From IMG/VR virus record IMGVR_UViG_3300031841_004047: 64,000 bases of DNA. The stretch is one strand, 5' to 3'. This stretch comes from a virus. The position numbers and the translations under genes are program-made. Shown one piece after another: positions 1-64,000 of this stretch; within the stretch, counting starts at the first letter, position 1; every line of letters begins with the position of its first letter. Under the pieces are notes generated by a model. It was not told the DNA's origin, searched no databases, and was given only the letters and a program-made list of their open reading frames with translations.

Positions 1-1
1 C

Positions 2-136
2 AATCGTGATAACATCGAAGAAGCTATTACTGTTGGTATACTTGCAAAAGATCTTGGTCCTATTTGTTGGGAAGAAGTAAAGCTAGCAATGGATCTGATA
101 GATGATCTACTAGAAAATGGAATAAGCAATGAATAG
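2..136 (+). CDS. hypothetical protein, 5'-truncated by window edge
   Basis: Open frame NRDNIEEAITVG...ENGISNE* read by hand; stop overlaps next ATG. Confidence 0.6.
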   Translation, partial: NRDNIEEAITVGILAKDLGPICWEEVKLAMDLIDDLLENGISNE

Positions 137-299
137 GCGAGAGAATACATTCTGGATGGATACCGACGGAAACATACGTATCCAATCAAACTTAAGCCCA
201 AAAGACTTAGGAATTCAGCAAGCTGACACGTTCGCTGCGATGATAATTGAAGGAGAATTAGTTCTAGTTAAAATTGATCTCGAATTAAAAGAAAAATAG
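129..299 (+). CDS. hypothetical protein (56 aa)
   Basis: Hand-translated MNRRENTFWMDTDG...LELKEK*; overlaps previous stop; ends 1 nt before the tRNA cluster. Confidence 0.6.
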   Translation: MNRRENTFWMDTDGNIRIQSNLSPKDLGIQQADTFAAMIIEGELVLVKIDLELKEK

Positions 300-300
300 A

Positions 301-376
301 GCTCCTGTAGCTTAACGGTTAAAGCCCCCCGCTCATAACGGGTCGACTGTAGGTTCGAATCCTACTGGGAGCACCA
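301..376 (+). tRNA. tRNA with CAU anticodon; probably tRNA-Ile2 (lysidine) rather than Met
   Basis: Cloverleaf: acceptor GCTCCTG/TGGGAGC, loop CT-CAT-AA, GTTCGAAT T-loop, encoded CCA. C4-G69 and C5-G68 are TilS determinants; initiator features absent. Confidence 0.9.
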
Positions 377-378
377 AT

Positions 379-455
379 GGTCACGTAGCTCAACTGGATA
401 GAGCAGCTGACTTCTAATCAGCAGGTTGAGGGTTCGAGTCCTTCCGTGATCACCA
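379..455 (+). tRNA. trnR: tRNA-Arg(UCU)
   Basis: Acceptor GGTCACG/CGTGATC, anticodon arm GCTGA-CTTCTAA-TCAGC, CCA end. Confidence 0.97.
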
Positions 456-458
456 TAA

Positions 459-535
459 GCCGGTATAGCTCAGTAGGTTAGAGCAAGTGACTGTTAATCA
501 CTGGGTCGGCGGTTCGAGCCCGTCTCTGGGAGCCA
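459..535 (+). tRNA. trnN: tRNA-Asn(GUU) with mismatched, chimeric acceptor stem (possible pseudogene or assembly chimera)
   Basis: Anticodon arm AGTGA-CTGTTAA-TCACT and 3' end GGGAGCCA are Asn-type. The 5' 26 nt are identical to tRNA-His at 805 and pair poorly (GCCGGTA vs TCTGGGA). Confidence 0.8.
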
Positions 536-562
536 AAATGAAGAGGGTAAAGTAGAGGGCAA

Positions 563-701
563 GATTAGACGGTGTCGGCGCTATGCCGGCGTCGTGAGGT
601 GCTAGGAATAACCTGGCGGGGTCTAATCAAAAGAGTAAGTTAGGGTCGCGCCCTAGCCCAGACCGTAAGGCGTAACGGTGACAAGCAGGGAGAGACCTGC
701 A
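563..701 (+). ncRNA. candidate structured ncRNA within tRNA cluster
   Basis: GC-rich and ORF-free. Stems 563-569/622-628, 570-579/585-594, 601-606/612-617, 640-645/651-656, 662-666/675-679, 685-689/696-700. Confidence 0.6.
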
Positions 702-710
702 CAAAGTTTT

Positions 711-800
711 GGAGAGGTGGCAGAGTCTGGCTTAATGCACCGGTCTTGAAAACCGACGTACCGCAAGGTACCCAGGGTTCGAATCCCTGTCTCTCCGCCA
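711..800 (+). tRNA. trnS: tRNA-Ser(UGA)
   Basis: GGAGAGG acceptor, loop CT-TGA-AA, long variable arm GTACCGCAAGGTAC, CCA end. Confidence 0.97.
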
Positions 801-804
801 TAAC

Positions 805-881
805 GCCGGTATAGCTCAGTAGGTTAGAGCGCTTGATTGTGGATCAAGAAGTCCTAAGTTCAATTCTTGGTGCCGGTACCA
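805..881 (+). tRNA. trnH: tRNA-His(GUG), alphaproteobacterial type (no G-1, A73)
   Basis: Acceptor GCCGGTA/TGCCGGT, arm CTTGA-TTGTGGA-TCAAG, discriminator A878, CCA; base -1 is C804. Confidence 0.95.
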
Positions 882-893
882 AAAAAAGGTTAA

Positions 894-970
894 CAGGGTA
901 TAGCTCAGCATGGTAGAGTGCTGCACTTGGAATGCAGAGGTCGTTGGTTCGAGTCCAGCTACCCTGACCA
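894..970 (+). tRNA. trnP: tRNA-Pro(UGG)
   Basis: Acceptor CAGGGTA/TACCCTG, arm CTGCA-CTTGGAA-TGCAG, CCA end. Confidence 0.97.
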
Positions 971-974
971 CCAG

Positions 975-1117
975 AAAGGCAAACGGGGAAAGCCTGACAA
1001 TCACGTCGAACGTACCCAACAAATCCTAGGTAAGGAAGAGGCCCTCTCATCTAGGTCGGTTAAAGCACTGGTACCGTAGAAGAAAACCCAGTCGGTTGCT
1101 GCATACGTAAAATGCAG
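975..1117 (+). ncRNA. candidate structured ncRNA between tRNA-Pro and terminator
   Basis: No credible ORF; hairpins 1025-1030/1050-1055, 1067-1071/1088-1092, 1099-1104/1112-1117 and a GAAA-capped stem near 983-997. Confidence 0.4.
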
Positions 1118-1121
1118 ATAG

Positions 1122-1152
1122 AAAGGGAGGCTCTGCAGTAAGCCTCCCTTTT
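1122..1152 (+). terminator. rho-independent terminator ending the tRNA operon
   Basis: AAAGGGAGGCT / AGCCTCCCTTT 11-bp inverted repeat ending in a T-run. Confidence 0.85.
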
Positions 1153-1154
1153 GA

Positions 1155-1162
1155 TATAAATA
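1155..1162 (+). promoter_or_regulatory. T4-type late promoter (gp55 sigma) TATAAATA
   Basis: Exact T4 late consensus 32 nt upstream of lipase ATG. Confidence 0.75.
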
Positions 1163-1194
1163 TCCTTAGACGTGAAAGGTCTAAGGAGAGGAAA

Positions 1195-1941
1195 ATGGAA
1201 TCAATTAGTCAGATGACTTTTGAGCAAAGGTCACTATTGTTTGCTAAATTGGCCGAGATTGCTTATATGTCACCAAAGGAAGTAAAAAAACCAGCAAGTA
1301 AAATGAATTTCACCGAGGTTGAGTTTTATGATAATGGAGGTGCGCAAGCATACAGGTTTATGAATAAACATGATATCGTGATAGCATGTAGAGGTACAGA
1401 ACCAACCCAGTGGAATGACATTAAAGCAGACTTAAAGGCTATTCCTGTTATGGCAGAAACCGTAAGTAGAGTCCATAAAGGATTTAAAGCTGAAGTCGAT
1501 GATCTTTGGCCTATGGTAAAAGAAGATTTAGAAAGAGTAGGAAAATCGAGAAAAGCTTGGTTCTGCGGTCATTCACTTGGAGCCGCAATGACAACTATCA
1601 TGGCTAGTAGATGTAACTACGATGTGGATATGCCAGATATTGAAGAGGTCTATACTTTCGGGTCACCTCGTGTTGGATTTAAAAGATACTGTGGAAGCTT
1701 AAACGTAGTTCATCACAGATTTGTAAATAATAATGATATAGTTACTCGTGTTCCGTTATGGATTATGGGTTATAGACATCATGGTACTATGCATTATTTT
1801 AACAGACACGGTGATCTAGCAAAAATGACTTGGGGTGATAGACTAAGAGGAATGTGGGATGGATTGAAGAAAGGCTCCATCGATGTTGTAGCAGATCATC
1901 CAATGTCTGCTTATATGCCATGCGTACAAAAAATGCAGTAA
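1195..1941 (+). CDS. class 3 lipase (alpha/beta hydrolase)
   Basis: Nucleophile elbow GHSLG, IACRGT, YTFGSPRVG, RFVNNNDIVTRVP, C-terminal His (DHPM). Confidence 0.9.
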   Translation: MESISQMTFEQRSLLFAKLAEIAYMSPKEVKKPASKMNFTEVEFYDNGGAQAYRFMNKHDIVIACRGTEPTQWNDIKADLKAIPVMAETVSRVHKGFKAEVDDLWPMVKEDLERVGKSRKAWFCGHSLGAAMTTIMASRCNYDVDMPDIEEVYTFGSPRVGFKRYCGSLNVVHHRFVNNNDIVTRVPLWIMGYRHHGTMHYFNRHGDLAKMTWGDRLRGMWDGLKKGSIDVVADHPMSAYMPCVQKMQ

Positions 1942-2447
1942 CACTATTTTTTGTCTTAGTCATAGTATTCGCAGTATTAACAGCTTGTCAGCCTATCGAT
2001 AATGACCCATCTCTGAAGGCTCAAGAATACATTGGACTAGATGAAAATATAGATAGAAATAAGTTGAAAGAATTAGTGGGTGTTGACCCCGCTCGTACTG
2101 AGTGGTGCGCGGCGTTCATTAACGCTGTACTTGATATGCAGGATATACCGGGATCTGAATCAGTAAGTGACTATCCACTTATGGCTCGAAGCTTTTTAGG
2201 ATGGGGAGAAAAAGTTGAAGGCGAACCTCAAAAAGGTGATATAGTAATATTTCCAAGAGGGGATAGGGGATGGCAAGGTCATGTTGGATTTTTTATACGA
2301 GATACTGGTAAAGCCTGGGTAATACTTGGTGGAAATCAAGACAATACCGTAAATTATGCGCTGTATAATCCAAGTAAAGTTATAGATGTCAGAAGAAATA
2401 ACTACCAAAAAAACAGTTTACAAAAAGAAGAAAGTGTGATAGAATAG
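1920..2447 (+). CDS. lipoprotein with TIGR02594-like (NlpC/P60-CHAP) peptidoglycan hydrolase domain
   Basis: Start reassigned to ATG 1920: MRTKNAV + hydrophobic stretch + lipobox LTAC. Motifs WCAAF, ARSFLGWG, GDIVIFPRG, GHVGFF, LGGNQ. Confidence 0.8.
   Translation: MRTKNAVTLFFVLVIVFAVLTACQPIDNDPSLKAQEYIGLDENIDRNKLKELVGVDPARTEWCAAFINAVLDMQDIPGSESVSDYPLMARSFLGWGEKVEGEPQKGDIVIFPRGDRGWQGHVGFFIRDTGKAWVILGGNQDNTVNYALYNPSKVIDVRRNNYQKNSLQKEESVIE
2416..2445 (+). promoter_or_regulatory. T4-like early (sigma70) promoter
   Basis: A-tract, GTTTAC, 17-nt spacer, TGn-TAGAAT; same pattern at 5161, 9119, 10360. Confidence 0.7.
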
Positions 2448-2467
2448 TATCTATGAAAGGAAAAAAA

Positions 2468-2968
2468 ATGAGAATTATAGATGCGTTTATTGGTGCTGGA
2501 ACAACCATGTTTATTGCCCTAAGTGCTACAGTTGCTAGTGCTGAGCTTAAATCTGCTAGAGTATGGCACGTTGAGAAAATAAAAACTTTTAAGCAAGTTT
2601 ATCAATCTCAAACACAGTGTTCTATACAAAGAGTTCCTGTCTATGGTTACGTTACCACTCCTCCTAATAACGGAGACGTGTTGATTGGTGCTATAATCGG
2701 AGGACTTTTTGGTGGTACAGTATCCGGAAAAGATGAAGGTGCTGCGATCGGTGCTGTTCTTGGAGCGACAGTGGCCGGAAATCAGAATAAGACGAGCAGT
2801 AGAGTAACAGGCTATACTAATCAAGAAGTTTGTAACGAGGTTAGTGTTCCAGTAAATGTTGAAGAGAATCAAAATATAATTCATTGGAAAAGAGGCAATA
2901 GGCGTGGATACTTCTATACCTACAATGATTTTAAAGTTGGTGACCAAGTGTGGGTTGATGTTCCGTAG
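2468..2968 (+). CDS. glycine-zipper 2TM envelope protein (YcfJ-like)
   Basis: Signal-like N-terminus; GAIIGGLFGG...GAAIGAVLGATVAG zipper; AGGA RBS favours ATG 2468. Confidence 0.75.
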   Translation: MRIIDAFIGAGTTMFIALSATVASAELKSARVWHVEKIKTFKQVYQSQTQCSIQRVPVYGYVTTPPNNGDVLIGAIIGGLFGGTVSGKDEGAAIGAVLGATVAGNQNKTSSRVTGYTNQEVCNEVSVPVNVEENQNIIHWKRGNRRGYFYTYNDFKVGDQVWVDVP

Positions 2969-2977
2969 GAGATAAGA

Positions 2978-4129
2978 ATGCTATTAGATAATGAATTAAA
3001 GTTAGATTATAGTGATGTTTTAATTAGACCTAAAAGAAGTACACTTGGCTCACGTAAAGAAGTAGATCTTAATAGAAAATTTACTTATGTCAACTTAGGT
3101 GGCGCTAAAGATAGTGAATATGATTACGACGGTGTTCCTATCATGGCAGCTAATATGGATGGTGTTGGTACCATGGAAATGGCTGATGAATTAAGTGAGC
3201 GTTATAATATGTTTACTTGTCTCGTTAAGACATATAGCGCTGAAGAACTCATAGACTTTTTTAATCCAAGAGTTGACTTACGAACAGAATTTGTTGCCAT
3301 GAGTATTGGCATTACAAAAGCTGACAAAGAAAAGCTAGCTCAAGTTTATAACAAAACTCAAAGAAATCTGAAATATGTTTGCGTTGATGTGGCAAACGGA
3401 TACAGCGAACGTTTTGTACAATTTATTAAGTTTCTTAGAGAACATTATCCTTTCCTTGTAATTATTGCAGGTAATGTAGTTACTGCTGATCAAACACAGG
3501 AGTTAATATTAAATGGCGCTGATATTGTTAAAGTTGGTATTGGTCCTGGTAGCGTATGCACTACTAGGATACAGACTGGAGTGGGATATCCGCAACTTAG
3601 TGCGGTTATCGAATGTGCAGATGCAGCACATGGATTGGGTGGCCATATCATTGCTGATGGTGGTTGTACTTGTCCTGGTGATGTTGCTAAAGCCTTCGCT
3701 GCTGGCTCTGACTTTGTAATGCTAGGTGGTATGCTTGCCGGACACGATGAAGGTGGTGGTGAAATAATCACTAAGTACTATCAAAGCAATGAACTAAGAC
3801 CAGAGCGCGAAGCAATGTATGGAGAAATTCCTGAAAAACGCTGGTTTGAAGAAGTCATTGAAGAAAAGAAGTTCGTTCAATTTTATGGTATGAGCAGTAA
3901 AGCCGCTAATGACAAACATTTTGGTGGGCTAAAAGAATACCGTTCATCTGAAGGAAGAGATGTGTTGGTACCATATAGAGGAAAAGTTATAAATACTTTA
4001 AGAGATATCTTGGGTGGCATTCGTTCAACATGTACTTATGTCGGTGCAAGAAAATTAAAACAACTGAGTAAGTGTACTACCTTTGTGAGGTGTACTAACC
4101 AATATAATGGAGTGTATGCAAATAACTAG
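2978..4129 (+). CDS. guaC: GMP reductase
   Basis: [78 protein letters not shown]. Confidence 0.95.
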
Positions 4130-4137
4130 GATACGAT

Positions 4138-4437
4138 ATGTCGGAAATACCTTCTGGACCGCAAATAAAAAATATTCAGATGTTAGAGAGCAACGCTAAA
4201 AACGCTCCGTTCAATATGGGTAATTACCCAAATAGCGAAAACATATCTCCACCAGTTAAAAAGAAACCAGTACGAGTAGTTGAGCAATCAACCAGAACAG
4301 ATGTTAATTTAGATTCTCTTAGAGCTTGGCAGGAAAAACAAGATGCTATAAAGGCTATTCTTCTAAATCTTAGAATAAGAGCTTACCTGGATGAGCCTAA
4401 GATAGATCAAGGATCAGTTGTTGATATGGAGGTATAA
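4138..4437 (+). CDS. hypothetical protein
   Basis: ORF track, RBS, stop/start overlap with next gene. Confidence 0.7.
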   Translation: MSEIPSGPQIKNIQMLESNAKNAPFNMGNYPNSENISPPVKKKPVRVVEQSTRTDVNLDSLRAWQEKQDAIKAILLNLRIRAYLDEPKIDQGSVVDMEV

Positions 4438-4736
4438 TGCTTTCTAATTCTTTAGCGAAGGATTTACGAGAAATCGTAAGAAAACACAATTTAGACAAGA
4501 TTTGTAATAAACATGAGTATGAGGTCGTAAAACATATTATGGAATCAATTACTAATTATCAAAGAAAACATGTTAATCCTGGTAATTGGTGGGACCAAGT
4601 AAATAAAAACCCACCATCACCAGTCTATGAAAAAGGATATCCGTCATATGAAGCTGTCAACAGTGAACAACCAGTTCAAGAAAGGTATCATGAATTTATC
4701 TTACGTAAACTAAAGGAAGAAAAAGAAAATGAATAA
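4437..4736 (+). CDS. hypothetical protein
   Basis: ORF track, GGAGG RBS, coupled to neighbours. Confidence 0.7.
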   Translation: MLSNSLAKDLREIVRKHNLDKICNKHEYEVVKHIMESITNYQRKHVNPGNWWDQVNKNPPSPVYEKGYPSYEAVNSEQPVQERYHEFILRKLKEEKENE

Positions 4737-4992
4737 TCAAATATTTGATTTTGGGTTTACGGCAGTTGATGAAAGTGAACTGGAGGCCGTACAAGCTCTA
4801 GGTGCAACTGCAAAAGAAGTTGAAACCAAAGCGGCGGATACTCAAAGTAAGATTGATGAACTATATAATGCTATAATGCCTCTGCTTAATAATCTTAAGC
4901 TCAATCCTGAGAAAGAATATATTCTTTGGCCGGATAGATTAGCTAAAGTCGAAGCATTTGAAGATTATCTTATGGAGATATACAAAAGATGA
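4729..4992 (+). CDS. hypothetical protein (FDFGFTAVDE motif typical of marine T4-like phages)
   Basis: ORF track, coupled; motif recalled from similar phages. Confidence 0.75.
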   Translation: MNNQIFDFGFTAVDESELEAVQALGATAKEVETKAADTQSKIDELYNAIMPLLNNLKLNPEKEYILWPDRLAKVEAFEDYLMEIYKR

Positions 4993-5147
4993 TTGGTAAG
5001 GAGCGTTACTGTAAAAACTGCGGTCATAGATGTCACTGCTACGCTCCAGACTGTTCAGAATGTATCAATGATGTATGCATAAAATGCGTGTGCTCTTCTG
5101 AAAAATCTGTTACAAAAATATCACAGACAGAAAAAAAATTCAAATAG
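4989..5147 (+). CDS. small Cys-rich putative metal-binding protein (52 aa)
   Basis: Hand-translated MIGKERYCKNCGHRCHCYAPDCSECINDVCIKCVC...; ATGA overlap with previous gene. Confidence 0.7.
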   Translation: MIGKERYCKNCGHRCHCYAPDCSECINDVCIKCVCSSEKSVTKISQTEKKFK

Positions 5148-5160
5148 TTGCATTTTTGGG

Positions 5161-5190
5161 GTTTACTTTCTCGATTACTTATGATAGAAA
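5161..5190 (+). promoter_or_regulatory. T4-like early promoter
   Basis: GTTTAC, 17-nt spacer, TGn-TAGAAA. Confidence 0.65.
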
Positions 5191-5217
5191 GATATCATGA
5201 TAAGGAAAGGAAAGTAA

Positions 5218-5463
5218 ATGTTCACGTATAAAGGAAAAACATATGATACATCACACAATTCTATCGTCACTCGCCATGGAGGCCCTTTTGACCGCGGATC
5301 GGCTGATTCGTACTATAGTCGTGGGTTTACTCCTCACTTTTTTTGTGGTGCAACTGGCACGTCTACTCGTATAGAAGAAGTTGACATGTCACCTATGGAG
5401 CTGGAACAATACGCAGCCGGCTACGCTTATAATGAAGAAATGGGTTACAAGAAGGAGTGGTAA
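5218..5463 (+). CDS. hypothetical phage protein (RHGGPFDRGSADSYY motif)
   Basis: ORF track, AGGAAAGG RBS. Confidence 0.8.
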   Translation: MFTYKGKTYDTSHNSIVTRHGGPFDRGSADSYYSRGFTPHFFCGATGTSTRIEEVDMSPMELEQYAAGYAYNEEMGYKKEW

Positions 5464-5465
5464 GA

Positions 5466-5735
5466 ATGACTGTTGCAACTACGTACGATGAACGTATAGC
5501 TCTAATCAAACGGATAGCTGAGCGTCGTAAGAAAATGGAAAAAATCAAGCTTGGGTCTAGGAAAGCTAGAAAAGTAATGTTGGAGGCTCGTAAAAATCGT
5601 AAGGATCCGTTGGAATACCTTAACGTTAAAGAAGGTGAAAATCCAAACCATTGGACTGATGGGTCTAAATACGCCAAAGAATACTATGGTGAAACGTTGT
5701 TTGAAACAACAAGGTATGATAACGAATGGGATTGA
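5466..5735 (+). CDS. hypothetical protein
   Basis: ORF track; start moved to ATG 5466 with GGAG RBS. Confidence 0.75.
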   Translation: MTVATTYDERIALIKRIAERRKKMEKIKLGSRKARKVMLEARKNRKDPLEYLNVKEGENPNHWTDGSKYAKEYYGETLFETTRYDNEWD

Positions 5736-5743
5736 GTCTTATG

Positions 5744-5933
5744 ACTCTTTTCCTCATACGTCCGTGCGGAGGGCAGGCCACCTGAAAACACGATCTCTGG
5801 TGAATATATTCGCCCGTGAAATATCGGTGACGTGAAACCCAGAGATGTTAGTTTCAATCAAACTAGAGCGGCAACGTCAATAAGACCGTGCGGGGAGATT
5901 GGAGATACTAGCTGGGCGTATGAGGAAAGGAGT
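5744..5933 (+). ncRNA. candidate large structured RNA / cis-regulatory element
   Basis: 20-bp closing stem 5744-5763/5914-5933 (2 G-U pairs); inner stems ATCTCTGG/CCAGAGAT, GGTGAA/TTCGCC, TAGTTT/AAACTA, CAGG/CCTG. Confidence 0.7.
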
Positions 5934-5939
5934 TTAGAA

Positions 5940-6140
5940 ATGACTTGGACAGTTACAACACAATTCAGCACTATGTGCCAAGCAGTCGAGAGTGAATTGC
6001 CTGAGTGGTGTGCTGTTGTCTGCGAGACTGAAAAAGAAGCCAGGGAATGGTTTCAAGTTCATGTCAGGGGAAGGCATAGCAAAGCTAGAGTTGTTACCTT
6101 GACAAAAGAAAAAGAAGTAGTGGAGACTAGGTTTTTATGA
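5940..6140 (+). CDS. hypothetical protein (66 aa)
   Basis: Start moved to ATG 5940 behind AGGAG RBS; the longer track ORF runs through the structured RNA. Confidence 0.65.
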   Translation: MTWTVTTQFSTMCQAVESELPEWCAVVCETEKEAREWFQVHVRGRHSKARVVTLTKEKEVVETRFL

Positions 6141-6145
6141 GGATT

Positions 6146-6219
6146 GCGGATGAAGTGTTACGGTAGCACGTCGGTCTCCAAAACCGAAAGACAGGGTTCA
6201 ATTCCCTGCATCTGCGCCA
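6146..6219 (+). tRNA. trnW: tRNA-Trp(CCA)
   Basis: Acceptor GCGGATG/CATCTGC, arm TCGGT-CTCCAAA-ACCGA, G73, CCA end. Confidence 0.95.
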
Positions 6220-6265
6220 ATTTTCGCGAAACGGTAGCGGGGACCGTCTGCATGCCCGACAAAAC

Positions 6266-6643
6266 ATGAGGAAAAGAATGATGGACAAATATTTGGACAA
6301 ATATTATACAGACGAAGAATTAGACGAAATGTTAGAGCACTATGAGAGCCTGATGAATAATAGACCGGAACGGGTTTATTGCCACGCAGAGTATTATGGG
6401 CAACGCGAATTTGAATGGACGAAGGGTACTTGGCATATCTACTCTAATCTTTATAATTCTAACACTGTTGAATACGTCCGCGCTGACCTCTTTGAAGAAT
6501 TGGAAGAGAAGCTGGAGAAGGTGAAAGAGAGCTTAAAAGAAATACTGTCGACCTCGGATAGACAATTAGAACATATGTCTGCTCAAGGTGTTCTAAAAGT
6601 ATATGTAAAAGACATAATCAGAGAACTAACTGAGGAAGAATGA
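6266..6643 (+). CDS. hypothetical protein (EYVRADL motif, C-terminal coiled coil)
   Basis: ORF track; true start may be 6278. Confidence 0.75.
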   Translation: MRKRMMDKYLDKYYTDEELDEMLEHYESLMNNRPERVYCHAEYYGQREFEWTKGTWHIYSNLYNSNTVEYVRADLFEELEEKLEKVKESLKEILSTSDRQLEHMSAQGVLKVYVKDIIRELTEEE

Positions 6644-6978
6644 TGAGTAAGTTTACAAAAGAACAGTTGATATTTTTACAGGAAGTCATCGAATTAGGTA
6701 AGGACGAAGAGGGGCTTCCATATATTTCAAATGTCAGAGGTAATGTCGGCGGTGATGTCTTTGGCAAGATCGGCGGTAGTGTCTTTGGCAAGATCGGCGG
6801 TAGTGTCTGGGATAATATCGAAGGTAATGTCGGCGGTGATATCGAAGGTAATGTCTGGGGTGATGTCTGCGGTTATGTCAGCGGTACTGTCCATGCTCGA
6901 GTGTTAGGGGCACCGTCTTTGGCAAGATCGGGCCGGAACTCTAAGGTGAAACAGGAGAAGAATGATGCGGGACTATGA
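6640..6978 (+). CDS. tetrapeptide-repeat (V.G.) beta-helix-like protein; 3' end probably frameshifted
   Basis: GNVGGDVFGKIGGSV... repeats; a further repeat copy at 6915 lies in another frame. Confidence 0.7.
   Translation: MMSKFTKEQLIFLQEVIELGKDEEGLPYISNVRGNVGGDVFGKIGGSVFGKIGGSVWDNIEGNVGGDIEGNVWGDVCGYVSGTVHARVLGAPSLARSGRNSKVKQEKNDAGL
6733..6900 (+). repeat. 12-bp tandem coding repeats (about 14 units) with an exact 24-bp duplication
   Basis: GTCTTTGGCAAGATCGGCGGTAGT twice; units such as GTCGGCGGTGAT and ATCGAAGGTAAT. Confidence 0.85.
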
Positions 6979-7090
6979 AAATCTAAAACGTGAGGTGAGG
7001 GCCAGAGTACGGCGTGAAATTTACACACACATTATAATTATACTGCTAGTTCTCGGTCCTCTGATATTTTTAGGTTATTTTGATGTCTAA
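6962..7090 (+). CDS. small membrane protein (42 aa)
   Basis: Hand-translated MMRDYENLKREVRARVRREIYTHIIIILLVLGPLIFLGYFDV*; AGGAG RBS. Confidence 0.7.
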   Translation: MMRDYENLKREVRARVRREIYTHIIIILLVLGPLIFLGYFDV

Positions 7091-7099
7091 AGGAGAAGA

Positions 7100-7429
7100 A
7101 TGATGAGCGACTATAAACCTGACAACTGGGTCATTATCAAAATCAAAGGAGATAATCCACATTATCGTGTTCTTGCTGGTTGGTCAGGTGGTTATACAAC
7201 TGGCAGTTCTTGGAAAATGAATAGTGGTATTATAAAGGTAAATGAAACTGACGATTACTACTATTTCAAAGGCTCTAGCGGTTCTGATTATCGGTGTAAT
7301 AAAGAGTCCTATATGCTGAGAATGAACAATGCGCACATTTGGACACAACTGCAAGAACTGCATGGTGATAAAGTAGAGTTGATGCCAGAAGATACTGACT
7401 GGATGAATATGGATTGGATTATAAAATGA
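7100..7429 (+). CDS. widespread phage hypothetical protein (PDNWVIIKI...LAGWSGGY...SWKMNSG)
   Basis: ORF track, AGGAG RBS, familiar phage motif. Confidence 0.85.
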   Translation: MMSDYKPDNWVIIKIKGDNPHYRVLAGWSGGYTTGSSWKMNSGIIKVNETDDYYYFKGSSGSDYRCNKESYMLRMNNAHIWTQLQELHGDKVELMPEDTDWMNMDWIIK

Positions 7430-7659
7430 AAGTCTATGTCAAAACATCGAGCTTTGAATCCTCAGACTTCAACCCCTATGGAAGATTTGTTCACTATACT
7501 ATAACTGACAACGACCTTTACTTCGCAAATAGGCTTACACAGTGGATGATTGATAAAAGTGGCATTGATGCACAAGTTGGGTATTTACATTTCAGCTCAA
7601 CTAGCTTACATTGCTTTGAGAATGATCGCTGGGCACTTGGCCAGCTAATAGGAGAATAA
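7426..7659 (+). CDS. hypothetical protein
   Basis: ORF track; start moved to ATG 7426 overlapping the previous gene's end. Confidence 0.65.
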   Translation: MKVYVKTSSFESSDFNPYGRFVHYTITDNDLYFANRLTQWMIDKSGIDAQVGYLHFSSTSLHCFENDRWALGQLIGE

Positions 7660-7660
7660 T

Positions 7661-8152
7661 ATGTCGAAAATGAACCCAGCTCTTCGAAAATCCGGTAATA
7701 ATGAAATTTATACCCCAGAGTGGTGCGCAAAGGATATGATCAATTATTTCAATCCCTCTGGCAAGATTTTAGAACCATGTAGGGGCGGTGGGGTTTTTAC
7801 CGATCTTCTCCCTACTGCTGATTGGTGTGAAATTAACGAAGGTAAAGATTTTTTTGATTATGAGAACAACGTAGACTGGATTATTAGTAACCCGCCATAT
7901 TCATTAATCCGATTATTCGTTTTACATTCTTTTAAAATCAGTGATAATATAGTATACCTGATCCCCACCTGGAAGGCTTTTAATGCCTACGGTTTGGTGA
8001 AAGAAACTAATAGATATGGTGGAATTAAAGAAATGCGCCATTATGGCACTGGATCTAAATTAGGGTTTCCAATGGGTAACGGTATCAGTGCTATATACTG
8101 GAAACGAAATTATTCCGGCCCGACATATACGTCATTTTACGAGGAAGAATGA
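7661..8152 (+). CDS. orphan amino-DNA methyltransferase (probably N6-adenine)
   Basis: IYTP, motif I variant ILEPCRGGGVF, motif IV ISNPPYS. Confidence 0.85.
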   Translation: MSKMNPALRKSGNNEIYTPEWCAKDMINYFNPSGKILEPCRGGGVFTDLLPTADWCEINEGKDFFDYENNVDWIISNPPYSLIRLFVLHSFKISDNIVYLIPTWKAFNAYGLVKETNRYGGIKEMRHYGTGSKLGFPMGNGISAIYWKRNYSGPTYTSFYEEE

Positions 8153-8247
8153 TATGTCATGCTGGACCGTTTGACAGCACCCATGAGGCTGTTGAGTGGG
8201 CACTTGATGCTGGATATGAAGGGTTCGAAATATTGGAGAATGAATAA
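8149..8247 (+). CDS. hypothetical peptide (32 aa)
   Basis: Hand-translated MICHAGPFDSTHEAVEWALDAGYEGFEILENE*; overlaps both neighbours. Confidence 0.5.
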   Translation: MICHAGPFDSTHEAVEWALDAGYEGFEILENE

Positions 8248-8624
8248 TGACAAGATTATTAAAGAATATAGAAGCAAAGATGACTAATAGGAGAGATTAT
8301 ATTCCTAGTCCTTTAGAGTATATACGTTTTGATGATGAACCTATCGAGGTGTTTAGCGACATTGGTAGAGAATTAAGAGTTGAAATGCGAATAGGTAGTT
8401 CTCAAATTATTCCTGAAAAGTATATTAATACTGCTACTGGTGATATGATGATTGAAGAGAGTAAGGAAATAATTGGTCGTGCTATTAGTGAACATGTGTA
8501 TGGTGAGTTAAGAGAAAGATTATATGAACTTTCTATTGAGTTACGAAGAAGTGGTTCTTATAATAAAAGACCAAATGAGATAGTTGAAGAATTAATTGAG
8601 ATGATAACTTATAGAAGGAATTAA
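8247..8624 (+). CDS. hypothetical protein
   Basis: ORF track, coupled start. Confidence 0.75.
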   Translation: MTRLLKNIEAKMTNRRDYIPSPLEYIRFDDEPIEVFSDIGRELRVEMRIGSSQIIPEKYINTATGDMMIEESKEIIGRAISEHVYGELRERLYELSIELRRSGSYNKRPNEIVEELIEMITYRRN

Positions 8625-8661
8625 AAAATGAAATATCAAATCGATGACGATAAGGAGAAGA

Positions 8662-8922
8662 ATGATGAATAAAGAAATACGTAATAGGATTCGTCTTTCG
8701 GTAGCAGCTTATGCTTATGAGTTTAAAGACGATCCTATCATGTCTGATGATGAGTTTGACACCTTATCAAAGTCGATTGATACCTCAGTATCAACCGGCC
8801 ACAAAAAACTAGATAAGTTCTTCAGAGAACATTTTGAACCGGATACTGGTATGTGGATCAGAAAACATCCTGATCTGCATGGTATTCAATACATCTATGA
8901 GAGAGTATGGAAAAATGTCTAA
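8662..8922 (+). CDS. stand-alone NAD-dependent DNA ligase subdomain Ia-like protein
   Basis: AAYAYEFKDDPIMSDDEFDTL resembles the LigA Ia YY..D.P.ISD.EYD.L motif; AGGAG RBS before ATG 8662. Confidence 0.65.
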   Translation: MMNKEIRNRIRLSVAAYAYEFKDDPIMSDDEFDTLSKSIDTSVSTGHKKLDKFFREHFEPDTGMWIRKHPDLHGIQYIYERVWKNV

Positions 8923-9112
8923 GGGTTCTAAAGTATGGAAGTCTGAAACAATAAAAACACGTAAGCACTGGGCGGTGGGTACTGTTTGGAACGTAAGATC
9001 ATCCAACGGAAAAGATGTATATGACATTGAGATGCTGGACAGTGGATTCACTTGTGACTGTCCAGCGTTTCGTAAATGTAAGCATATAAAACAAGTGGAG
9101 GCAAATTTTTAA
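8915..9112 (+). CDS. SWIM zinc-finger protein
   Basis: FTCDCPAFRKCKHIK = CxC-x-CKH SWIM signature; start moved to ATG 8915. Confidence 0.75.
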   Translation: MSKGSKVWKSETIKTRKHWAVGTVWNVRSSNGKDVYDIEMLDSGFTCDCPAFRKCKHIKQVEANF

Positions 9113-9118
9113 AAAACT

Positions 9119-9148
9119 GTTTACTTATTACTCATTTTATGATAGAAT
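9119..9148 (+). promoter_or_regulatory. T4-like early promoter
   Basis: A-tract, GTTTAC, 17-nt spacer, TGn-TAGAAT. Confidence 0.75.
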
Positions 9149-9180
9149 AATGACTAATAATAAAGTGAAAAGGTTTTGAT

Positions 9181-9513
9181 ATGACTATGCATCTTGTACG
9201 TGGTATGTCTACCACAAGCACTAAGAAAAGAAAAATGAACAGGAAACCAGGCTGGAAAGCGGCAGTTTCTGAGCATGAAGAATTTCTAAAAAGAATGGGT
9301 GTCAAAGGTAAATCTAATTACAGGTCAGAACTTCCAGATCTTTCAACTGGTCCAAGAGTAACAAGTGATAAGATCCCAGGAAACGGTTGCAGAAAACAAT
9401 CAAATAAATACTCAGGTGAAGAGATTATGGGTATCGTAACAACCCATAAATCTAACATTATGCCAGTATCTAACAAAAGAGATGCAGTAGCAGCATCACA
9501 AATGAGGAGATGA
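9181..9513 (+). CDS. conserved hypothetical protein of T4-like phages (GI...HKSN..PV)
   Basis: ORF track, motif recalled. Confidence 0.8.
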   Translation: MTMHLVRGMSTTSTKKRKMNRKPGWKAAVSEHEEFLKRMGVKGKSNYRSELPDLSTGPRVTSDKIPGNGCRKQSNKYSGEEIMGIVTTHKSNIMPVSNKRDAVAASQMRR

Positions 9514-9746
9514 TGTTTTCAGTAGAAACCGAGTTTGATTATACTATTATTACAATATTAGATAATAAAAATAAGTATGAGGATGTTCAGTACATATTGA
9601 GCGATGATAAAGTCTATATTAGACAGTTTAATGAAGAACATGACGCTTTTGAAGTTATCGAAATGTCAGCTGCGATGTTCAATGAGATGGGATTAGCCAT
9701 GAAAAAAACTGATGGTGTATACCTTACGGAGTATGTAAATAAATGA
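9510..9746 (+). CDS. hypothetical protein
   Basis: ORF track, GAGGAG RBS, ATGA overlap. Confidence 0.75.
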   Translation: MMFSVETEFDYTIITILDNKNKYEDVQYILSDDKVYIRQFNEEHDAFEVIEMSAAMFNEMGLAMKKTDGVYLTEYVNK

Positions 9747-10081
9747 CTGGAATGTTTTATGATTTGGAGGACTACAGAGAAATGAAGATTGTTGATACAG
9801 CTATAATTCCTTTTAAAAGAGAAGAAGTAATAGCATTACTGGAAAAATATACAGCCTTAGTTAAATTCAAAAAAGTTAACGGGGATATGAGAGAAATGAA
9901 TTGTACCCTTATCAAGGATATAATTCCTCCGGCTACTAAAACCGATGAGCTTTCCCAAAAGAAAATTAGAAACTTAAATGAAGAAGTTCTTGCGGTATGG
10001 GATATCGAAAAGGAAGGTTGGCGTTCATTTAGAATAGAAAATGTTGTTTCTATTGAGTATCAAATGGAAGAAATATTATAA
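9743..10081 (+). CDS. WYL_2/DUF2693-like SH3-barrel protein
   Basis: VKFKKVNGDMREMNCTL...VWDIEKEGWRSFRIENV. Confidence 0.7.
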   Translation: MTGMFYDLEDYREMKIVDTAIIPFKREEVIALLEKYTALVKFKKVNGDMREMNCTLIKDIIPPATKTDELSQKKIRNLNEEVLAVWDIEKEGWRSFRIENVVSIEYQMEEIL

Positions 10082-10084
10082 ATA
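10077..10084 (+). promoter_or_regulatory. T4 late promoter TATAAATA
   Basis: Exact consensus upstream of 10102. Confidence 0.55.
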
Positions 10085-10101
10085 GCATTAAAGGAGTTTT
10101 C

Positions 10102-10338
10102 ATGCTAGGTATTGATCCATTCATTATATCAATGATAGCTTTTGCGGTTACTTTCTACTGCGCTTATGAGATCGGTAGAGGTGAAAGAAAAAAAGATATA
10201 GAGGACGCCATAGAAAATACTATCCTCTACATGGTTCATAATAACTTTGTAAAATTTACTAGAGACGAAGACGGAGAAATCGAGATACATTCGATAGATG
10301 ACGTCACGGTAACAAAATTATCACAGTTAGAAAAATAA
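10102..10338 (+). CDS. small membrane-anchored hypothetical protein
   Basis: N-terminal hydrophobic helix; AGGAG RBS. Confidence 0.75.
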   Translation: MLGIDPFIISMIAFAVTFYCAYEIGRGERKKDIEDAIENTILYMVHNNFVKFTRDEDGEIEIHSIDDVTVTKLSQLEK

Positions 10339-10359
10339 TTCATGAAAAGTAAAATAACT

Positions 10360-10389
10360 GTTTACATTGCCTTCAATGTATGGTAGATT
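10360..10389 (+). promoter_or_regulatory. T4-like early promoter
   Basis: A-tract, GTTTAC, 17-nt spacer, TGn-TAGATT. Confidence 0.7.
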
Positions 10390-10415
10390 AGTATCAAATG
10401 TTGAAGGAGAACACT

Positions 10416-10589
10416 ATGCAGTATTTTTTGGTAACAGCTTCAAACGCGAAAGGTGATTCAGTATCTTTGAAGTTTGAATTGAGTCAAGCAGCTCACGTCA
10501 TGCATAAAAAATTATGGAATGAACTTGATGATAACGGTGATCTTAAGTGGGGTACAGTTCGTACTACTGTATTAGAGGAGGCAGCGTAA
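10416..10589 (+). CDS. hypothetical protein
   Basis: Start moved to ATG 10416 after AAGGAG. Confidence 0.7.
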   Translation: MQYFLVTASNAKGDSVSLKFELSQAAHVMHKKLWNELDDNGDLKWGTVRTTVLEEAA

Positions 10590-10678
10590 TGACTTTTAAT
10601 CAAGTATTATTTGCATTATGGCTAGGGTTAGGAATGATTCTGATTGATGTCTACTTTATCCCAGGAGGTATGTACTGA
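10589..10678 (+). CDS. single-TM peptide (29 aa)
   Basis: Hand-translated MTFNQVLFALWLGLGMILIDVYFIPGGMY*; coupled at both ends. Confidence 0.6.
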   Translation: MTFNQVLFALWLGLGMILIDVYFIPGGMY

Positions 10679-11757
10679 TGGCTAAGAAAGCAAAGAAAGT
10701 TTATTCACGCAGAACAAATACTGGTATTGCCGCTGCTCCTACTTCAAGCTTTACTCACTTCAATGATTACATCCGTCTTGAAGTTGATAAGAAAGAAATT
10801 GCTTCAACCATTAAAGCTTTCATTAAAGCAAACTTTTCAAGACAAGACTATCGCAACGCACAGGCTGCGCCGGACTGGTCTTTCACCGCAACTCTTGCAT
10901 CCACGATAGCATGGAAAGCACTCGATAAAGTATTCCCCAGCAATTGGGATTCAGCACGAGTCATTCAAGAAAAATGTGCTGAGATTATCGAACGTGGTAT
11001 CCAAAAGCAGGATAAGAAAGAAGAAAACACTGATACGAATAAAAGAACGATAGCTGATATCGTTAAGGAACGTACTTCTGATTTTATTGGCATGATCGAA
11101 GAATTCGTTGATGCTAATGAAGAAGTATCTGTATATGATGAACTGAAGAAGATTGATGCTCCTAACAACACTGCTAAAGCAGTGTATGACTACTATCTTC
11201 CTCAGCGTGATGAGATCAAGGAACTTGTAGAGAAGAAAACTTCTGACCTAGTTGAGGCATATAACCATATGTCCAGACCAGAACAGAAAGCTTATCTAAA
11301 ATACCTTGATAATATATTAACTGATGCTGAACGCTACATGGCCTCAAAGAAAGCACAACGTAAGTCTCGTGCTCCAAAGGTTAAGAGCGCAGATGTTCAA
11401 GTTAAGAAGATGAACTACTTAAAGGAATCTAAAGAGCACAAACTCGTGTCAATCAATCCATCGTCTATCGTTGGTGCACAACGAGTCTACCTCTTTAATG
11501 CCAAGTATCGTACTATCACTGAACTAGTTAACATGTCTCCTTCTGGTTTTGAAGTCAGTGGTAGTACGATCAAGGGTATAGATCTTGAAGCTTCACGTCA
11601 AGTCAAACTGCGTAAGCCAGAAGAGTTCCTTTCAGTTGTATTGAAAAAGTCTCCTACTCAGATTAATAAAGAATGGAGTCAACTCACAACTAAATCTTCG
11701 CCAGCCAATGGCAGGGTTAATAAAGAAACTATTATACTAAGGGCTTTAGATAAATGA
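10678..11757 (+). CDS. conserved hypothetical protein upstream of gp33 in marine T4-like phages
   Basis: ORF track, 359 aa, AGGAGG RBS, synteny. Confidence 0.85.
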   Translation: MAKKAKKVYSRRTNTGIAAAPTSSFTHFNDYIRLEVDKKEIASTIKAFIKANFSRQDYRNAQAAPDWSFTATLASTIAWKALDKVFPSNWDSARVIQEKCAEIIERGIQKQDKKEENTDTNKRTIADIVKERTSDFIGMIEEFVDANEEVSVYDELKKIDAPNNTAKAVYDYYLPQRDEIKELVEKKTSDLVEAYNHMSRPEQKAYLKYLDNILTDAERYMASKKAQRKSRAPKVKSADVQVKKMNYLKESKEHKLVSINPSSIVGAQRVYLFNAKYRTITELVNMSPSGFEVSGSTIKGIDLEASRQVKLRKPEEFLSVVLKKSPTQINKEWSQLTTKSSPANGRVNKETIILRALDK

Positions 11758-11987
11758 TAGAACAAGAAAACTTCATGAGCAGATTAAAATTCAGTAAACT
11801 AATTGAAGCACAAGTACTCGAGAAAAAACTTGGGTATATAGATGCAGTCGTTGAAGCATGTGAGATTACTAATATTGATCCGCAAGACGTAAAGAAATTC
11901 ATATCACCAGTAATTAAGGAGAAGATCGAAGCCGAGGCCAGAAAATTAAATTTTTTGCCTAAACAAAATGAACTACTTTTCGAATAA
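11754..11987 (+). CDS. gp33: late-transcription coactivator gp33
   Basis: FSKLIE...YIDAVV..CE...ID...IS..IKEKIEAEA..LN.L; sits just before gp32. Confidence 0.85.
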   Translation: MIEQENFMSRLKFSKLIEAQVLEKKLGYIDAVVEACEITNIDPQDVKKFISPVIKEKIEAEARKLNFLPKQNELLFE

Positions 11988-11992
11988 ATAAA

Positions 11993-12021
11993 TGTACATT
12001 ACAGTCAAAATAGTGTATAAT
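11993..12021 (+). promoter_or_regulatory. sigma70-type promoter for gp32 with AT-rich unstructured leader
   Basis: TGTACA-17-TATAAT with extended TG. Confidence 0.65.
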
Positions 12022-12067
12022 ATAAAACATAATACAGCAAATAATTCAGCATATAAGGAGAATACAT

Positions 12068-12988
12068 ATGTCTTTTGCAAATCTTAAACGCAACCGCAAC
12101 GCAATTGAACAATTAGTTAAAGCGGCGGAGGCCACCGGCGGTGGTCAAACTCAAAACAGATACGAAGATAATCGTATGTGGAAACCTACAGTAGATAAAG
12201 CCAACAATGGTTATGCTGTAATTAGATTCCTTCCAGCAAGTGAAGGGTCAGACCTCCCTTGGACAAAGTATTGGGATCATGGGTTTAAGGGCCCAACTGG
12301 TCGTTGGTATATCGAACGGTCATTGACATCTATTGGACAAAACGATCCAGTCGGTGAACTTAACAGTCGTCTTTGGAACTCAGGTATTGAAGCCGATAAA
12401 GAAGTTGCTCGTCGTCAAAAACGTCGGTTACATTATGTTTCAAACGTCCTTGTGATCAATGATCCGGGTAATCCAGAAAATGAAGGTAAAGTGTTTCTTT
12501 TTCAGTATGGTAAGAAGATCTTTGATAAGCTTATGGACTCTATGCAACCAGACTTTGAAGATGAAACACCAGTCAACCCATTCGACTTTTGGGAGGGTGC
12601 TAACTTTAAATTAAAAATTCGTGATGTTGAAGGTTATCGTAACTATGATAAGTCTGAGTTTGCTGGTCAATCTGCGTTATCTCAGGATGACGGCTATCTT
12701 GAAGAGATCTATAATAAAATGCATGATTTGCAAGAGTTTACTGATCCAAAGAACTACAAGACCTATGATGAGTTAAAAGCAAAACTCATGGCTGTCCTTG
12801 GAGAACAAGCTGAAGCTGGTGCTCCAAGAGTAAAAGAAATGGCTACATTAGAAGATGAGATTCCGGCTTTTGAAGAAAAGTCGATGTCTCCGTCTGAGCC
12901 TCCTACCGCAGCGGCAGCATCATCCGCTTCAACAGACGCAGATGATGACATCATGGCACACTTTGCTAACCTAGTTAACGAAGACTAA
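12068..12988 (+). CDS. gp32: single-stranded DNA-binding protein gp32
   Basis: D.RMWKP..DKA.NGYAVIRFLP, HGFKGPTG.WYIE, GKVFLFQYGKKIFDK, FWEGANFKLKIR, acidic tail. Confidence 0.97.
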   Translation: MSFANLKRNRNAIEQLVKAAEATGGGQTQNRYEDNRMWKPTVDKANNGYAVIRFLPASEGSDLPWTKYWDHGFKGPTGRWYIERSLTSIGQNDPVGELNSRLWNSGIEADKEVARRQKRRLHYVSNVLVINDPGNPENEGKVFLFQYGKKIFDKLMDSMQPDFEDETPVNPFDFWEGANFKLKIRDVEGYRNYDKSEFAGQSALSQDDGYLEEIYNKMHDLQEFTDPKNYKTYDELKAKLMAVLGEQAEAGAPRVKEMATLEDEIPAFEEKSMSPSEPPTAAAASSASTDADDDIMAHFANLVNED

Positions 12989-15093
12989 AACATATTATCA
13001 TAAACATTGACGGTACTCGGTGCACTTCCACTGAGTACCGTTGTGTTTGAAGTATTAGAAACATTTTGTCTAGATGAAGCATCTACAATTGGATTTTGAC
13101 TAACGCTTTTATTAGCAACCATTTGAGTTATAAATTGTTGTAATTCTTGTAATTTATCACCTTGCGCGCTTCTTAATTTTTCTACACCGGCTTCAGTAAG
13201 AACAATTCTACTAGCACCTTCACCAGTTAATTTTCCACTAGCATCCTTTTTACCGACAAAATCAGTGGTAAAATCAGTACCTTCTTTTAGACCAAGTTCT
13301 CTTCTTAGTTTTCTAAGTTGACCACTTCCGCCTGCTGTTGCAAATCTTAAGCTTTCAACTGTATTTGATAGGGATGTCTTTCTTCTGTTTATTCCAAGTT
13401 GAGACAAACCTGTTAAATAAGATGTTCTTCGTGCATCCTCAATAGCATTTTCTAGTTCTCTCGCTTCTTGCTCTTTTTGACGTTTTAGTCGTTCATTAGC
13501 ACCGGCCTGAGATCCATCACCAATTAACGGAAGTTTATCAGCTCTGATAGCACGTTCTAGTGCTCCTTCCGTTTGACCGAAATAAGCACTGCCTGTTGTC
13601 ACTTCTTTCAAGTTTCTTAATCTCTCTAGGCTAAAATCTGTAAATCTAGAAGTCATATCTGTTGGAAGATTAGTTCCAGCAGAGTAGTTAACTCCCTTTG
13701 ATACTAAATCAGCAACAAATGGTATAGTAGCTAAAAGACCTACAATTCCCTTTTCCCCGACGGTGCTTCCTAACTCTGTATTCTTTTTATCTCCAACAGC
13801 TGCAGCAAGTTCAACAAATGCTCCAGCTGGTCCTAGTACTTTTGCTCCTTTACCAATAACTTTTCCAGCACCTTTAGTTAAAGCCTTAGCTTTACTAGGT
13901 TTGACTTCTGGCTCTGGTATTTCATTAAAGTTAGCTGGAACTCTTCCTTCAGCAATCGTAATTCTTTCTTGTATGGCTCTGTCAGCACCCATTCGAGTAT
14001 AAGCGTTAACCAGCTTTGCCCTTTGTGCTGCCGCCGAATTCTTTTTAGCAGCCTGATCGAAAAGAGATTCATCAAGTTGATCAGAGGCTAAAGTAGCGGC
14101 TTTTGTAGTTCTATAGGCATTTCCAGCAGAGGTATTTGTATCCTTTACTATTTCATTAAGGTTAGCTGGAACTCTTCCTTCAGCAATCGCAATTCTAGCA
14201 CTTTCAGCCCTACCAGCACCCATTCGAGTATAAGCGTTAACCAGCTTTGCCCTTTGTGCTGCTGCTGCCGCCGAATTCTTTTTAGCAGCCTGATCGAAAA
14301 AAGATTCATCGAGGTTTTGGGAAGCTTTAGACAACCTTTCCCTTTCTGCTGCCGCAGCTCTAGCTCTCTCCTCCCTCAGCCTTTTAGCTTCTTCTTCTGG
14401 AGTCTCTCCTGTTGTTGTTTTTGTGTCTGTTTTTGTGTCAATATCTGCTTTAAATAGATCAAATGCTTTTTTAGCAACAATTACACTTGTAGCTAATCCA
14501 GCTATCCCTCCCAGTAATTTTTTCCACGGAATATTAAAACCTTTTTTATCTTTCGTTTCATCAGTAGATACTTGCCCAGCTCCTGGTCTACTACCTATGG
14601 AACTCTCTTTTCCTCTTTCTCTTCTATCTTCAAGAGCGTCTAGGTTTTTTTCCCTCATTCTCTTCATTTCAGATAAGAATTCAGACCTAAAGAGCTCAAC
14701 CTGCTCTAGTAAAAGCTTCTGTGTTTTTTCTTTGGCGACTACATCAGAGAGGTTATTTAAAGCTTTAGTAGTTCCTCCCCCAAACAATCCTCCCATAGCT
14801 CTAAACGGAGCAGTTGCCGCTGATCCAGCTGCTCTAGTTACTCCCGCCGCAAGCCTATAAGGAGCAGTCGCAACGTTCGCAGCTCCCGCCGCTGCTATTC
14901 TAAAAGGAGCAGTCACACCCCTAACAGTCGCAGAAGCTAATCTAGCTGGAGCAGTAGCTACTGAAGTTACACCTCGTCCAACTGCAGCGGCACCTCTCGC
15001 AACCACACCGGGTCTATTCATTCTAGACTCAATCAACTGATTAGTTCTATTCTGTGACTCTGCTAACTTTAAAATGGCGTCTTCTATTGACAT
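12985..15093 (-). CDS. probable tail tape-measure protein (gp29 equivalent)
   Basis: 702 aa, Ala/Gly-rich helical, 11-residue TAP.R repeats; follows gp26/gp51. Confidence 0.7.
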   Translation of the reverse strand: MSIEDAILKLAESQNRTNQLIESRMNRPGVVARGAAAVGRGVTSVATAPARLASATVRGVTAPFRIAAAGAANVATAPYRLAAGVTRAAGSAATAPFRAMGGLFGGGTTKALNNLSDVVAKEKTQKLLLEQVELFRSEFLSEMKRMREKNLDALEDRRERGKESSIGSRPGAGQVSTDETKDKKGFNIPWKKLLGGIAGLATSVIVAKKAFDLFKADIDTKTDTKTTTGETPEEEAKRLREERARAAAAERERLSKASQNLDESFFDQAAKKNSAAAAAQRAKLVNAYTRMGAGRAESARIAIAEGRVPANLNEIVKDTNTSAGNAYRTTKAATLASDQLDESLFDQAAKKNSAAAQRAKLVNAYTRMGADRAIQERITIAEGRVPANFNEIPEPEVKPSKAKALTKGAGKVIGKGAKVLGPAGAFVELAAAVGDKKNTELGSTVGEKGIVGLLATIPFVADLVSKGVNYSAGTNLPTDMTSRFTDFSLERLRNLKEVTTGSAYFGQTEGALERAIRADKLPLIGDGSQAGANERLKRQKEQEARELENAIEDARRTSYLTGLSQLGINRRKTSLSNTVESLRFATAGGSGQLRKLRRELGLKEGTDFTTDFVGKKDASGKLTGEGASRIVLTEAGVEKLRSAQGDKLQELQQFITQMVANKSVSQNPIVDASSRQNVSNTSNTTVLSGSAPSTVNVYDNMF
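13921..14310 (-). repeat. about 150-bp near-identical direct repeat (period 231 bp) inside tape measure
   Basis: LDES.FDQAAKKNSAAA..QRAKLVNAYTRMGA.RA...I.IAEGRVPAN.NEI twice, conserved at DNA level. Confidence 0.9.
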
Positions 15094-15266
15094 TACCGAT
15101 TCCTATCCGCCTGTTCCTTTAAGTGTTCAATTAACATAGTAAGATAAACTTCCCTTTCCCATGGGATCATATTTTCAAGTTCGTGTAAAGAATATCCGTG
15201 ATGCTGCATAAGCGAAAAATTAGTTTTATAATGGTTCAGTAAAGTGTCATTAGAAGACCATATTAA
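15093..15266 (-). CDS. gp51: gp51-like baseplate hub assembly protein; likely the -1 frameshift extension of gp26
   Basis: Not in ORF track. Frame reads LIWSSNDTLLNHYKTNFSLMQHHGYSLHELENMIPWEREVYLTMLIEHLKEQADRNR*; only ATG (15209) is internal and lacks an RBS; stop overlaps TMP ATG. Confidence 0.8.
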   Translation of the reverse strand, partial: LIWSSNDTLLNHYKTNFSLMQHHGYSLHELENMIPWEREVYLTMLIEHLKEQADRNR

Positions 15267-15973
15267 AAAAAATCAGAGATATTCCTTATATTGATTTCGT
15301 TTTCTTCTCCACAGCTGGAGCATTTAAAATTATGTTTTACTTCACACACTGGCATCTTATCTAAAAATTCTTTCATCTTTATAAACTGGTCACTAGACAT
15401 AGACTCTATGAATCTAATCAACTGTTCCTTTGGTTCATCCTTCACCAGTATAACTTCTTCAGGAGTGTTTATCGAAACAATACATTCTCCTATCAGTTCA
15501 ATAAGTTGCTCTACATCAGTAGAATCTTTGTTTATATTCTCGTTGTTAGACATCTTATTATATAAAGGCCACTGCATATCAACGCTGTACTCTTCATCTA
15601 AGATGATCTTTGAGTCAGTCTTTATATCACCAATAACTTTAACTTCATCAATGTTTACCGATATATCATTTGATTGGTCACAACTTTTACAAGAAGAAGT
15701 AAGCTCGATAATCTCGCCGGTTGACTTTCCTCTGATCTTAGTAAACATATACTCAACATCAAATAAATGTAGCTTATCATAATTTACTTCATCATGTACG
15801 CAGCTCTTGATGGTATCAATCACTGCTCTTAAAGATGCTTTCTCATCTTTTGATTCGAGAGCCATCATTAAGATCTTTTCTTCTTTTACTAGATACGGTC
15901 TAAACCTAACCGTTTCTCCAGTAGATGGTATGTTCATTTCATACTTTGGTTTGTCGTTTAATATAGGAATCAT
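15263..15973 (-). CDS. gp26: baseplate hub assembly chaperone gp26
   Basis: PKYEMNIPSTGETVRFRPYLVKEEKILMMA, DVEYMF.KIRGKS.GE, two CxxC motifs, ends DFF. Confidence 0.9.
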   Translation of the reverse strand: MIPILNDKPKYEMNIPSTGETVRFRPYLVKEEKILMMALESKDEKASLRAVIDTIKSCVHDEVNYDKLHLFDVEYMFTKIRGKSTGEIIELTSSCKSCDQSNDISVNIDEVKVIGDIKTDSKIILDEEYSVDMQWPLYNKMSNNENINKDSTDVEQLIELIGECIVSINTPEEVILVKDEPKEQLIRFIESMSSDQFIKMKEFLDKMPVCEVKHNFKCSSCGEENEINIRNISDFF

Positions 15974-15991
15974 AATGTTCTCTTTTCATGT

Positions 15992-16612
15992 TTAAAATTG
16001 TGGGAAATTTGGTATCCCTTCCGCTTCGTTTCGTCTAAATTGCTCCTTCGCTGCGTTTACAGGTGAGGGTTTTTGTTTTCCTGTTTTATTATCTAAATAA
16101 ATCGGCATCCAGCTCGTATATGAGAGCTCAACGGAATACTCAGTAACAGTATCGTTTATCTGATTTCCCATCTCGATAGGTTGTAGAGTAGTTGGAAATG
16201 CTTCGAACAACTTACATCCACTTATCTTATTTCCCATCCTGTCAAGATGAAAGACCGACATATCTTTCTGATAGGTGTTCTTAAATTTCAATTCATTACG
16301 AGAAAAGTTTATTGATAGATCAGCCCATCTTTCGAAATATTCTTTTACTTTAAAATCATTCAAAACATAGAAGCTTAGTCTTATATCATCAACTGCGTAT
16401 CCGTAAGCTATTTTTTCAAACTTCATTCCGACCTGAAAGTCTGAGGATAAAATCTGTTTTCCTGGCAGATTCACGGCGTTACATAATAGTTGCATTTCTC
16501 TCATATCTATACCAGACCCAGGAATAGGAGGAAGCTCAGCCAAAAATCTATTTGGATTAGCTGCACCTTTACTGTTAACAAGTGATATGAACTCATTGAC
16601 ATTAATTGTCAT
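15992..16612 (-). CDS. gp54: tail-tube initiator / gp19 paralog (gp54-like)
   Basis: NRFLAELP, C.AVNLPGK, FY..NDF..KEYFERW, FEAFP......EM; tube-family fold. Confidence 0.65.
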   Translation of the reverse strand: MTINVNEFISLVNSKGAANPNRFLAELPPIPGSGIDMREMQLLCNAVNLPGKQILSSDFQVGMKFEKIAYGYAVDDIRLSFYVLNDFKVKEYFERWADLSINFSRNELKFKNTYQKDMSVFHLDRMGNKISGCKLFEAFPTTLQPIEMGNQINDTVTEYSVELSYTSWMPIYLDNKTGKQKPSPVNAAKEQFRRNEAEGIPNFPQF

Positions 16613-17270
16613 ATATAGCCCTCCTTGACTCTCTGTATATTTGACTTGTTCTGGCTTTTCTAAACTGAGCCGTTGGAAGGAAAGTAGCTATCTCCCATTC
16701 AGGAGCCATTACTCTTGCAAATCGACTTCTTACGTGAGCAACTAAGTAGTGTTTGACGCAGGGTTTAAAATACTTTAGTTTAGCCGATCTTTGAAGCATC
16801 TCATACCTAAGTCTAAATTTAGTTCTATCATCATATCTATCATCGCTTGTTAGATCCATGAGCCCGTCCAAGAACTTAGCTCTGAGAGCAGGCGCCAGGT
16901 AGTGAAGGTTCAAACCAAGAAACCCACCTTGGGCCTGACCGATAATGATTACTAGCGGGAACACGTCATAGTAAGGTAGCGTCTCTTTGTGTTTTGGATC
17001 ATAAAAGAACATAACCATAGACCCAATAACTTGACGACTTGTAAGCTGTAGACTCTCATCCCTCATTATCTGAGTTCTATTTACTCTTCTTAAAGAAGAC
17101 GCTTTATTCTGAAACCACTCTCTTGACTCCTTGGTCCTTGGAGTTATCCCTGCTCTAAAAGCTTCTATCTCTAATCTTTGAAATAAGTTACTGTTACCTC
17201 TATTTTCAAGTAGAAAATTAGTCGCTTCGTTTTGGTCAGTTAATTGCGTAAATGTATTTTCTATGGCCAT
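16602..17270 (-). CDS. gp2: DNA end protector protein gp2
   Basis: G.MVMFFYDPKHKETLPYYD.FPL, FLGLNLHYL, FKPC.KHYL..HV.S, EWEIA.FLPT..F. Confidence 0.92.
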   Translation of the reverse strand: MAIENTFTQLTDQNEATNFLLENRGNSNLFQRLEIEAFRAGITPRTKESREWFQNKASSLRRVNRTQIMRDESLQLTSRQVIGSMVMFFYDPKHKETLPYYDVFPLVIIIGQAQGGFLGLNLHYLAPALRAKFLDGLMDLTSDDRYDDRTKFRLRYEMLQRSAKLKYFKPCVKHYLVAHVRSRFARVMAPEWEIATFLPTAQFRKARTSQIYRESRRAIYDN

Positions 17271-17294
17271 TAAATCATTTCCTCTTCTAACTTC

Positions 17295-17302
17295 TATTTA
17301 TA
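17295..17302 (-). promoter_or_regulatory. T4 late promoter TATAAATA (minus strand)
   Basis: TATTTATA on plus strand, about 25 nt upstream of gp2. Confidence 0.75.
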
Positions 17303-17309
17303 TACTAGA

Positions 17310-17786
17310 TCAGATTTTTTTAAGAGGAGGTAGAGATTTCATTTGTTTAGGAAGTATCCCCATTGATTGAAGAGTCTTTTCGGTCCAGACTTGAAACTGC
17401 CAACCTCTATCTTTTGCAAATGTGTTAGCAGCTTTCCACTTATTCATGTTCTTAACGTATGTCATTCCTTCATTCAAGTATCTCTTTGTTTTACGACCCG
17501 GATTTTTTGGAGGCATGGTTTCTTTCTCTGGTTTTATCTCGACTAGAAGTGTTTTACCATCTTTGAAAGTTATTTTTAAATCAACAAAATATCTATGATA
17601 TTTCTTATCTACTTCATATAAGTATGGTATAACAATCTCTTCTGAACTCCAGTTCTTTACCGATGAGTTGTTGTCACACCAGCTGAAGCATCGAGCTTCC
17701 CACATAGATCTATACACTACGTTGTCTGGGTCACCCTTATACTTACTCCTATGCTTTACTCTATAGAATCCTTTATATGTCTTCAT
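17310..17786 (-). CDS. gp4: head completion nuclease gp4
   Basis: YKG.Y...KYKGDP.NVVYRS.WE, WSSEE..IPY, HRYFVD, LVEIKP.KET, N..KW.AA; start moved to ATG 17786. Confidence 0.93.
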   Translation of the reverse strand: MKTYKGFYRVKHRSKYKGDPDNVVYRSMWEARCFSWCDNNSSVKNWSSEEIVIPYLYEVDKKYHRYFVDLKITFKDGKTLLVEIKPEKETMPPKNPGRKTKRYLNEGMTYVKNMNKWKAANTFAKDRGWQFQVWTEKTLQSMGILPKQMKSLPPLKKI

Positions 17787-17791
17787 GCCTG

Positions 17792-17825
17792 TATAAATAC
17801 CATTAAGTGTTTTTAGATATTTATC
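17792..17825. promoter_or_regulatory. divergent late promoters (TATAAATA + at 17792-17799; GATAAATA - at 17818-17825)
   Basis: Located between divergent gp4 and gp48. Confidence 0.65.
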
Positions 17826-17834
17826 GGAGAAAAT

Positions 17835-18926
17835 ATGCCTGGAATTAAGGGAAGTGCTCTTCAAAAAAAGTACCTACAGCTTACGAGTCAAAACGAAGCT
17901 ATCGACTATGGTAGTAACTTAAAATTTCCTAGTGATCTGGGAGAGCACGGCAGCGATGATACGCCAGGAGGATATTCTGGAAAAATTACTTTTCGCTCCT
18001 TCGCTACCGAACCCCCTGATCCCGGTAATATTGGATCTGATTTTTTACAAGGTGCAAAAAACCTTACTGATAATTTATTAACTGAGGCGGCCGAAGCTAC
18101 AGGGGAGGCATTCCGCAGTTTTTTTGGCTTTAAATCTCCTCCTAACTACAGTCCTCCTGGGACAGGAACTGTAAGAGCTAATGTCTCTCAGAGCTATCCT
18201 ACTGATACTGAATCTTATTATAGCGGTAGAGCAAAGTTTACTGGAAGAAGTGTTTCTTTGTACATGCCTCCGGCCATACAAATAGGAGATAGGATTGACA
18301 TAGATAACACGGTTTCTTTTGGAACGTTTGGAGAAGCTCTTGATCGATCACTGGGATCAGGAGGTGGGCTTTCAAGTGCTTTAATGAATGCTACTTCAGC
18401 ATCCACTGAGTCGATAGTAGCAGCCCTAGGAGGACAGGGTTTAAGCCCAGAACTAGTTAGGTTGGGTCTATCAAAAGCAGCAGGTGTTTTAAGCAATAAC
18501 GCAAGCGGTGTCGTGAGAACTGCTCTTGGCGTGACACCCAATCCAAATATAAGAGCCGTGTTTAGATCAGTAGGTTTAAGATCTTTTAATTTATCATTTA
18601 AACTTACACCGAGATCATACAAAGAAGCTATGACAATTGGAAGAATAATAAAGTTCTTTAGGACAAACGCATACCCTGAAACATTCTTGGTTGCCGGACT
18701 TCCAGCTGGATATTACTTTCCAAATAAATTTAAGATACACTTTCAGTACGGCGAAAAAGAAGTGGCAACTAAAACACATCTGTCTTATCTTACTGATATT
18801 CAAACTACATATAATCCTCAATCTATGTCCTTTTATGAGGGAGGTCATTTTCAAGAAATTGATTTATCTCTTACATTCATCGAGGAAAGAACAGTTGATA
18901 GGCAACAAGTGGAGGAAGGCTTCTAA
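17835..18926 (+). CDS. gp48: baseplate tail-tube cap gp48-like
   Basis: SLYMP, NPN...F....RSFN.SFKL.PRS.KEA..I..IIKFFR...YP, .LT.I...Y. Confidence 0.8.
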   Translation: MPGIKGSALQKKYLQLTSQNEAIDYGSNLKFPSDLGEHGSDDTPGGYSGKITFRSFATEPPDPGNIGSDFLQGAKNLTDNLLTEAAEATGEAFRSFFGFKSPPNYSPPGTGTVRANVSQSYPTDTESYYSGRAKFTGRSVSLYMPPAIQIGDRIDIDNTVSFGTFGEALDRSLGSGGGLSSALMNATSASTESIVAALGGQGLSPELVRLGLSKAAGVLSNNASGVVRTALGVTPNPNIRAVFRSVGLRSFNLSFKLTPRSYKEAMTIGRIIKFFRTNAYPETFLVAGLPAGYYFPNKFKIHFQYGEKEVATKTHLSYLTDIQTTYNPQSMSFYEGGHFQEIDLSLTFIEERTVDRQQVEEGF

Positions 18927-19660
18927 TGTCATATTTTAGATTTTTTCCCAGTGTAAACTATAGGTTTGGAAACGAGTTATCATATAACTTATTTCCACAA
19001 TTGAACGCCTATGTCGATTTGATAGATCAAGTAAAAGACGCCAATAGCTTTTACTTATACGTTGATGTTAAAGATGGAGACAGACCGGACCACGTCTCAT
19101 ATGGTTTGTATGAAACTACACAACATTACTGGACCTTTTACTTACTTAATGATCATATAAGAAGACAAGGATGGCCTATATCGGATAATGAAGTCGTAGA
19201 CTTCGCAAAGAAAAACTTTCCAAACAGAACACTTACTTTTAGAGAACACCTATACGATAAGTTTCAGATTGGAGAAGTTTTAACTGGAACTCAGAGCGCA
19301 GCCACCGGTACTGTTGTATCAAGAAATCTGAATCTTGGTCAAATAGTAGTTAAACCTACAAACAGCTATACCTTTTCAGCGAATGAATCCGTATATAGTT
19401 TAATAAACGGAGTTACTACTTCCGCAACTACCGTAGCATCAACTTTGGAATACTTGTCTGTTCATCACTACGAGGATGGGAATCAAGAAATAGCAGACTT
19501 CAACCCAGCACTTGGCCCTGGTTCTGAGTTATCGGCTAAGACTTGGTTTGACATATGTATGGAAGAAAACCAAAAACTTAAAAAAATTAAAGCCTTTAGA
19601 CCAGATGTCATTGATGATATAGTAGACAAATTTAGAACGGAATTGAGGACTAGCTTATAA
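18926..19660 (+). CDS. gp53: baseplate wedge subunit gp53
   Basis: MSYFRFFP.V.Y, DGDRPD.VSY.LY....YWTF.LLN, GWP, EN.K.K.IK. Confidence 0.88.
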   Translation: MSYFRFFPSVNYRFGNELSYNLFPQLNAYVDLIDQVKDANSFYLYVDVKDGDRPDHVSYGLYETTQHYWTFYLLNDHIRRQGWPISDNEVVDFAKKNFPNRTLTFREHLYDKFQIGEVLTGTQSAATGTVVSRNLNLGQIVVKPTNSYTFSANESVYSLINGVTTSATTVASTLEYLSVHHYEDGNQEIADFNPALGPGSELSAKTWFDICMEENQKLKKIKAFRPDVIDDIVDKFRTELRTSL

Positions 19661-21078
19661 TGAGTTCTGATAAATCTGATAGACAGTTTACCACTCCTCA
19701 GTCTTATCAAGTGGTTGATATTCAAGTCAACACACCAAGATACGCTAATATTGACTCCAGGGGATTCAATATCAGAAATATGGTTTCAGAAATAAATCTA
19801 TATGAGCACATCGATAAACCTTACATAACTGGAAACATGTTTATAGCGGATGCTCCAGGTGGATTAAGTATTACTAATAGCTTGAATATAATGGGTACCG
19901 AGAATATTTTAATTAAGCTTAGAACTGCATCAAACAACGTTAGTGTTAACGGTGATCCATTAGAAATAGAAAAAAGATTCGTTGTAACAGAAATCATAGC
20001 GCAAAATAAAAGTTCTGATAGGTCCGAAGGTTTTATTATAAGTTTTGTGGAAGATCACGCATACTTATCCGCACTTATTAACTTAAATAGATCATATAAC
20101 GGAACCGTTAAAGAAATAATTACTCAGATACTAAAAGAAGAACTGGATAGAGAATTGATCTCTAGACCTGAAGTTCAGTATGAACCCTTTCAAGATAAGT
20201 TGACTCGTGTTATAATCCCAAACCTTAATCCCTTGAAGGCCGTGAACTGGTTAAAGGATAGAGTGACCACGGAAAAAGGATACCCATTTTATCTGTATAG
20301 CAGCATTGGTGATGACAAGTTAAGGTTCCTTGATCTAGAATCGATGCTTGAATTAAACGCGATCAACGATGAACCTTTACCCGCCTATACTTTTGGATCA
20401 TCACTAACGTCTACTCCTCCCGGTGCAATTTCCGACCAAAGAGAAGCTTACAATATAATAGAGTTCCATCTATCAAGATCCGATAACTCAATAGAACTTT
20501 CGAAAAGAGGATTTACCGGAGCAAGATACAACTTTGTCGATACAACAACTGGAAGACAAGAAAAAGTGGATTTTCATATTCTTGATGTGTATAAAGACTT
20601 AGTTGAAAGAAAACTACTGGATGGTCTAAGCGATACTCCGCTTTATGACTATAGAGCTCTTTTTGATGATTCCCGAATGGATGAGTTTGCGTCTAGAGAA
20701 ATTACTACGTATATAACGTCTGGTCAGTATCAAGATTTCAATGACTACGGAAGCTACCATGAAGCCGTGACACCTGAACTATGTAGAAATAAAGTTGTCG
20801 CCAAGAGTCTAAGACATTGGTTACACAAAAGCCCGTTGACTATCGTTGTCCCCGGAAGAAATTTTTTAAAAAGAAATAATAACATGACTCTTGGAAATAA
20901 GATTAGAGTAATGTTTATCTCTGCTTCAGAAAGAACTGGATCAGTAAGAGATATACTAGATTTGAAGAAAACCGGCAGCTACATAATTAATTCAGCCAAA
21001 CACACTTTTATAGGACAAACTACAAACCAAAGCTATACGGTGACATTAAACTTAGTTAGACTAGGAGGGGCTATATAA
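19660..21078 (+). CDS. baseplate hub protein (gp27-like by position)
   Basis: SEINLYEHIDKPYITG, IIPNLNPL.A..WL, YPF.LY; between gp53 and gp5. Confidence 0.6.
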   Translation: MSSDKSDRQFTTPQSYQVVDIQVNTPRYANIDSRGFNIRNMVSEINLYEHIDKPYITGNMFIADAPGGLSITNSLNIMGTENILIKLRTASNNVSVNGDPLEIEKRFVVTEIIAQNKSSDRSEGFIISFVEDHAYLSALINLNRSYNGTVKEIITQILKEELDRELISRPEVQYEPFQDKLTRVIIPNLNPLKAVNWLKDRVTTEKGYPFYLYSSIGDDKLRFLDLESMLELNAINDEPLPAYTFGSSLTSTPPGAISDQREAYNIIEFHLSRSDNSIELSKRGFTGARYNFVDTTTGRQEKVDFHILDVYKDLVERKLLDGLSDTPLYDYRALFDDSRMDEFASREITTYITSGQYQDFNDYGSYHEAVTPELCRNKVVAKSLRHWLHKSPLTIVVPGRNFLKRNNNMTLGNKIRVMFISASERTGSVRDILDLKKTGSYIINSAKHTFIGQTTNQSYTVTLNLVRLGGAI

Positions 21079-21995
21079 TGGTGAAGTCTCTTAATTTCGA
21101 TACTCCAGAAGAAAATTCAAAATGGTTCTTCGCAAGAGTTATTTCCAACAGAGATCCTCTCGGTCTCGGTAGACTTAAAATTCGAATCATAGGTATGCAT
21201 TCTTCCGATATAGTTCTTTTACCTGAAAAAGATCTTCCTTGGGCCCAGGTTATCGGAGCTACTTCTTCATCTGGTAACGGTCTATTTATGAGTACAACTC
21301 CAGATAGTTTCGTCTTTGGTACCTTCATAGACGGTGCTTCTGCTCAGATACCAATTATATTTGGAGCTGTACCGTATAAAGTAACACCAAGCTTGACTCA
21401 AAGCGATGATCCAAGAAACGAAAGTCAGTATATAAGAGATCAATCTTTTGGGGGTCTACCATCCAGCTCGTTAAGTGTTCAAGAAAAAGGAAGTGTTCCA
21501 GAAACAGTATTTGACTTCTTTGCACTCAATGGGTTCAGTCTTGAACAGGCTGCTGGATTCGTAGGTAACTTTCATGCTGAATCAAAGAATAACCCGGCTG
21601 CTAAGAATCCTAATGATAAGGGTCTACCCGCACAAGGTCTAGCTCAATGGAGAGGAGATAGGCTAAGACAGCTTAAAGCTTTCGCTAGAGAGATAAAGAT
21701 TCCAGAAAATTCTCAAGTATCATCTCAAGACGAGTGGTATCTAACAGCAGATGTTCAGCTTCCATTCGTTTTATGGGAATTATCAAGTACAGAAAAAGTT
21801 GCGGCTGGACATATAAGAGCCGCGACTACAGCGAGAGAAGCAGCCATCGCAATATGCAGAAGGTATGAAAGACCAGAGAATAAGATAGTAAATGGTGTTT
21901 ACACTAGCCCCTCTTTAGATCTGAGAATTCAAGTCGCCGAAGAGGCGTTGGAAAATTTTGGAAGAGCAGCTGCTACTGGTCCGACTGTTAGATAG
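21078..21995 (+). CDS. gp5: gp5 N-terminal OB-fold fused to phage tail lysozyme (Phage_lysozyme2-like)
   Basis: DPLGLGRLKIRIIGMH..LPWA..FVFG.F.DG..AQ.P; then QAAGFVGN...ES, GLAQW.G.R, YERP. Confidence 0.85.
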   Translation: MVKSLNFDTPEENSKWFFARVISNRDPLGLGRLKIRIIGMHSSDIVLLPEKDLPWAQVIGATSSSGNGLFMSTTPDSFVFGTFIDGASAQIPIIFGAVPYKVTPSLTQSDDPRNESQYIRDQSFGGLPSSSLSVQEKGSVPETVFDFFALNGFSLEQAAGFVGNFHAESKNNPAAKNPNDKGLPAQGLAQWRGDRLRQLKAFAREIKIPENSQVSSQDEWYLTADVQLPFVLWELSSTEKVAAGHIRAATTAREAAIAICRRYERPENKIVNGVYTSPSLDLRIQVAEEALENFGRAAATGPTVR

Positions 21996-22006
21996 AAAGG
22001 TATATA

Positions 22007-23587
22007 ATGACGAGTGTTAATAAACTTCCAATAAATGATTTGAGAGATCAACTTACTAGTGTTGCTAGTAACACAAATATCTCATCAAGCATAATAAAAA
22101 TTTCTCAATCAGTTAAAAAATTTTCGTCTACCCAGAGTACGGTTTTGGGCAGAGAGTTTGGAGAAGTTATCGGCGGTGTTCAGAGCCTAACTCAGGAAGA
22201 TGAGTTTCCAGCGACTGATAACATTCAATCTTCGGTAGCACCAATGGCAACACTTACGGCTGCAGCACAAAGTACTCTAACAAAAACTTTGTCTAATAGT
22301 TCTGATGCGAGTAAATTAACTAATTCTTCAAATGCTACTAACGGTTTTCTGGAAGCAACATTACTATTGGGCTCACCTCAATCAATTAAAAACGCTGTCT
22401 CAAAATCATCGGGTGTGGATTTACCAGCTGGTAGCCTGCTTCCCTTTGTTCCTTCTAATCTTCAAGATGTTGCTGGTGAAGCTCTTGATAATTTAAACAC
22501 TGCATCAAATTTTTCTCAACAACTATCATCTTTAAATTTAAATATTCCATCGGCTGTAGGTGAGATAAGTACAGCAATCAACTCTTTAATAGGCAGCGTA
22601 GGTAACGGGATTATAGGTAAGTCTTTACTAAGTAAAAGCAACATCTTCAAAGAATTCTTAACGGAGGTTACTAAGGGTGGTTTAAGTGAAGAAGATTTAG
22701 ATCTCGGAGTTGATCTGATTCTTCAAAATAAAAACAGTCAAGTTCTTGATCTAGTAGCATCGAGTCCATCAACTGCATATGGACCGGCCGATCTTGATAC
22801 TATCATAAGTCAAGTAAATTCTTCGGTATCATCAAACATTGACATTGGATCTTTAGAAACCGGATTTAGATCAAGTCGTGATGAAAGAGATTTATCTAAT
22901 ACAAGAACTTCATTTGAAGACACTGGAACCGGAGATTTTTCTGGGTATACTTTTGATGAAGTTGGAAGTGTAGAAGAACTCATAGCTGAGCTTAAGGGTG
23001 TAAACAGGCCTATAACTGAGACCGTAGTTCACTGGACTGCACACTATAATAATCAACCATACGTTGGAGCTAGAGAGCTTCACGAAATAGCATTAAGTAG
23101 AGGATTTTCTAGAGGATGTTCTTATCATTATATAATTAAACAGAATGGAATAATTGAAAGAGGAAGACCAGTAAATATTATTGGCGCCCATGCAAAAGCC
23201 GCTGGTCATAACAACTTTAGTATAGGAGTATCGATGGTTGGAGGTTATAACTGTCCAGTAGGAACGGCTCAACCGGATAGATACATAAGCAGTGAAAGTT
23301 TAAATCAAGCTCAGTTTGATTCACTTGATAAATATTTCAGAGCTTTCTTTACGGTGTTTCCTGGAGCTCAGGCTTTTGGCCATAGAGATTTTGATCTAAA
23401 TAAAGTGGATCCCGGTTTCGACGTAAGCGGATACATTGAGACTAAATTTAATAAGACTAACGTAAAGAGTCCTACTGAAGGTCCAGCTACTCTATCAGAA
23501 ATCGCTACTCTGAGAGGAGAACAGACCGAAGGAGAGAATATTGAAGCATATGATCCGACCACAGTAGCGCTACTGGAGGATATCTAA
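22007..23587 (+). CDS. baseplate-associated protein with C-terminal N-acetylmuramoyl-L-alanine amidase (Amidase_2, T7-lysozyme-like)
   Basis: VVHWTA, YHYII..NG.IE.GRP, GAH, N..SIGV.MVGG, GHRD, PGFDV. Confidence 0.85.
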   Translation: MTSVNKLPINDLRDQLTSVASNTNISSSIIKISQSVKKFSSTQSTVLGREFGEVIGGVQSLTQEDEFPATDNIQSSVAPMATLTAAAQSTLTKTLSNSSDASKLTNSSNATNGFLEATLLLGSPQSIKNAVSKSSGVDLPAGSLLPFVPSNLQDVAGEALDNLNTASNFSQQLSSLNLNIPSAVGEISTAINSLIGSVGNGIIGKSLLSKSNIFKEFLTEVTKGGLSEEDLDLGVDLILQNKNSQVLDLVASSPSTAYGPADLDTIISQVNSSVSSNIDIGSLETGFRSSRDERDLSNTRTSFEDTGTGDFSGYTFDEVGSVEELIAELKGVNRPITETVVHWTAHYNNQPYVGARELHEIALSRGFSRGCSYHYIIKQNGIIERGRPVNIIGAHAKAAGHNNFSIGVSMVGGYNCPVGTAQPDRYISSESLNQAQFDSLDKYFRAFFTVFPGAQAFGHRDFDLNKVDPGFDVSGYIETKFNKTNVKSPTEGPATLSEIATLRGEQTEGENIEAYDPTTVALLEDI

Positions 23588-25648
23588 ATGACCAGTGAAA
23601 ATGATGATCTAATTGATAGAAAGAAAATAGATGGTACGACCGCGGTCGATAACGAGGGAATTACTCAAGATGGATTTGGAGATCCATCCGGTACTTATCC
23701 AGATCCCGGCTACTACTTTCAATCAAGTATAAACAAATCAGTCGTCGGTAGTGAGATAAACAACTTAAGAGTTAATGCCGGTATTCCTGGGATTAACGTA
23801 GCATCTCAGCAAAAAGTCTCTTCACAATATCCACTTAACACGATGATTAAAACTCCAAGGGGACACGTCTTTGAATTAAACGATACTCCAGCTGGTGAGA
23901 GAATTCTTTTGCTTCACAAAGATGGAGCCGGGATTGATATAAGACCAGACGGAAGCGTTATCATAAATTCTAGAGGGAATAGAGTCGATGTATCAAATGG
24001 TGATCATCGTTTAGTCGTTGAGGGTAACGGTAATGTTTCATACTTTGGCAACTTAAACTTAAATGTTTCCGGTGACTATAATGTTACTGTGGGTGGTAAC
24101 TACACCTTAAAGGTATCCGGCAACTACGTTCAAAACATAGTTGGGAGTTTATTTACGACAGTAAACGGTATTTTGAAAGAAGTCGTATCAAAGTCTAAAT
24201 CGGTCATTACACTAGGTGGTTCTACTTTATTCAGTAATGGGAATGTTTCAAACTATGTTAAAGGGCTTTATACTTCAGTTGTGAAAGGTACAGCATCTTA
24301 TAGTCATGGCGGTACTGTTTCAATAACTGCGGAGACAGAATTTGATATTGCATCTAATAACATAAACGTAGTCGGCAATGATGTTACTTTTGCTGGTCAT
24401 ACAGGAACTATAGGCGGTGAGAACGTAATAGCATACGCTAAGAACGCTTACATAGGAAAAACTGTTCATTCGGAAACGGTTCAAACCACCGTTGCTAGAG
24501 CAACTACGTTTCATGGTGATTTAGTGGGTGATGTTAACGGAGTTGCTAAAGGCGCTCTGACCGCAAACTCAGCTCCAAGAAAAGGAGGAGGTGGGCAGAG
24601 TCAAAATGTCACTGTAAACAACACCAAAGCAGATACTACTGCCACAGCCAAACCAACCGTAGCACTGATGGATGACATCTTAAAAAATTCTGAGTTAGGA
24701 GTTAAACTAGTAAAGATTGATGAAGATGGTGGCATATTTAATCAGTATAATAGAAGTGAAGCTTCAGGAGGCTTAACTGAAAGAAAGTTAAGTGCTGTTG
24801 GAGAATGTAGATCTATACTTAAAGACGAGGCAAACTTACAAAACTCAAACTTTATAGCGACAAGTATAAGTGAAGGAATACTAAGTGCTAATTTTGCAAA
24901 TCAATCTCCTCCAAATATTGGTAGACTGAGAAACTCATCTACGACCTCCAGGATAGGTAGAGAAATTATAGGACCTAAGAGCCCAACTAGAAACAATGAT
25001 AAGTATAAGCCAGCCGATGTATCATCCAGATCGACTCAGTTTACGACTCCTCTTGATGCTAAGTTTAACCCAAACAACAGGCAGTCAATAACTCTTAAGA
25101 CTCTACTTGATAAGAATATACCTTTATCAAGATTTACTGGTGCTACTGGAGATAAAGTCACTCTTAACCATATAAGAACTGAAGCGGAAAAGTTTCAGAT
25201 TGCTAGAAACTTCTATGTTCATGCTCAAGTAATCTCAATGTTTAGGAACCTGGATCAGTTTAAAAACTTTAGTATAATGGTAGCCGAGGGCTTATACGTT
25301 AAGGGACCCAATGAAACACCTACTAAAGACAGCTTTAATGATCTGGCTACTACGGGTAGAGCTGTAGCCTATGAGATCTATAACTCGAGTGGAACGTTAT
25401 CTCCGACAGCAATGTTTGATTATGCAGAATTCTTGAAAGATAACTTCCATTACGATAAGCTAGAACTTTCATATGATCAGTTTCACCCAAATCAAAGTCT
25501 ACACTGTCAAATCATTGTTGAGATACCAGCTATTCCTAAAAGTTTTAGTGCTAACTTTAAGATGCAGCTTTCAACAAAGTTTAATGGAAAATCTCAAAGT
25601 GAGTCAGATCTTATTGAAATAACACTTCCAGTAACAGGACCTCAGTAG
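23588..25648 (+). CDS. gp5 C-terminal beta-helix spike with degenerate peptidase M15-like C-terminal domain
   Basis: YP.N....T..GHVFE.NDTP.GERI...H..G, V.GN/V.GD beta-helix repeats; C-terminal GRAV.YEI...YDKLELSYD...H. Confidence 0.75.
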   Translation: MTSENDDLIDRKKIDGTTAVDNEGITQDGFGDPSGTYPDPGYYFQSSINKSVVGSEINNLRVNAGIPGINVASQQKVSSQYPLNTMIKTPRGHVFELNDTPAGERILLLHKDGAGIDIRPDGSVIINSRGNRVDVSNGDHRLVVEGNGNVSYFGNLNLNVSGDYNVTVGGNYTLKVSGNYVQNIVGSLFTTVNGILKEVVSKSKSVITLGGSTLFSNGNVSNYVKGLYTSVVKGTASYSHGGTVSITAETEFDIASNNINVVGNDVTFAGHTGTIGGENVIAYAKNAYIGKTVHSETVQTTVARATTFHGDLVGDVNGVAKGALTANSAPRKGGGGQSQNVTVNNTKADTTATAKPTVALMDDILKNSELGVKLVKIDEDGGIFNQYNRSEASGGLTERKLSAVGECRSILKDEANLQNSNFIATSISEGILSANFANQSPPNIGRLRNSSTTSRIGREIIGPKSPTRNNDKYKPADVSSRSTQFTTPLDAKFNPNNRQSITLKTLLDKNIPLSRFTGATGDKVTLNHIRTEAEKFQIARNFYVHAQVISMFRNLDQFKNFSIMVAEGLYVKGPNETPTKDSFNDLATTGRAVAYEIYNSSGTLSPTAMFDYAEFLKDNFHYDKLELSYDQFHPNQSLHCQIIVEIPAIPKSFSANFKMQLSTKFNGKSQSESDLIEITLPVTGPQ

Positions 25649-25653
25649 TTCTT

Positions 25654-25661
25654 TATAAATA
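25654..25661 (+). promoter_or_regulatory. T4 late promoter TATAAATA
   Basis: Exact consensus upstream of gp25. Confidence 0.8.
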
Positions 25662-25686
25662 CTAACATATATTTAGAAGGTAACCA

Positions 25687-26160
25687 ATGGCTTTAACAAG
25701 AACATTTTCAGAAGAAGACGGAAACTTAGCTTCGTCTCTTGTTACTTCTCGAATACATAAGAGCAGTGACATTAATCTTCTTTTTAAATCAAAAAGAATT
25801 GCCAGCGGTACATCCGAATCAGAGTGGCGTGGGGACATATATAAGACTTTTGATGCGGCGGCAGTAAAGCAGTCCGTAAAAAATATAATTATGACAAATT
25901 TTGGTGAGAAACCATTCAATTTTGGCTTTGGTGCCGACATAGTCGCATACTTATTTGAACTAACAGATGATGAGACTGAAAACGATATAAAGGTATCGAT
26001 TGAAGAAGCGATTGAGATTTATGAACCAAGAGCGGAAATTTTAGACATACAGTGTAGAGTAGTCCCCGATCAAAACTCAATAACTGTTACTATAAAGTTT
26101 AAAATAGTTAATTCTTTAGAAGTAGTAGTTCTTGAAACACAGATAGCAAGGTTAAGATAG
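25687..26160 (+). CDS. gp25: baseplate wedge subunit gp25
   Basis: AVKQSVKNII.TN.GEKPF...FG..I...LFE, I..YEPRA. Confidence 0.93.
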   Translation: MALTRTFSEEDGNLASSLVTSRIHKSSDINLLFKSKRIASGTSESEWRGDIYKTFDAAAVKQSVKNIIMTNFGEKPFNFGFGADIVAYLFELTDDETENDIKVSIEEAIEIYEPRAEILDIQCRVVPDQNSITVTIKFKIVNSLEVVVLETQIARLR

Positions 26161-28053
26161 ATGGCAACAAATATACAGTCTACAAAACTGGACTTTAATA
26201 ACATAAAAAATAGACTTAAAGCTTATTTTAAAAATAAAGATGAGTTTAACGACTATGATTTTGAAGGGTCTGGATTGAGCAACATACTAGATGTTTTGGC
26301 ATATAATACTCACATTAATGGGTTGGTAAGTAACTTTGCTACTAACGAATCTTTCTTGCATACGGCTCAGTTAAGATCCTCCATGATAGGTCATGCCGAA
26401 AACTTAGGTCTTGATATTAGATCAAAGACCGCAGCTCAAGCAACGGTCAGGTTACAAGTCAATGCTCAGGAACAGGTTAATAGACCAGCTAGCATAGTTC
26501 TTCCTCAATATACTGTTTTTACTGGAAGTAATAGCGAATCTACTCATAGCTTTTTAACGTTGAAGAAGTATACTGCTTCGGATGATGGAACTGGAATTTA
26601 TAAGTTTATGGATGAAGATTCTAATGAAGATATTATCATTCATCAAGGAAAGATAAAAACAAAAACATTTTATGTTGGTCAAGTATCAGAAAGTCAAGTC
26701 TTTATAATTACTGATAAGACCATAGATACTTCAACAGCAGTAGTAAAGGTCTTCCCTTCTCCGGAGTCTACTAGCTTCATAGAATATACGCCTCTTAATA
26801 AAGCTATTAAAGTATCTTCAACTTCTATGTATTATACTTTAAGGGAAGTTCCAAACGGAAACTATGAACTTAATTTTGGAGACGGAGTAACTTTTGGTCA
26901 AACTCCGCCGACAGGTTCAAGAGTAGAAGTTGATTATTTGTCAACCGAAGCAAGTCTTGGTAACGGAGCAACTTCTTTTACTACTAGCGCTAGTTTCGCT
27001 ATGCCTGGAACGAAACCCTTAATCGTTCAGGCCAGATCAGCTGCGGTTGGAGGAGCTGAACCTGATTCCATTGAAAGAATAAGACAACTCGCACCTCAAG
27101 CCTTCGCTACTCAACAGAGATTGGTTACTACTGAAGATTATAAGTCCATGATACTGAGTAAGTTTAGTACAGTAAGTGATGTAGCGGTGTGGGGAGGTGA
27201 GCAGAATACACCCGTAGAATACGGAAAAGTTTTCATATCTCTTCTGTTTAATGATGGAATAAGTCAGAATAGTAAAGAAGCTATTAAAACTCAGATTAGA
27301 TCAAACTTTACTGATCAGCTTTCTATAATGTCGATCACTCCGGTGTTCGTAGATCCAGTTGAGCTATACTTGAATCTTGGTATAGAATTCAACTACAACC
27401 CAGATCTAACGGGTTACACATTAAATGCTTTAGAATCAAGATTAACTACTGAAGTACTAAGACATTTTTCTGAAGAGATCGGTTCATTTGGTGAAGTCTT
27501 TAGAAGATCTCAACTTCTTTCAGATGTGGATGCATTCGATGATTCCATACTTTCATCTAAGACTACGGTTGAGATGGAACTAAGATTAACACCTACTTTA
27601 AATACTGCTCAATCATACATACTTTACTACCCGGCCGCCATACAATCAGCTGCTGGAGAGCTAGTAAGACTGGAATCATTTAGTTCTGAAGATCTATTGA
27701 AGCAAGACATCGCACGCATAGAAAGCAGCACTTTTACTCATGATGGAATTTCAGGAAAATGTAAGATAATAAACAGATCAAGATCAAACATCCTTGAGGT
27801 AATCAATATAGATAACAACAATAAAGTTGAGATTGATAACATAGGTTCTTATAACGAATCAACTGGAACAGTTTCATTGAATAACTTTTATCCAGTAAAC
27901 ATTATTAGTCCAGTTAACTACATAACATTCATGGCTAAACCTAGAGATGAATCAATCATTAGAACATTAAGAAATTATGTTATCAGATATAATACAAACA
28001 AATCTTTCATAAGCGGAAGTGTAGATAGAGAAACGTTAAGAGTATCCTTATAA
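26161..28053 (+). CDS. gp6: baseplate wedge subunit gp6
   Basis: LDF..IK..LK.Y......F.DYDFEGSGLS.ILDVLAYNTH, NESFL.TAQLRSS, FGDG..G, Q.RLVT..DY, YGKVFIS. Confidence 0.95.
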   Translation: MATNIQSTKLDFNNIKNRLKAYFKNKDEFNDYDFEGSGLSNILDVLAYNTHINGLVSNFATNESFLHTAQLRSSMIGHAENLGLDIRSKTAAQATVRLQVNAQEQVNRPASIVLPQYTVFTGSNSESTHSFLTLKKYTASDDGTGIYKFMDEDSNEDIIIHQGKIKTKTFYVGQVSESQVFIITDKTIDTSTAVVKVFPSPESTSFIEYTPLNKAIKVSSTSMYYTLREVPNGNYELNFGDGVTFGQTPPTGSRVEVDYLSTEASLGNGATSFTTSASFAMPGTKPLIVQARSAAVGGAEPDSIERIRQLAPQAFATQQRLVTTEDYKSMILSKFSTVSDVAVWGGEQNTPVEYGKVFISLLFNDGISQNSKEAIKTQIRSNFTDQLSIMSITPVFVDPVELYLNLGIEFNYNPDLTGYTLNALESRLTTEVLRHFSEEIGSFGEVFRRSQLLSDVDAFDDSILSSKTTVEMELRLTPTLNTAQSYILYYPAAIQSAAGELVRLESFSSEDLLKQDIARIESSTFTHDGISGKCKIINRSRSNILEVINIDNNNKVEIDNIGSYNESTGTVSLNNFYPVNIISPVNYITFMAKPRDESIIRTLRNYVIRYNTNKSFISGSVDRETLRVSL

Positions 28054-29141
28054 TGCCGGTAAATAATAATTTTGATAGATTAGACTTACAGATAGGACTT
28101 GAACGTAACCTCGTTAAAGAGGTTCTTCCGTATTACTTCAGGACCGACTACCCCAATCTTATAACTTTTTTAGAAGGATACTATGAGTTTCTAGAAAGCG
28201 AAGATGAGTTTGGAGCTTTAATTCATGATCTTTATCAAATAAGAGATATCGAAACAAATAACTTAAAATTTTTAGATAATATGTTTAAGGAATATGCTTT
28301 CGGTTTATCTCAATCTTTTTTTACTAATCCAAGAGAAAGCATAAGAAATTTTGCTAGATTCTTTAGAGTAAAGGGTACAAAGTATTCGGCCGAGGGTTTT
28401 TTTAGAGCTTTCTTTGATGAAGAAGTCGAAGTAGAATACCCAAAAAATAGTCTGTTTATTCTAAACGAATCAGAAATCGGAGTAGATTCTAGAAAAATTT
28501 TACAAGACGGTGCTGCTTATCAAGTATTGTCAGTATTAATTAAAGCACCTCTATCCTTTCAAACTTGGGAGGAACTATATAGAAAGTTTGTTCACCCAAC
28601 AGGTTTCTTTTTATCTAATGAAGTAGTGATAGTCGCATCTCAAAGTAACCCTATATCAGCGGGTCCAACTACCATAAATGAATCAGACGGTCATATTCTT
28701 ATTACTGATCAATTTACTAATCTGGTTACTACGATTTATACGGATCCAACTATTCTTGCTAACATGGGATCAGTAGCATACAGAAGAGATATAGAAGGAA
28801 ACTATATAACTTACAATGATTCTTATGGCTACTTTAGGTTTCAAGAAAGTGATACTAGCTACACTGATTTAGATGCTGGAAGTAATCAGGTTTTCGTTGC
28901 TCGTTTAGATCCCGATCAAACTGTAAGAATATACAAAGATTTCAGTATACCTTATCTTGAGACAAAATATTCAAGCATCTACAACTGGATACAAGAAACA
29001 TCACATACTCTTGATAATACTATGATTGAACGTAGAAACCCATCTTCCGGAGACTTCCACTCTATCGACTTGTCAAGTACTCTTGAAGAGATCTCACAAG
29101 ATTTATATGATTCAAATTTCACCGGTGCTTTTGGATCTTAG
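28053..29141 (+). CDS. gp7: baseplate wedge subunit gp7-like (short)
   Basis: YP....FL..YYEFL, F.R.KGT..S...FFR.FF, E.PK..LF, Y...VHP.GF. Confidence 0.75.
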   Translation: MPVNNNFDRLDLQIGLERNLVKEVLPYYFRTDYPNLITFLEGYYEFLESEDEFGALIHDLYQIRDIETNNLKFLDNMFKEYAFGLSQSFFTNPRESIRNFARFFRVKGTKYSAEGFFRAFFDEEVEVEYPKNSLFILNESEIGVDSRKILQDGAAYQVLSVLIKAPLSFQTWEELYRKFVHPTGFFLSNEVVIVASQSNPISAGPTTINESDGHILITDQFTNLVTTIYTDPTILANMGSVAYRRDIEGNYITYNDSYGYFRFQESDTSYTDLDAGSNQVFVARLDPDQTVRIYKDFSIPYLETKYSSIYNWIQETSHTLDNTMIERRNPSSGDFHSIDLSSTLEEISQDLYDSNFTGAFGS

Positions 29142-29150
29142 TAAAAACTA

Positions 29151-29158
29151 TATAAATA
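29151..29158 (+). promoter_or_regulatory. T4 late promoter TATAAATA
   Basis: Exact consensus upstream of gp8. Confidence 0.8.
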
Positions 29159-29184
29159 ATACAACAAAACAATAGGACTCCGTC

Positions 29185-30552
29185 ATGGGAACAATTATAA
29201 CCGATAATTTTAAATTAGAAATGGTGAAAAGTTTAGTGTCTCATTTTAATAATGTAGACAATAACATTTATATTGGTGTGGGTAAATCCGAGCCCTGGAA
29301 TGATTCTAGTGATGCGGCACCTGTTCCATTGAATAATGAGAAAGAAATCAGAAATTTTAGAAATGGTCTTCAATCCATTAAAAAAGTTTTTGCTGTTTCA
29401 GGAGTTATTCCAAGAGTAAACTGGACAAGTGGAACGGTCTATAGCCAGTATGATGATACTCAAATTGGTAGACCATCTCCTCCTAATTACGTGATGAATA
29501 CCAATCATCATGTCTATATGTGTTTGAGAACCGGAAGAAATAAAAAGGGTGAAACAGTAGTTTCTACCGTTATGCCTACTAACTCAAACAATGATCCTTT
29601 TGAAACTGCTGATGGATACGTATGGAAGTTTTTGTACACTATTAGTGCTCTTGAGGCAGACCAGTTTCTAACTGCTAGCTTTATGCCAACAAGATATATC
29701 ACTTCAGTCGATTCAAATTCAAGTGGAGTGGAACTTAAGCAGCATGAGATTCAAAGAACTGCTAGACCGGGTAGGATTACTTCATTCGTGATGGAATCAG
29801 GAGGAATCGGCTACGATTCAAATGATCCGCCTACAGTTCTTCTTGTAAAAGGTAATGGTGATTCATCACATGTAGTATCAGTCTTTATTGAATCAGGAAG
29901 AATCACGAAACTAGAAATGGATGCTGATTCAAGTACTCTGGCTTACGGTGATGGTTATGAAGAAGGTGTAGATGTTGTAATTACTGGTGGAGTAGGATCC
30001 GGAGCAATCGCAAGAGCGGTGATCTCTCCTGCTCAAGGTATTGGCTACAACGCTATGGCCGATCTAAAAACAGACGCATTTGCTATGCATGTTAAAATAG
30101 AGGGTGGTGATCAAGATTTTATCGTTGGGAATGATTTTAGACAAATTGGAATCATCGCTAATCCAAAGAAGAATCAGGCTATAGATTCAGACTTTACTGA
30201 TCAAACTGGAACACTTCTAAGAGCCATGAAGTTGAACAATGTTTCATACGTCTTTACAACTGATAATAGAATAAAAGCTGTTACTGGAACTCAAGCAGAA
30301 GCGTTTGTTGATAGATATAATGATTCAGATAAAATACTTTACTACCACCAAACACCTGCAACTGGATTCATAAACTTTGATTCAAATGACGTGATTGATG
30401 AAGTAGATGGAAACGGTCTTGGTAACTTTGAAAATCACATCATACCTGAGGTTAAACCTTTCACGGGTGATGTATTATACATAAACAATAGAGCTTCGAT
30501 TATAAGGTCCTCTACTCAAACAGAAGACGTTAAAATAATCCTTCAACTATAA
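29185..30552 (+). CDS. gp8: baseplate wedge subunit gp8
   Basis: IPRVNWTSGTVY.QYDD, YV.N....VY.CL, F.TADGYVWKFLYTI, DFRQIGII.NP, GD.LY..NR..I.R...Q.ED.KII. Confidence 0.92.
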   Translation: MGTIITDNFKLEMVKSLVSHFNNVDNNIYIGVGKSEPWNDSSDAAPVPLNNEKEIRNFRNGLQSIKKVFAVSGVIPRVNWTSGTVYSQYDDTQIGRPSPPNYVMNTNHHVYMCLRTGRNKKGETVVSTVMPTNSNNDPFETADGYVWKFLYTISALEADQFLTASFMPTRYITSVDSNSSGVELKQHEIQRTARPGRITSFVMESGGIGYDSNDPPTVLLVKGNGDSSHVVSVFIESGRITKLEMDADSSTLAYGDGYEEGVDVVITGGVGSGAIARAVISPAQGIGYNAMADLKTDAFAMHVKIEGGDQDFIVGNDFRQIGIIANPKKNQAIDSDFTDQTGTLLRAMKLNNVSYVFTTDNRIKAVTGTQAEAFVDRYNDSDKILYYHQTPATGFINFDSNDVIDEVDGNGLGNFENHIIPEVKPFTGDVLYINNRASIIRSSTQTEDVKIILQL

Positions 30553-30561
30553 GAGTGTTAC

Positions 30562-33500
30562 ATGCCAATTAAGTTTTCAAAAGATATATTAAAAACTCGC
30601 TACAAGGATGATTTTAACGAGGACGATAACTATCATCGTATATTGTTCAATCCTCGTAAAGCTTTACAAGCTAGAGAGCTTACTCAGCTTCAAACTATTA
30701 TCCAAAAAGAAATAGAAAGATTTGGGAAAAATATATTTAAGGAAGGAGCATCTGTATCACCATCTGGTATAGTAATCGATGAGAAATATGAATATATTAA
30801 AATTGATGAAGTTTCAGTACCTGGAACCGCTGTTGGCGATGAGATCTTTACGGCTCAAACTTCAGGCTTAAAGTTTCAGATTGTTGAATCGGTTAATCAG
30901 AATACGGACCTGGGTCTTGATGCTACACTTTATGTCAGATACATCAATAGCTCAAATCATATACCTTCAGCAACTCCCGCAAGAGTATTAGACGGAGAAC
31001 AGCTTCAAGGTACCAATAACGTATTTAACTCAAAGTCTATAAACGCGACTGGATCAGGATGTAAGATAAGTATTGGTGAAGGAGACTTCTTTATCGGTGG
31101 TCTGTTTGTTCATGCTCCAGCTCAGTCTTTAATTATCTCAAACTATGATTCATCCAAAACCACAACTGTTGGGTTTAAAATTTCTCAAGAATTAATTACT
31201 CCTGATGATGATATTAACTTATTTGATAATCAGGGAGCCACACCCAACATTTCTGCTCCAGGTGCTGATAGATTAAAAATAAATCTTGAGCTAACTACTA
31301 AAGACAAAGTTACTGATAACTCACCGTTTGTCTTTATAGCCGATGTTAAAAACTCGGTAGTTGTTCATAGAGCAGAGGGTCATAGTGATTACAATAAGAT
31401 AAATGACGTATTGGCGGAAAGAACTAAAGAAGAAGCCGGAAACTATATAACACAGCCGTTTCTTATTTCTTTCGACTCAACAGATGCATCAAACTTAACT
31501 ATGAGTGTAAGTGATGGTACGGCCTATGTTAACGGATATAGAGCCGATAGACCAGTTCCATCAAAAATTGCTGTAGAAAGATCTCAGTCAACTAAAAGTT
31601 TTAGTGGAGAAAATGTTCCTGTTTCATTCGGAAACTATATAATAGTTCAAGATGATGGATATAAGGGTCTTCCTGATCTTGCTAATTTTAGTAAAGTAAC
31701 TATTTCAAGTAATAACTTAAACATTAGTTCTCCGATAGGAACTTGTAGAGTAAGATCTATCGATACTATAGCAAACACAAATCCGGTTGAAAAAAGAGTT
31801 TACATCTTTGATATCGTTATGACTGCAGGTCAAAGTTTCAGATCAGCAAAAAGTATTGGAGTAGGATCAAACTTTTTCGCAAAGATTAAAACCGAAGATG
31901 TTGGAGGAACTCAGGTTGCTATCTTGAAAGAAGCAAGTAATAACGCATTACTTTTTGATCTTCCAAAAATAAGACCTCAGTCATTAAGCAGTGTCGCATA
32001 TCAAGTACAAAGGTACTACAGCTCACAAGCCACGGGCGGTAGCGGTATACTTAATCTTGCTACCGGATCTGGAAACGATACTTTCGCAAATTCAACGGAA
32101 TGGCTATTCTTTAGATCAGATGACGGTACACCGTTAACTGTTATAGGAACTCCATCGGTTGGTGGAACGAGTACCTCGATAACCTTTTCTGGAATCTCAA
32201 CTTCAGGTGTAAATATTGATGCATTAGTCGTAGTTCAAAAAACCAATGTTCTTCACGCATCTAAAACATTGACAAGATATCCAGTTTCTGGCAGACAAGA
32301 TATATCTCAGTCTACGGATGATGAAGGAAATGTTGTCTTTATGCTTAATAAATCTGATGTGTATGAAATGCTTGAAATTACGGATGCTACTTCAGATAAA
32401 AATGATATCTCAGACTACTTTATTTTTGATAATGGTCAAAGGGATGGTTTCTATGAACAAAGCCGTCTTATTTTAAAAAGTGGTTATACAAATCCTCAAA
32501 ATATACAAGTAGCCTTTAATTATTTCCAGTATGAAGGGCAGGGAACTGGTCATTACTTCTCTTCACAGTCATACGTAAATGTTCCCTACAATAAAGTTCC
32601 GAAATATATTACTTCTACTGGAAAAGAAGTTGATCTAAGAAATGTTCTTGATTTCAGGCCGTTAAAATCAGACATAGATAGTGATAACGACGATGCCGCT
32701 TTCACGAATGGCAGAAGATTTCTTCTTCCTCCAAACTCAGAAGTAATAAATGCTGATATAACATATTACCAATCAAGAAACGATAAGATAGTTATAGATC
32801 AAGATGGAATCATAAAGGTAGTTAAAGGTGTTCCAGCTCTGACTCCCAAGTTTCCAGATACACCAAACGGTACCCTATTGCTATACAAAACAAAATTAAA
32901 TCCTTATACCGATGATGGAGAAGACGTATCCTTTGATATGATAGAAACTAAGGGATACACCATGAAAGAGATCGGTAAGATAGAAAAAAGGATTGAAAAA
33001 CTAGAAGAGATTCAAAATTTAAGTATGCTTGAACTCGATACCAACAAAATGGTTATAGCTGATTCATCAGGTACAGATAGGATTAAATCAGGATTTATAG
33101 TAGATAACTTCATTGATCAGTCTAATTCTAGGTATAACAATGATGAGTATAGAGCTTCAATAGATCCTAGTACCTTTACTCTTCATCCGCCATTTTATCA
33201 AGACAATGTCGGTCTAATTTTTGACTCAACGGACGCTGATACATCTGACGTTGTTTTAAGAGGAGACAACATATACTTGAGTTATACCGATTTAGATTAT
33301 GTCGTACAAGATCAAGCTTCATCTGAACATACAGTAAACTCATTCAATGCTTTTCAAAATAACGGCAGTATAACTTTATCACCATCTTCTGATGAGTGGT
33401 TTGATAACAGAGATGCCGGTAAGAAAGTTATTAAAGGTACAAATAGATTATCTAACAAACCAGATCAACTCTGGAACAGCTGGAAATGGAACTGGATCGG

Positions 33501-35772
33501 TAGTGATATCGATGGATCTGAAACGACGGAGGACAAATCAGTCACCGAAGATACCGTAAACTCCAGATCTTTCAGTGCTAAGACATATTCTAACATAACC
33601 GAAGGAATGGGATCTTCTGAAAAAACTATAGTTAATCGAGTAATCACTTCTGAAACCATACGAACTTTCGCTAGTGGTAGAATCATAGATGTTGCGATAA
33701 CTCCGTTTATGAGATCCAGAAAAATATATTTTAATGCTGTTGGTTTAAGACCTCTTACAAAATTGGTGCCATACTTTGATGGTGTCAACGTAAACGAGTT
33801 TGTTAAACAAGAATCATTTAAAAGAATAAACAGTCATAGAACAGAATATAACAACTTAAATCAGTTTTCTACTTTCCATCCGGACTTTGCGGATTTAACT
33901 ACGGCTCAGACTACATACATTCAAACTGATACTGAGGGGAGAGTTAGCGGATCGTTCTTTATTCCAAACACTGCCTCCAAAAGTTTTAGATGTGGATCAT
34001 TGGAATTTAAACTGCTTGATGTTACTGTGGATGACGAATCAGTAGCAACAACTAAAGCCTCTGCTATATACACGGCGGCTGGTGCTTTGGTTAGATCTAA
34101 AGATAGAATCATATCGACTAGATCCACGCATATCATAAACAATCAATCAAACGTAAGTACGGGAAGGTCAACTTCTGCGGCGCCGGCACGCGGTAGAGTT
34201 GATCCGATTGCTCAGACATTCCTAGTTAATGATTCAACAGGAATATTCATAACAAACGTATCTCTCTACTTCAAATCAAAAGATACTTCACTTCCAGTCT
34301 GGATTGAAATAAGACCAGTTATTAATGGAACACCTTCTAAGGACATAATAATTCCAGGATCAAGGAAGTATCTCGGATCATCCCGCGTTGCTACTTCTAC
34401 GGATGCTTCAGTTCCTACACTGTTTACATTTGATGAACCAATCTATCTAGATTCTTATCGGGAATATGCTATATGTATATTTTCAGACAGTAAGAAGTAT
34501 GTACTATGGACAGCAAAAACCGGAGAGTTTATATTAAACTCCAGTGAGACTAGAGTGACAAACAGTCCTTCTATTGGAAGTTTATTTAAACCTCAAAATA
34601 CTTACTTGTGGGAAGAAACTCTAAACGAAAACTTGAAGTTTAAAGTACAAAGAGCGTCATTTAGTACTTTTACCAGTGATGCTCCAGCTGTAGCGATATT
34701 TAATAATGCTCCTATAGCCAATGAAAGATTAGGAATAAATTCTTTAACTTCATACAGCGATTCTGACTATATAAGGGTATATCATCCTAATCATGGGTTT
34801 GCGGTTGGAGACGGAGTCACTCTTTCGGGAGTAACAGCTTGGAATGGAATTACAACAAACTACATGAATGATTCACACGGCATCATAGCTAGAGATCTTG
34901 ATCATTACGTAATAAGTGATAATGACTTGAGTATTAATGGAACTGGAGCAACTCCTGGTGGTGGTAGCTCCATCGTCGCATCTAAGAATATTCAGTTTGA
35001 TGCCGTTACACCATATATCGAAACCCTAGTACCCGTTGGAACCTCGATAGATTTCAGTGGTAAGTTTACGGCCGGTAAAACAATAGTTGATGTCACAACT
35101 CCTCATAACTATGTTAAAGATACTACCTTCGATGCTAACCCTCTCATCAATCTTCAGACAAACTACTTTACTTCACCTAAAGTAATAGCTCAGCCCATTA
35201 AAGAAACAAGACTTAATAGGAAATCAGCAACTATTAAAGCTTCTTTAACTTCAGATGATGATAGAGTCTCTCCAGTCATAGACCTTCAAAGATGTTCTCT
35301 GATAACTATTTCTAATAGAATTGATAAACCTTCTAACAGCAGTAACTACAGTAATATTGCTCTAGGAACAAATTCGGTTATAACTGGATTCGTCGATGAA
35401 ACTGATAAGAGTAACGGCTCTGTACTTTCAAAACACATTACTAATCCAGTAAATCTTCTTACGGATGCAGTGGGGCTGAAAATAATTCTTCAAGCAAATA
35501 GGCCGACTGAATCTTCAATAGAAGTTTACTATAAGACATCTCTGGGCAGTGAGCTACTAGATAATTCACCCTACATAAAGGCCGAACTAGAAGGTGCTAT
35601 TCCAGCCGATGATGATAAGACCATATTCAGAGAATATAACTATCTTGTAGGAGGACTGCATGGAGGTCTTGATCCGTTTACCTCTTTTGTGGTAAAAGTA
35701 GTAATGACTTCAACTAATTCATCTAAGGTACCTACTATCAAGGATCTTAGAGCTATAGCATTGGCGGTGTAG
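30562..35772 (+). CDS. large virion structural protein (DUF4815-like)
   Basis: Y.DDF.....YHRILF.P..ALQARELTQ.Q.I.Q, APGADR, RT.EE.GNY, K.GF.VDNF, DPIAQTF, D.DLKF. Confidence 0.85.
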   Translation: MPIKFSKDILKTRYKDDFNEDDNYHRILFNPRKALQARELTQLQTIIQKEIERFGKNIFKEGASVSPSGIVIDEKYEYIKIDEVSVPGTAVGDEIFTAQTSGLKFQIVESVNQNTDLGLDATLYVRYINSSNHIPSATPARVLDGEQLQGTNNVFNSKSINATGSGCKISIGEGDFFIGGLFVHAPAQSLIISNYDSSKTTTVGFKISQELITPDDDINLFDNQGATPNISAPGADRLKINLELTTKDKVTDNSPFVFIADVKNSVVVHRAEGHSDYNKINDVLAERTKEEAGNYITQPFLISFDSTDASNLTMSVSDGTAYVNGYRADRPVPSKIAVERSQSTKSFSGENVPVSFGNYIIVQDDGYKGLPDLANFSKVTISSNNLNISSPIGTCRVRSIDTIANTNPVEKRVYIFDIVMTAGQSFRSAKSIGVGSNFFAKIKTEDVGGTQVAILKEASNNALLFDLPKIRPQSLSSVAYQVQRYYSSQATGGSGILNLATGSGNDTFANSTEWLFFRSDDGTPLTVIGTPSVGGTSTSITFSGISTSGVNIDALVVVQKTNVLHASKTLTRYPVSGRQDISQSTDDEGNVVFMLNKSDVYEMLEITDATSDKNDISDYFIFDNGQRDGFYEQSRLILKSGYTNPQNIQVAFNYFQYEGQGTGHYFSSQSYVNVPYNKVPKYITSTGKEVDLRNVLDFRPLKSDIDSDNDDAAFTNGRRFLLPPNSEVINADITYYQSRNDKIVIDQDGIIKVVKGVPALTPKFPDTPNGTLLLYKTKLNPYTDDGEDVSFDMIETKGYTMKEIGKIEKRIEKLEEIQNLSMLELDTNKMVIADSSGTDRIKSGFIVDNFIDQSNSRYNNDEYRASIDPSTFTLHPPFYQDNVGLIFDSTDADTSDVVLRGDNIYLSYTDLDYVVQDQASSEHTVNSFNAFQNNGSITLSPSSDEWFDNRDAGKKVIKGTNRLSNKPDQLWNSWKWNWIGSDIDGSETTEDKSVTEDTVNSRSFSAKTYSNITEGMGSSEKTIVNRVITSETIRTFASGRIIDVAITPFMRSRKIYFNAVGLRPLTKLVPYFDGVNVNEFVKQESFKRINSHRTEYNNLNQFSTFHPDFADLTTAQTTYIQTDTEGRVSGSFFIPNTASKSFRCGSLEFKLLDVTVDDESVATTKASAIYTAAGALVRSKDRIISTRSTHIINNQSNVSTGRSTSAAPARGRVDPIAQTFLVNDSTGIFITNVSLYFKSKDTSLPVWIEIRPVINGTPSKDIIIPGSRKYLGSSRVATSTDASVPTLFTFDEPIYLDSYREYAICIFSDSKKYVLWTAKTGEFILNSSETRVTNSPSIGSLFKPQNTYLWEETLNENLKFKVQRASFSTFTSDAPAVAIFNNAPIANERLGINSLTSYSDSDYIRVYHPNHGFAVGDGVTLSGVTAWNGITTNYMNDSHGIIARDLDHYVISDNDLSINGTGATPGGGSSIVASKNIQFDAVTPYIETLVPVGTSIDFSGKFTAGKTIVDVTTPHNYVKDTTFDANPLINLQTNYFTSPKVIAQPIKETRLNRKSATIKASLTSDDDRVSPVIDLQRCSLITISNRIDKPSNSSNYSNIALGTNSVITGFVDETDKSNGSVLSKHITNPVNLLTDAVGLKIILQANRPTESSIEVYYKTSLGSELLDNSPYIKAELEGAIPADDDKTIFREYNYLVGGLHGGLDPFTSFVVKVVMTSTNSSKVPTIKDLRAIALAV

Positions 35773-35773
35773 T

Positions 35774-35980
35774 ATGATAAAAGTAGAAGGACACGGCGAT
35801 TTAGTAAAAGATGAAAGCAGCGGCGCTGTTTTAAATATTGATAGAGCACAGATTGCTCAAGCTAGGTTCAGGAAAAAACAATGGAAAGAAAAAGAAGACG
35901 AATTAGCTTCAATTAAAAACGATATATCAGAATTGAAGATGATGATGAAAGGTTTAATCGAAAGGATTGACAATGCCTAG
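35774..35980 (+). CDS. small conserved structural-region protein
   Basis: IKVEGH..LV.D..SGAVLN.D, C-terminal coiled coil. Confidence 0.8.
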   Translation: MIKVEGHGDLVKDESSGAVLNIDRAQIAQARFRKKQWKEKEDELASIKNDISELKMMMKGLIERIDNA

Positions 35981-37604
35981 AAGAATTCTAAATATAGGTG
36001 GTATTGCAAATGATGGTAAGGGTGATACTCTTCGTGTTGCCAGCCAGAAGATAAATGAAAACTTTCAAGAGTTATACACGGGTTTAACCTTTAGCGAAAA
36101 TGTTGGAAACTTAGCACCAGCATTAATCAATACTGATTCCTTAAATGAGGGTCTTACTAATCTATATTTTTCAAACGAAAGAGTCGATGACAGAGTAAAC
36201 GCATTAATAGTCGCTGGAACAAGTTTGACTAAAGTGTATGATGACGCATCAAATACTCTTACTTTAAACGCGGAACCTGCTGGAGCTCAGCTTACGGATC
36301 TAAGCGTTACAACTGGTACACCTAATGGTGCTTTTGGCGGTGGTGCACTTTCTTATAATAACACAAATGGTGTATTTACTTTCATACCTGCCCCAACATC
36401 ATCCGTAAATCAAGCTACTCCATCTGGTGGTGGTTCCCTTTCTTATGATGTTGGAACTGGCGTATTTACTTTTACACCTCCTGATCTATCTTCTTATGTT
36501 ACATCAGTAAATTTAACAGATGATCTTGATGCTGTCGTAAATCGTGGAAGTACAACTACTTCTGGAATCACTGTTGGAGATCTAAATGGTCTTACTATTC
36601 CAGCCGGGCCTGGGACTATAGCACTAACGAGTCAGCTAGCAGCCGGAGGTGGACTTACCGATATAGAGTTTGATTTAACGCCACAGCTTGGCGGTGACTT
36701 GGATGTTAATGGTAACAATATCACTGGTGCTACCGTAAATATTGTTTCATCCAATGCTGGTAATATTAACGTTACTCCAGATACCACCGGAAACATTGTT
36801 CTTCATGGAGCAACATGGCCCAATGTAACCGGTTATGTTAACGGAAACGTTCTAACTACTGATGCATCTGGAAACCTGAGCTGGCAAGCGCCGGCTGCTG
36901 GCAACACCGCTTTAGCTACACCGAGCTCAGACGGATTAATGTCAGCTAGTGATAAAACCAAGCTTGACGGTTTAAGTACCGGTGTAACAGTTGAAGTAGA
37001 CACTATTCTACCTTCTCCAGGGACTGAAGGAGAGTTATTCTTCTATGAAGGAGAATCAAATGGCGATGGTGCCAGACTTTATATCTACACTAATAGTAAC
37101 TGGATAGACGCATCACCAAATAGATCCTTCGCCAGTCTAGATGCCAGAGGTATAATTTCTAAAATTGGTCTAGATACAAACGATTATATAGAAGTTCAAT
37201 CAACTCAACAAAGTTTCTTCTTGGATGGTAATGAAGACATGAGACTATTTAATAATGGTAATCTTCATGTCGATGGTGATGTTGTAGCCTTTTCTACAAC
37301 CATCTCGGATCCAAGACTTAAAGAAAACATTGAACCTATATCAAGCGCTTTGGAAAAGCTTGAAAGCTTAACTGGTTACACCTTTAATTATAAAAATGAC
37401 GGTCAAAAAAGTGCAGGTGTAATTTCAACAGAAGTTGCTAAAGTTTTACCTTCAGCAGTAAAGAAATCAACCTTGCCTCTTAAAACTGATGATGAAGAAG
37501 AATACGATGTGGTACAGTATGATCAACTTCACGCTCTTTTAATAGAGGCTGTTAAAGAGCTTTCAGAAAGAGTAAGGATTTTGGAAAATGGTTCTTCAAA
37601 CTAG
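35973..37604 (+). CDS. tail fibre with C-terminal peptidase S74 intramolecular chaperone
   Basis: N-terminal LNIGG.ANDG.GD.LR....KINENF.ELY; C-terminal SDPRLKENI...ALEKL..LTGYTF.YK...AGVI..EV..VLP.AV. Confidence 0.85.
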   Translation: MPRRILNIGGIANDGKGDTLRVASQKINENFQELYTGLTFSENVGNLAPALINTDSLNEGLTNLYFSNERVDDRVNALIVAGTSLTKVYDDASNTLTLNAEPAGAQLTDLSVTTGTPNGAFGGGALSYNNTNGVFTFIPAPTSSVNQATPSGGGSLSYDVGTGVFTFTPPDLSSYVTSVNLTDDLDAVVNRGSTTTSGITVGDLNGLTIPAGPGTIALTSQLAAGGGLTDIEFDLTPQLGGDLDVNGNNITGATVNIVSSNAGNINVTPDTTGNIVLHGATWPNVTGYVNGNVLTTDASGNLSWQAPAAGNTALATPSSDGLMSASDKTKLDGLSTGVTVEVDTILPSPGTEGELFFYEGESNGDGARLYIYTNSNWIDASPNRSFASLDARGIISKIGLDTNDYIEVQSTQQSFFLDGNEDMRLFNNGNLHVDGDVVAFSTTISDPRLKENIEPISSALEKLESLTGYTFNYKNDGQKSAGVISTEVAKVLPSAVKKSTLPLKTDDEEEYDVVQYDQLHALLIEAVKELSERVRILENGSSN

Positions 37605-38628
37605 TGGACAGATTAGTTTAAATCAAATTAATATAGAGGCCAGAGGCAGTCAAGTTTCTGGTACTGAAGTTAGTATCAATGAACTTGATACAAGAGAATT
37701 AATCGGTAAGGGTCAAGGAGCTGCTGGAGGAGCCATTCAAATGGCTTTTAGTGAGTGGTATGGAGCAGCCCGGGCATTTGCTTTAAACCTGGCATCAAAC
37801 GTACAAGAAGCCGACATACACACATTGGCAACAAATGCTGGATGGAACGGTAGTGATAAAGTAAATGTAACTGTCGGTGCAGGTGTGTATGTTTGGTCTG
37901 ATGATATATCAACTGCTGCTATGACTATTTCTGGATCATTTCCTAACGGTGTGGAAGTAAATAATTCGGGTTTCATCATTGGTCGTGGAGGTAATTTAAA
38001 TGGCGCTACCGGTGGATCAGCTATATCTAATTCTGTTTCAAATGTTACTATAACAAACAGCGGCTACATAGCTGGAGGTGGCGGAGGCGGTGGTTCTGCC
38101 ATTGGCGGTGGAGGAGCGGGAGGTGGTGCTGGAAGCGGTGCTGGTGGACAACCTGGGTCAAACGGCAATAACAGCGTGAGTACTGCAAGCGCCTTTGTAT
38201 CTCATCCGACCAGCCAAACGTATTGCGGCGGGGAATGTGATAATAATGAAAGCAACTGTCCAACCGGATCCTGTACCGGTACTGGCAGCGTATCCATCAC
38301 ACCTACCTCAGGAGGAACTGATACAAGACCTGGAGGTGCAACCGGTCAGACCGTAAACGTACCTGTTTCTACGCAATGCTATGCACCAGCGTGTGCCGGT
38401 GGTGGGCCAGCAAGCGGAGGTAATAACTTTAATGTTTCTACAAGTGTTGGTGGAGGTGGTGGATCTAGAAGACTTGCCAGCACAAATCTTGATGGTTCTG
38501 GTAGTTTTGGCGGTGGAGGCTGGGGTAGAAGTGGTCTAGGAAGCGGGGCGGGAGCCGCCGGCGCCGCGATAAACTCCACGGTTTCATATGTTCTTACTGA
38601 TAACGGCACCATCTATGGAGGAGTATAA
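37588..38628 (+). CDS. Gly-rich adhesin (gp38-like fibre tip)
   Basis: MVLQTSGQISL, N.G.I.GRGG, polyglycine runs, ends N.GTIYG; overlaps S74 fibre gene. Confidence 0.7.
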   Translation: MVLQTSGQISLNQINIEARGSQVSGTEVSINELDTRELIGKGQGAAGGAIQMAFSEWYGAARAFALNLASNVQEADIHTLATNAGWNGSDKVNVTVGAGVYVWSDDISTAAMTISGSFPNGVEVNNSGFIIGRGGNLNGATGGSAISNSVSNVTITNSGYIAGGGGGGGSAIGGGGAGGGAGSGAGGQPGSNGNNSVSTASAFVSHPTSQTYCGGECDNNESNCPTGSCTGTGSVSITPTSGGTDTRPGGATGQTVNVPVSTQCYAPACAGGGPASGGNNFNVSTSVGGGGGSRRLASTNLDGSGSFGGGGWGRSGLGSGAGAAGAAINSTVSYVLTDNGTIYGGV

Positions 38629-38630
38629 TA

Positions 38631-39083
38631 ATGTCTTATTATGATTCCAGTGCTGCTCCTTATCAAGCCATATCTTCTACTTATTTTTTTAATGAAGACT
38701 ATGATACTCTTGATTCGGCTAGACAAGCTGCCCAAGATTATTACGTTTGGTTGAATACGCATCCAACAGCTCATATAACGGTTAAAACTGCCGATATGAA
38801 TGAAAATGGTTCTTATATCATATCTCCTAATCTAAGTGATAGTGATATTTTATCAAGTACAAGTGGAACATTTTTAGTTACAGATCCCGAAACCGGAAAA
38901 CTTGTTAAGACCGAAGACTTGCAAGAAAAAGTTGAAGCTTCTAAAAATTATAAAATAGCAGGATGTAATAAAATATTAGAAACGAGAACTACAATCACTA
39001 ATAGCGGAGATCCTACGTTGCAACCGGAAGATAGAATAGCCATTTATGATGAATACTTTATTCACGACGTGGATTCAATATAA
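38631..39083 (+). CDS. hypothetical protein
   Basis: ORF track, GGAG RBS. Confidence 0.75.
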   Translation: MSYYDSSAAPYQAISSTYFFNEDYDTLDSARQAAQDYYVWLNTHPTAHITVKTADMNENGSYIISPNLSDSDILSSTSGTFLVTDPETGKLVKTEDLQEKVEASKNYKIAGCNKILETRTTITNSGDPTLQPEDRIAIYDEYFIHDVDSI

Positions 39084-39097
39084 AATAATAGGTAATC

Positions 39098-39301
39098 GTG
39101 ATGGAATTAAAAGAGTTAATAAAATTTGTGGCTTCAAAAAGAGTAAGAGATGAAAGACGATCAATATGTGAAAGCTGTGAAAAAATGCAGAAAAATATTG
39201 TAGGAATACCCTCATGCAATGAATGTGGGTGTTTTATTGAAAGTATGATAACATACAAAGGTAAATCATGTCCTCTACATAAGTGGCCAGAAGTAGAGTA
39301 A
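39098..39301 (+). CDS. small Cys-rich protein (R..IC..C...C..CGC....CP..KW)
   Basis: ORF track; Cys pattern common in aquatic phages. Confidence 0.75.
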   Translation: MMELKELIKFVASKRVRDERRSICESCEKMQKNIVGIPSCNECGCFIESMITYKGKSCPLHKWPEVE

Positions 39302-39307
39302 CTCCTG

Positions 39308-39315
39308 TATAAATA
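39308..39315 (+). promoter_or_regulatory. T4 late promoter TATAAATA
   Basis: Exact consensus upstream of 39337. Confidence 0.8.
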
Positions 39316-39336
39316 GAAAAAAAGGATAGATAGAAA

Positions 39337-40056
39337 ATGGCAATTACGTTTCCAAGCAATCCATCAGACGGTGATACCTTTACGTGGGGTGGAGTAAGAT
39401 ATACTTTTGATTCGACTCCCGGTGCTTGGGTTGGTGCTGGTGGATCAGATCCGGTCATTCTTTATGGTACCACTTTTCCTAATAACGGGTTAGAGGGTGA
39501 GCTTTTCTATTATGAGGGAGCCGCTTCAGGAGATCCTGCTAGATTATATGTATACAACGGTGGGGTTTGGGTGGATGCTTCCCCCGCGGCTGATGCCCCG
39601 CCTATAGCTGATGATTCAGTTAGCGAAGTAAAATTACAGGTGAGTAATTCTCCAGTGGATGGTTATATGCTTACGGCTCAATCTGGTAATACTGGCGGAT
39701 TAACGTGGGCCGCTGCCCCCGCTGCCCAAACGGGTGGTGGAGGCGGAGTTATTCTTGGAAGCACAACGGGTGGTAATACTAATACAGATTTTGCTCCAGA
39801 TGCTGGTCCGTTGACTTTACCTGATGGAGCAACTTTAGCTTATTATGCATCTTTTAATTATAATTCTTCAGGAGTTGCTGGTAGAGTTAAAGTTGGTGGA
39901 TCCGCAATAGATAGTGTGATCGGTTTTACTGGTCTACGAACTTTAGTCGGTAACTACACTAATAATACTGGTTCAGCACAGACAATACACGCAACTATAG
40001 AAGACGGTTCATCAGCTGCTAATTATTCAGTTATAATGCATTTTTGGATAAATTAA
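39337..40056 (+). CDS. virion structural / short fibre protein
   Basis: MAI.FP..P..GD.F...G..Y.....GAW anchor; shares GELF.YEG...ARLY.Y...W.DASP module with 35973 gene. Confidence 0.75.
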   Translation: MAITFPSNPSDGDTFTWGGVRYTFDSTPGAWVGAGGSDPVILYGTTFPNNGLEGELFYYEGAASGDPARLYVYNGGVWVDASPAADAPPIADDSVSEVKLQVSNSPVDGYMLTAQSGNTGGLTWAAAPAAQTGGGGGVILGSTTGGNTNTDFAPDAGPLTLPDGATLAYYASFNYNSSGVAGRVKVGGSAIDSVIGFTGLRTLVGNYTNNTGSAQTIHATIEDGSSAANYSVIMHFWIN

Positions 40057-40092
40057 ATCATGGATATAAGTAGAACAAACGGAGTTAAATAA

Positions 40093-40671
40093 ATGGCAAT
40101 TTCATTTCCAAGCAATCCAGCTGACGGTGATACTTACTCCCACGGCGGTGTTACTTATACATGGGATGCGTCTCCAGGTTACTGGAAAGGACAGTTTTCT
40201 GTTCCTACTATTCCAGAAGACGTAAGTGATTTAACTGATACTACAAACTCACTTTTTGATGGAGTCTTTAGTTCTTTAACAGGAAAACCGACTACTATTT
40301 CTGGATATGGTATCACTGATGCCTTCAATGGAGCCTTTAGTTCTTTGACAGGAAAACCAACTACTCTTGCTGGTTATGGTATTACTGATGGTGGTGGTGG
40401 TGGATTTAATGGTTCATGGACATCTGCGTCTACTTCTGCAGGTACTAATGCTACTACCAGGACACCTGATTTTACACTCAACCCGGGTGGAATTTGTTTT
40501 GTAAGTGAAAAAGGTACCTCAGAAGGTAGTGTAGGTGTTGAAGTCAATGGTGTAGGTCAAAACTACGCATATATCAACACTACTGCAGGAAATGTTACTG
40601 TCCGAGGACGTTGCACAAATGGTAGCTCGGGTGCATTTAAGAGTATAATATTTTATGCATTTAACCCATAA
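40093..40671 (+). CDS. virion structural / short fibre protein
   Basis: Same MAISFP.NP.DGD anchor; KPTT.SGYGITD fibre repeats. Confidence 0.75.
   Translation: MAISFPSNPADGDTYSHGGVTYTWDASPGYWKGQFSVPTIPEDVSDLTDTTNSLFDGVFSSLTGKPTTISGYGITDAFNGAFSSLTGKPTTLAGYGITDGGGGGFNGSWTSASTSAGTNATTRTPDFTLNPGGICFVSEKGTSEGSVGVEVNGVGQNYAYINTTAGNVTVRGRCTNGSSGAFKSIIFYAFNP
40255..40390 (+). repeat. 69-bp tandem coding repeat (F.G.FSSLTGKPTT..GYGITD)
   Basis: Two degenerate copies; same unit at 61733. Confidence 0.8.
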
Positions 40672-40693
40672 CTAATAGCAAGGAAAATTCAAA

Positions 40694-41044
40694 ATGGCCA
40701 TATATTATCAATACCAAGTGAAGGTAGATGAAACAAATAAAGTTGTAGGAACAACTACGGCGATGTCAAATGAACCAATACCATTGGATTCAGACTGTTA
40801 TGAAGTTATGGAAGACCCCAGTGAAAAGCTTGGTTATATATATGATCCACAAACTGGAGAATTTAGTTTAACAGCTGAAGATGCTAGAAGACAAAGAAAT
40901 AATTTATTAGCTCAAACTGACTGGAGAGCATCTAGTGATCTTACTCTTGATTCCGACTGGGCGGTGTATAGGCAATCTCTAAGAGACGTACCAGCACAAG
41001 CTGGTTTTCCCGGTAATGTAGTATGGCCTACAAAACCAACTTAA
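40694..41044 (+). CDS. phage tail-fibre assembly chaperone
   Basis: R..RN.LLAQTDW...SD.....W..YRQ.LRDVP.Q.GFP..V.WPTKP. Confidence 0.85.
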   Translation: MAIYYQYQVKVDETNKVVGTTTAMSNEPIPLDSDCYEVMEDPSEKLGYIYDPQTGEFSLTAEDARRQRNNLLAQTDWRASSDLTLDSDWAVYRQSLRDVPAQAGFPGNVVWPTKPT

Positions 41045-41055
41045 AGGATAAATAA

Positions 41056-41844
41056 ATGGCAAGGAAAGTATACACAGATCTAAGTGATACAATACAGGGT
41101 TGGAGAGTTAAAACCAATCTCACGGCTGAGTATCTTGGTGACTTAGACAGTCTAAACTCTGAGTTAAACAGTACTACAATGGTTGCGGCCGTGAACAGCA
41201 CCCTTGCTAGAATTAAAGGTTTTGATTCTGGTCAAACCACTAAGTTCGTTGATTCAGACTACGTAAGACTTAGGGCTGATTCTAACTATGTTAGATCAGC
41301 CGCCGACTCGGGTTGGATCAGAAGCATGTTTTCGGTGGATGATCAGGGCGGAGATGGATCTTTAGCTTACGATGAAGAAACCGGTGTTGTAACATATATT
41401 GGACCGAGTGCTACCGAAGTAAGAGCACACTTTACTGCAGGAACGGGTATTACAATCACAAGCGGACAGATTTCCGCTGATCAGGCAAATATTAATATTA
41501 CGAACTTAAATGGATACAACGCGAATGCTTTCATAGATCACACCAATGTTAATTTAACGGCAGGTGCTGGATTAACCGGTGGCGGGAATATTGCGGCTAA
41601 CAGATCATTCGCGGTAGGAGCTGGAACTGGTGTTACCGTAAACGCTAACGATGTTGCGATCGGTCAAGATGTGGCAACCACATCTAATGTTACATTTGGT
41701 AGCGTGAAGATTGGTACATATTGGACTATAGAAGCAAGTGGGCAAGATTTAATATTCAGGCATGGAACAAGCAGGCGCTTTAAGATGGATGCTAATGGTA
41801 GCTTCACCGCAGTTGATGATATAGTAGCGGTAGGAACAGTATAA
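41056..41844 (+). CDS. short tail fibre protein
   Basis: W...TN......GD...L anchor; ends NGSFTAVDDIVAVGTV, like the segment just before the S74 domain in the 35973 fibre. Confidence 0.7.
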   Translation: MARKVYTDLSDTIQGWRVKTNLTAEYLGDLDSLNSELNSTTMVAAVNSTLARIKGFDSGQTTKFVDSDYVRLRADSNYVRSAADSGWIRSMFSVDDQGGDGSLAYDEETGVVTYIGPSATEVRAHFTAGTGITITSGQISADQANINITNLNGYNANAFIDHTNVNLTAGAGLTGGGNIAANRSFAVGAGTGVTVNANDVAIGQDVATTSNVTFGSVKIGTYWTIEASGQDLIFRHGTSRRFKMDANGSFTAVDDIVAVGTV

Positions 41845-41845
41845 C

Positions 41846-43735
41846 ATGGTACTTCAATCTTCTGGTCAAATAACATTAGAAGATATTCAAGGTGAGTTTG
41901 GAGGAACGGCTCCTCACTCCTTAAAGGAATACTATGGTGCGACTTCAACTATACCATCAAGCGGTGAGATCTCTATAAAAGATTTTTATGGAAAATCTGC
42001 GTTTACCGGACCAGTAACACAACTTATTACTACATCTATCAGCAACTTTACTCCTGCGGTTGATGGCTGGGATTCAGCAACCGTGTACGTAATAGGCGGC
42101 GGTGGTGGCGGGGGAGGTAGCAACGATAATGATGCTTCTGCCGCTGGTGGAGGAACTGCTGGCGGAACTGCTATAAGACATTATACAAATTTAACCGGTG
42201 CTAGCATAGCGGTAGGTGCTGGTGGTGGTGTTCAAGTTCCGTCTGGAGGTTATAACGGAGACTCAAAATACGGTTATAATGGAGGCAATAGCACATTTAC
42301 TCCATTTAGTGGTTCAACCGCGAAAGATGCGGGTAGCAGTAATACCACAACTCTCACGGGTGGCGGTGGATATGGAGGCTCTGCCGAGCATGGAAGCAGG
42401 AAGGGTGCGACAGCTCCATCTAGGCCTGGAGGGAGTGCATCCGGAGGTTCTACAAACTATAGTGGCCAAGCTTCGGGAGGAATACCGGGTCCTAACAGTA
42501 CAACAGTTGCTGGTTCCGGAACTTCAGTGAGTTTGACCGGTCAATTAACTAGTTACAGTTACCCGAATCAGGGTGAACATACTTTCGCTGCAGCGCATGC
42601 TGCTCCAATTCCTTCCAAGCCGTTAGACTTTACTAATACTTCTCAAACGTATTATCTTAACGGCAGTCTTTCATCAGCCGGAGTTATAAACTCTTATATT
42701 AACTTATCTAATGGTTTCCAAGGTGGTAGGGGAATGGGCAGTCAACAGTATCAGCTTCCTTCAGCCGGTGCTCCTAGAGGAGCTGGAGGTGGGGCAGTAT
42801 CTTGGACTGGACCAGCTGGATACCAATCATCTTATAGACCGGGCGTCGGATCTGCCGGTTGCGTTGTAATTGTTTATAAAGGAGGCGCGCCGACTACTCC
42901 TGCAAGTGTAAATACTTATACATTTACTGCGGATCGCTTAGAAGCAGAATTATATTACATAGCAACTGCAAATGGTTGGAATGGTAATGATGCACTAACG
43001 GTGAATATTAATTCTGGTGTTTATCTCTGGTCAGATACTGTTGGTGCCGCGGCATTAACTATTGCGGGGTCTTATCCCAACGGACTTACAATAAATAACT
43101 ACGGCTATATAATGGGACGTGGAGGAGACGGTGGTCTAGGAGAACAAGTCGGCGGAAACGGATCACCGGCTGTATCAAACTCATCATCTAATGTTACTAT
43201 TATAAATCACAACGGAGCTTACATCGCTGGTGGCGGCGGTGGCGGAGGAGGAGGTAACGGCGGAGAACCACAATCACGAGGCGGCGGTGGAGCAGGTGGT
43301 GGACTAGGTGGGTCTGGTGCAAGTCCTTTACCGGGGCAAGCTTCATCTAGTTACACTCTTGATGGTGGACAACAGCCAGATACTACTATCCCTGGAGCAC
43401 AAGCCGGTGGGATCGGCGGGCCTCATAGGTATGACGAAGGTAGCTATCCTTCTCAAACAGGCGGTAGAGTTCTGCCCGGAACCGCCAGTTCTGGAGGTAG
43501 TCATGTATTTGAAACCGGATCAGGCAATCAAAGAAGTTATCAATGGGTTGGCGGTGGCGGCGCCGGACAAGCTGGGACTAACGCAACTATTACGGGTCAA
43601 GGTGGCGGCGGTGGTGGCTGGGGTGCTGCCGGTGGTGTTGGTAAAAATAGTAGAGCTGGAGGTGCGGCTGGCGCAGCAATTTCAGGAACTTCTGTTAGTC
43701 TTACGAATAACGGAACAATCTATGGAGCAACATAA
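41846..43735 (+). CDS. Gly-rich adhesin (gp38-like) with two tandem modules
   Basis: MVLQSSGQI.L.DIQ.EFGG...SL.EYYG; YVIGGGGGGG; NNYGYIMGRGGDGG; ends NNGTIYG. Confidence 0.75.
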   Translation: MVLQSSGQITLEDIQGEFGGTAPHSLKEYYGATSTIPSSGEISIKDFYGKSAFTGPVTQLITTSISNFTPAVDGWDSATVYVIGGGGGGGGSNDNDASAAGGGTAGGTAIRHYTNLTGASIAVGAGGGVQVPSGGYNGDSKYGYNGGNSTFTPFSGSTAKDAGSSNTTTLTGGGGYGGSAEHGSRKGATAPSRPGGSASGGSTNYSGQASGGIPGPNSTTVAGSGTSVSLTGQLTSYSYPNQGEHTFAAAHAAPIPSKPLDFTNTSQTYYLNGSLSSAGVINSYINLSNGFQGGRGMGSQQYQLPSAGAPRGAGGGAVSWTGPAGYQSSYRPGVGSAGCVVIVYKGGAPTTPASVNTYTFTADRLEAELYYIATANGWNGNDALTVNINSGVYLWSDTVGAAALTIAGSYPNGLTINNYGYIMGRGGDGGLGEQVGGNGSPAVSNSSSNVTIINHNGAYIAGGGGGGGGGNGGEPQSRGGGGAGGGLGGSGASPLPGQASSSYTLDGGQQPDTTIPGAQAGGIGGPHRYDEGSYPSQTGGRVLPGTASSGGSHVFETGSGNQRSYQWVGGGGAGQAGTNATITGQGGGGGGWGAAGGVGKNSRAGGAAGAAISGTSVSLTNNGTIYGAT

Positions 43736-44097
43736 TGAAACTCCTAGTCTTAGATGATAATATAATCTCAAACATTATAGTAGTAGATAGTGACTGGGTT
43801 CCTGCCATAAATGAAAGATTCTTTGTTCAAGGCAACCCACAGATTGGATACCTCTATGATTCTGAAAATCAAGCATGTTATGATAACGAAGATAGATATG
43901 ACTATCTGGCTAATCTAATTACTTCTTGGGTTCTGGATGAGAACTGGAACTGGAAAGCACCGGTAGATCCAGACAGGTCTCAGACACATGACTCGGATGG
44001 TAATAGAATGCAGATTGTAGAATGGAACGAAAGTACTTTATCATGGGATGTGATAGAAGTAAGAGACTCTTTAAATGATCCCTGGAGGCTAGCTTAA
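43735..44097 (+). CDS. hypothetical fibre-associated protein, possibly 3'-truncated
   Basis: SW.LDEN.NWKAPV.P...W.E....W motif; chaperone remnant follows. Confidence 0.7.
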   Translation: MKLLVLDDNIISNIIVVDSDWVPAINERFFVQGNPQIGYLYDSENQACYDNEDRYDYLANLITSWVLDENWNWKAPVDPDRSQTHDSDGNRMQIVEWNESTLSWDVIEVRDSLNDPWRLA

Positions 44098-44098
44098 A

Positions 44099-44170
44099 TG
44101 GCAATAACTAAGGGACTTACCGACTTCTTTAGGATGGCCTGATGTAACTTGGCCAACGCCACCGCCCTAA
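44099..44170 (+). pseudogene. remnant of tail-fibre assembly chaperone C-terminus
   Basis: Frame reads WQ*LRDLPTSLGWPDVTWPTPPP*, matching LRDVP...FP..V.WPTKP of 40694; no start, in-frame stops. Confidence 0.6.
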
Positions 44171-44189
44171 AGTCAATAGAGTACTTCGG

Positions 44190-44197
44190 TATAAATA
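44190..44197 (+). promoter_or_regulatory. T4 late promoter TATAAATA
   Basis: Exact consensus upstream of the 2OG-Fe(II) oxygenase. Confidence 0.75.
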
Positions 44198-44222
44198 TTA
44201 TTTTAAATTAAGTGAGATTATT

Positions 44223-44870
44223 ATGATTGAACATGAAACACAGTATATTCCTATTTTTCCAACAATGTTAACTAGATCACGAGCTCCGTCATCTATAGTA
44301 AACGATGATCTTTTTGATAAGATTTTAGACATTGAATGGGTTGAGCATCTTGGAAAAGAACCAAGTAACAACAATGGTCTTTTAAGTTCCAGTAATAGAG
44401 TGTTAGAAGATTATGATTTTCTTGAAGACTTAAAGGTTTGGTTAGATGTACAAGTAATAAACGCTTATGACAAATGGGGTATAGTTAAAACTGCTACTCC
44501 CTATATTACTCAAAGCTGGTTTACAAAAACCGAATCAAGTAAAAGTTTACACAGACATAACCATCCTAATAGCTTAATGAGCGGAGTCGTTTATATCAGA
44601 GCAAATGAAGATCTAGATCATTTATTCATATCAAAGCCTTATGTTTTCCCTACTCTAGATTTTTTAACTCAGCAAGAAAACGAATTTAATTCACAGACTA
44701 TTAAATGTACGGTTGGTACCGGAGATTTAATAATGTTTCCTTCAAATTTAGAGCATTGGTTCAATTCAGTTGAGCATAATGAAACACGAATAAGTTTGGC
44801 ATTTAATACATTTATAGAAGGAAGTCTTGGTGATGAAGTTAGGCTCACGCATCTTTCAATTAAAAAGTGA
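44223..44870 (+). CDS. 2OG-Fe(II) oxygenase (TIGR02466-like)
   Basis: PIFPT, SWF, H.HPNS..SGVVY, GDL.MFPS.L.H, RISLAFN. Confidence 0.85.
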   Translation: MIEHETQYIPIFPTMLTRSRAPSSIVNDDLFDKILDIEWVEHLGKEPSNNNGLLSSSNRVLEDYDFLEDLKVWLDVQVINAYDKWGIVKTATPYITQSWFTKTESSKSLHRHNHPNSLMSGVVYIRANEDLDHLFISKPYVFPTLDFLTQQENEFNSQTIKCTVGTGDLIMFPSNLEHWFNSVEHNETRISLAFNTFIEGSLGDEVRLTHLSIKK

Positions 44871-45600
44871 TAAAGTTAAGTTTGTTTGTGCTATGAAAGA
44901 AGTTATGGAGTGGATGCCTATCGTTAAAACTTCTCAGATACAAAGAGACTGGTTAAAAAAACTTGCTTCACAAAAAGATATTATCGATGGAAATGGCAGA
45001 GCGCGTTCAGCGTCCAGATGTCCTGGTATCGTAAAAGTAATACAGGAAGGCTGGGTGGTTAAATCCTTTTGTGATGTAAAAATCACGATTGAAAGTAACA
45101 AAGATTGGAGTTGGCAATCAACCGTACCTCTAATGATTGATAATTCGGCTGGAGAACTAGTTACTTCTCATTATGACGAAAATATGTTTTCACACATGGA
45201 AAACTTGCCTAAAAATTCTTTTCCACATGTTTTAAAATTTAATACTCCTTGGTATGTTCATCTTCCAAAAGGATATAGGTTACTACAGCTGCCGGTCCCA
45301 TATGTTGATGAAAATAGATTTACGCCTTTACCCGGCTTATATGAGTATGACTTAGGATTAAATAGTATCAATATTCCTTTTGTTTTACACACAAAAAGAG
45401 GTGAGGTTAACATTGAAGCAGGAACACCATTGGTTCAGTTGATTCCAATAAAAGAAGAAAAAATTCAGATGGATATGATTTCACTTAATGATAATAAAAA
45501 ATATAAAGACATGTATAACATTAAGATGTTAAGTGAGTTCAATACTTTTACAAAACGTTCCTACTCAGACATAAGAAGATTTTGGAAGTCGTATAAATAG
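44827..45600 (+). CDS. hypothetical protein (DUF6065-like, common beside phage 2OG oxygenases)
   Basis: RCPGI, LKF.TPW...PKGY.L, F..LPG, I.AGTPL.Q.IP; start uncertain. Confidence 0.65.
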   Translation: MVMKLGSRIFQLKSDKVKFVCAMKEVMEWMPIVKTSQIQRDWLKKLASQKDIIDGNGRARSASRCPGIVKVIQEGWVVKSFCDVKITIESNKDWSWQSTVPLMIDNSAGELVTSHYDENMFSHMENLPKNSFPHVLKFNTPWYVHLPKGYRLLQLPVPYVDENRFTPLPGLYEYDLGLNSINIPFVLHTKRGEVNIEAGTPLVQLIPIKEEKIQMDMISLNDNKKYKDMYNIKMLSEFNTFTKRSYSDIRRFWKSYK

Positions 45601-45610
45601 TTTATAAATA
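45592..45610 (+). promoter_or_regulatory. tandem late promoters TATAAATA (45592-45599, 45603-45610)
   Basis: Two exact copies upstream of 45633. Confidence 0.75.
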
Positions 45611-45632
45611 TACTAAAAAGTAGAGTTGACAT

Positions 45633-46031
45633 ATGGCACAATACGAAGACTTTTCAATAGATGCAGGAACTGATGTAACTATTAGACTCGAGCTGTTTAA
45701 TCCAGACGGTAGTAGAAAGATATTGAACATGGCTGATTCGGCTGGTAATGGTATAGTACCAATGTTCCTAGTGAAAGCTCAGGCCAAAAAATCTTTCACA
45801 TCAACAGATTCAGATGATATCATAACTTTTACTACGACTACTTTACAACCGGGAAATGAAGAAAATATAGCTCAGATTAGTTTATCAAATCTGCAAACAA
45901 TGAGTATGAAAAAAGGTCGGTGGGTCTATGATGTTGAGCTTCATGCAACAGATAGTGATCAAAATATCATTTCTATTGAAAGAATACTCGAAGGCAAACT
46001 GACTATTAACCAAAACGTAACAACTATATAG
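45633..46031 (+). CDS. virion structural protein (BppU-N-like Ig fold)
   Basis: IDAGTD, I.LS...T..MK.GRWVYDVE, R.LEG.LTI...VT. Confidence 0.7.
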   Translation: MAQYEDFSIDAGTDVTIRLELFNPDGSRKILNMADSAGNGIVPMFLVKAQAKKSFTSTDSDDIITFTTTTLQPGNEENIAQISLSNLQTMSMKKGRWVYDVELHATDSDQNIISIERILEGKLTINQNVTTI

Positions 46032-46038
46032 GTGATTG

Positions 46039-46365
46039 ATGACTGAAGCTATAAAAATTGTTTCAAACAGAACCATTGTAAGAAAGATTACTATTGGTAC
46101 ACCTATTCCTACGGTTAAAAGTTTTACCATTGATACGAGTATCGGTTCTTTGACGGATGTTGGAGCCAGTCTAGAAGATGGTCTTAAAGACGGAAGTGTT
46201 TTAGTCTATGATGCTTCATTAGGTAAATTTATTGTTAAGAATATTCTTATAAAGCATAGACTCGATGGTGGAGGTGATACGCCCGCCGAAGATGATGGCT
46301 TACAGCCGGGTGAACTGGATTCAGATGGACAAAGTGGTTTTAGAATAGACGGTGAAACGTTCTAA
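46039..46365 (+). CDS. hypothetical structural-region protein
   Basis: L.DV......DGSVLVYD...GKF motif; ATG 46039. Confidence 0.7.
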   Translation: MTEAIKIVSNRTIVRKITIGTPIPTVKSFTIDTSIGSLTDVGASLEDGLKDGSVLVYDASLGKFIVKNILIKHRLDGGGDTPAEDDGLQPGELDSDGQSGFRIDGETF

Positions 46366-46368
46366 CCT

Positions 46369-46376
46369 TATAAATA
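46369..46376 (+). promoter_or_regulatory. T4 late promoter TATAAATA
   Basis: Exact consensus upstream of 46406. Confidence 0.8.
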
Positions 46377-46405
46377 GATAAAATTCTGTTTAAAAAGGTT
46401 TATTT

Positions 46406-49400
46406 ATGTCAGGTACGTTAATTCAGATCAAAAGATCCGGCGTTACTCTAGAACCGCCATCTTTGAGAATAGGTGAATTAGCTTATTCTTTTGCAGACAG
46501 CTCACGAAAACTTTTCATTGGTGTTGGAAACTATAATCCTGAAACTCAGGTTGCTGACAGTATTCATGTAATCGGTGGAGAATTCTACACTGATCTTTTA
46601 AGTGGGACACCGGGAATATCATTTGCCGATAAATTTCTTCGTTTAGGAGACAGTAGAAATACTGACTTCTTGATGCTTGACTCCGGTCTTGTCTTACCCG
46701 TTGGAGCAAATGATACAAGAATTAATATACTTGGATCTGTTAGGTACAACACTCAAGAACAATCTTTTGAAGGCTATGACGGTTCAGTATGGAGTAGCCT
46801 GGGTGGTGTTAGAGATGTCGACCAAAATACTTTTATCAGAGCAGAAATAGCACCAAATGTAGACAACAATGATCTTGACTTCTTCACGGCGGGATCATTT
46901 AGGTTACAGATCACAGAAACTGGACAGATAGTAGCCGCTCCAGTTTACACACCTGATAGCTCACAGTCTCTTACAACTAAAAACTATGTCGATAACGTCA
47001 AAGCCGGTAGACCAACGGATTATATTTCTGATGCTCAAACTTCTTATGGAAGAACTGACAGTAATGGTTGGGCGGATGGAGCCTTTAAAGGTTTTAGAGA
47101 CTCAGATAAAGTGGTTGATGTTCTAGATGGTTTAAATGAAGCTATCAATAATGTTAGAAACAACGTCTTTGTTAGAGATCTTACATTTACCGCAAATCCA
47201 ACTTCAGGTGGTTCTGGTTTCACAACTACTCTTACAGTTGCTAATGACGGCAATCCTAATAGGTATGATATTGACTGGGGTGACGGTGCTATCGATAGTG
47301 ATGTTTCAGTAACTGGAACATTGACTCATACTTATGACGATACTACTTTTAGCCCAGCAACCATTAAAGTAAGAGCTTACAACACGGCCGCTTATGGAAC
47401 CGGTAGTGAAAATACTCGTGTTATGCCAGATTATATTACGATCTACACCGTCGATCCGGTTGCTAACTTCAGACTTTATAGGAGTTTAGAAGGCAATGAT
47501 CTAGTAGATAGTACTCAAGCTTATGTTATTGAAGGTAACTCTTTATATCTTGAAAATACCACTACAAACACAGTTGTTTCAAACTCTGAAGGTCAATCAG
47601 TCGAAACTTATACCATGCTTTGGGCTGATGGTACTCCTTTGGTAAATATTGATAGTGATACACTTCCGGGTGGTGTTCAAGGAGCAAGACTTCAGCATAC
47701 ATGGGCAGTTGGTACAAACTCTGGTACTGGAATGGATGTCACGAGGTTAACATTGGCATCTCATAGCACAGCCGACCCAGCAGTTATTCCGAACAGTAAA
47801 GAACTACCTCTTAAAGTATATGATCCAAATATCGCACCTCCTGAAGGACTTACTTTTAAAACAATATCCATGAATACTACAAGTGGATTAAATCCAACAT
47901 TAGCTTATTCATTTACAGATAATACTACCGGAGCAGTTTTAACCGCTGGATCTCCAGTTTCAAGAGTTGCTGGTAACGCCGGTACGGCTGAATCTTCAGT
48001 TCTATCTCAATTATCAAATGGTGGAAAGACCGGAAATTTAAGAGCTTTAATCGACAACGTGACTGATGGCTCTAAGATCATGACGACCGATGATAACTCA
48101 GGTATATATCAGTCATTAGTGATTACACAAAACTCTGATTTTCAATTATTTGATCAATCCGGAGATCCGGTCACCTTTCAAAACAGCATCTATCATCCGG
48201 ATCTTTACTCAGGGTTTAAAGCTAAGATTTCCACATCCGTTTCTGCACTTACAACAGGTCTTCATAGCTTTGAGTTAAATCATTCTATAGTCGGTAGCAC
48301 AAATAAGATTGAGTTTGTAAAAGATGATCTTACCGATGTTCCAACTGTAACCGGCGCATCCCTTTCTCTTGTTAATAATGGAACACTTAGATATATTTCC
48401 GGTATACCATACTTTAATACTGGTGGTAGTGTAGTAGTAAGTGGAGCACAGGTTCAAGACTTTATAGGTCAGGCTTATAATAATACTACTAATGTTGTAA
48501 GTGTTCAGTCTGGAACAAACTATGAGGGCACCAGCTCAAATGCTATACAGAATCATAACTTTACTTATGCTGAAATAGATGGTGCTACTACTTTCTTAAA
48601 TGGTGGTATACCGATAGCAGACACCGGAAAAACAATACCGTATGCTTTAGGAGATCTTTCGGTTGATATAAACCAAAGCAACGTGAGAACTGTTGAAGAA
48701 TTGCAAATAAGAGCTACTAATGTTAACGGTAACGGAAACTTTGCACCTATAGCTGGCAAATTAAATGTTCATAGTAGATCTCAATACGGAATTAGTGAGA
48801 TTGCAATATCAGTAAGTCCTGCTTTAGGCCAAACATACACTGATAATGGTGTTAGGATTTTTGACCTTGCTAGTCTCAATATAAATACTCCTAGTTACAC
48901 GGGATCTACTAACTTTTATACTAACAATATATACACAGAAGCTGCTGATCCTGGTGTAGCTGGAACAAAGGAAGCAACTTTAAGATTTGGAGAGATTAAA
49001 CACGACGTAACTGATTACTCAACGGGTTATCTGCCAATAGGTCCAGATCGATCTGGAGACACGGGTACTCAGTACTTTACATTTGCATTTAGAAGAACGG
49101 TTGTTGCTAATTTTACTATTAATATTACGAGTGACACAAACGGAGTGGCAGGACTATTCATAGCAGCACCAGGATCAACCATCGATAATACAAGTTCACT
49201 TAATGGATGGTTAGACTGTTCAATACAATATGCTGGTTCAGGTGTTCCTGGTGTGAACACTGGATCAGGAGGAAACGGATCAAACGGATGTGCACAAACA
49301 GGATCAGACTTAATACTACCAAACACCCAGCTAAACGGTGCTTACACTATGACTCTCGGTTCAGAGAATATGACTAATGCTACAGGAAATGTTGTTCTTG

Positions 49401-49453
49401 TTAGAATAGCATTGAACGCAAACCAAAAGATAACAGCCTTGAATATTTCATAA
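46406..49453 (+). CDS. large virion fibre/structural protein with PKD-like domains
   Basis: IQIKRS...P.L..GELAYS; G.VRYN...FEGY.G..W.SLGGVRDVD..T.I.AE; IDWGDG. Confidence 0.8.
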   Translation: MSGTLIQIKRSGVTLEPPSLRIGELAYSFADSSRKLFIGVGNYNPETQVADSIHVIGGEFYTDLLSGTPGISFADKFLRLGDSRNTDFLMLDSGLVLPVGANDTRINILGSVRYNTQEQSFEGYDGSVWSSLGGVRDVDQNTFIRAEIAPNVDNNDLDFFTAGSFRLQITETGQIVAAPVYTPDSSQSLTTKNYVDNVKAGRPTDYISDAQTSYGRTDSNGWADGAFKGFRDSDKVVDVLDGLNEAINNVRNNVFVRDLTFTANPTSGGSGFTTTLTVANDGNPNRYDIDWGDGAIDSDVSVTGTLTHTYDDTTFSPATIKVRAYNTAAYGTGSENTRVMPDYITIYTVDPVANFRLYRSLEGNDLVDSTQAYVIEGNSLYLENTTTNTVVSNSEGQSVETYTMLWADGTPLVNIDSDTLPGGVQGARLQHTWAVGTNSGTGMDVTRLTLASHSTADPAVIPNSKELPLKVYDPNIAPPEGLTFKTISMNTTSGLNPTLAYSFTDNTTGAVLTAGSPVSRVAGNAGTAESSVLSQLSNGGKTGNLRALIDNVTDGSKIMTTDDNSGIYQSLVITQNSDFQLFDQSGDPVTFQNSIYHPDLYSGFKAKISTSVSALTTGLHSFELNHSIVGSTNKIEFVKDDLTDVPTVTGASLSLVNNGTLRYISGIPYFNTGGSVVVSGAQVQDFIGQAYNNTTNVVSVQSGTNYEGTSSNAIQNHNFTYAEIDGATTFLNGGIPIADTGKTIPYALGDLSVDINQSNVRTVEELQIRATNVNGNGNFAPIAGKLNVHSRSQYGISEIAISVSPALGQTYTDNGVRIFDLASLNINTPSYTGSTNFYTNNIYTEAADPGVAGTKEATLRFGEIKHDVTDYSTGYLPIGPDRSGDTGTQYFTFAFRRTVVANFTINITSDTNGVAGLFIAAPGSTIDNTSSLNGWLDCSIQYAGSGVPGVNTGSGGNGSNGCAQTGSDLILPNTQLNGAYTMTLGSENMTNATGNVVLVRIALNANQKITALNIS

Positions 49454-49462
49454 GGATCGAGA

Positions 49463-52400
49463 ATGGCGATAAGCGATAATCAAAAGATAGACTATCTATT
49501 TAAGAAACTCGGTTTCGGTGTTTCTAAAACTGATACGAATTCTATTAAGAATGCCACGAATGAGGATATAGCAAGTCCACTTCTTTTAAGAGGTGACAAT
49601 CTTTGGACGGATGCAGATTTAATTCCAAATATAATTCCTTCGTCTAACAGTAACGTAATTAAAGTATACAGTGATGCTGTAGGAACTGAAGCAACACTAG
49701 AAACTACTGAAGATACTACGGCTACACCCAATAGAACATGGAAAACCGGAATCTCAAACTGGATTCCACCACAGTTTGGATCAACTTATCAATTAAAAGT
49801 TTACATCGACTCTGCTGGTGCTTCTGCTCCTCAGTCAACCGGAACTCAGATATTTGCCAGCGGATCCGGAAACAATGACGAGTGGTTTTTTGATTATCAA
49901 TCGGGTGTCTTACATTTTATTGGTGATAATCTACCCGGTGGTATTGCTGGAAATGTAATATATGTTTCTGGTGCTGCTTACATCGGTAAGACTGGAAATA
50001 ACTTTACTACCTTAAATGTTGATTCAGCAAACATAGCAAGAGCGACCATCCTTGATGCTCAGTTTCCATTAGGAATAACTGTTAAGGATCTTACTGTTAC
50101 TGACTCTGCATACTTAAAATTTGCTGATATTGACTCCGCATTTATCGATAGACTTGTTGCAGACTCAGCAACCATAACAAATATAACTATTGACTCAGCA
50201 GACATCAATATCTTAAATATTACCGTTGGTGGTAGAATTCAGGGTCAAGAAAATCTTATTATTGATCCAAGAGCAATCGGTGATAACACGGGTAGAGTAA
50301 TCATCAAGGGTGACCTCATGGTCGAGGGCCTTGAAACAATTGTTAATTCTACTACCGTAACTATGAATGATAAAAATCTCGTACTTGCGGATTCTGCACC
50401 AGATTTAGCATTTACGGATGGAGCTGGTATCATTATAGCACCAGGAATTTCTGGAGCAGCTATTAGATATGATCAAAATAAAGATAGATGGATATTAAAT
50501 AGAAGTCTTGAAGGTAATAACTACGGAAGCCCTGGAGCAGGAATTTACTTTGATTCCGGTAATTTCTACAAGTTAACAACTAATCATATAGAAATTGGTG
50601 ACGTAATTACCGCGAGAGATATCAGGATTACTAGTCCAAATGTTATTCAAGGTGGTATTCTTACTATAGGTGATGACGATTCTATTTCCACTATACAAGA
50701 TATAAAAGTACAACAGTATAAGTCAAGCCTTCATCCTGATCTAAAAGGAAACGGTTTCTTAGCAATGAGGGAACTCATTGAGGATTCTGGTTACTATAAA
50801 CTAACAGTTGATCAAGATTCGGATATGGTGAAGATAGTCGGTGGATTTAAAGCCGGAATATATTCAAATCTTCCAGTAGGACAGTATGTACAATCCTATC
50901 CATACCAGAAAGATAGTAACAAGTTAGATTTTTATGGTATTGAATATAACGCAGATTCAAATTTAATTAGATTAAATGCTCAAAATACTATCATTAGAAC
51001 TTCGTTCAGTGCAGATAGTATGAGAGGAAAAGATTCAGCCTTTGCATTTCAAATTTTAACAGCCAATGATAGTACTCTCTTCAGTGTTGCAAGAGATGGT
51101 ACAATTAACTTTGGTGGTGCTCTTGAACAGAACGGTGCTGATTTTATTGGCGGTGGTGCATTTACAACCGTCACAGAAGCAAATGATTCAGGACAACCCG
51201 GTGACATATATTTTGTAAGAGACGAAGAAAAATATGGAGGCGCCGCTAACTCCATTAATGGTTATGGATTTGTTGGTATTCAAACCAGAAATCCGAGGTA
51301 TGAGCTTGAAGTTGCAGGTACCTTTCAGGTCGCTGACAGCATTGATCTAGTAAACTACGCTCTTAACAGAGCACTTTTCCCATATGCATCTCAAGCTGCT
51401 ACTGGGAAAAAACACGATGATGATACGAAAGGTCGCATGACCTTTATTCCACAAGCGGCGATGTTTAGAGCCGGTGAATTTGGTGATAGTCATTATAACG
51501 TGAATGTTATGGGTCAATTCTCTACTGCACTCGGTAAGAAAACAATTGCTGGTGCTGTAGGTAATAACCAAGCTGGTGAAGGACAATTTGCTGCTGGTTG
51601 GTTAAGTACTGCTGCTGGTAACTACAGCGTAGCAATTGGTAGAGAAAATACTACGGTTTCTGATCGTGGAACTGAGAACACTGACAATCTATTCTTAGGT
51701 AGTCGTAACATTGCTAACTATGCAGCAGGTCCTGGTTCTTATGATAGAATGACATCTATTGGTCATGAGAATAAAATAAAAGCTGCTGATGGTCTTATTC
51801 TTGGTACTGATAATAATATGCAAGGCTTTAGAAGTGTTATCGTAGGTGCCGATAACGTTTTAGGTGACAGTTCAAAAGATGGCCAATCAACTAGTCCTTT
51901 TGATGGCGGCTCAGGCACAGTTATTATTGGTAATGATAACGTTGTTCCAAATAGAAACACTTATGTTTTTGGTAGACAAAACACTCTTGGTGGAACTGAT
52001 GCTACAACAGGTGAGGCATTAACTAGATTTGGTAATGCCGGAATAAGTAATTATGTGTTTGGTGAGCTTAATACTGTTGGTAATAACGCTGACCAAGTTT
52101 CAATTTTTGGTAACCAAAACATAGTAAATGCCGATGAAGGTAAAGCTTTTGGTAGTCAGATTACAATTGATTCTGATATGTCTCAATCAATTGGATTTAA
52201 TTTAAGTTCACAGCCGGTTTCAGTTAAAGCCCCAAGAATTATGTCTATCCAAGGGGGTAATGTTATCATCGGTGAAGACAGCGACAAGTTTAGTGACTAT
52301 GATGGAAACTTATACGTAAAAGGTGATATTATACTAGGTGGTCAGTTGTTGACAGAGGGCTTGCCCGGTGTTCTTTCAAGCGGTACACCTTTCGTTGATG

Positions 52401-55400
52401 ATGGACTTTCTGTTACTAACACTGTTGGTCGTCCAGTAGGTATCAACACTTCTGCTCCAAGACATGCTTTAACGGTATCAGTTTCAAACTATCCTGCACC
52501 TCAAGGAATAATAGTAGAGGGATCAATTCAACCATTTGATCCAAGAGATACTTTGGGTGACTCGGATATATTTGATTCCACTAATACTAGCTGGAACAGT
52601 AGAAACAGCCTATTTAGTTTCATACCTCAGCTTGGAACTTTAATTGCTGGAGATTTTCCAGCCGGAAAGGCCGGGTTCGAAAAATATCTTAGCAATGGAG
52701 CTCTTGGTGTAAGAGCAATTTCACTTGGTCAAAATAATAGAGCGAATGCTTTAAACAGTGTTGCCATCGGTAACAATAATATTATCTATCGTGGACCAGA
52801 TTCTGAGAATGCTTCTTCAATACTAAGTAAAAATACTTACTTTATAGGACATAGCAACGAAGCAGACAGTGCTATGAGATCTCCCGCTGGAGACAACTAT
52901 GTTCTTGGTAATACAAACAGGTTTATGGGTAACACCAATAACTCTTATGTTATAGGTCAAAACGCTCGCTTAGAAGATGTATCCGGTATAGTTGCTATCA
53001 CGGCAGGATTTGAAAGACTCAATAATGGCGGAACGGTTCTTGGAAAAAGTGCACTACAAATAAACATTGATTCCAACCCCATGGACAACACTAAAGTTGG
53101 TATCGGTAAAGACAGCGCGCAATATGCTTTGGATGTTAGAGGTAGCTTAAAGATTGACAGTGGAGGTCAAATCTTCGTAGGATCCAAGACCATCAAGGAA
53201 TTCTTAGGATTCGGTGAACCAACACTAAGTTCAGGATCAGATGCTATAATTGGATCTGAAACAGACCCGATTGCTCCTGAAGGTAGAGTTTCTAACATAG
53301 TTGCTATTACTTTTGATCAGACTGAGCAGTCACCTAAAATTGCTGGGACTAGAACAAATGTTGCTAGAATTACTACATTCTTCCCTTACGCAGACTCAGA
53401 CAGAAGCATACTTCTTACCGATAACAACGCCACTAATATACTAGCTAAGTTTAATGGAGTTGATGTTACTCAAGATTCTTCTGTTGCAATCAGATTAAAA
53501 GGATTTGATTTAGTTGAAGATGTAGTTGGAAACCATATAACATTAAGTGATGATAGTTTATCCGATTTAGGTAGAGTAGGTAAACAGGTCTTATTGTTTG
53601 TTGAGCCTATAGATCAATTTAACTTCATGGTCAGGATGGACTCTCATAAAGGACCTGGATTACAGGCTGGAACCGGAGACAGTAATTTTAATAATGTAGC
53701 TGGTGTAGGCGGAGGTTTCCAAGACGGCGATTCTGGTGTACTGGCTAAAGTATTCTATATTCCCGCATCAGCACCAAGAATTATAGATCCGTCTTTAACT
53801 ACTGCTGGTGATCTTTTCGTTAAGGGTGAAAACGCAATTGGACCAACAATTGATCTCAGCGCAGATTCAAGAGGTCTTACTTTTGCTGCAGGAAACTTGA
53901 AGTTTACAACACCGGTTGTTGTACCAGCTGGAGAAAGATACCCTTCTGAAGGTGGTGATATTAGACTTGGTGGAAGAACCACTAACAAACGACAAACATT
54001 CTTGTTTGATAGTACAGGGTTACAATTAACATCTGGAATCGTTGCAGACAGCGCAACATTTACTAACGGACTACAACTCGTAAATGATAACTTCCTTATA
54101 GATGGTCTATCATTTGATTCTTATGCGGTCAGAACAGACGGAAAAATCATCGGGGCGGTAACTGAATTCCTCGATACAGACTATGTACAGGCTAGAGTCT
54201 TTGCTTCTTCTTTCTTCAGGCATCATCAAGATGCTCTATACTACTATCCTGAAAGTGCGCCGTTTAATAGACCAGTTCTTTTAGGCATGTCACCGGATAA
54301 CAGCATCTTTACTGGACTGTTAGGAAGATTGGATAGATCAAACTATACCATCAATATGATGGCAAGAGAAGATAATGGTGCCATCGATGTCAAAACAAGC
54401 GCTTCATTTGGTGGTTCGACAGCTGATGCTATCGGTAATAAGATCGGTACATTCTCTCCATCTCCGATAGTAGGTTTGGGTCTTCCTCTTCCTGATCACG
54501 TTGATGTTAACAATAATATCGTTCCGACCACTGGAAGTCTTCCGAGCCCCATAAATGTTGATGGTAAACCTTTCCCAACTCCGGCTTTCTTAAGACAAGA
54601 CGGATACATCGATAAAAAATATATTAATGATAATATTGCTCTTACTACGGCTCAGTTACAACAAGTAGTAGATGATGCATTTATGAAGGCCATAATAGAC
54701 AGCGCATATATTCTTTCAGCTGCTAATGATAGTTCGGAATGGCAAAGAAGAGAAAACACTCTGTTTTTTGGAACATTCCCCAGTGTTTCACATGTTAAGG
54801 TTGGTATTGGAACTGCAGATCCACATCGTAAGTTCCATGTCAACGGTGACCTACTGATTGAAGACTCCGCTCTATTCGAAGGACCATTAACTGTTCAAGG
54901 ACGTAAGATCACAGTCGATGAGATATATCGTTATCAGTTTGATGGAACTGCCGCCGGTTCAACATTAGTAAAAACAGATAGTGATGATCTACTTAAAATT
55001 GGAAGAAATGCTGGAGGAGACTTCTTTTCTGTCGCCGATGCTAAAAATCAAGCAATTCAAGATCAGAGTGACGGAATAGCCGTCACAACTTCTCTCGATG
55101 ATGGTGTTAAGACGGTATCTCGGTTCGCTCGCTTATATAGAATTGATCAGTTTGGTGATTCTCATGATCTAACCTTTAGGTTAGGTGGTACTGGCGCTTC
55201 TATTGGTAGTACTACTAATTTTGGTTCATATGATGCTTACTACACCGATGATGGTGGTGTAAACAATATACTCTTTATTAAAGCTTCATCACTTGATTCT
55301 TCAGACTATAATGTTATTATCAATGATTATGATCTTCAGGGTGGAATTCTTAACTTTACTCATAACAATACTGATATAAACGGTGGTAAGTCTTTAGATT

Positions 55401-58400
55401 ATAATACGACTTATTCTGAAGTACGCGTTTTAGAATCAGATGGAACGACCGTAAGAAAAGATTTCACGGTACTCAGTGGAGTTACTCTAGATAGTGCTAG
55501 AGGATTTAGTTTCCCGGCCTTTGATAGTTTACACTTAAATGATATAATTGAAATTTATGACAGAAGTTCTAAGATTAGTAGTTCTCTCACAGTTGTTGGG
55601 GATACTATACTCGGTGAAGTTCATCCTTCCGGAGCAACCGGAAGCAGGCTGACTTATATTAAAGATGCGTTGTTGGTAGACGATAGCACAACTTTAAATA
55701 ATAATTTGACTATTAGTCCAAACGGGATTGTTCATCTGGATGATGCAACTCTTAATATCACTGGCACACAAACGTCTACCATCTCAGCTAATCTTCATGT
55801 TGCTTCACCTGCATCAACGTTCATTATTGATCCAAGTGTTGACTTTACTTTCCCTAATGCTGCAGGAAACCTGAGATCAAACGTTGATGACCATATTACC
55901 AGAGTTGTTGATTCAAACTACATTGGATCAAGACTGCAGACTGTATGGAACTTCTTTGATGATTCCGTAGGTAATCAGTACATCTACTATAAGAGAGGCT
56001 CTACTAACGGTCAAGTTGTAATAGGTGATCAAGATGCTCCAGTTCTAGGTGATAGCGATACGAAGTTCTTCGTACAAAAAGGTAACGTTGTATTTAATAA
56101 CGAACAAACTTGGGATGGCCTATTCGGTACTGAAACCGAAGACATAGTTCCGGATTTTGGTACTTCTGCTAGACATGGAAATACATTCTCTGGCGCTAGG
56201 ATGATGTGGATACCACAAAGAGGAGCATTTAGAGCTGGTGCTATAGATGGAGCAGCCGTTCAATGGAGTGATGAAGAAGTTGGTAGAGCCTCTGTAGGTA
56301 TAGGTTATAATACTTTATCAACTGACTTCAGTGTTGCTTTAGGTTACAATGCTCAAGCTGGTAACATGGGTCCTGGTTCACCAAGAAGATCTAGAAGAAC
56401 TAATAATGCTGTTTCTATCGGTCATACCATTGATGGACAGAGTGAAAACGGTGTAGCTATCGGTAGATCGATTGGTCATAGTTATCAAAGATCAAACAAC
56501 GTATCAATCGGTAAAGATATAGTTAATACGTATTCAGATGGAACTGTTGCTATAGGTGATGATATTACCTCTAGCAGAGGCGTTGCTATCGGTAAAGATA
56601 TAAGCACGAGTACTATTGGATCGTTTAATACCGCTATAGGGTATAAGTCTACTGCTCAAAGAGATGGTGCAGCAATAGGTTATAATGTTACTGCTAGCTA
56701 CGGTGGTGTAGCTATCGGTAAAACAGCCAGTGCTTCTGCTCAAGGAACTAACATCGCTATTGGTAAAAACGTCGGTGGGTCCCGAGGCGGGGTGTATATA
56801 GGTGAATACGCATCTGGTTCATATGGCGGTGTAGCAATTGGTAAATCTGTACAAGCTCATGGTGGAAATGCAGTTGCCATCGGTAACAGCCAGACAGCTG
56901 GTGATAGATTAGTGCAGAACGTGGCTGTTGGCTACAACAACAATGTTTCTGGTGGTGTGGTTGTTGGTCTAAGTAACGTAACTTCAGCAAGACAAAATCA
57001 TGTTATACTCGGTATTTCAAACAAGGGATACGCATCTACTTATGGTGCCGGCGCTTCACCAAATATCATTATTGGAAGTACCAACACCGCAAACGGAAGA
57101 GGTGGAGCTACTATAATTGGTGTGAGCAACACCACGGCTGGTCCTAACTCTTTCATATTTGGTTCAACTAACCGTAACGTAGGTAATGGAACTGGTTACG
57201 GTAGATCGATAGTATTAGGTTATAATAACCAAAACTTAGATCCTCGATACGGAAATATTATTGCTATAGGTGAAGGAAACAGCAATAATACTCCTCCTCA
57301 ATTATACTATTCCGGTGAAGGCACCTATATCGGTAGATATAATAGTAGCAACGATGCTTCACACATCTTTGGTAATAGCAACACTGGCAATAAGAGAGCA
57401 TACATATATGGATCCGGTAACATAAATGCTAATTCTTCGATAGCCGGTAACCGCTACAATGGTTCTTATGCTTACATGTACGGTAGAGCAAATACCGTTA
57501 ATAACGGAGGATATACATATGGTGCTTCGAATGAAGCTCTAAACAACGGATATGCTTTCGGTGTAGGAACTAAGGGTAGCTACGGCGGTCTATCATTTGG
57601 TATGCTGGACAGCGCAACTAATGGCGGTATTTCTTTTGGTCACAGTAACTGGGTGGATGGCTTAGGTCAAAGCGAACCTACTCTAGCATTCGGGTATAAC
57701 AATACGGCTACTCTTTCGGGTATAGCTTATGGTGAAAATAATACTGTTTCAAATGGAGGTATGGCTCTAGGTGGAAATAATACGGCTACAGCCTTTAGAG
57801 CTCTTGCACTTGGTAGTGGAATTAACGTAACTGGTCAAAACTCAGTAGGTATTGGTTTATCAAACGTTAATTCAGGAACAGTCTCCACATCCAACACTCT
57901 TTCCATAATGGGTGGACAAGTAGGAGTAGGAGTAACATCGGTACCACCAGCTTATAAGATGGAAATCGGAGGAACCGGCCTTAACGTCTCGGTCACCGGT
58001 GATTATTATAGAAGAGGTGTAAGACTCTATGATTATATTCAAAATGATGTAACACCCAGATCTTACGTAAGATTCCATGCTGATTCAAATTACATCCACA
58101 GCGCCGTTGATACTCCTTATCTAAGAACCGCTCTTCCACCTCAATTCTTCTTTGCGAGTAATTTAAATACTAACAACGTTGAGTTCACTGGATCTGGTTC
58201 AGTCGGTATCGGTAGAGCAAACAGTAACGCATCGAAATATAAGCTGGATGTTCTTGGAAACATAAACTATACTGGTGCTCTTTATCTAAACGGTGATAAA
58301 ATTATACCATCAACCGATTCAATAGGTGATGTATATATTAATCATTATCAGCAATACTATCAAATCGGCCCAGACAGTGCTGAAGAATATTTTGATTCTG

Positions 58401-60874
58401 CGTATGTTGCACAACGTCAACAAATGTTTGGTATGTCTGTTGGACAAACAGTACAACAAGTAATCGATCAAACTTATATTACTGGTACTATTGATAGAAG
58501 TCTATTCCTTGACTCTGCTGAAGCACTTCAACTCATTAATGAAAATACTGGACTACTTGTCGGTGAAACAATAGCATTTAAGCATGATCCAAGTAATAGT
58601 AACACAGTATCTCTTGTACCTGATCTAACAAAAATGCCACTAGGCGTCAAGGTTGCTATCGGTAAAACAGCCAGTGTTCTTGGACCTACGTTGGATATTC
58701 TTGGTAATCAGGTAATCGATGGTGACCTTGATGTTACTGGTGAACTTACTGTTAACGGTGAAGCAATAGTTTCTAAAACACTATTTAATCAGGCTGCAGG
58801 CGGCACTGTTTACGTAGAAAACGAAAACATTATGATTAGCAAGGGTGCTCAGCCATCTACACTAATCCCATCTCATGTTCTTGAAGTTGTTGGTGACATA
58901 AGTGCTGATCAACTAAAGATACAAGGTAATGATATACTTGATATATTCGATTCTGCATATGTTATCGAAAGACAGAAGCTCATAGATTCTGAACTTACCG
59001 GAAATATGATAGATTCTGCCTACATAAGATTCAGAGCTGATTCAAATTATATCTTAAGTGTAGCTGACAGCGCATACATTACCCATATCTTAGGTAGTGG
59101 AGTACCGGGTTCAATAGTTCCAGGCGTTGATGTCAACGGTGATCCAGTATATGATCTAGGAAGTCCAACAAATAGATGGCGGGACTTATATCTAAGCGGA
59201 ACTTCAATTAATATTGGTGGAGCAGTATTCAGTACTCTTGAAGATAATACTGTTTCAATCACGGATAGCGCCGGTAATCCTTCTAAGATTAGAGGAATTG
59301 ATTCCGATGCTGCTATAGCATTCATTGATTCTGACTATGTTCAAACTCGAGCAAACGCTACCTACTTAAAAACAATTATTGATTCAAGCTATGTGCAGCA
59401 ACTAGTAGATTCAAGCTATGTGACTGCTATTACTAATGAAACGTATATTAGATCTCACGCTGACAGTGCTTGGATCACTTCTATAGCTGATTCCGCACAT
59501 ATACGAGGTATAGCTGACAGTGCTTGGATCACTTCTATAGCTGATTCCGCATATGTTCTTAATATAGCCGATAGCCAATATATTTCAAGTATTGCTGATT
59601 CTGCTTATATCTCGTCTGTAACTGGTATCGGATCAAGGGCAGTAGATTTTGGCGGGTTCCCGATCATATTCAGTAATGCTTATGCTACTGAAGGCTCTAT
59701 GCCAAACGCCGGTAGCAGACCAGGTAACTTTACGCTCAATACTACTACTAATAAACCATTTGTTTCATTTAACGGTTCATATAATAGAATCGCTCTTAAA
59801 ACTGACCTTGATTCCGATATAAGTGTTCTAAGATCTAAAATAGATTCTGATGTAAATGCTATAATTGGTGGTGCGCCTGAAGCTCTTGATACACTGAAAG
59901 AACTATCAGAAGCCATAAATAATGATTCAAACTTCTATGCCACTATTACGGCTCTTGCAACTTCAGGTGTAGATTCAGAAGCAACGATAGCTCTCATTGA
60001 CTCGGCGTATGTACTTGCTAGAAGTCCACAGTTTGATTATATTACTCTAATTGACTCAGCATATGTTCAAGCGAGACAACTTCCGGGAACAGATTCTGAA
60101 GCTGTTATAGCCATCATAAATTCTAATCCGACTCTTGATTCGGCTGCTACAATTTCTCTTATTGATTCAGCCTATATTAATGCAAGAGTTTCAACCGTTG
60201 ATTCTGCTCAAGTTCTATCAATAGTTGATTCATCTTATATCCTATCAATCACTGGTTCAGGACTTGGTGGATCTGGATCCGGAGGCGGCACCTCTCTGGT
60301 AGACTTTAACTATATAGCCACAGCCAATCAGTCTTTGTTTACTGGATCTGATGCTGACGGATCTTTACTATCGTATGATCCAAGTACAGCAACTATCGTA
60401 AGTGCGAATGGTATAACACTTACCAGAGGAGTTGATTATACACATGTTGATAGTTCATCGATAAGCTTTACTGTTGCAAGAGATTTAGGTGATGAAATCA
60501 CTATCTTCACGACTAAGAAAGCTTCTGATGCTGGATCTAGTGGATCTAGTGGAACAACTAGTACGATAATATCTACTTCATCTACTACAATCTTTGATAG
60601 AACAATACACAGTAATAACTTTAAGTCAATTGAATACACCGTTCATATGGAAGACAGCAGCTTAGGTCATACACAAATAACTAAGCTACTTGCTACATAC
60701 AATAAATCACAAGTGTTTAGTACTCAGTACGGCACAGTAAGTACATTTGCCGGTGACAGTGATCTCGGTGTAATTGATGTGGTGGAGACTGGTGGACAGA
60801 TTCAACTAACATTGACGAAAGCGAATGGAACAGGAACAGTTAGAGTAGTATCGAATAAAACAGTAATAAATTAG
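49463..60874 (+). CDS. giant 3803-aa virion fibre/adhesin with YadA-head-like repeats and DS-rich segments
   Basis: Uninterrupted ORF; G..A.AIG repeats; APEALDTLKEL fibre motif; about 87 DS dipeptides by hand count. Confidence 0.85.
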   Translation: MAISDNQKIDYLFKKLGFGVSKTDTNSIKNATNEDIASPLLLRGDNLWTDADLIPNIIPSSNSNVIKVYSDAVGTEATLETTEDTTATPNRTWKTGISNWIPPQFGSTYQLKVYIDSAGASAPQSTGTQIFASGSGNNDEWFFDYQSGVLHFIGDNLPGGIAGNVIYVSGAAYIGKTGNNFTTLNVDSANIARATILDAQFPLGITVKDLTVTDSAYLKFADIDSAFIDRLVADSATITNITIDSADINILNITVGGRIQGQENLIIDPRAIGDNTGRVIIKGDLMVEGLETIVNSTTVTMNDKNLVLADSAPDLAFTDGAGIIIAPGISGAAIRYDQNKDRWILNRSLEGNNYGSPGAGIYFDSGNFYKLTTNHIEIGDVITARDIRITSPNVIQGGILTIGDDDSISTIQDIKVQQYKSSLHPDLKGNGFLAMRELIEDSGYYKLTVDQDSDMVKIVGGFKAGIYSNLPVGQYVQSYPYQKDSNKLDFYGIEYNADSNLIRLNAQNTIIRTSFSADSMRGKDSAFAFQILTANDSTLFSVARDGTINFGGALEQNGADFIGGGAFTTVTEANDSGQPGDIYFVRDEEKYGGAANSINGYGFVGIQTRNPRYELEVAGTFQVADSIDLVNYALNRALFPYASQAATGKKHDDDTKGRMTFIPQAAMFRAGEFGDSHYNVNVMGQFSTALGKKTIAGAVGNNQAGEGQFAAGWLSTAAGNYSVAIGRENTTVSDRGTENTDNLFLGSRNIANYAAGPGSYDRMTSIGHENKIKAADGLILGTDNNMQGFRSVIVGADNVLGDSSKDGQSTSPFDGGSGTVIIGNDNVVPNRNTYVFGRQNTLGGTDATTGEALTRFGNAGISNYVFGELNTVGNNADQVSIFGNQNIVNADEGKAFGSQITIDSDMSQSIGFNLSSQPVSVKAPRIMSIQGGNVIIGEDSDKFSDYDGNLYVKGDIILGGQLLTEGLPGVLSSGTPFVDDGLSVTNTVGRPVGINTSAPRHALTVSVSNYPAPQGIIVEGSIQPFDPRDTLGDSDIFDSTNTSWNSRNSLFSFIPQLGTLIAGDFPAGKAGFEKYLSNGALGVRAISLGQNNRANALNSVAIGNNNIIYRGPDSENASSILSKNTYFIGHSNEADSAMRSPAGDNYVLGNTNRFMGNTNNSYVIGQNARLEDVSGIVAITAGFERLNNGGTVLGKSALQINIDSNPMDNTKVGIGKDSAQYALDVRGSLKIDSGGQIFVGSKTIKEFLGFGEPTLSSGSDAIIGSETDPIAPEGRVSNIVAITFDQTEQSPKIAGTRTNVARITTFFPYADSDRSILLTDNNATNILAKFNGVDVTQDSSVAIRLKGFDLVEDVVGNHITLSDDSLSDLGRVGKQVLLFVEPIDQFNFMVRMDSHKGPGLQAGTGDSNFNNVAGVGGGFQDGDSGVLAKVFYIPASAPRIIDPSLTTAGDLFVKGENAIGPTIDLSADSRGLTFAAGNLKFTTPVVVPAGERYPSEGGDIRLGGRTTNKRQTFLFDSTGLQLTSGIVADSATFTNGLQLVNDNFLIDGLSFDSYAVRTDGKIIGAVTEFLDTDYVQARVFASSFFRHHQDALYYYPESAPFNRPVLLGMSPDNSIFTGLLGRLDRSNYTINMMAREDNGAIDVKTSASFGGSTADAIGNKIGTFSPSPIVGLGLPLPDHVDVNNNIVPTTGSLPSPINVDGKPFPTPAFLRQDGYIDKKYINDNIALTTAQLQQVVDDAFMKAIIDSAYILSAANDSSEWQRRENTLFFGTFPSVSHVKVGIGTADPHRKFHVNGDLLIEDSALFEGPLTVQGRKITVDEIYRYQFDGTAAGSTLVKTDSDDLLKIGRNAGGDFFSVADAKNQAIQDQSDGIAVTTSLDDGVKTVSRFARLYRIDQFGDSHDLTFRLGGTGASIGSTTNFGSYDAYYTDDGGVNNILFIKASSLDSSDYNVIINDYDLQGGILNFTHNNTDINGGKSLDYNTTYSEVRVLESDGTTVRKDFTVLSGVTLDSARGFSFPAFDSLHLNDIIEIYDRSSKISSSLTVVGDTILGEVHPSGATGSRLTYIKDALLVDDSTTLNNNLTISPNGIVHLDDATLNITGTQTSTISANLHVASPASTFIIDPSVDFTFPNAAGNLRSNVDDHITRVVDSNYIGSRLQTVWNFFDDSVGNQYIYYKRGSTNGQVVIGDQDAPVLGDSDTKFFVQKGNVVFNNEQTWDGLFGTETEDIVPDFGTSARHGNTFSGARMMWIPQRGAFRAGAIDGAAVQWSDEEVGRASVGIGYNTLSTDFSVALGYNAQAGNMGPGSPRRSRRTNNAVSIGHTIDGQSENGVAIGRSIGHSYQRSNNVSIGKDIVNTYSDGTVAIGDDITSSRGVAIGKDISTSTIGSFNTAIGYKSTAQRDGAAIGYNVTASYGGVAIGKTASASAQGTNIAIGKNVGGSRGGVYIGEYASGSYGGVAIGKSVQAHGGNAVAIGNSQTAGDRLVQNVAVGYNNNVSGGVVVGLSNVTSARQNHVILGISNKGYASTYGAGASPNIIIGSTNTANGRGGATIIGVSNTTAGPNSFIFGSTNRNVGNGTGYGRSIVLGYNNQNLDPRYGNIIAIGEGNSNNTPPQLYYSGEGTYIGRYNSSNDASHIFGNSNTGNKRAYIYGSGNINANSSIAGNRYNGSYAYMYGRANTVNNGGYTYGASNEALNNGYAFGVGTKGSYGGLSFGMLDSATNGGISFGHSNWVDGLGQSEPTLAFGYNNTATLSGIAYGENNTVSNGGMALGGNNTATAFRALALGSGINVTGQNSVGIGLSNVNSGTVSTSNTLSIMGGQVGVGVTSVPPAYKMEIGGTGLNVSVTGDYYRRGVRLYDYIQNDVTPRSYVRFHADSNYIHSAVDTPYLRTALPPQFFFASNLNTNNVEFTGSGSVGIGRANSNASKYKLDVLGNINYTGALYLNGDKIIPSTDSIGDVYINHYQQYYQIGPDSAEEYFDSAYVAQRQQMFGMSVGQTVQQVIDQTYITGTIDRSLFLDSAEALQLINENTGLLVGETIAFKHDPSNSNTVSLVPDLTKMPLGVKVAIGKTASVLGPTLDILGNQVIDGDLDVTGELTVNGEAIVSKTLFNQAAGGTVYVENENIMISKGAQPSTLIPSHVLEVVGDISADQLKIQGNDILDIFDSAYVIERQKLIDSELTGNMIDSAYIRFRADSNYILSVADSAYITHILGSGVPGSIVPGVDVNGDPVYDLGSPTNRWRDLYLSGTSINIGGAVFSTLEDNTVSITDSAGNPSKIRGIDSDAAIAFIDSDYVQTRANATYLKTIIDSSYVQQLVDSSYVTAITNETYIRSHADSAWITSIADSAHIRGIADSAWITSIADSAYVLNIADSQYISSIADSAYISSVTGIGSRAVDFGGFPIIFSNAYATEGSMPNAGSRPGNFTLNTTTNKPFVSFNGSYNRIALKTDLDSDISVLRSKIDSDVNAIIGGAPEALDTLKELSEAINNDSNFYATITALATSGVDSEATIALIDSAYVLARSPQFDYITLIDSAYVQARQLPGTDSEAVIAIINSNPTLDSAATISLIDSAYINARVSTVDSAQVLSIVDSSYILSITGSGLGGSGSGGGTSLVDFNYIATANQSLFTGSDADGSLLSYDPSTATIVSANGITLTRGVDYTHVDSSSISFTVARDLGDEITIFTTKKASDAGSSGSSGTTSTIISTSSTTIFDRTIHSNNFKSIEYTVHMEDSSLGHTQITKLLATYNKSQVFSTQYGTVSTFAGDSDLGVIDVVETGGQIQLTLTKANGTGTVRVVSNKTVIN
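59459..59551 (+). repeat. 39-bp exact repeat, period 54 bp, within a 9-aa IADSA.. tandem array
   Basis: GCTGACAGTGCTTGGATCACTTCTATAGCTGATTCCGCA at 59459 and 59513. Confidence 0.9.
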
Positions 60875-60892
60875 GCACGGGGAAAGTGAACT

Positions 60893-63358
60893 ATGCCAAG
60901 TAAGGATTTTAAGGTCAAAAACGGCCTAGAGGTAGGACAAGATATTGTCGTACGAGGTGAATTAAAATCAGTTAAAGCTGATGGCAGTGTAATTACCATT
61001 GTAGATACGAATGGTGTAGTAGCTGCAGCTGGAGCCGGATTTGATTCCGCTGGTGTACTTGATATAGTACAAGCAAATTCAATAGACTCTGCTAGAGGCA
61101 TTCCTCTAATAAGAACATCTATAAGTTTAGGTTCCGCGGGAACTCAAGCATATGACAATTCTACCGGGGTTTTAACGATACCGGGAACAACAGATCATAT
61201 TACTGAGGGAACTAATCTATATTACACAGATGCAAGAGCTGACGCGAGAGCTCAACTTAAGATTGATGCATTAGTAGACGCAGCACCCGGAACACTTGAT
61301 ACCTTAAACGAACTTGCCGCAGCTCTTGGAGATGATGCTAACTTTAGTACAACGGTAACTAATAGTATTGCCACTAAACTACCTACTGTTACGGAAGTAA
61401 CTGTTACTGTAGCAAGCGGTACTAATGAGTATGGAACCGGTAATAAATATTATTTCAACGGTGCAGTTAGCCCAGTTCTTCATTTACAGCCGGGTAGAAC
61501 TTATAGGTTTGATCAATCGGATTCGAGTAACTCTGGTCATCCTTTAAGATTTTCTACAAATGCAGACAACAGTCCAAGTGCAACTTATTCAACAGGCGTT
61601 ACAGTTGCTGGAACACCGGGTAGCTCAGGTGCTTACACAGAAATAGCTGTTACTTTCGCAACTCCAAGATTACATTATTACTGTACAAATCATAGTGGTA
61701 TGGGTGGTTCTGGTCCAGATTATTCTGTAAATTTTGACGGTGCTTTCAGTTCATTAACCGGAACACCGACTACGATTTCTGGATATGGTATCACTGATGC
61801 GTTTGACGGTGCTTTCAGTTCATTAACCGGAACACCGACTACGATTTCTGGATATGGTATCACTGATGCTCAGGCCACATTGGTTTCAGGCACAAATATT
61901 AAAACCATTAATGGAAACACTCTCTTAGGGTCTGGTGATTTAGTTATTAGTGGAGGAGGTGGATCCGGTGCTGTAGATTCTGCTCAGACTATTTCACTTG
62001 CAAGAGGTTCAATTTCGGTTATTACTGGATCTGCTTCAAGCGGTGGATCCCTTTCTTATGATAACTCAACAGGCGTTCTAACGTTTAATCCTGCAGACCT
62101 AAGTTCAGGTGGAGGCGGGGGATCTTCAGCTTCAACAACTTTTAGAGAATTCTTATTCGTAGCTGATTCTGGTCAAACAACGTTTAGTGGAAATGACGAA
62201 AGAGGCAATACGCTTTTAATCAATGACAGCGCTCTTATCGTAACACTAAATGGTATTATGCTTTCCACACCACAGGACTATACTTTTAGTGCTTCTACAA
62301 ACAATATTACTCTTACTGCCGGAGCAGATTCAGCAGATGAACTTCTTGTTAATATCCTACCTCAAGGAGGCAGTGGTCTAGATTCAGCAGGTGTTATTCA
62401 ACTCATTGACTCAGCGTACATTGCTGCTAGGACAACGGCTGGAACTGATTCTGCCGCTATATTAAACTTAATTGACTCAGCATACATTGCTGCTAGAAGT
62501 GGGATTACATATGCTGAACCCAATATTATAGATTACGTATTCGTAGCTGATTCTGGTCAAACATCGTTTAGTGGAAATGATGTTAATAATAATGCTCTTA
62601 CTATTGATGATAGCAACTTCTCGGTCTTTATCAATGGTATTAGACTTCTAAAAACTGACTATACGTTTAATTCATCTTCTAATATTATTACACTTGATTC
62701 ATCAGCAGCTTTAGATGATGAAGTGGTTATTAATACTATCGTCGGAGATCGTATTACTACTACTATTGATGCAGATTACATCGCTGCAAGAATACCAGCT
62801 CAATTAGCTTTTGATGGAATGAGACACTTTGAGTATACTACTGATTCTGGTCAAACAGTATTTAGTGGAGCTGATAGTTATGGAAATCAGTTGTTCTTTA
62901 GTCACAATAATGCTCAAGTATTTTTAAACGGTATAGCGCTATCACCTTCTGATTACACACTTAACGATACCGCAAACACAATAACTCTTGATCAAGCAGC
63001 CCCAACGAATTCAGAGCTACGAGTTTCAGTGATGAATATTGGAAATGCTTCTGTTGAAAGATTTAAAGCTTGGACAGAGGTTAATACTTCACCGACTACT
63101 TTGGTCGCAAAAGAAAGAAGAATAGTTGATACTAGTGGAGGTCCTATACAATTAAACTTACCAGCCCTGGCAAACATTGGTGATGAAGTCAGAATTATTG
63201 ATGGAACGGGTAACGCTTCAACCAACAATATAACTATAAATAGAAACGGACATAATATTGAGGGTGCGGCTGATAATATTATAGTAGATGTGGATAGAGC
63301 AGGATTTGGTCTAGTATACTATAATTCTACTCAAGGATGGATTATAACCGAGAGATAA
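60893..63358 (+). CDS. tail fibre protein with cupredoxin-like domain and three repeated beta modules
   Basis: APGTLDTLNELAAALGDD; GHP...YYCTNHSGM; DSGQT.FSG x3; C-terminal VDTS.G...LP....GD.V.I.D. Confidence 0.85.
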   Translation: MPSKDFKVKNGLEVGQDIVVRGELKSVKADGSVITIVDTNGVVAAAGAGFDSAGVLDIVQANSIDSARGIPLIRTSISLGSAGTQAYDNSTGVLTIPGTTDHITEGTNLYYTDARADARAQLKIDALVDAAPGTLDTLNELAAALGDDANFSTTVTNSIATKLPTVTEVTVTVASGTNEYGTGNKYYFNGAVSPVLHLQPGRTYRFDQSDSSNSGHPLRFSTNADNSPSATYSTGVTVAGTPGSSGAYTEIAVTFATPRLHYYCTNHSGMGGSGPDYSVNFDGAFSSLTGTPTTISGYGITDAFDGAFSSLTGTPTTISGYGITDAQATLVSGTNIKTINGNTLLGSGDLVISGGGGSGAVDSAQTISLARGSISVITGSASSGGSLSYDNSTGVLTFNPADLSSGGGGGSSASTTFREFLFVADSGQTTFSGNDERGNTLLINDSALIVTLNGIMLSTPQDYTFSASTNNITLTAGADSADELLVNILPQGGSGLDSAGVIQLIDSAYIAARTTAGTDSAAILNLIDSAYIAARSGITYAEPNIIDYVFVADSGQTSFSGNDVNNNALTIDDSNFSVFINGIRLLKTDYTFNSSSNIITLDSSAALDDEVVINTIVGDRITTTIDADYIAARIPAQLAFDGMRHFEYTTDSGQTVFSGADSYGNQLFFSHNNAQVFLNGIALSPSDYTLNDTANTITLDQAAPTNSELRVSVMNIGNASVERFKAWTEVNTSPTTLVAKERRIVDTSGGPIQLNLPALANIGDEVRIIDGTGNASTNNITINRNGHNIEGAADNIIVDVDRAGFGLVYYNSTQGWIITER
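61733..61869 (+). repeat. exact 68-bp tandem duplication (period 69)
   Basis: FDGAFSSLTGTPTTISGYGITDA twice, identical DNA. Confidence 0.95.
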
Positions 63359-63415
63359 ATAAAATAACTTTGAACTGTTTGTCATGAAAGTCATAAAAAA
63401 TGGAGAGGAACTATT

Positions 63416-63766
63416 ATGGCAGCAGCAAAAACACTCACGGCCGATTCTAAGTACGCAGCACTTGATGTGGACGGAGACGGCATTATAACGGATGAAGAAA
63501 TGGCGAGAGCAAAAGAAATTGCGGAATTTGAACATACTATTGAAATGAGAAGAAACGAAGACGCAAAGGAAGACCAGATTCGTAAGATGGCTTGGTTTGC
63601 GCTTTGGGGAATGCTTCTTTATCCAGTAGGTATTATTGTAACAGGATACTTTGCACTAGAGACAGCAGCTGGACTACTGAGTGATATTGCTCCTACATAC
63701 TTTGTAGCAATTTCTGCGTTGGTAGCAGCATTCTTTGGTGCACAGGCTTATACAAAAGGAAAGTAA
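63416..63766 (+). CDS. EF-hand plus two-TM membrane protein (holin-like candidate)
   Basis: Canonical loop DVDGDGIITDEE, two hydrophobic helices, basic C-terminus; GATAAATA at 63354. Confidence 0.7.
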   Translation: MAAAKTLTADSKYAALDVDGDGIITDEEMARAKEIAEFEHTIEMRRNEDAKEDQIRKMAWFALWGMLLYPVGIIVTGYFALETAAGLLSDIAPTYFVAISALVAAFFGAQAYTKGK

Positions 63767-63769
63767 GAA

Positions 63770-64000
63770 ATGGGTAAGGCAAGACTTTTCAGTCAGTTGA
63801 TTGCAGGAGACGGCACAATCAAAGCTACTAAATTAGGAGCTGATGTTCCAATTACAGAAAATGTGGCGACTGCTGATAACTTGCCTCCATCCGCATCTAT
63901 AGGTGAACAAGCATTTGTTGAAGATACAAACCGACTTTATATATGGAACGGGTCAGGCTGGTATAATATCGCCTTAATTAATACTAGTCCTACATGGGAT
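63770..64000 (+). CDS. virion structural protein, 3'-truncated by window edge
   Basis: Hand-translated MGKARLFSQL...GEQAFVEDTNRLYIWNGSGWYNIALIN.SP. Confidence 0.75.
   Translation, partial: MGKARLFSQLIAGDGTIKATKLGADVPITENVATADNLPPSASIGEQAFVEDTNRLYIWNGSGWYNIALINTSPTWD

What the first reader, a model, noticed from the sequence alone, without database searches (positions are those of the whole stretch)
5744..5933. 190-nt multi-branched RNA closed by a 20-bp stem that sequesters the next gene's RBS
Seen: ACTCTTTTCCTCATACGTCC (5744-5763) pairs fully with GGGCGTATGAGGAAAGGAGT (5914-5933), covering the AGGAG of the ORF at 5940. A competing hairpin GAGTC/GACTC (5734-5747) overlaps the 5' arm. Inner stems include ATCTCTGG/CCAGAGAT, which has alternative partners GGAGAT at 5894 and 5901. 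It lies upstream of tRNA-Trp. Inference: a stable phage ncRNA or translational switch. Marine phage motifs found near tRNAs (for example manA) are the obvious comparators, but I cannot assign it to any family.
Basis: partly seen in the sequence, partly recalled or inferred. Interest (0 to 1): 0.72.

Follow-up and report, generated by a model that had tools for sequence, protein, structure and literature searches.

The report
Uncatalogued self-pairing RNA of marine phages
The flagged 190 bases are a real gene for a folded non-coding RNA from an undescribed family carried by uncultured marine T4-like phages; hiding the next gene's ribosome site is a side feature of about half the family, and the RNA's main job is still unknown.

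Summary
Arms 5744-5763 and 5914-5933 form a 20-bp helix (18 Watson-Crick pairs, 2 G-U) that buries AGGAG 5928-5932. The fold is far stronger than shuffled sequence (z -4.4).

The element belongs to a family of 138-225 nt RNAs on at least 94 IMG/VR viral contigs. The family is absent from Rfam 15, 50,697 cultured phage genomes, 185,579 prokaryote genomes and the paper library. This scan has met it before on other DNA.

Covariation supports:
- a length-conserved 21-22-bp closing stem P1
- hairpin P2, whose loop carries a changing self-complementary word (GGCC here), which suggests that two copies pair
- an optional P3
- a long-range P4/P5 arm with an invariant 12-nt loop

Only 28 of 61 distinct members put a Shine-Dalgarno in P1. 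Others are followed directly by tRNAs or terminators. So it is an RNA gene, not a dedicated riboswitch.

New here:
- Members with the Shine-Dalgarno nearly always carry a covarying upstream hairpin (5734-5747 here) that competes for the strand pairing with it.
- Short tandem paralogs keep only P1 and P2.
- A second RNA family uses the same ACU...AGU stem.
- The cassette moves between flanks.

Function is inferred, not shown.

The parts
5466..5735 (+). Upstream ORF (89 aa, P0004 family). Its TGA stop at 5733-5735 overlaps the 5' strand of the competitor hairpin.
   Evidence: 32 viral loci encode relatives at 40-54% identity
5734..5747 (+). Competitor hairpin GAGUC-UUAU-GACUC. Its 5' strand mimics the SD, and its 3' strand is the start of the P1 5' arm (the anti-SD strand).
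   Evidence: -5.6 kcal/mol. It is conserved with compensatory changes in 23/28 SD-bearing members against 8/33 others (Fisher p 8e-6).
5744..5763 (+). P1 5' arm
   Evidence: helix 1: 21 pairs, 11 with changes on both sides, 99.2% paired
5764..5791 (+). P2 hairpin: GUG/CAC outer pairs, AGG/CCU inner pairs, and an 8-nt loop at 5773-5780 with the self-complementary word GGCC at 5776-5779.
   Evidence: helices 2 and 3; 13 of 14 loop types carry a self-complementary word
5793..5846 (+). P3, the optional domain, here in its long ~56-nt form. It is closed by AUCUCUGG/CCAGAGAU.
   Evidence: size classes about 0-6, 15-23, 55-58 and 79 nt; it has its own covariation
5848..5911 (+). P4/P5 arm: UUAGU/ACUAG, UUCAAUC/GAUUGGA and CU/GG, then P5 at 5868-5872/5885-5889 closing the invariant 12-nt loop AACGUCAAUAAG at 5873-5884.
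   Evidence: helices 4-7. The rival local hairpin has no change on both sides and 10 broken cells.
5914..5933 (+). P1 3' arm. It contains the Shine-Dalgarno AGGAG at 5928-5932.
   Evidence: SD bases are predicted to be at least 99.6% paired at equilibrium.
5940..6140 (+). Downstream ORF (66 aa, P0001), whose ribosome binding site lies inside P1.
   Evidence: 14 viral loci at 88-94% identity; some lack the RNA
6146..6219 (+). tRNA-Trp (CCA)

Best explanation
The stretch 5741-5936 encodes one copy of an uncatalogued structured ncRNA carried by uncultured marine T4-like myoviruses.

Architecture (shown by covariation):
- A length-conserved 21-22-bp closing helix P1, bounded by invariant ACU...AGU.
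- Hairpin P2, whose loop holds a self-complementary word.
- An optional P3.
- A long-range P4/P5 arm ending in an invariant 12-nt loop.

Likely mechanism (inferred):
- The RNA is made inside polycistronic or tRNA-island transcripts.
- It is released or stabilised through P1, which is long enough to be an RNase III-type substrate. RNase P cutting of an abutting tRNA would define the 3' end.
- It then acts in trans as a homodimer joined by a P2 kissing loop, probably as a scaffold or decoy for an unknown factor.

In this window's lineage the outer 3' strand of P1 doubles as the SD of the next ORF. At equilibrium the SD is locked. A conserved upstream SD-mimic hairpin that competes for the anti-SD strand, or cleavage within P1, would be what lets ORF 5940 be translated. 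This gating is a secondary, lineage-specific use of the RNA.
For: Family:
- A 23-nt core pattern hits 94 IMG/VR contigs.
- Model R1 scores the window's copy at 144.8 bits on the + strand only and about 100 other loci at 130-170 bits.

Structure:
- 98.9% of cells pair and 18 pairs change on both sides, against shuffled and slid controls.
- Invariant G-U pairs, and minus-strand scores that are about 120-140 bits lower, fix the strand.

RNA gene rather than leader:
- Eight members abut a tRNA 3-6 nt downstream, and others abut terminators.
- Head-to-tail arrays of RNA, RNA, then tRNA occur.

Dimer idea:
- Seven different self-complementary words sit at the same loop position.
- In 3 of 4 tandem pairs the two copies carry different words.

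P1 as a shared chassis:
- Short paralogs keep only P1 and P2.
- An unrelated RNA family has the same ACU...AGU stem of about 20 bp.

SD gating:
- SD bases are predicted at most 0.4% unpaired, and forcing the hairpin costs +6.2 kcal/mol.
- The hairpin is linked with SD presence.

Expression hint:
- Metatranscriptome contigs cover 5772-5935 at depth 37 without flanks.
Against: - No experiment bears on this RNA. Ends, processing, dimerisation and any partner are all inferred.
- The RNA-library evidence comes from assembled contigs. These cannot show ends or strand, and they may contain DNA.
- Loop types are phylogenetically related, so the count of self-complementary words overstates independence. 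One main-class loop type and one short paralog lack a perfect word.
- The P5 helix and its loop are invariant only because the search pattern fixed them.
- The hairpin state is 6 kcal/mol worse than full P1, so any gating would have to be kinetic or driven by processing.
Confidence: 0.6

Rival explanations
1. The element is mainly a cis-acting translational switch (riboswitch, thermosensor or coupling device) that controls ORF 5940 by toggling between P1 and the upstream hairpin.
For: - The SD is buried.
- A three-part layout of SD mimic, anti-SD and SD is conserved with covariation in 23/28 SD-bearing members.
- The stop codon of the upstream ORF overlaps the hairpin.
- The 68-aa MRTVHY-type gene follows the RNA in about 24 of 63 loci.
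Against: - 33 of 61 members have no SD in P1, and several are followed by tRNAs or terminators.
- In some loci the MRTVHY-type gene has its own SD outside the stem.
- In 2 of 4 contexts sampled from the protein side, that gene has no RNA upstream.
- Downstream genes vary.
- A 20-bp P1 is far more stable than any known switch helix. The conserved core is kept where there is nothing to regulate.
Confidence: 0.15
2. It is a mobile DNA cassette (MITE-like, or a recombination module) whose 20-bp inverted repeats act at the DNA level.
For: - It has terminal inverted repeats.
- The cassette 5738-5934 is 99.5% identical in L005 although the flanks differ and the neighbouring gene is only 91% identical.
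- Close relatives L008, L013 and L014 keep the ORF but lack the RNA.
Against: - There is a single copy per window and per locus, apart from divergent tandem paralogs.
- No target-site duplication is seen.
- Invariant G-U pairs and strongly strand-asymmetric model scores show selection on one RNA strand.
- The internal helices and the loop word covary.
- It is absent from 185,579 prokaryote genomes.
Confidence: 0.08
3. It is only an RNase III processing or mRNA-stabilising stem between cistrons, like the T7 R sites, and the interior has no function of its own.
For: P1 has the length of an RNase III substrate, it lies between ORFs, and the same ACU...AGU stem flanks a second, unrelated core.
Against: The interior is the most conserved part. 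About 70 nt are nearly invariant across phages whose flanking proteins are 40-50% identical. It also has its own covarying helices.
Confidence: 0.07

Closest known systems
GOLLD (RF01998), ROOL (RF03087) and OLE 'ornate' RNAs
   Same: They are phage-borne (GOLLD, ROOL), often sit near tRNA islands, have unknown function, and self-associate through loop-loop contacts that are visible as covariation (bioRxiv 10.1101/2024.12.08.627333).
   Different: They are 3-6 times larger and form cages of many chains, or an intricate dimer. No Rfam model matches here. This RNA has one simple self-complementary loop, so at most a dimer is predicted. Nothing here has been tested.
Phage T4 stable RNAs rnaC and rnaD (species 1 and 2)
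   Same: They are small stable RNAs of unknown function in the tRNA region of a T4-type phage, packed head to tail with tRNAs.
   Different: Model R1 finds nothing on them at E<=10. rnaC ends in a tRNA-like T arm, and neither has a 20-bp closing helix or a self-complementary loop word.
RNase III-processed helices that flank stable RNAs or hide ribosome sites (rRNA precursor stems, T7 R sites, E. coli adhE leader). This comparison rests on my own knowledge.
   Same: A helix of at least 20 bp, built from sequences on both sides of a stable RNA. Cutting it would release the RNA and free an occluded SD.
   Different: Cleavage was not tested. The invariant ACU...AGU ends have no known counterpart. 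The helix here has no internal loop.
Three-part SD / anti-SD / anti-anti-SD translational switches. This comparison rests on my own knowledge.
   Same: The SD mimic (5734-5738), anti-SD (5743-5750) and SD (5927-5933) are laid out as in such switches, and they covary.
   Different: The two partners lie 190 nt apart across a conserved RNA. There is no sensor domain tied to one gene class. Half of the family lacks the layout.
manA motif (RF01745) and other marine-phage Rfam motifs
   Same: They occur in marine phages, sometimes near tRNAs.
   Different: No match, even at E<=10, on 5600-6300.

Membership tests
   Window 5741-5936, + strand, 144.8 bits, model positions 1-154. The window sequence was in the seed. 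Relatives outside the seed score 130-170 bits, and L142, which was found from the protein side, scores 158.7 bits.
   GGCC at 5776-5779. 13 of 14 loop types carry such a word.
   5873-5884. Its invariance across the set is partly forced by the search pattern.
Any Rfam 15 family (manA, GOLLD, ROOL, 6S, Y RNA-like, phage pRNA, riboswitches, ribozymes, group I introns) | Covariance-model match | tested here: not met
   Only tRNAs reach the gathering score in the 64-kb window. On 5600-6300 nothing meaningful appears at E<=10.
T4 rnaC / rnaD | Similarity of sequence and structure | tested here: not met
   No R1 hit on T4 70908-71171 with filters off, and the folds differ.
Translational riboswitch or leader | Always upstream of an ORF whose SD it controls, with functionally related downstream genes | tested here: not met
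   33 of 61 members lack an SD in P1. Some are followed by tRNAs or terminators, and downstream genes are heterogeneous.
RNase III substrate | About two turns of uninterrupted dsRNA | tested here: met
   20 bp here, and 21-22 bp with at most one mismatch across the family.
RNase III substrate | Staggered cleavage in vivo or in vitro | not testable with these tools
   Only assembled contigs of RNA libraries were available.
MITE-like mobile element | Many dispersed copies and target-site duplications | tested here: not met
   One copy in the window and no duplicated flanks.

The most novel reading that the evidence does not exclude
Marine T4-like phages carry a modular set of small RNAs built on one shared chassis. 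The chassis is a 21-22-bp ACU...AGU stem that serves as an excision and stability handle. It bears a hairpin whose ever-changing self-complementary loop makes each RNA pair only with itself, and exchangeable third domains act as payloads. This would be a minimal, RNA-only, orthogonally dimerising system. It may titrate or scaffold a host or phage factor, and in some lineages its processing is coupled to translation of the next gene.
Probability: 0.3. Interest if true: 0.8.

Novelty: new variant of a known kind. Interest (0 to 1): 0.62.

Why it matters
Orphan structured RNAs in phage tRNA islands (T4 rnaC/rnaD, GOLLD, ROOL) have been an open question for decades.

This family is small (138-225 nt), abundant in marine viromes and simple enough to study fully in vitro. 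One loop predicts dimerisation, and natural variants predict that different members pair only with themselves.

The shared ACU...AGU stem on two unrelated cores, and the covarying SD-mimic hairpin, give concrete hypotheses about RNA excision and processing-coupled translation in uncultured phages. All of these can be tested with synthetic RNA and E. coli reporters, without a cultured host.

Tried and rejected
- **N4-like phage.** I first assumed this because of the 3803-aa ORF. PHROG and Pfam hits to baseplate wedge gp6, hub gp5 and gp32 show a T4-like myovirus.
- **Cultured phages.** blastn against cultured phages gave no hit for the whole element. The conserved half gave only chance 18-25-nt matches.
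- **Prokaryote genomes.** The core pattern has 0 hits in 185,579 genomes.
- **Window genome.** No whole genome is held for this window.
- **Local hairpin CUAGUUU/AAACUAG in place of long-range P4.** It has no change on both sides and 10 broken cells (against 54). It can still form in most members, so an alternative conformer is not excluded.
- **GGAGAU repeats as alternative partners of P3.** They are the 3' strand of P4 and are kept in members without P3.
- **The 68-aa MRTVHY-type neighbour as an RNA-binding partner.** It has no Pfam or PHROG family. The AlphaFold model has pLDDT 79 and Foldseek against the PDB gave nothing at E<=0.001. The gene is not in the window, and 2 of 4 contexts have no RNA.
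- **L146 upstream gap.** It is unstructured (z +0.6) and promoter-like.
- **Metatranscriptome run X19.** It does not cover the element. Assembled contigs cannot give ends.
- **Literature.** Searches by topic and by loop sequence found nothing relevant.

Full report
**1. Observation**

They pair over all 20 positions, with 18 Watson-Crick pairs and G-U at 5748/5929 and 5761/5916. AGGAG at 5928-5932 lies in the 3' arm, 7 nt before the ATG at 5940.

The other details are also correct:
- the small hairpin at 5734-5747
- the inner stem 5793-5800 with 5839-5846
- the two GGAGAT words at 5894 and 5901
- tRNA-Trp at 6146-6219

The stretch 5730-5945 folds to -76.4 kcal/mol. Shuffled sequence gives -55.8 +/- 4.7 (z -4.4).

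**2. Context**

The window comes from a T4-like myovirus, not from the N4-like phage I first assumed. It encodes a gp6-like baseplate wedge, a gp5-like hub-lysozyme and gp32. GC content is about 39%.

No whole genome is held for the window. DNA nearly identical to 5300-6700 occurs in seawater, marine, estuary and biofilm metagenomes: 16 runs from 6 studies hold at least half of the sampled words.

**3. It is one member of a family**

No Rfam 15 model matches.

Relatives of the flanking ORFs led to viral contigs that carry the element. A 23-nt core pattern then found 94 IMG/VR contigs, some of 150-275 kb. The same pattern has no hit in 185,579 prokaryote genomes. Cultured phages give no real hit either.

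Distinct members are 138-225 nt long.

Covariance model R1 finds:
- one copy in the window (144.8 bits, + strand only)
- about 100 loci at 130-170 bits
- reverse-strand scores only up to about 32 bits

Invariant G-U pairs also fix the transcribed strand.

**4. Structure**

I tested the structure on a MAFFT alignment of 43 distinct members that was not fitted to any structure. In it, 98.9% of cells pair and 18 of 46 pairs change on both sides. Shuffled and slid controls stay far below.

- **P1.** It is 21-22 bp long in every member. The ends are invariant ACU...AGU, and the middle covaries freely (11 pairs).
- **P2.** It covaries. Its loop always holds a self-complementary word at the same place: GGCC, CCGG, GUAC, GAUC, UGAUCA, CCGGCCGG or CCGUACGG. 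This is true of 13 of 14 loop types. Such a word cannot pair within the loop, so the simplest reading is a kissing-loop homodimer.
- **P3.** It is absent, short or long. The window has the long form of about 56 nt, which has its own compensatory change.
- **P4.** The 3' domain is a long-range helix, with 4 pairs that change on both sides. The local hairpin that the single-sequence fold prefers has no such change and 10 broken cells.
- **P5.** Its invariance, and that of its 12-nt loop, is partly forced by how I fished for members.

**5. RNA gene or leader?**

Of 61 distinct members with flanks, 28 have GGAG in the last bases of P1 and 33 do not. Eight abut a tRNA 3-6 nt downstream. Others abut a terminator. 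18 of 63 have tRNAs within 2.5 kb.

Arrays of RNA, RNA, then tRNA with spacers of 0-3 nt occur in L059 and L144. The genes that follow differ between members.

So the family is a free-standing RNA gene. SD occlusion is a secondary use.

**6. What is new for the switch idea**

In SD-bearing members, the first bases of the P1 5' arm (the anti-SD strand) can also pair with an SD-like word just upstream. 23 of 28 members have such a hairpin of at least 5 bp, against 8 of 33 members without an SD (Fisher p 8e-6; the members are not phylogenetically independent). The hairpin keeps pairing through compensatory changes.

In the window:
- the hairpin (-5.6 kcal/mol) forms in the nascent transcript
- the finished RNA prefers full P1 by 6.2 kcal/mol
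- SD bases are predicted at most 0.4% unpaired

Translation of ORF 5940 therefore needs a kinetic window, help from the ribosome terminating at 5733-5735, or cleavage of P1. All three are inference.

**7. Chassis and mobility**

Short tandem paralogs keep P1 and P2 but replace the P4/P5 arm. They are in L059, L063, L120 and L144. In 3 of 4 such pairs the two copies carry different loop words, as expected if each pairs only with itself.

A second, unrelated core carries the same ACU...AGU stem of about 20 bp and also abuts a tRNA. It is in L040, L089, L094, L123, L042 and L044. This points to P1 as a general excision or stability handle. Its length fits an RNase III substrate.

The cassette 5738-5934 is 99.5% identical in L005 within different flanks. 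It is missing from near relatives that keep ORF 5940.

**8. Expression**

Contigs from two salt-marsh metatranscriptome runs cover 5772-5935 without the flanking ORFs. One is a 184-nt contig at depth 37. Contigs from other family members are also present. This is a weak hint only.

**9. Comparison and novelty**

T4 rnaC and rnaD share position and mystery but not sequence or fold. GOLLD and ROOL share the phage and tRNA-island setting and conserved intermolecular loops, but they are far larger and do not match.

I found no paper on this family.

Earlier agents of this scan reached the same core reading on other genomes. I re-derived it independently before reading those notes (notebook). What I add here:
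- the SD-mimic hairpin
- the short tandem paralogs
- the second RNA family with the same stem
- the cassette exchange between flanks
- the frequent 68-aa neighbour gene

**10. Verdict**

The element is a real, new kind of small phage RNA. The translational switch is real only as a lineage-specific overlay. Function is unknown, and a dimeric trans-acting RNA excised through P1 is the best current guess.

Noticed in passing
L040:3657-3775 (+); L089:10341-10460 (-); also L094, L123, L042, L044: A second uncatalogued RNA of about 120 nt. It has the same ACU...AGU closing stem of about 20 bp but an unrelated conserved core. In L040 a tRNA begins 5 nt after it, and in L089 it lies next to the main-family copy. 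It has no Rfam match.
   Followed up: partly
L059:418-532 (-); L063:5900-5995 (-); L120:461-554 (+); L144:2217-2408 (+): Short or divergent tandem paralogs of the RNA that keep only P1 and P2. In 3 of 4 pairs the loop's self-complementary word differs from that of the neighbouring full copy.
   Followed up: partly
L060:3083-3289 (+) and about 24 of 63 loci; not in the window: A highly conserved 68-aa protein (starting MRTVHYVGM, with a GGPAYYH motif) often lies directly after the RNA. It has 154 metagenomic relatives, no Pfam or PHROG family, and an alpha/beta model with no PDB match.
   Followed up: yes
L040:850-1412 (+): A related phage contig carries a permuted, alphaproteobacterial-type tmRNA (RF04321 at 111.9 bits, RF01849 at 102.8 bits). 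This hints at an alphaproteobacterial host for that relative.
   Followed up: no
window 5762-5771 and 5886-5895: The word CCGUGCGG(A/G)G occurs twice in the RNA as a direct repeat, once at the P1/P2 junction and once on the 3' side of P5. Both copies are conserved across the family. This could mean an internal duplication or two sites for one factor. It remains unexplained.
   Followed up: no
window 5788: In the window, P2 has a C-A mismatch (5767 with 5788). RNA-library contigs of relatives read G at 5788, which restores the pair.
   Followed up: partly
window 301-970: A cluster of six tRNA genes (Met, Arg, Asn, Ser, His, Pro). The tRNA-Asn at 468-535 is short (68 nt) and matches the Rfam tRNA model only over positions 7-64.
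   Followed up: no
window 1195-1941 and 2978-4129: Auxiliary-looking genes lie upstream of the RNA region: a class 3 lipase domain (PF01764) and an IMP dehydrogenase/GMP reductase domain (PF00478, E 4e-67).
   Followed up: no
window 49463-60874: A 3803-aa ORF with only an N-terminal PHROG match of unknown function and a short tail-fibre-like piece near residue 3455-3500. It is probably a giant structural or fibre protein.
   Followed up: no
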